Positions 1-19,216 of a stretch of 19,216 nucleotides of DNA are shown here, in pieces. The stretch is from the NCBI GenBank assembly GCA_011364975.1, contig RDOE01000059.1, positions 1-19,216 on the forward strand. Direction: 5' to 3'. Position 1 is the stretch's first letter; each line of letters opens with the position of its first letter. A model generated the notes under the pieces. It did not search any database. It saw only the letters and a program-made list of their open reading frames with translations, and was not told the origin of the DNA. A program made the translations under genes and the position numbers. This DNA comes from Promethearchaeota archaeon (GTDB lineage: Archaea; Asgardarchaeota; Lokiarchaeia; Sigyniarchaeales; SOKP01).

Positions 1-233
1 TTTTTCTTATTTTGGGGTAAGCTTAAAATAAAAGAAATTTTACTCAAATATCTTTATGCAGTAGAATAATGCCTCTTCATTTTCTTAATTATTTATAAAA
101 AATTTTAAAAAGTAGAGAGCAAATAATTCTACTATTTAGCTAATTGAAAATCTGATTGGGATCTTAGGAAGAGAAAATTATATAGCTAAGAAAAAATAGG
201 AACACTATTTTAAAAAAATATGAAAAAGAATTT

Positions 234-1958
234 TTACACTCCATTTACAATTTTTACTTTTGGGGCGTATACATCCTGAACAGCGTAGTTATTGAAGTTT
301 ATACTATAATGATCCCGCCAGCTAGCTTTCACATCATCCAGCATCGCTTCCATAGTACTTTCTTTCACTTTTCCCTCCGCACAAAGCAAAGTACCCATTG
401 GGGTTGCCGTGACCTCTCCATCCTTAACTACAATCTGACCATCCTTTATCGTATACGCCGCTGCTGTAAATGCTTTCTCGATATCTTTACCTGTGTAGTT
501 GGTTGGATCCAAATTATAAACTGCTACATCTCCAATTGCTCCTACGCCTAAATGACCGCGATCTCTCATACCGAGAAGCTTCGCAGTTCCCGCTCGTGTG
601 ATAATACATAATTCATTCAATGTGTACTCGCGATCAATATCAGGTAATGAAGTAGCACTGCTTGCTTTATTCGACATATTCTTTAACATTTCCGCTCGAA
701 CTTTACCATCCATTAACCAACTATATGCCTGTGGATAACATGTGAATGGGCCCCCATTTGGATGATCTGTAGTAAACCCGAGCTTCCAAGGATCTTTGAT
801 CAACAACATCAATTCAAGACCTATCGCCCATTGAACTGCATTAACTCCAACTTGTGGACTAAAGAAATATGGTACTATACCAGAACCAGATTCTCCTTCT
901 ATTTGCCCATTAACCCATTTGACTCCTGGCTTAGCCCCCCAAGGACTCATTCCACCTAAATGATGGAGAGCGAATTCCCAAGGACCATCTCCTGTCATCG
1001 TGGTTGTTGCGTATTTAGTAAAAACAACTTGGCCACAATCCAAGGACATGTGATTGTGAGAATTAACATATTCTGCTATTTCAGATGCTCCAGACTCAAA
1101 ATTTCCCCAATTGGAACCTCCATATGCATTAAATTGACAATGAGTAACATGAAAACTTCGTTCTCTACCATTTTTATTGTTAGGCTCAATTCCTTCACAC
1201 AATTTAAACGTCTCTATTGAATGCTTATAATTCCCGGGATGCCCTAAGTTGTTACAATGAACATGAATGGAATGGGGTAATTGGAGCATTTCATTTACTT
1301 TAGCCAAGCTCTCGACGATCATTCTTGGCGTCACATCCCAGTGAACTACAGGGTCATCAATGCTTTCACAATTCTTTCCCCAAGCCCAATTTTCTACTCC
1401 GCCGGGATTAACAATCTTAATGGCATACCCTTTGGTCGCTTTGAGAATCCAGTTAATATAAGCCGCTAATTTTTCAAGATCGCCCTCTCGCACATACTTT
1501 AGAACAAACCAATTATTTCCATAAATGGGCATAGCAGCTTTATCGATGATGGGCATTTCAAGGAATTCTTCATGAGTATGTCTTGCTTCTAATAAAGGCA
1601 TTGCAGGTTCTATTACAGTGGTGAATCCTAATCTAGCATATCTATATCCTGTCACCCATGTAGATGGAACGGAAAAACCGGTACCCGCCCTTCTAAGTTT
1701 GGTTCGTTTTTCATTTGATTCAGGTACTTTATCCTCAGGTCGAAGCGCCCGTCCGACATTAACTTTAGCTCCTGCGATATGAGAATGGATATCCACGCCT
1801 CCAGGCATAACAATCATTCCAGAAGCATCTATTATTTTAGCATCTCCGTTAACTTTAGCAACAATCTTACCATCTTTGATGTGAATTTCTTTTTTTTCGC
1901 CATCTATGTTATTGATTGGATCAAAAACTACGCCATTTTTAATGATTAAATCGCTCAT
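234..1958 (-). CDS. fwdA: Formylmethanofuran dehydrogenase subunit A (amidohydrolase fold)
   Basis: 574 aa. Motifs PGGVDIHSHIAG, TGYRYARLGFTT, ARHTHEE, KIVNPGGVENW, HVHCNNLGHPGN, TTDHPNGGPF and ITRAGTAKLLG are typical of FwdA/FmdA. AAGGA lies upstream of the ATG. Confidence 0.95.
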   Translation of the reverse strand: MSDLIIKNGVVFDPINNIDGEKKEIHIKDGKIVAKVNGDAKIIDASGMIVMPGGVDIHSHIAGAKVNVGRALRPEDKVPESNEKRTKLRRAGTGFSVPSTWVTGYRYARLGFTTVIEPAMPLLEARHTHEEFLEMPIIDKAAMPIYGNNWFVLKYVREGDLEKLAAYINWILKATKGYAIKIVNPGGVENWAWGKNCESIDDPVVHWDVTPRMIVESLAKVNEMLQLPHSIHVHCNNLGHPGNYKHSIETFKLCEGIEPNNKNGRERSFHVTHCQFNAYGGSNWGNFESGASEIAEYVNSHNHMSLDCGQVVFTKYATTTMTGDGPWEFALHHLGGMSPWGAKPGVKWVNGQIEGESGSGIVPYFFSPQVGVNAVQWAIGLELMLLIKDPWKLGFTTDHPNGGPFTCYPQAYSWLMDGKVRAEMLKNMSNKASSATSLPDIDREYTLNELCIITRAGTAKLLGMRDRGHLGVGAIGDVAVYNLDPTNYTGKDIEKAFTAAAYTIKDGQIVVKDGEVTATPMGTLLCAEGKVKESTMEAMLDDVKASWRDHYSINFNNYAVQDVYAPKVKIVNGV

Positions 1959-2141
1959 AATAAATATCCTTATTCAAACTATAGTTTTAATTAATATTAA
2001 ATCGATAACGTAAATCGAACTAGTTCTATTAATGATAAAAATCTATTGGTTTTAAAAAGATTTATTATTTGATTTAAGTTGTTTAATTAATTTGATTTTA
2101 CAATTTAAAAGATTGGGTTAATAAAAAGTAAAAAAGAGAAT

Positions 2142-2492
2142 TTAGAATTTAAATAAAGTTACACTTCGGGCGGGGGGTGCCATTCCTAAAATTTTATACC
2201 CTTCTTTAAAATCCATCATGATTTCAAGTTTATATTTACATCCCTCAATTCCAGCAGCTAAGAATAAATTTTGCTGGGTACCAAGTTGCAAAGCTTCTGC
2301 CACTTTTCCTTTAGCTGCTTCTGATATACCTATGGCTACAATATTTCCATCTTCTGTTGATCTGATGCCTATACACAAGGTTTTTTCAATAGTGGGATCT
2401 GGAGGGTTATCTTTTAACCATTCTATATATCTCTTTGCAACCATATTTGCTTGATTAGGAGGAAAAATAACTTGGTTATACATTAAAACCAT
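2142..2492 (-). CDS. Small hypothetical soluble protein (~116 aa)
   Basis: Clean ORF with globular composition. The ORF-track GTG at 2501 is part of an AGGTGA SD motif 5 nt before ATG 2492, so the start was moved to 2492. Confidence 0.75.
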   Translation of the reverse strand: MVLMYNQVIFPPNQANMVAKRYIEWLKDNPPDPTIEKTLCIGIRSTEDGNIVAIGISEAAKGKVAEALQLGTQQNLFLAAGIEGCKYKLEIMMDFKEGYKILGMAPPARSVTLFKF

Positions 2493-2695
2493 TTTCTTCA
2501 CCTTTTTTTTTAAAAAATTGGATTACACGGTGAATATTACTATATCAAGATTCAATAAGCATCTTTACAATTTTGTAAATATCAATATTACTTTATTGAA
2601 CAGATGGGAAATTAATAACTTCTTGAAGAAAAATAAAAAAAAACATTTTTTTTTAAAATAGTTCTAAATTAGGAAGATAAGGTGCTCATATTTTA

Positions 2696-2712
2696 ACAAA
2701 CTTTATATATAA
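2696..2712 (+). promoter_or_regulatory. Possible archaeal BRE/TATA promoter for the 2784 gene
   Basis: ACAAAC-TTTATATATAA about 75 nt upstream of the ATG. Weak evidence because the background is very AT-rich. Confidence 0.3.
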
Positions 2713-2783
2713 TTTAAACAAAAATGTTAAATAACAAATTTTTATTTTATACATTTTTATCAAAAAAATTATAGGTTAGAATA

Positions 2784-3194
2784 ATGGTTGAAAAGAATTT
2801 TAGAGTAGGGGCAATTCTCGGGTTAATCGGGAGCGTAATTTTATTAATAGTGGGATTGGCAGGAATAGCATTGTTACGTGCAGTTTATATGGGTGGATCA
2901 AGTTATCCCTACTTTCTTAATTATATCTCATCAGGCACTACAATTGCTTGGAGCGCTATTGGTTTATACGGTGTGGTTAAAATGTATAAAGAAGATGACA
3001 TTGGTAAGAAAATTCTCTTAATTGCGGCAGTGGGTGGAATTCTCGCTACATTTATACCTATTTATTTTTACGATGCGGGATATGGGTATATTCAAACTTT
3101 TTATTTAAGCGGTACATTTGTATATATTGATCTAGTTTTAATGTTGGTTGGGGCAATTCTCAGTTTTGCTTTAGCTGGAAAAAGAGAAATGTAA
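2784..3194 (+). CDS. Hypothetical 4-TM membrane protein
   Basis: 136 aa with four Gly-rich hydrophobic segments. AGGT upstream of the ATG and T-tracts downstream. Confidence 0.8.
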   Translation: MVEKNFRVGAILGLIGSVILLIVGLAGIALLRAVYMGGSSYPYFLNYISSGTTIAWSAIGLYGVVKMYKEDDIGKKILLIAAVGGILATFIPIYFYDAGYGYIQTFYLSGTFVYIDLVLMLVGAILSFALAGKREM

Positions 3195-3199
3195 ATAAA

Positions 3200-3225
3200 T
3201 TATTTTTTTTTATAATTTTTTTTTA
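3200..3225 (+). terminator. Oligo-T archaeal-type terminator
   Basis: Two long T runs immediately after the stop codon at 3194. Confidence 0.4.
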
Positions 3226-3387
3226 TAGAAAGAATTCACGCGATTTAATAAAAAGCTTCTTTAAATTCAGGTTTATTCTTATATTTCATTAGTAATATTG
3301 AAAGATCAAAAGATCGGTTAAATTTTTTGAGATTCAAAGGCACCAATTATATAAAAGTAAAGAGAGAAAATTAAATAGCAATTCTTA

Positions 3388-4767
3388 TTATAACTTTAAT
3401 TCTGTAAGTTTCAATGCATTTTCATTAATCTTCTCTTCAGTTAAACGATAGAATTTCCAGAAGAGAAGTGATCCGATAAACATGAAAATCATTGGAAATA
3501 TGGACATTTGCATTCTTAGCCCAAACAATTGAAGCGGTTCTGTTGCGCCTAATTCATAACCAGAAAGAGTTCTAACGATCCAATAAACTAAAGCATTTAT
3601 TGCAATACTTATTCGATTGAAGAACACATTTGTTCCGTTATATAAACCTTCTTTTCTTTGACCAGTTCGAATAGCAGCAGCATCAATTATAGCAGAAAAA
3701 AGTGGCATTGTCATGCTTATTATCGCTCCATCGGTTACTCCAAAACATAATAACACTATAATCATTATAGGAAGTCCATCTGGTCCATATGGGATGGATA
3801 TAATCGGAATTGCAATAAAGAACATTAATATCCCCCCCAATAACGCTACTTTTTTAATCCCAATCTTGAGAGAGAGTTTGTACCACAAATATGCCCCGGG
3901 AAAAACTGCAAGGATGTAGAAAATTACTATTAATTCACCTAAGACAGGTAATAATAAGATGTCTTGGACAAACCAAGGAACTGACCCCATCACAATACCC
4001 ATTGTTGTACCATAGCAGGTATATAATGCTATATAAGCGATTAAATTTTTATCTTTAATTATTGAAAATAAATTTTTAAAAAATGAAATCTTTTCCATAG
4101 AGACATTAAGTTGGGCACGCCTCTGTTTCATTTCTTCATCTTCACGAACTCCTGGGATCATAAAAAAGATCAATATGATTCCTATTACTGAAATAATAAT
4201 CGCTTGAGTGAAGTAACCCAATCCTGGACCCATTAGTTCTAAAATTAATATAGGGATTATCACTCCCAATATTACACCGACGGTTTCTAAGATGACTGTA
4301 ATAAATCCCGCTATTTTCCTGTCTTGCGGTTCACGGAACTTATCCGGAAATAAAGCAATTCTATTTACATCAAACAAAGAAAAAGCCGTATCATTAGTAC
4401 ATTGAACTATTAAATACCAAAAAAATAAACCAAATTGACCTATTAACAAAGCAGAAGGCGCAGCAAAGAAAAAAATAGGCATTAAAGCCCATGGAAAGAC
4501 TCCCATGATTATAAATGGAAACCTTTTTCCCCATCGTTTTGTAAATCGCGTTGAGCGATCACTTAAATGTCCCAAAATTGGATCATTAAACATGTTAACA
4601 AGTGTAAAAATTATTAGTGCTATAAAGTATAGCGATACATCTAATCCAAGGATATCAAGAAAAAAAGCTGGCATTTGAATGGCATATAACTGGCTAAACA
4701 TTAAACCAATTAAATTTCCTAACTGGAAAGATGCCATAATTTTTTTTGGATATCTTTTTACTTCCAA
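3388..4767 (-). CDS. MFS transporter, glycoside-pentoside-hexuronide (MelB/GPH-like) family
   Basis: 459 aa with about 12 TM segments. Motifs NDPILGHLSDR, RWGKRFPF and IIDxxxxxTGQRKEGLY. AAGTGA SD 6 nt before the TTG start. Confidence 0.9.
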   Translation of the reverse strand: MEVKRYPKKIMASFQLGNLIGLMFSQLYAIQMPAFFLDILGLDVSLYFIALIIFTLVNMFNDPILGHLSDRSTRFTKRWGKRFPFIIMGVFPWALMPIFFFAAPSALLIGQFGLFFWYLIVQCTNDTAFSLFDVNRIALFPDKFREPQDRKIAGFITVILETVGVILGVIIPILILELMGPGLGYFTQAIIISVIGIILIFFMIPGVREDEEMKQRRAQLNVSMEKISFFKNLFSIIKDKNLIAYIALYTCYGTTMGIVMGSVPWFVQDILLLPVLGELIVIFYILAVFPGAYLWYKLSLKIGIKKVALLGGILMFFIAIPIISIPYGPDGLPIMIIVLLCFGVTDGAIISMTMPLFSAIIDAAAIRTGQRKEGLYNGTNVFFNRISIAINALVYWIVRTLSGYELGATEPLQLFGLRMQMSIFPMIFMFIGSLLFWKFYRLTEEKINENALKLTELKL

Positions 4768-4953
4768 TTATGTTCACTTAATAATTTAAAATTTTTAGTT
4801 ATCAAATAATTAATATTGATATATTTCAATATAAAGCTTTTCTGAATAAGCTTATCTAATTGAAACATTAAAATAAAAAGATTGGTTATCTACTACTATA
4901 TAACGGGGAGATTTTTTTCTTTGTTAAATTAAGCATTTAAAAGTTGATGCAAT

Positions 4954-6078
4954 ATATCGTTAAATAATAGAATTAAAACGTTTTTATATAACCAAGGAGC
5001 ATTAAAAGTTGGATATGCGACAAAAGATTCCCTTAAAGGAGGCCCCTCTACTGTTGATTTTACTTATTCTTTACTCGAAGGCAAATCAGTGGTATGCTTT
5101 GCTCTCCCTTTAGACAAAGAAAAAATACGTGCATTTTTGCGGAAGGATTTACCAAATGGTCGGAGAGGGCATGAACTAGATAATATTGAAACCAATATTC
5201 ATGTTTTTAAAATTGCTATTAAATTAACTGATTATCTTAACAGTTTAGGGTATAAAGCAAAGCCAATTTTTCCAAATTATAAATATCGAGAAGATGTTCC
5301 TGGATGGGAAATAAATATGATTCCCGAACTAAGCTTAAAATTAATTGCAGCAAGATCAGGAGTGGGCTCTATTGGATTATCTGGTAATTTAGGCTTGAAA
5401 GGGTATGGCGCTACTATAATTTTAGGAGGCGTTGTTACAGATGCTTTACTCCAAGCAACTGATCCTATCCCTCAAGAAGAATCTTTTTGTAATGAGTGTA
5501 GGCTATGCCAAAAAGTATGTGCCTTCAGAATGTTTGGAACTGATGAAATGGAATCTATTGATATTGGTGGGTATACATTTTCTTGTGCCAAGCGAATTAA
5601 TCTTACGAGATGTCAGATTGTATGTAGCGGTCTTTCTGGATTGGATAAGTCGGGCCAATGGTCAACTTGGTCTCCTGGACGATATGATTATCCTGAAACC
5701 GATAAAGAAGTTATGCGTTTATTGGCAATAGCGGTTAATAATAGCTCAAAGTGGCCCGATGATGGCACAGAAATTGGGATGGAAATTGCGAATTTAGAAG
5801 AAGATGAAGAATTATCTATGGTTTTAGGGAATGATAAAGAAAAATTATTTACTATGATAAAAAACACCAAACTAACCTGTGGGAATTGTCAATTAATATG
5901 TTGGGGATATCCAAAATTAACCAAAGAAAATTTCGAAATTCTTACTAATTCGGGATGTATCGTTCAAAATGAAACGGGAGAACTTCTGGTGTTATCTCCT
6001 AACAAAGCAGAAAAAGTGTTCAGTAAAATGAATCCTGAACATCAAAGATTATATTATAAGAAGATTCGTAGATTTTAG
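4954..6078 (+). CDS. Epoxyqueuosine reductase (QueG)/reductive dehalogenase-like Fe-S protein, probably cobamide-binding; predicted ATA start
   Basis: AARSGVGSIGLSGNL followed by CNECRLCQKVC and CGNCQLIC. The frame extends upstream of GTG 5089 (SLNNRIKTFLYNQGALKVGYATKDSLKGGPSTVDFTYSLLEGKSVVCF) to TGA 4945-4947. ATA 4954 follows AGTTGA by 6 nt. Confidence 0.75.
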   Translation: MSLNNRIKTFLYNQGALKVGYATKDSLKGGPSTVDFTYSLLEGKSVVCFALPLDKEKIRAFLRKDLPNGRRGHELDNIETNIHVFKIAIKLTDYLNSLGYKAKPIFPNYKYREDVPGWEINMIPELSLKLIAARSGVGSIGLSGNLGLKGYGATIILGGVVTDALLQATDPIPQEESFCNECRLCQKVCAFRMFGTDEMESIDIGGYTFSCAKRINLTRCQIVCSGLSGLDKSGQWSTWSPGRYDYPETDKEVMRLLAIAVNNSSKWPDDGTEIGMEIANLEEDEELSMVLGNDKEKLFTMIKNTKLTCGNCQLICWGYPKLTKENFEILTNSGCIVQNETGELLVLSPNKAEKVFSKMNPEHQRLYYKKIRRF

Positions 6079-6275
6079 TATTTATCCTAGAACATTTCCT
6101 ATTCATTTTGTTAAGAAATATATGAGAAATTAGAGTTGGGCTTATTAAGTTGCTTAAATTCATTATTAATTAAATCTAATAAGCATATTTGCAATCTCAG
6201 GAAAATGTACAGGTTAAATGGGCCAATTTGAATTTGTTAAAAATTATATAAATAATTATAATTTGAGATTTTTAA

Positions 6276-6359
6276 ATGAGTATTGGAAAAACATTATCAA
6301 TTGTTGGATGTATTTTTAGAATACTAGGTCTAATTTTAACTCGAGATTATAAATATTAA
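6276..6359 (+). pseudogene. 27-codon ORF resembling the first TM helix of a membrane-protein paralogue (remnant or micro-protein)
   Basis: MSIGKTLSIVGCIFRILGLILTRDYKY* resembles the N-terminus of the downstream gene (MESGKLFAILGGILTLVG). Confidence 0.4.
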
Positions 6360-6530
6360 AAATATCTTATTTTTTTAATAAAATATTCTCCACAATCATA
6401 TTTTAAATGAATTTAAATACATAAAAATGTAAAAATTTAAAAGATTTAACTTAGATTTTTATATTACATTTATTTTATAATGCATATCAATTATTTTTTG
6501 TAATTATTTAATATAACAGTGGTGAAAAAA

Positions 6531-7028
6531 ATGGAATCAGGTAAATTATTTGCCATTTTAGGAGGAATACTTACTTTAGTCGGAACATATGTATTTGCTG
6601 TATATGGTACTGCTGGTGTTTATGCAGCATCAGGAATCGGATTTATAATGAATATCCCAGACTTATTTACGAACGCTGATGCTATTGCAATCTTATTAGG
6701 TACACAAGTATGGCTTTATTACATTCTATTAATTATATTCATTGTTTTCTTAGCTGCCGGGGTTCTGCAAATAGTCGGTATGAACTCAAAAGTGTTAAGT
6801 TTAATCTTTGCTCTCTTTCCACTAGGTGTTGGATTAATGTTTATTTTTCTAGAATACACGGATTTCCTTGGAATTAAAAGTTTATTTTTTGCTCTTATGT
6901 TTGCTGGGGAACATTATGCTGATTTCTATCCAATAATTGTTAACTTAGGCACTCTTGGATTGGGTGTTTATTTAACATTAGGTGGTGGAGTTTTAGGTTT
7001 TATTAGCGTTTTCTTACCAAGAGATTAG
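6531..7028 (+). CDS. Hypothetical multi-pass membrane protein (~165 aa)
   Basis: About four hydrophobic helices. GGTGA (6521-6525) lies 5 nt before ATG 6531, so the start was moved from 6519. Confidence 0.8.
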   Translation: MESGKLFAILGGILTLVGTYVFAVYGTAGVYAASGIGFIMNIPDLFTNADAIAILLGTQVWLYYILLIIFIVFLAAGVLQIVGMNSKVLSLIFALFPLGVGLMFIFLEYTDFLGIKSLFFALMFAGEHYADFYPIIVNLGTLGLGVYLTLGGGVLGFISVFLPRD

Positions 7029-7050
7029 CTTAATCTCAAAAATTTTAATC

Positions 7051-7725
7051 TCAATTTTTTTCTTTTATTAATTTTGTATCCAATTCTTCCATATCACTAG
7101 GTTTATTTAAGTTTTTGAAAGATATTAGTTCTGGATCATAACTGCGGATTTCCTGCTCTATAGATACATATCGAATCTTCCATTTTTGACTTATAATATT
7201 TGTTAATTTGTACTTTTTTTTTTCTAAACTATATTTAGCTGTCTTGTAAGCTTTTTTTATTGGATAAATAGTAAATAAAGGTTCAACAAAACCATTATCC
7301 CATCTTGGAATACACAGGTCATATCCATGAGATATTTTTATGAGAAATTTTAAGACTTCCGGTTTAATGAAGGGATTATCACATGATAATACAAATCCTT
7401 TCTCATATCCAAGATTAGTTAATTCTTTAAAAAGCGAATATAAACCTAACATAGGTGTTCGTAAATTTTTTTCAGAAGATATTTTATTATCATCAATTAT
7501 AAAACCCATTAATTTAGAATAATCGATTTTATCAATATAACTTTGAACCTGTTCTTGAGAATTTGCAACTAAAAAGATATCCTTCGCTAAATTTAATATT
7601 GCTTCAATTTGGTAACTAACAAAAGGTTTACCTTTATATTCATATAATCCTTTATCAGTGCCTAACCGATTACTTTTTCCACCAATTAATATTGCAAAAG
7701 TTAGGTATTTATTTCTATCTCTAAT
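7051..7725 (-). CDS. mobA: Molybdenum/tungsten cofactor guanylyltransferase; predicted ATT start
   Basis: The in-frame extension upstream of 7509 holds the MobA N-terminal GTP-binding motif AILIGGKSNRLGTDKG. The C-terminal part has LSCDNPFI, EPLFTIY and FKNLNKPSD. Full length is 224 aa from ATT 7725, with an in-frame TAA at 7738-7740. Confidence 0.9.
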   Translation of the reverse strand: MRDRNKYLTFAILIGGKSNRLGTDKGLYEYKGKPFVSYQIEAILNLAKDIFLVANSQEQVQSYIDKIDYSKLMGFIIDDNKISSEKNLRTPMLGLYSLFKELTNLGYEKGFVLSCDNPFIKPEVLKFLIKISHGYDLCIPRWDNGFVEPLFTIYPIKKAYKTAKYSLEKKKYKLTNIISQKWKIRYVSIEQEIRSYDPELISFKNLNKPSDMEELDTKLIKEKN

Positions 7726-7851
7726 GTTCTTGAAACCTTACTCACAAAATCTTAATATTCTATTAAACTAATGATTAAAAATTATTATACATTAAATTTA
7801 ATTGTAGTTAAAGTAGAAATTAAATTACTTTTTCTTAATTGTTCTAATAAT

Positions 7852-9375
7852 ATGAAATTAAAAAGGAACAGAGTTCTGAGAAGAGATAAACCTTTAGATC
7901 ATTGTGCAGTTTTCGGCGTTGCTTCTAATGATATTAACTATTCTATTACTAAACTTCTCTATAGTGGCCTAATAGCTCAACAACATAGAGGTCAAGAATC
8001 CACTGGTATATCTTTACTACAATCTGGGGGCAAATTATTCACTTATAAACGAACTGGTTTAGTGTCAAAAGTATTAAACAGTAAAGTTATATCTAAATAT
8101 TGGGGAAATGTAGGTATAGGTCATAATAGATATGCAACGACAGGTTCACAAACTTATATATCCTCAGAATATTTACAGCCATTTCATTTCAAGAATAACG
8201 AAATAGAATTCAGTTTAGCATTTAATGGAACTATCGCTAATTATGCAGATTTGAAAGAAAAGTTAGAAGAGATGGGACGAGTATTCGTTACAAATACCGA
8301 TACAGAAGTTATGGCCCAACTAATAGCCTCAATTGCATTGAGCAACGATAGCTGGCCAGAGATACTAGAAAATGCGAGTAAATTTTTTGATGGTTCATAT
8401 TCGTTAGTAATATTGACATCCAATGGAGATATATATGCAATAAGAGATCCTTTAGGTTTTAAACCGCTTTGCTTAGGAACAATACCTTCAGATGTTAGGA
8501 AAATTTATTTAGTTTCATCAGAATCCTGTGCTATTGATGCTGTTGGAGGAAAACTTATAAGAGATGTAGAACCTGGAGAAATTGTACATTTAAGTTTAGA
8601 AAAAGGTATACATTCTGAGAATATATTAAAAAATAATAGAAAAGCTTTGTGTCAGTTCGAGTTTGTATATTTTGCACGACCAGATTCAGTCATTGACGGT
8701 GTCTCAGTTGCTAAAACCAGATTAGAGTTGGGAAAACATTTAGCTATAAATGATCCTATCTTAGAAGATCCTGAATTTCGAGAAAATGCTATTGTAATAC
8801 CAGTACCCGATTCTGGTCGTAGTGCGGCTGTAGGGTATGCAAAGCAATCAGGATTACCATATGTAGAAGGATTAATGAAGAATCGCTATGTATGGAGAAC
8901 ATTTATTATGCCCGGTCAGAAAAAAAGAGAAGCTGCAGTAAAAGAAAAATTAAATCCTATTCGTAGTGTTATAGAAGGGAAACATGTTATTATATTAGAT
9001 GATTCTATTGTAAGAGGGACCACAACGGAGAAAATAATTAACTTAATAAGAGAAGCCGGAGCAAAAACAGTTAACGTACGAATAAGTTGTCCACCTGTTA
9101 GAAGTCCTTGCTATATGGGCATTGATTTTCCCACTACTGATGAATTAATTGCTGGAAGATATCTCAAGATATTTGGAAGAGAAGAATTCATTGAAGAAAT
9201 CCGAAAAAAAATAGGCGCGGATACTTTAAGGTATCAAACAATTGACGATTTAGTTGACTCAATAGGCAAAGGAAAAAGTCAATTATGTATGGCATGTTTA
9301 ACTGGAGAATATCCTTTAAAATCCGTTGTTAAAATTGCAGATTTAGAAAAATCAATTGCCATGGATAGATGTTAA
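7852..9375 (+). CDS. purF: Amidophosphoribosyltransferase, canonical Fe-S/propeptide type
   Basis: Propeptide followed by catalytic Cys (DHCAVFG), then QHRGQES, GHNRYATTG, CQFEFVYFARPDS, PVPDSG, DDSIVRGTT, PCYMGID and CMACLTGEYP. ATG 7852 is preferred over 7771. Confidence 0.95.
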   Translation: MKLKRNRVLRRDKPLDHCAVFGVASNDINYSITKLLYSGLIAQQHRGQESTGISLLQSGGKLFTYKRTGLVSKVLNSKVISKYWGNVGIGHNRYATTGSQTYISSEYLQPFHFKNNEIEFSLAFNGTIANYADLKEKLEEMGRVFVTNTDTEVMAQLIASIALSNDSWPEILENASKFFDGSYSLVILTSNGDIYAIRDPLGFKPLCLGTIPSDVRKIYLVSSESCAIDAVGGKLIRDVEPGEIVHLSLEKGIHSENILKNNRKALCQFEFVYFARPDSVIDGVSVAKTRLELGKHLAINDPILEDPEFRENAIVIPVPDSGRSAAVGYAKQSGLPYVEGLMKNRYVWRTFIMPGQKKREAAVKEKLNPIRSVIEGKHVIILDDSIVRGTTTEKIINLIREAGAKTVNVRISCPPVRSPCYMGIDFPTTDELIAGRYLKIFGREEFIEEIRKKIGADTLRYQTIDDLVDSIGKGKSQLCMACLTGEYPLKSVVKIADLEKSIAMDRC

Positions 9376-9376
9376 G

Positions 9377-10777
9377 TTAAACCGTACCATCCCAGCAATA
9401 GGTACAAAGTTTTTCTTTTGGTAACCCTATAGCTTTAACCAAATCTTCAAGTTTTTGATATTTTAAAGAGGTAAGATATAATTTTTTTCTAATTATTTCT
9501 ACCATAGATTTATAATTTTCAGATTCAGGATTGATATACTCAGATGGATCATCAATATTTTTTCCTATGAGTTCTTTAATTGCCCATCTTCCTGCTAAAT
9601 CTAATTCAGATCTCGATTGTGAGAAATTGAGAAACTTACAACTGTAAATTAAGGGTGGACATGCAGGACGCATATGAACTTCTTTTGCTCCTCTTTCATA
9701 TAATCCTTTAACGGTATCCTTCAATTGCGTTCCTCTAACAATTGAATCATCACAAAACAAAATCTTTTTTCCTTCAATTAATTCTTGAATTGGGATGAGC
9801 TTCATCCGTGCGACTTCATCACGGGTTTTTTGATCTTGAGGCATGAATGAACGGGGCCATGTAGGAGTATATTTAACAAATGGGCGTGAGAATGGGACAT
9901 TAACTTCATTTGCATACCCCAATCCATGCCCTATACCTGAATCTGGAATTCCCGCGATTAGATCGATATCTACATTATCATTTGTTGCTAAATGAGCACC
10001 ACATCTATATCTTACTATTTCTACGTTTACATTTTCGTAACTCGATGCGGGATATCCATAATATACCCATAAAAAAGCACATATTTGTAAACGTTCACCA
10101 GCTGGGATTTTTTGTTCAATCCCCTCTTTACTTACAAATACTACTTCTCCTGGTCCAAGATATTTTTCGATCTGATAACCTAAATTAGGAAAGGCACAAG
10201 TTTCCATGGTTATGGCATAATACCCTTCTTTCTTTCCTAAAATGAGTGGTGTTCTCCCTAGCTTATCTCGAACTGCATAAATTCCTTCATTGGTTAAGAT
10301 AAGCATCGTACATGAACCATCAATACATTGATTGACTTTTTTAATTCCTTGTTCAAAGGTAGAGCATTGCGAGATCAACGTTGCTATCATTTCTGTGGGG
10401 CTTATTTCTCCACCATGCATCTCTGAGAAATGAGATCCATTACTTAATGCTTCTTTTGCTAATAATTCTAAATTATTAATTTTACCAACAGTTGCTATAG
10501 CAAAAACGCCTAAATGTGAATTTATAATAAGCGGTTGATCATCAAGATCACTAATAACACCAATACCTTTATCTCCATGCATCTTTTTTATATCTCGATC
10601 AAATTTTGATCTAAATTGGCTAGTAGTAATATCTTTAATGAATCGCTGGAAACCCCCGGAATTCTTCACTGCCAATCCGCCTCTTCTGGTTCCTAAATGT
10701 GAATGATAATCTGTTCCAAAAAACAGGTCTTTTACACAATCAGAACTTATAGAAACAACTCCGAATAAACCACCCAT
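9377..10777 (-). CDS. purF: Amidophosphoribosyltransferase paralogue lacking the glutaminase nucleophile
   Basis: The PRTase half is conserved (GIPDSG, DDSIVRGTQ, RPACPP, CTYCW). The protein starts MGGLFG with no Cys1 and lacks QHRG and GHxRY. AGTGA SD 7 nt upstream. Confidence 0.85.
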   Translation of the reverse strand: MGGLFGVVSISSDCVKDLFFGTDYHSHLGTRRGGLAVKNSGGFQRFIKDITTSQFRSKFDRDIKKMHGDKGIGVISDLDDQPLIINSHLGVFAIATVGKINNLELLAKEALSNGSHFSEMHGGEISPTEMIATLISQCSTFEQGIKKVNQCIDGSCTMLILTNEGIYAVRDKLGRTPLILGKKEGYYAITMETCAFPNLGYQIEKYLGPGEVVFVSKEGIEQKIPAGERLQICAFLWVYYGYPASSYENVNVEIVRYRCGAHLATNDNVDIDLIAGIPDSGIGHGLGYANEVNVPFSRPFVKYTPTWPRSFMPQDQKTRDEVARMKLIPIQELIEGKKILFCDDSIVRGTQLKDTVKGLYERGAKEVHMRPACPPLIYSCKFLNFSQSRSELDLAGRWAIKELIGKNIDDPSEYINPESENYKSMVEIIRKKLYLTSLKYQKLEDLVKAIGLPKEKLCTYCWDGTV

Positions 10778-11150
10778 TACTTCATCACTATATATTTACT
10801 TTATATTACTGCTATTAAAGTAATTTATTAATCTAATAAGATTTTAAATAGTCTAAAATGACTTAGAATAAATGGGAATTATGAATAAATTAGAATTGAT
10901 AAAATATTCTATTACTTTTTTACATTTATTTATAAAAATCCTTATTACATTAATCTTGTTTTTTCTAGCTTATTCTGGATGATTTTCAGTTGCCGTAATC
11001 CCTTTATCCGTGAATAATGAATTGAAATCCTCATTGCGAATTTTTAAATTATAAGGCAAAATTTTAGATTTATGATTATACCTTTCAAATTAAGTTAACA
11101 ATAAGAAGATCTATTAAGATATTAATGAGATATTATTTAAAAAAAATCAA

Positions 11151-11165
11151 AGGTGTTTTAAAATA
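11151..11165 (+). promoter_or_regulatory. Shine-Dalgarno motif plus non-canonical ATA start of gapN
   Basis: AGGTG-ttttaaa-ATA. No ATG/GTG/TTG occurs in frame between TAA 11115-11117 and TTG 11403. Confidence 0.7.
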
Positions 11166-12662
11166 GTAAAAAAGTTAGATGATTCAATACTAAGGGATGG
11201 ACTTAATTATAAATACTATATTAATGGTGAGTGGCAAGACTCTAAATCGGGTAAAGTAATTCCAGTAAATAATCCTTACGACAATGCACTTGTTGGGAAC
11301 GTACAAGCTTGTACTAAACAAGAAGCTGAAGATATAATCAAGGTTGCACGTGAAAATATCGCTTGTTGGGTTGATACCCCCCAAAGAACTCGAGCAGAGA
11401 TTTTGTTAAGAGCAGCAAAGTTAATGCGAGAATGGGCTGAACCGTTAGGCTCAATTTTAATGAAGGAGATTGGTAAACCATTAAAGAGTGCTATTTCAGA
11501 AATTTCGAGAACAGCTGATATCTTTGAAGCTACCTCAGAAGCAGGGTCCCAAATAGAAGGTGAATCAATGTTTGGGGATGTTTTTAAGGGATTTACCCGT
11601 GATAAAGTATCCTTAACATCAAGAGTTCCATTAGGAGTAATTCTTTGTATTGGTCCATTCAATTATCCTTTTAATCTCACAGGATCAAAAATAGCCCCCG
11701 CATTAATGGCGGGAAATACTGTAATAGTAAAACCACCTTCCCAAGGTGCAATTACTCCGTTATATTATGGTATAATTTTAGAGGAAGCAGGGGTACCACC
11801 AGGCGTATTTAACATTATTACTGGCCGTGGTTCAGAATTAGGCGATTATTTAGTAAGTCATCCTGGAATCGATATGGTGAGCTTCACAGGATCTTCAGAT
11901 ACTGGTAAACATATTGCTCAAGTTGCAGGTATGAAACCATTATTGTTTGAATTAGGAGGTAAAGATGCCGCGATCGTTTTGGATGATGCTGATTTAGAAA
12001 AAACTGTAGATGCTATAGTGAGTGGGGCCTTTTCTTATAGTGGTCAAAGATGCACGGCCGTAAAAAGAGTATTACCTATGCCGGGAATAGCCGATAAATT
12101 AATTCAAAAAGTGAAAGAAAAAACACTTCTTATAAGTATTGGTGATCCTGCTGAAAACAAAACGATTGGTCCGCTTATTAATTCCAAACAGTGTGATTAT
12201 GTTCAGGAGTTAATTGATGATGCTGTTAACAAGGGAGCTAAAATATTATGTGGAAATAAACGAGAAGGAAATATATTATGGCCAACAATCTTAGATAATG
12301 TTACTACGAATATGAGAGTTGCATGGGAAGAACCTTTTGGACCCGTTCTACCTTTTATCCGTATAAGAAGTGCAGAAGAAGCTATTGAAATTTCTAATAA
12401 GTCACAATATGGCTTACAAGGAATGATTTTTACTGAAAATATTGATCTAGCATTTAATATAGCACAAGAATTAGAAGTAGGTACGGTACAAATCAACGGA
12501 AAAAGTGAACGTGGACCCGATCATTTTCCTTTCTTAGGAACTAAATCATCAGGATTAGGAACCCAAGGGATTAAATACTCAATTGAGGCAATGAGTCGCC
12601 CTAAAGTTGTAGTATTAAATTTATCTGAAAAAGGAAAATTAGTAAAAGATTGTAAATATTAA
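11163..12662 (+). CDS. gapN: Non-phosphorylating NADP-dependent glyceraldehyde-3-phosphate dehydrogenase (ALDH superfamily); predicted ATA start
   Basis: Motifs PFNYPFNL-x2-SKIAPAL, KPPSQG, ELGGKDA, FSYSGQRCTAVKR, WEEPFGPVLP and RGPDHFPFLG. The upstream in-frame extension has the ALDH N-terminus YYINGEWQDSKSGKVIPVNNPYD. Total length 499 aa. Confidence 0.9.
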   Translation: MVKKLDDSILRDGLNYKYYINGEWQDSKSGKVIPVNNPYDNALVGNVQACTKQEAEDIIKVARENIACWVDTPQRTRAEILLRAAKLMREWAEPLGSILMKEIGKPLKSAISEISRTADIFEATSEAGSQIEGESMFGDVFKGFTRDKVSLTSRVPLGVILCIGPFNYPFNLTGSKIAPALMAGNTVIVKPPSQGAITPLYYGIILEEAGVPPGVFNIITGRGSELGDYLVSHPGIDMVSFTGSSDTGKHIAQVAGMKPLLFELGGKDAAIVLDDADLEKTVDAIVSGAFSYSGQRCTAVKRVLPMPGIADKLIQKVKEKTLLISIGDPAENKTIGPLINSKQCDYVQELIDDAVNKGAKILCGNKREGNILWPTILDNVTTNMRVAWEEPFGPVLPFIRIRSAEEAIEISNKSQYGLQGMIFTENIDLAFNIAQELEVGTVQINGKSERGPDHFPFLGTKSSGLGTQGIKYSIEAMSRPKVVVLNLSEKGKLVKDCKY

Positions 12663-12668
12663 TTTTTC

Positions 12669-13748
12669 TTAAGTACTAGGTATAATTTCTCTCTCATACC
12701 TTACCATTTTTATAGCATCTTCGGGACAAGTTATGTCACACAATCCACACCCACCACAATTTTCAGGAATTATTTGTGCAGTCTCATTTAGAAATATTGC
12801 TTTAAATTTGCATCGTTCTAAACAAGTTCCACATGCTGCACATAACTCTTTATCTATTTCTGATAAATAATTTGCTCTTGCTATCGCTCTGGGATTATCC
12901 AGTTTAGTTAAACCCTTCAACATTCCACAACAGCATTCACAACAAGCACATAGGATAGTACAATTTTCAGCTCGATTATCAGTACAGTGCACTAATCCAA
13001 TTTCTGCTGCTTCTTTAGTAAGGACTTTCACTTGGTCTTTATCAATTCCTTTAATTATAGGATCTCCCATTTCTAACACTGCTTTAGCATATGGTCCAAA
13101 TAAAATACAATTATGTATTGGGTACTTATCTTTGCATTCTCTAATTTCCTCTACCTCCGCTCTCATTCTACATGGACATGGAATTACCGCAAAGTCATCC
13201 CATTTATCAATTACACTATATACTTCTTCAATAGGTATTATCTCTCTACTAGGCTCAATTTCTTCACTAACTGTAAGTACTCTAAATCTCGGAGTACCTT
13301 TTCTGTCATTTTGCCAAGTTTTATAATAGTCCTCTTTTTCATAAAAATATCTACTTAATTTAGCAAATTTAATAGCATCTTCTTTATGAGATTCATAATT
13401 CTCTTTTAGAATAAAAGGCATATCATAAATGAACAAAGGCATAGGTTGAGAATATTGTTTTCCTAATTTGAGAATAAATCCCCTTCTTGCTGGTTCTTCT
13501 AGTAATTTAATTAATTCATTTTTATCAAAATTAAGGTTTTTGGCCAGTTTTACAATTGAAATGGTCTCAGGAAAAACTGGTAAGTGTTTTACAATCTCAG
13601 CAATCTCGGGATTATACATTATACTTAAATATTTAAGATAAGTATCTGTAGGTTCTCCATTAGCATCCTTTGGATAAGATTGAGATTTTCTCTCTAATTT
13701 TTTAGCGATAGTTATTAAATTCTTTTTATGATCTTCAGATCTAATCAT
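12669..13748 (-). CDS. Cys-rich 4Fe-4S dicluster-domain protein
   Basis: PCPCR, LCACCECCCG, then CAACGTCLERC and CGGCGLCDITCP ferredoxin motifs. AAGTGA lies 5 nt before ATG 13748. Confidence 0.85.
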   Translation of the reverse strand: MIRSEDHKKNLITIAKKLERKSQSYPKDANGEPTDTYLKYLSIMYNPEIAEIVKHLPVFPETISIVKLAKNLNFDKNELIKLLEEPARRGFILKLGKQYSQPMPLFIYDMPFILKENYESHKEDAIKFAKLSRYFYEKEDYYKTWQNDRKGTPRFRVLTVSEEIEPSREIIPIEEVYSVIDKWDDFAVIPCPCRMRAEVEEIRECKDKYPIHNCILFGPYAKAVLEMGDPIIKGIDKDQVKVLTKEAAEIGLVHCTDNRAENCTILCACCECCCGMLKGLTKLDNPRAIARANYLSEIDKELCAACGTCLERCKFKAIFLNETAQIIPENCGGCGLCDITCPEDAIKMVRYEREIIPST

Positions 13749-13795
13749 AATCTTCACTTTCAATACATTATTTATTAACTTTAATAGTTTGGAAT

Positions 13796-16198
13796 TTACA
13801 ATTTGTTGTAGTTAAATATTCCACCAATTAATTGTCCTATACTTATTCCAGCATCGCCAGCAGGAATTAAATTATGTTCTAAAAAGGTACATCCATTTTT
13901 TATTACTTCTTGCTTGATGGTATTTGAAAATGAGTAATTGTAAGCTGTCCCTCCTGATAATCCAATCTTTTTTACATTATTTTCTTTTGCTGCCTTAATA
14001 GCTAGTAATGCAAAAGATTTAGCAAGCTCTATTTGAAATTTAGCGGCTATATCTTGTTTTTTATAATTATTAATTTTGAGAAGGTCTAATATATCCAAAA
14101 TTAATTTTGATGTATCTATAATAAAATAACCATCTTTATTATCACTTTGAATCTTAAGAGGTATATTATCTGGGTTACCAAGTGATGCAAAACCCTCTAA
14201 TCTCATTGCAGGTTCTCCTTGATAAGATTTAAAATCTGTAACTCCCAGTAAGTAAGAAACGGTATCAAAAATTCTGCCTGTTGAACTTGAGATAGGTATG
14301 TTCTGGTTAGGAAATATATTATTTGAGTTTTTATACTGTGAAATAATAGTAGACAACTCAACCTCTGCATATTCCAAATGTGAGTCAAGGTTAAGTTGAT
14401 CGAAAATATTTTTTGCCTCTTCAATACCAACAGTATTCAATATTATAGAAGCAGCCATTCGAGCAGGATATTTCGTACATCTATCACCTCCTATCATTGG
14501 TTGATATTTTAAATGCCCTAATCGTTGATAATCTTTATAAGTAGCGAGAAAAAGTTCTCCTCCCCATACATTCCCATCATCTCCGTAACCTACACCATCA
14601 GTACATATTGAAATTATACTTTCTTCCTTTCTTACTTTATTTTCTGCCATTAAGGAGAGGGTATGAGCAAAATGGTGTTGTATTTGGTATAATTCAATAC
14701 CATATTGAGAGCTTAACTCTTTTGCTAGCATGGTTGTAGTAAAACCAGGGTGTAGATCACATGCAATAAACTCTACTTCATCATCTTTAATTTGTAACAA
14801 ATTTTTTAAATGAAACAATGCATCTTTTAAAAATTCATAAATCTCCAGATTATTAACATTTCCAATATGTTGAGTTGGAAAAATTCTACTTCTTCTTAAA
14901 ACAGCTCCAGTCACTGTTAATTCTGGACCAACTGCTAAAGCAGCAGGAGTTTTTACCTCAAAGGGTAATGGTAAATATTCTGGAACATATCCTCTCGATC
15001 TTCTAATCAACTTTATAATGTCATTATGCATTCTCAGTACACTATCATCTGCTCTCTGATATATAGGTCTATTATGGAGCAGAAAATAATCAGCAAGATT
15101 TTCAAGTTGACTAAAAATAACTCCATTATCAATACCCATAGGTAAATTTGAGGGATTACCGCTGGTGTAAATTAATGGCTTTCTTCCAACAAAATCAAAA
15201 AGAAGATAATGAATCCCTGAATACGGTAGCATTATACCTATATTATTTAATCCTGGAGCAATGTATTCACTAAAAAGAGATTGATTAAAGGAGTTCTTTT
15301 TTTCCAACAAAACAATTGGTTTTCTGAAAGAATTGAGCATGTCTCTTTCTTTCTCTGATATGTAGAAATAATCTTCAATAAATTTTATATCAGGAACCAT
15401 TACAGCAAAAGGTTTATTCTTTCGCTCGCCTTTTCTTTGCCTAAGCTTTAAAATTATATTATCATCATCAGCAAGACAAACCAAATGTACTCCTCCTATC
15501 CCTTTGATAGCAAGAATACCTCCACTATTTACTATTTTTGAGGATTTTCCTAAAATCTCTTTAATTGAGCTATATTCAATAATATTTTTGAATTTATCAT
15601 AAAGGGTATAATTCGGGCCGCAAACATCACAAGCAAACGTTTGTGCATGAAAACGTCGATTATTGAAATTGGAATATTCTTCAATACAAGATTCTGGTAT
15701 TGCTTGTTTACAAAAAGGAAATTGAGCCATGGTTGTTCGCTCTCTGTCGTAAGGTAACTCTTTAACCGTAGTAAATCTAGGGCCACATACTGCGCAAGCG
15801 ATAAAAGGATAATTGTAATATTTCTTTAAATGTTTATTCCTCATATCTTTAATACAATCTTCACAAATGCCAATATCTGGTGGTAATGATAAACTTATAC
15901 CCCTTCCTTCTTCGCTTTTTTTAATTTCTAAATCATTATACTTAATTTTTGATTCTAAATGTTTAATATCAATATTTTCAATAAAAGCTATTTTCAGCGT
16001 TCTCGTTTTTATATTATCTATAAAACTATCAATATTTTCAGATTCTCCTTGAAGTAATAATCTAACGCCGGCATTACCTCTATTAAGCAGATATCCTTTT
16101 AATTTAAATTCCCGAGCTAAATTAAATAAAAAAGGCCTAAATCCAACTCCTTGGACAATCCCCGTAATGTTAATTTCTATAGTTTGAATCTTATCCAT
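13796..16198 (-). CDS. hypF: [NiFe]-hydrogenase maturation carbamoyltransferase
   Basis: 800 aa. Acylphosphatase motif GIVQGVGFRPF, zinc fingers (CEDC/CAVCGPRF, RRFHAQTFACDVCGP), KGIGGVHL, QHHFAH, DGVGYGDDGNVWGGE and PAGDAGISIGQ. Confidence 0.97.
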   Translation of the reverse strand: MDKIQTIEINITGIVQGVGFRPFLFNLAREFKLKGYLLNRGNAGVRLLLQGESENIDSFIDNIKTRTLKIAFIENIDIKHLESKIKYNDLEIKKSEEGRGISLSLPPDIGICEDCIKDMRNKHLKKYYNYPFIACAVCGPRFTTVKELPYDRERTTMAQFPFCKQAIPESCIEEYSNFNNRRFHAQTFACDVCGPNYTLYDKFKNIIEYSSIKEILGKSSKIVNSGGILAIKGIGGVHLVCLADDDNIILKLRQRKGERKNKPFAVMVPDIKFIEDYFYISEKERDMLNSFRKPIVLLEKKNSFNQSLFSEYIAPGLNNIGIMLPYSGIHYLLFDFVGRKPLIYTSGNPSNLPMGIDNGVIFSQLENLADYFLLHNRPIYQRADDSVLRMHNDIIKLIRRSRGYVPEYLPLPFEVKTPAALAVGPELTVTGAVLRRSRIFPTQHIGNVNNLEIYEFLKDALFHLKNLLQIKDDEVEFIACDLHPGFTTTMLAKELSSQYGIELYQIQHHFAHTLSLMAENKVRKEESIISICTDGVGYGDDGNVWGGELFLATYKDYQRLGHLKYQPMIGGDRCTKYPARMAASIILNTVGIEEAKNIFDQLNLDSHLEYAEVELSTIISQYKNSNNIFPNQNIPISSSTGRIFDTVSYLLGVTDFKSYQGEPAMRLEGFASLGNPDNIPLKIQSDNKDGYFIIDTSKLILDILDLLKINNYKKQDIAAKFQIELAKSFALLAIKAAKENNVKKIGLSGGTAYNYSFSNTIKQEVIKNGCTFLEHNLIPAGDAGISIGQLIGGIFNYNKL

Positions 16199-16396
16199 CT
16201 ACGCGTATAGAAGAATCTGAATTTAATAAGGATAATTGTTATTCCAAATAAAAGATTGTTTTTAATAGAATTTTATCCATTTAAAAATTTATATATTCAT
16301 AAGATAGACTAGGCTAATAATAAGATAAAGAATGGATGGATAGGATTATAATTACAATTATATCATTTTCTTGAGAATTTTAAATCTTTCTAATCC

Positions 16397-17023
16397 TTAG
16401 ATCAATTCAAGTGGAAATAAAATAGCTAGTATAATACCTACTAATGTAGAGAGTATAAATCCTATTAGATATAAACTACCAAAAATTTTAAGATTTCTAT
16501 CCTTATTTTTTATTCCGTGAAAGGTAATAAAAATATAACAGCCAAATATAATTATTGAACCTCCATATGAGAAAGGTAATAGTAAATTCGAAAAAATACC
16601 GATAGGGATATATATTAACGAGATAGTTATTATCGATAACCCGTAACCAATAATCCCCAAAATTCCAGATATTTTCAAATAAAATCCAAATTCTTTCTGA
16701 TTCACTCTTCCAAAATTGAACATTAATACCCCAAAAGTTATAATATAGGGAAATAACCCAAATAATCCTCTAATTGATATATAATAAATATCATTTATTA
16801 TATCATGCATAATTGACCATGGGCCTCTATCACGTAAAGGAATGAGAAATAAATTCACTATTATGAAGATTATATTAATTATTGCTATTAATTTTAATTT
16901 ATTTGGAATTTGATAATTCTCTACATTCTTCTTGCTAGCTAACAATAAAATAAAATTAGCTATTAGGTAAATAACTGAATATATAATAATTATAATATAT
17001 TCTTGGAGTATAGTTTCTATTAT
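16397..17023 (-). CDS. Hypothetical multi-pass membrane protein (~208 aa); predicted ATA start
   Basis: The hydrophobic ORF extends upstream of TTG 16945 by another TM helix (IETILQEYIIIIIYSVIYLIANFIL) to TAA 17036-17038. AGGCGA lies 7 nt before ATA 17023. Confidence 0.7.
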   Translation of the reverse strand: MIETILQEYIIIIIYSVIYLIANFILLLASKKNVENYQIPNKLKLIAIINIIFIIVNLFLIPLRDRGPWSIMHDIINDIYYISIRGLFGLFPYIITFGVLMFNFGRVNQKEFGFYLKISGILGIIGYGLSIITISLIYIPIGIFSNLLLPFSYGGSIIIFGCYIFITFHGIKNKDRNLKIFGSLYLIGFILSTLVGIILAILFPLELI

Positions 17024-17154
17024 GAGTTCTTCGCCTTAATTGGATGATTTAGATATGACTAGTTTTGTCCAAATTTATTTAAAGCTTTTCTTCATAGCAT
17101 TAATTTTTTTATATATTTCTATATGTCATAATAACGTGAATTTATATCAAAACT

Positions 17155-18438
17155 CTAAGATATTCGCTCTGTTTCTTGAGTTTTGTCCAAATTTAATATT
17201 CTTTTTGAAATAGATAATGCGCAAAATTTTCCGCACATTGTACATGTATTTTCATCAATTGGATGTCTTTTTTGAGCTTCTTCGGGATCAATACTGTACT
17301 CAAACGATTTTTGCCAATTTTTAAGAAATCTCTGGCGAGACAGGTTTAAATCTTTATCAAAAGATCTATTTAAGCCAAATTTTATCGAATCTCCAACATG
17401 AGCCGCAATTTTGTAAGCAATTAATCCCTCTTTAATATCTTCTACAGAAGGTAAAGAAAGATGTTCGGCAGGTGTGATCATACACAAATAATCTGCTCCA
17501 TAACCTGAAGCAAGAGCACCACCTATAGCTGCTGCAATATGATCATGTCCCACCCCAATTTCTGTAGGTAAAGGTCCGGCAACAAACAAGGGGCGCTTAT
17601 TTGATATTTTTTTATAAATTCTAATCCATTTACTTAAATCTCGAGCATTAACATGCCCGCCTAAGCCTTCAATAATTATTTGAATTCCTTGTTTGTTTGC
17701 TCTTTTTGCGAGTGTCGAATTAATTTTTAATTCTGAAATCTGAAGATCGTCTAATTTATCATGAATGCAACCACTTCTCATTGAATTTCCTAAATTAATA
17801 ACTATATCCTTTTCTTTCACCATTTCCAGGATGTAGTCAAAATTTTTCATGAAAGGATTTTCAATTGAATTTTCAACCATTATAGAAGCTGTAAAGGTAC
17901 CTCCTTTGGAAACCATACCCATAATTCTTTTTCCTTTCAGCTTATGTAGATCATTAAGATTGACTGCAGCATGTAAAACAATAGAGCTAATACCATCATT
18001 TATTTGCTTTTGGATAGTACTTAAAATCTGGTCCTCCGAAATATTAATTGTAGAACTAGCTTCAGCAACTACTTGATAAATCGGCACTGTTGTAACAGGG
18101 AGTAAGGATTCCTGCAAAATCTTTTTCCTAATAAAGTCTATATCACCCCCCATTGAAAGATCTGATATAGTATGAGCACCGTATTTTTGAGCGATTTTTA
18201 CCTTTTCAAGCTCTTCATTTATATCTACTTTTGAATCTGAAGTGCCAAGGTTAACATTAATTTTAGTCGTAAATACAGATCCTATTCCAATAGGATCACA
18301 ATTTGGTCTTGTCATTATAATAGCATGACCCTTGATGATTCGTTTCATTAATTTGTTTCTATCGATATTTTCTAAGTTAGCTAGCCTAATTATCTCTTCC
18401 CTTACTTTCCCATTTAATGTATCTTTTAAGATTGTCAT
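17155..18438 (-). CDS. thiC: ThiC-family radical SAM enzyme (phosphomethylpyrimidine synthase or Bza-like paralogue)
   Basis: 427 aa (short archaeal/anaerobe form). Motifs TKINVNLGTS, DLSMGG, TVPIYQ, DHI, TPAEHL, AAHVGD and C-terminal CTMCGKFC. Several active-site motifs are divergent. Confidence 0.75.
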   Translation of the reverse strand: MTILKDTLNGKVREEIIRLANLENIDRNKLMKRIIKGHAIIMTRPNCDPIGIGSVFTTKINVNLGTSDSKVDINEELEKVKIAQKYGAHTISDLSMGGDIDFIRKKILQESLLPVTTVPIYQVVAEASSTINISEDQILSTIQKQINDGISSIVLHAAVNLNDLHKLKGKRIMGMVSKGGTFTASIMVENSIENPFMKNFDYILEMVKEKDIVINLGNSMRSGCIHDKLDDLQISELKINSTLAKRANKQGIQIIIEGLGGHVNARDLSKWIRIYKKISNKRPLFVAGPLPTEIGVGHDHIAAAIGGALASGYGADYLCMITPAEHLSLPSVEDIKEGLIAYKIAAHVGDSIKFGLNRSFDKDLNLSRQRFLKNWQKSFEYSIDPEEAQKRHPIDENTCTMCGKFCALSISKRILNLDKTQETERIS

Positions 18439-18708
18439 CGTAAATCACAATTATGATTAAAATATATGTATTAAAAAAGGAATTAATGCATTTATTCTTA
18501 ATTATTTATTAAAAATGTAAGGAGGATATAAATTGAAACTTCTCATTCGTGATATTTATAATAAATATTACAAGTCCCTTCCATTGAAACCATACAAGAA
18601 CCAATAGGATTAAGAGGAGTACAAAACAATAAACAAGCAAGTTAGTCCATTTAGCCAACCCATTAAAGATAGTGTAATAAAATATCACCAATTTATGAAA
18701 CTTTTTAA

Positions 18709-19216
18709 TTATTCGGAACTTTTCTTATCTGATTTTCTTCTTCCCTCTTCTGATCCTCCAATTAAAGTTGGCTTAACTGGTTTTGATTTATCAATAGGTT
18801 CGTTACAAACCCAACACATATTTTCTAAATCACTCAATCCTTCCGAACATTTTATACAATACAATGTATCACAACTTGGACAAATATAGCTGACTCCTGA
18901 CACTTTTCCTTTACACACTAAACATATTTTTTGCTCCTTATAATAGGTAACTTCTGCTTCAGTTATTTGAGCAGGGCGTTCTCTTATCCTAAATAAGGAA
19001 TCTTTAATTTTTACTTCCTTTTTAGCAGGTTTTATCTTAATTTTTTCAGGTTCTTCCCTTAAACCTAAATACAAAAAGGGAACGCTACTTGTCATAACTA
19101 ATCTAACGATAACCAATAAATAACTCCCCCCACGGGAAAACAAACCATCAAAAAAGCTACAAATAACGAAAATAAAAAATCCTATTGATATGTATCGACA
19201 TTTTTTTCTTACTACT
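18709..19216 (-). CDS. 3' part of a membrane protein with C-terminal C4C4 RING-like zinc finger (5' end outside window)
   Basis: The frame is open to the window edge (VVRKKCRYISIGFFIFVICSFFDGL...). Two TM helices, a charged linker, then C-x2-C-x10-C-x2-C-x4-C-x2-C-x10-C-x2-C. Confidence 0.8.
   Translation of the reverse strand, partial: VVRKKCRYISIGFFIFVICSFFDGLFSRGGSYLLVIVRLVMTSSVPFLYLGLREEPEKIKIKPAKKEVKIKDSLFRIRERPAQITEAEVTYYKEQKICLVCKGKVSGVSYICPSCDTLYCIKCSEGLSDLENMCWVCNEPIDKSKPVKPTLIGGSEEGRRKSDKKSSE

Follow-up and report, generated by a model that had tools for sequence, protein, structure and literature searches.

Four genes with an N-terminal region devoid of canonical start codons

The DNA analysed here (the window) is a stretch of 19,216 nt of contig RDOE01000059.1 from assembly GCA_011364975.1, a Promethearchaeota archaeon (Lokiarchaeia; Sigyniarchaeales; SOKP01). 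The genome it belongs to, labelled G000, is a metagenome assembly of 200 contigs with 31% GC and an estimated contamination of 6%. Four of the 14 complete genes in the window show an open, family-conserved N-terminal region without any ATG, GTG or TTG. Counted from stop to stop, the frame of an Fe-S protein comprises 376 codons (4948-6078, plus strand; first canonical start GTG 5089), that of a MobA-like protein 228 codons (7051-7737, minus strand; ATG 7509), that of an aldehyde dehydrogenase 514 codons (11118-12662, plus strand; TTG 11403) and that of a membrane protein 212 codons (16397-17035, minus strand; TTG 16945). All four extensions are bounded by an in-frame stop, and in each gene an ATA or ATT is located 2-16 codons downstream of it. 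A first-pass annotation of this DNA had pointed out the open frames, the contexts of the four ATA/ATT sites and six canonical starts with an SD motif. The frames are all present, and the contexts as well as the SD examples (6/6) match the sequence exactly.

Leaders of 30 codons or longer occur in this genome at a rate of 4.7% (off-frame null rate 2.0%), at which the probability of finding at least four such genes among 14 is 0.003. Hence chance does not explain the four window genes. The SD consensus of canonical starts in G000 is GGTGA ending at -7. The annotation had described the canonical starts as sharing the geometry of the four sites, and all four indeed have an SD motif at the spacing of canonical starts. 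The dehydrogenase shows an exact GGTG plus 7 nt and the MobA-like gene AGGT plus 9; AGTTGA and AGGCGA, found at 6-7 nt, deviate by one mismatch each.

In the MobA-like, Fe-S and dehydrogenase genes the non-canonical codon is either conserved in relatives or swaps with ATG, ATT or ATA. The MobA-like NTP transferase would run on the minus strand from ATT 7725-7723 to the stop at 7053-7051 (7051..7725), with an SD-like AGGTTT (7733..7738, minus strand) located 7 nt before ATT 7725. The Pfam profile NTP_transf_3 spans residues 15-176 (77.9 bits vs a cut-off of 27). It starts inside the extension, with profile position 2 at residue 15, while the first canonical codon is found far downstream at residue 77. 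The codon homologous to the start is ATT in 16/16 orthologues of the same genus and ATG in three loci of a paralogue clade. The codons flanking this ATT vary, the orthologues have an in-frame stop 1-14 codons before it, and sister genomes show a G-rich gttggt 5 nt before the ATT. The extension is 55% identical compared to 52% for the remainder. The name mobA used previously is not secured, as the best NCBIfam match (NF001457) reaches 115.6 bits vs a curated cut-off of 164. Judged by its sequence, the gene on 7051..7725 (minus strand) is MobA-like and is not assigned to MobA.

The Fe-S cluster protein (4954..6078, plus strand) belongs to an unnamed family, and the profile search gave weak QueG or reductive-dehalogenase-like matches only. 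Its proposed start is ATA 4954-4956. The SD-like AGTTGA (4942..4947, plus strand) is located 6 nt upstream and has one mismatch to GGTGA; its TGA is at the same time the in-frame stop bounding the ORF. Of five orthologues with 66-69% identity, three carry ATT at the homologous codon (L042, L043, L046), and the other two (L044, L045) have ATG at the same or the adjacent codon. The layout agttga-6-ATT recurs in L043, the orthologue in G024. Within the family as a whole, ATT or ATA is found at this position in L042, L043, L046, L047 and L053, whereby the ATA of L053 occupies a codon that is ATG in the paralogue L057. The extension is 54% identical to the orthologues vs 69% for the remainder.

The aldehyde dehydrogenase (11163..12662, plus strand, from the proposed ATA to the stop) has AGGTG at 11151..11155 with the GGTG core 7 nt before ATA 11163, a spacing at which the start signal of G000 is strongest. 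Pfam Aldedh positions 1-461 match residues 39-498 (506 bits). Thus the profile begins inside the extension, at residue 39, while the first canonical codon lies far downstream at residue 96. The NCBIfam profiles likewise begin inside the extensions of this gene and of the MobA-like one. The ATA aligns without gaps to the ATG coding for Met1 in orthologues from three sister species (G020, G018, G022). All ten closest orthologues within the genus (L002-L011) start with ATG, the ATA being found in G000 only, where the second conserved Met is moreover CTA. The N-terminal 80 residues, i.e. the extension, are 47% identical to the orthologues vs 81% for the remainder. The gene had been named gapN. This name is not secured, since the archaeal GAPN model NF040869 scores 375.8 bits vs a cut-off of 780; the best NCBIfam match, lactaldehyde dehydrogenase, reaches 451.5 bits and stays below its curated cut-off of 650. 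From its sequence, the gene at 11163..12662 is classed only as a member of the aldehyde dehydrogenase family.

The fourth gene encodes a multi-pass membrane protein without a named family (16397..17023, minus strand). The proposed start is ATA 17023-17021, directly followed by a second ATA, and the SD-like AGGCGA (17031..17036, minus strand; one mismatch to GGTGA) is located 7 nt before ATA 17023. No close orthologue was found for it, so that the comparison is one with paralogues only. Those in G000 and in sister genomes start with ATG-ACA (MT[IL]IF.YFQY). The window gene has GAA at the position of their ATG, and its two ATA codons are found one and two codons upstream. The membrane protein is the weakest of the four cases.

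The signal is genome-wide and special to the genus

Leaders of at least 30 codons were found for 145 of 3073 ORFs in G000 in frame (4.7%), whereas the two off-frame controls gave 62 and 60. For at least 50 codons the numbers are 56 vs 12 and 22. Raw leader lengths are similar in G000, in G018 and in G032, an outgroup. Homology and codon-specific SD scans part the genus from the outgroups; off-frame controls supply a null within the genome and alone did not separate G032. Homology to the orthologue extends at least 10 aa ahead of the first canonical start in 44/1090 orthologue pairs of G000 (about 4%) and in 22/451 pairs of four other members of the genus, compared to 5/639 pairs (0.8%) from three further genera of this order.

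The SD scan considered GGTG plus 7 nt followed by a codon that opens an ORF of at least 100 codons, with eight AT-rich codons as controls. In G000, ATG/GTG/TTG gave 33/462 and ATC 5/223, while ATT/ATA gave 28/744 (3.8%) and the controls 17/3017 (0.56%). The enrichment of ATT/ATA over the controls corresponds to an odds ratio of 6.9 (p = 4e-10). The same scan of the outgroups yielded no significant difference (ATT/ATA 5/371 vs controls 11/1520). The GC content of the outgroup genera is 31%, 31% and 35% (sampled stretches, G038 left out) vs 31% in G000. Hence AT-richness alone does not explain the enrichment. An initial SD test with exact 5-mers found an SD before in-frame ATT/ATA at double the off-frame frequency; 4-mer cores scanned at one set spacing are far sharper than this 2-fold enrichment. 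In total, 32-59 ORFs of G000 have SD-led ATT/ATA sites above expectation. SD cores precede ATT (11), ATA (4) or ATC (1) in 16 of 30 candidates with homology support, and they are found at 388/3085 (12.6%) first canonical starts. The genome-wide candidate lists also include two TGA-bounded ORFs resembling continuations of selenoproteins and about three cases of upstream non-coding similarity.

Recurrent SD-positioned ATT/ATA initiation, as proposed by the first-pass annotation, is thus borne out genome-wide and is specific to the genus rather than to the order. The proposed share of about a quarter of the genes fits this window (4/14) and is too high for the genome, where it comes to roughly 2-5%.

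Essential genes including aIF1 lack an early canonical start

In several further genes Pfam profile positions 1-5 precede the first canonical codon, namely ATP-grasp, GPN GTPase, GcvT, CbiA/ParA, CinA, GFO/IDH, ABC, S19e, A-ATPase D and a hydrolase. Essential genes are among those without an early canonical start (ribosomal protein S19e, A-ATPase subunit D, aIF1). In 17 genomes of the genus the Met1 codon of the ATP-grasp gene is ATA (10), ATT (5), GTA (1) or ATG (1) with GAGG/GGTG 6-8 nt upstream. For S19e, nine of 24 loci within the genus show ATT with GGTG and 15 show ATG; the S19e gene of the complete genome G032 has ATT as well. ATT aligns exactly with the ATG of the partner in GPN GTPase, GcvT and membrane protein C5, and one candidate of G000 has CTG opposite the ATG of its partner. 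The occurrence of S19e among the ATT genes fits poorly with the idea of expression tuning.

The aIF1 ORF of G000 has no ATG, GTG or TTG before codon 110 of 113. None of the 15 genus loci (15/15, G000 included) has a canonical start; all share TGA, three variable codons and an invariant ATT AAA GA., whereby the ATT follows an SD at a spacing of 9 nt. Among the 16 closest named MAG records, which possibly overlap with the 15 loci, ATT is found in 14 and ATC in two. In comparison, 54 of 80 archaeal aIF1 loci start with ATG. Hence a factor that proofreads start codons is itself encoded by a gene whose initiation site is suboptimal.

A single CAU tRNA combines A1:U72 with a GGG:CCC anticodon stem and resembles a canonical initiator, with only 15-21 tRNAs being detectable. 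The alignment of aIF1 with outgroups revealed no loss of invariant residues, 24 columns being kept. The relaxed start fidelity that had been suggested stays inferential. The 16S gene of the assembly covers positions 4-828 only, and its 3' end (anti-SD) is absent. A non-canonical aIF1 start as simple correlate of the enrichment was considered and rejected: it predicts enrichment in genus g5, where aIF1 has ATA and no canonical start, and this failed (upstream homology 1/218 pairs; SD scan ATT/ATA 2/271 vs controls 1/1067). The link to aIF1 is therefore not a simple correlation.

AUU and AUA as probable initiation codons

Based on the comparisons above, we consider it likely that AUU and AUA, occasionally AUC, are real initiation codons on SD-bearing mRNAs in this archaeon and its genus, and that the four window genes use them. 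The 30S subunit would be positioned by a GGTGA-type SD 6-8 nt upstream. With its CAU anticodon, the ordinary initiator tRNA would then pair with the first two bases of AUU or AUA with a mismatch at the third, and the protein would be made with its full N-terminus. In the window this would apply to the Fe-S protein (ATA 4954), the MobA-like protein (ATT 7725, minus strand), the aldehyde dehydrogenase (ATA 11163) and the membrane protein (ATA 17023, minus strand). That tRNAi reads these very codons and not their neighbours is what we infer, and so are the efficiency of AUU/AUA starts and the cause of the tolerance in this genus.

Some of the four, mainly the dehydrogenase and the membrane protein, might instead be decaying genes that recently lost their ATG and give no full-length protein. 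For the dehydrogenase a recent start loss is conceivable, since the ATA is confined to G000 and the N-terminal region is less conserved; the CTA at the second conserved Met points in the same direction, as does the ATG start of the membrane protein paralogues. Against this, the two frames run uninterrupted for 500 and 208 codons at 31% GC, where off-frame stretches of at least 50 codons free of stops and starts occur at 0.4-0.7%, and the ATA of the dehydrogenase is placed at exactly GGTG plus 7 nt. Moreover, a change of ATG to ATA/ATT with function kept is the rule of the genus for ATP-grasp, S19e and aIF1. We consider decay rather unlikely. Still far less credible is an ATG misread as ATA or ATT by sequencing or assembly error. 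The fragmented metagenomic origin of G000 speaks for it, whereas the same codons are found again in genomes that were assembled independently (16 for MobA-like, 15 for aIF1 including G000 and 16 for ATP-grasp) and, for aIF1, in the 16 separately named MAG records, which may overlap with those genomes. A search of independent metagenome contigs with an exact pattern around ATA 11163 (N at the third base) gave 0 matches. The 20 runs from six studies that hold 65-89% of the sampled 31-mers of the stretch are not evidence at the level of the site, and no RNA runs are among the listed runs sharing its 31-mers.

It is very improbable that the real products are shorter proteins beginning at the first downstream ATG, GTG or TTG with the upstream frames left untranslated. 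Such proteins are what callers restricted to these codons report, and for four of five genes looked up the truncated form from this genome is in public catalogues. The shorter MobA-like protein would however lack the nucleotide-binding segment G-G-x-S-x-R-x-G-x-D-K, and its extension is conserved like the remainder. The shorter dehydrogenase would lack the region that Pfam profile positions 1-57 match. An SD core of the GGTG/GTGA type is absent from all four downstream codons (5089, 7509, 11403, 16945), 5089 showing only AGG 7 nt upstream, and aIF1 has its first canonical codon only at codon 110 of 113. Improbable as well, if somewhat less so, is that the N-termini are translated from a codon nearby, from a leaderless 5' end or by re-initiation, with ATT and ATA as mere bystanders in AT-rich DNA. 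Both are common codons in G000 and occur by chance in most leaders, 14/30 homology-supported candidates have no SD core before ATT, ATA or ATC, and GTA in one ATP-grasp orthologue and CTG in one G000 candidate stand at the homologous codon. What argues against bystanders is the codon-specific enrichment at GGTG plus 7 nt, the doubled SD frequency in frame, the invariant ATT of MobA-like and aIF1 amid variable neighbouring codons and the ATT placed exactly opposite the ATG of the partner in GPN GTPase, GcvT and membrane protein C5. Initiation at AUU and AUA hence remains the preferred reading.

As to its cause, the genus may possibly have reset its start-codon stringency via aIF1, although we put this forward tentatively and with more doubt than confidence. 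The AUU start would lead to self-repression of aIF1, which we propose since the aIF1 mRNA itself seemingly initiates at AUU. The aIF1 level would then come to rest at a set-point that keeps AUU/AUA behind a strong SD workable, so that dozens of genes including S19e could drift from AUG to AUU/AUA. The aIF1 of Sulfolobus solfataricus is reported to discriminate against AUU on a model mRNA (summarised in PMC4705826).

Relation to known systems and to annotation

Bacterial infC (IF3) starts with AUU/AUA and is autoregulated, and in E. coli pcnB the start is AUU. As in infC, a weak AUU/AUA start is found behind an SD and the start-codon proofreading factor itself is encoded in this way. Here, however, the factor is aIF1, an archaeal/eukaryotic-type SUI1 protein unrelated to IF3, the feedback is only hypothesised, and tens of genes per genome are concerned instead of two or three. 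ATA, ATT and ATC also serve as initiators in mitochondria and Mollicutes (NCBI tables 2, 4 and 5), and NCBI table 11 lists ATT, ATC and ATA as possible starts. Like our genus these are AT-rich genomes accepting AUH initiation. In contrast, their translation machinery is reduced or altered, and the outgroups of the present genus, whose GC is equal or close to that of G000, lack the enrichment.

For Staphylococcus aureus, AUU/AUA starts are described in cvfC1, ccpN, citZ and infC. They are conserved in relatives, always come with a strong, well-spaced SD and gave about 10-30% of AUG expression (PMC13009471). The SD-paired AUU/AUA starts of our genus are likewise conserved among relatives. Unlike the four sites described there for one bacterial genome, SD-led ATT/ATA sites exceed expectation by 32-59 ORFs here and about 4% of the orthologue pairs show the signature, and the host is an archaeon whose canonical starts mostly have no SD (12.6% SD-positive). 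Eukaryotic eIF1 is reported to autoregulate via a poor AUG context (Ivanov et al. 2010, as cited in PMC4705826 and PMC6237735). Its homologue aIF1 shares the suboptimal initiation site of a fidelity factor. While eIF1 uses AUG in a weak Kozak context, the aIF1 codon itself is AUU (AUC in 2/16 named MAGs) behind an SD 9 nt away.

Among the passages on Asgard archaea returned by our literature search, the sole mention of an ATT start concerns AtubA, the tubulin gene of a Kariarchaeaceae MAG with a 'rare ATT start codon' (PMC13394414). There, too, an upstream ATT restores the fold and puts a likely RBS at a plausible distance. As described in that passage, AtubA is one gene noted during cloning, whereas a genome-wide, lineage-wide or aIF1 pattern is a feature of the present genus. 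The case also illustrates the practical cost of a missed ATT start (PMC13394414).

Asgard catalogues restricted to ATG, GTG and TTG would hold truncated proteins of this genus or miss them. aIF1 is a marker gene and cannot be called under such rules. Structure prediction, domain inventories, completeness estimates and comparisons of eukaryote-signature proteins would be affected. The statement that standard gene callers truncate these proteins agrees with the four of five truncated forms in public catalogues but is too general: NCBI entries for three of the five genes already start at ATT/ATA, hence not every pipeline truncates.

In a free-living archaeal genus a few per cent of the genes, some of them essential, seemingly start with AUU/AUA, and in sister genera of the same or similar GC they do not. 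This contrast amounts to a natural experiment on what sets the stringency of start-codon choice in the aIF1/aIF2 system, the ancestor of the eukaryotic one. The AUU start of aIF1 makes the autoregulation hypothesis directly testable.

Four window genes are open upstream of their first canonical start

The window corresponds to contig C161 of the source assembly G000 (3.74 Mb, 200 contigs, 30.6% GC) and comprises 14 complete ORFs plus a partial one. As proposed in the first-pass annotation, four of the complete ORFs are open far 5' of the first ATG, GTG or TTG (canonical starts), with leaders of 30-95 codons. They encode an Fe-S protein (4948-6078, + strand, 376 codons stop to stop, 47 of them ahead of the first canonical start), a MobA-like transferase (7051-7737, - strand, 228 and 76 codons), an aldehyde dehydrogenase (11118-12662, + strand, 514 and 95 codons) and a membrane protein (16397-17035, - strand, 212 and 30 codons). 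The four ATA/ATT contexts and the six canonical Shine-Dalgarno (SD) examples described earlier match the sequence exactly. The names gapN and mobA fall below curated cut-offs and were replaced by aldehyde dehydrogenase and MobA-like transferase. The Pfam match to Aldedh starts with profile position 1 at residue 39, that to NTP_transf_3 with position 2 at residue 15, both upstream of the first canonical codon. Translation from that codon would cost these two proteins essential N-terminal parts.

The MobA-like gene is the clearest case. At the codon matching 7725, ATT is present in all 16 closest same-genus orthologues (50-60% identity), with an in-frame stop 1-14 codons upstream and variable flanking codons; ATG takes its place in three loci of a paralogue clade. 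The extension is 55% identical to orthologues vs 52% for the remaining protein. ATT is thus very probably the initiator. For the Fe-S protein (extension 54%, rest 69% identity) the homologous codon is ATT in three of five orthologues (66-69% identity), one of which, in genome G024, repeats the agttga-6-AT layout of the window; the other two have ATG at the same or the adjacent codon. ATT is also present in the more distant paralogue L047, and ATA in L053 at a codon that is ATG in its own paralogue L057. Initiation at ATA 4954 is likely. We consider initiation at ATA 11163 of the aldehyde dehydrogenase equally probable (extension 47%, rest 81% identity): in a gap-free alignment it coincides with Met1 in three of the ten closest in-genus orthologues. 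All ten start with ATG, so the change to ATA is specific to G000. The membrane protein has only paralogues as relatives. Their start is ATG-ACA; in the window copy, the two codons immediately before that ATG position are both ATA, and here we lean slightly towards ATA 17023 as initiator.

The window also has a tail-to-tail pair of PurF-type, amidophosphoribosyltransferase-like genes (7771-9375, + strand; 9377-10777, - strand). In the former 45 N-terminal residues precede the catalytic Cys, so ATG 7771 may not be the true start.

Extent in the genome

Leaders were defined as the codons from the upstream stop to the first canonical start of ORFs of at least 100 codons (n=3073 in G000). Leaders of at least 30 codons occur in 145 of these, vs 62 and 60 when the same walk is made in the two off-frames. 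The numbers are 56 vs 12 and 22 for at least 50 codons, and 25 vs 1 and 5 for at least 80 codons. At the genome's own rate, four long-leader genes among 14 have a probability of P = 0.003 per window. Given ~200 such windows per genome, this one represents the upper extreme of a rate that is real but far lower genome-wide.

Moreover, ORFs of G000 were paired with ORFs from sampled stretches (40-800 kb per genome) of four same-genus genomes (G008, G010, G017, G018) and of three other genera of the order (G030, G032, G038). An extension was counted if at least 10 residues aligned with at least 30% identity upstream of one partner's first canonical start; pairs with mutually aligned canonical starts were left out. 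Extensions on the G000 side were found in 44 of 1090 pairs (same genus: G018 8/194, G008 10/185, G017 1/53, G010 1/19; other genera: G032 10/255, G038 4/166, G030 10/218). On their own side, the four genus members show 22/451 and the three other genera 5/639, whereby genome counts include related genomes and are not independent observations. The suggested recurrence beyond the window is hence borne out.

By hand inspection some entries are false, a few of them reflecting upstream non-coding similarity, so the true share is probably 2-5% of genes. The earlier figure of about a quarter thus applies to the window but not to the genome. Two TGA-bounded ORFs were rejected as non-canonical starts since they resemble selenoprotein continuations. 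These short ORFs of G000 (C69, - strand, 1737-1980; C167, - strand, 11207-11534) directly follow a TGA and are conserved from the first codon in G000 and G018 (YP.ECDYETGNYF... and PYC..H...). Both resemble the portion of a selenoprotein that follows a UGA-Sec codon.

Probable weak start codons are coupled to strong SD motifs

Canonical ATG starts of G000 show the SD consensus GGTGA ending at -7. Each codon located 7 nt behind a GGTG was tested for whether it opens an ORF of at least 100 codons, at most 20 codons from the in-frame stop and with no canonical codon between. Such ORFs follow ATG/GTG/TTG in 33/462, ATT/ATA in 28/744, ATC in 5/223 and CTG in 1/87 cases, vs 17/3017 for eight AT-rich control codons. 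ATT/ATA are enriched over these control codons (odds ratio 6.9, p = 4e-10). The four other genus members, with their sampled stretches pooled, show the same trend (4/143 vs 3/603 controls), also for GTGA plus 6 nt (8/207 vs 5/772). No enrichment is seen in the sampled stretches of the three outgroup genera with either spacing (GGTG plus 7 nt, 5/371 vs 11/1520; GTGA plus 6 nt, 5/499 vs 18/1871). In leader zones, 32 (strict spacing) to 59 (relaxed spacing) more ORFs than expected have an SD-preceded ATT/ATA.

An SD core precedes ATT (11), ATA (4) or ATC (1) in 16 of the 30 unique candidates supported by homology, vs 388 of 3085 first canonical starts. Weak start codons are thus coupled to strong SDs, as is likewise described for Staphylococcus aureus (PMC13009471).

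Other codons may occasionally serve as starts: a CTG in G000 (C15, + strand, 5542-6112) lies behind AGTGA and aligns to the partner's ATG, an ATC (C26, + strand, 7811-8657) lies behind GGTGT plus 6 nt, and in G018 (L095, + strand, 13757-15836) AGGTG is followed by GTC/ACA codons only.

Probable non-canonical starts in further genes

In G000, Pfam profile positions 1-5 lie upstream of the first canonical codon in an ATP-grasp/CoA-ligase protein, a GPN-loop GTPase, GcvT, a CbiA/ParA-type ATPase, CinA, a GFO/IDH oxidoreductase, an ABC ATPase, an alpha/beta hydrolase, A-type ATPase subunit D and ribosomal protein S19e. For the SucC-like ATP-grasp protein (C163:6865-7989, - strand; L231/L281), the Met1-homologous codon before RLLEYESK is ATA in 10, ATT in five, GTA in one and ATG in one of 17 genus genomes, and GAGG/GGTG lies 6-8 nt ahead of it. 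In three outgroup loci the codon is GTG or ATG. S19e (C169:8364-8786, - strand; L241/L251) shows GGTG then ATT AGC without ATG in 9 of the 24 loci of the genus, among them that of G000; ATG is found in the other 15. The first codon open to a caller restricted to ATG/GTG/TTG is GTG at codon 71 of 140. S19e also lacks a canonical start in outgroup genus g2, to which the complete genome G032 belongs: two of three loci have ATT behind GGAAGGT, and L278 has CTG or ATA as candidates. ATT and ATA thus interchange, and such starts are stable over genus-level time. Moreover, the trait is not restricted to weakly expressed genes.

A full-text literature search brought up neither a systematic treatment of ATT/ATA initiation for Asgard archaea nor one of an AUU-started aIF1. 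The nearest published item located mentions, in its methods, a single 'rare ATT start codon' for a tubulin gene of an Asgard archaeon (PMC13394414). SD motifs are, according to one review, not prevalent in the cultured Lokiarchaeon (PMC7531240).

The initiation factor aIF1 and the initiator tRNA

Outside the window, the aIF1 (SUI1) gene of G000 (C38:7743-7958, - strand, L121) lies in an ORF of 113 codons with no ATG/GTG/TTG until codon 110. All 15 genus loci share ...aaaggttgTGA, three variable codons and an invariant 'ATT AAA GA.', the ATT being located six codons ahead of the first Cys of the zinc knuckle. In a pair of paralogous copies the layout is 'GAGGTGA-N8-ATT AAA GA.'. Across 80 archaeal aIF1 loci compared, a canonical codon is missing from the 16 closest ones, all from Promethearchaeota MAGs: 14 show ATT and two ATC. 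ATG is found four to five codons before the Cys in 54, and the nearest canonical codon is GTG in seven and TTG in three; of the GTG cases, L319 has this codon within a GAGGTGA-N8-ATT layout similar to the one in the genus paralogues. Across the order the aIF1 start is ATG (groups f4, g8), GTG (g10, g11), TTG (g2, g9), ATA (g5) or ATT (genus of G000).

Sulfolobus solfataricus aIF1 is described to discriminate against AUU, bacterial IF3 to be autoregulated through its own AUU start and eIF1 through a poor AUG context (PMC4705826, PMC6237735). By analogy, an AUU-started aIF1 would be the archaeal counterpart of autoregulated IF3 and eIF1. Genus g5 with its ATA-started aIF1 shows no elevated ATT/ATA use (1/218 pairs); a link of the aIF1 start to the genome-wide habit thus has the rank of a hypothesis.

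In the genus loci, L121 included, the GTG within the conserved ggttGTGa opens an out-of-frame candidate mini-ORF of 3-6 codons (GTG AAA TAA in G000) whose end falls at the aIF1 ATT or shortly ahead of it.

One CAU tRNA (C170:15971-16103, - strand, 133 nt, interrupted by intron sequence), the only one detected that combines A1:U72 with a GGG:CCC anticodon stem, looks like a normal archaeal initiator. Searches of the assembly with aragorn or Rfam yield no more than 15-21 tRNA genes, many with introns, and the 16S 3' end is absent from it.

Annotation in public catalogues

Exact look-ups of five products truncated to the first ATG retrieved four from public protein catalogues (NCBI, JGI/IMG, ENA, Logan). 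The expectation that standard callers truncate such proteins thus holds in part: for the GPN GTPase, GcvT and CinA the JGI/IMG, ENA and Logan calls are truncated, whereas NCBI-sourced proteins, on contigs matching those of G000 in length, begin at ATT or ATA, written as M. For the ATP-grasp gene of G000 the NCBI-sourced entry is itself the form short by 35 residues. Annotation pipelines disagree systematically for this lineage.
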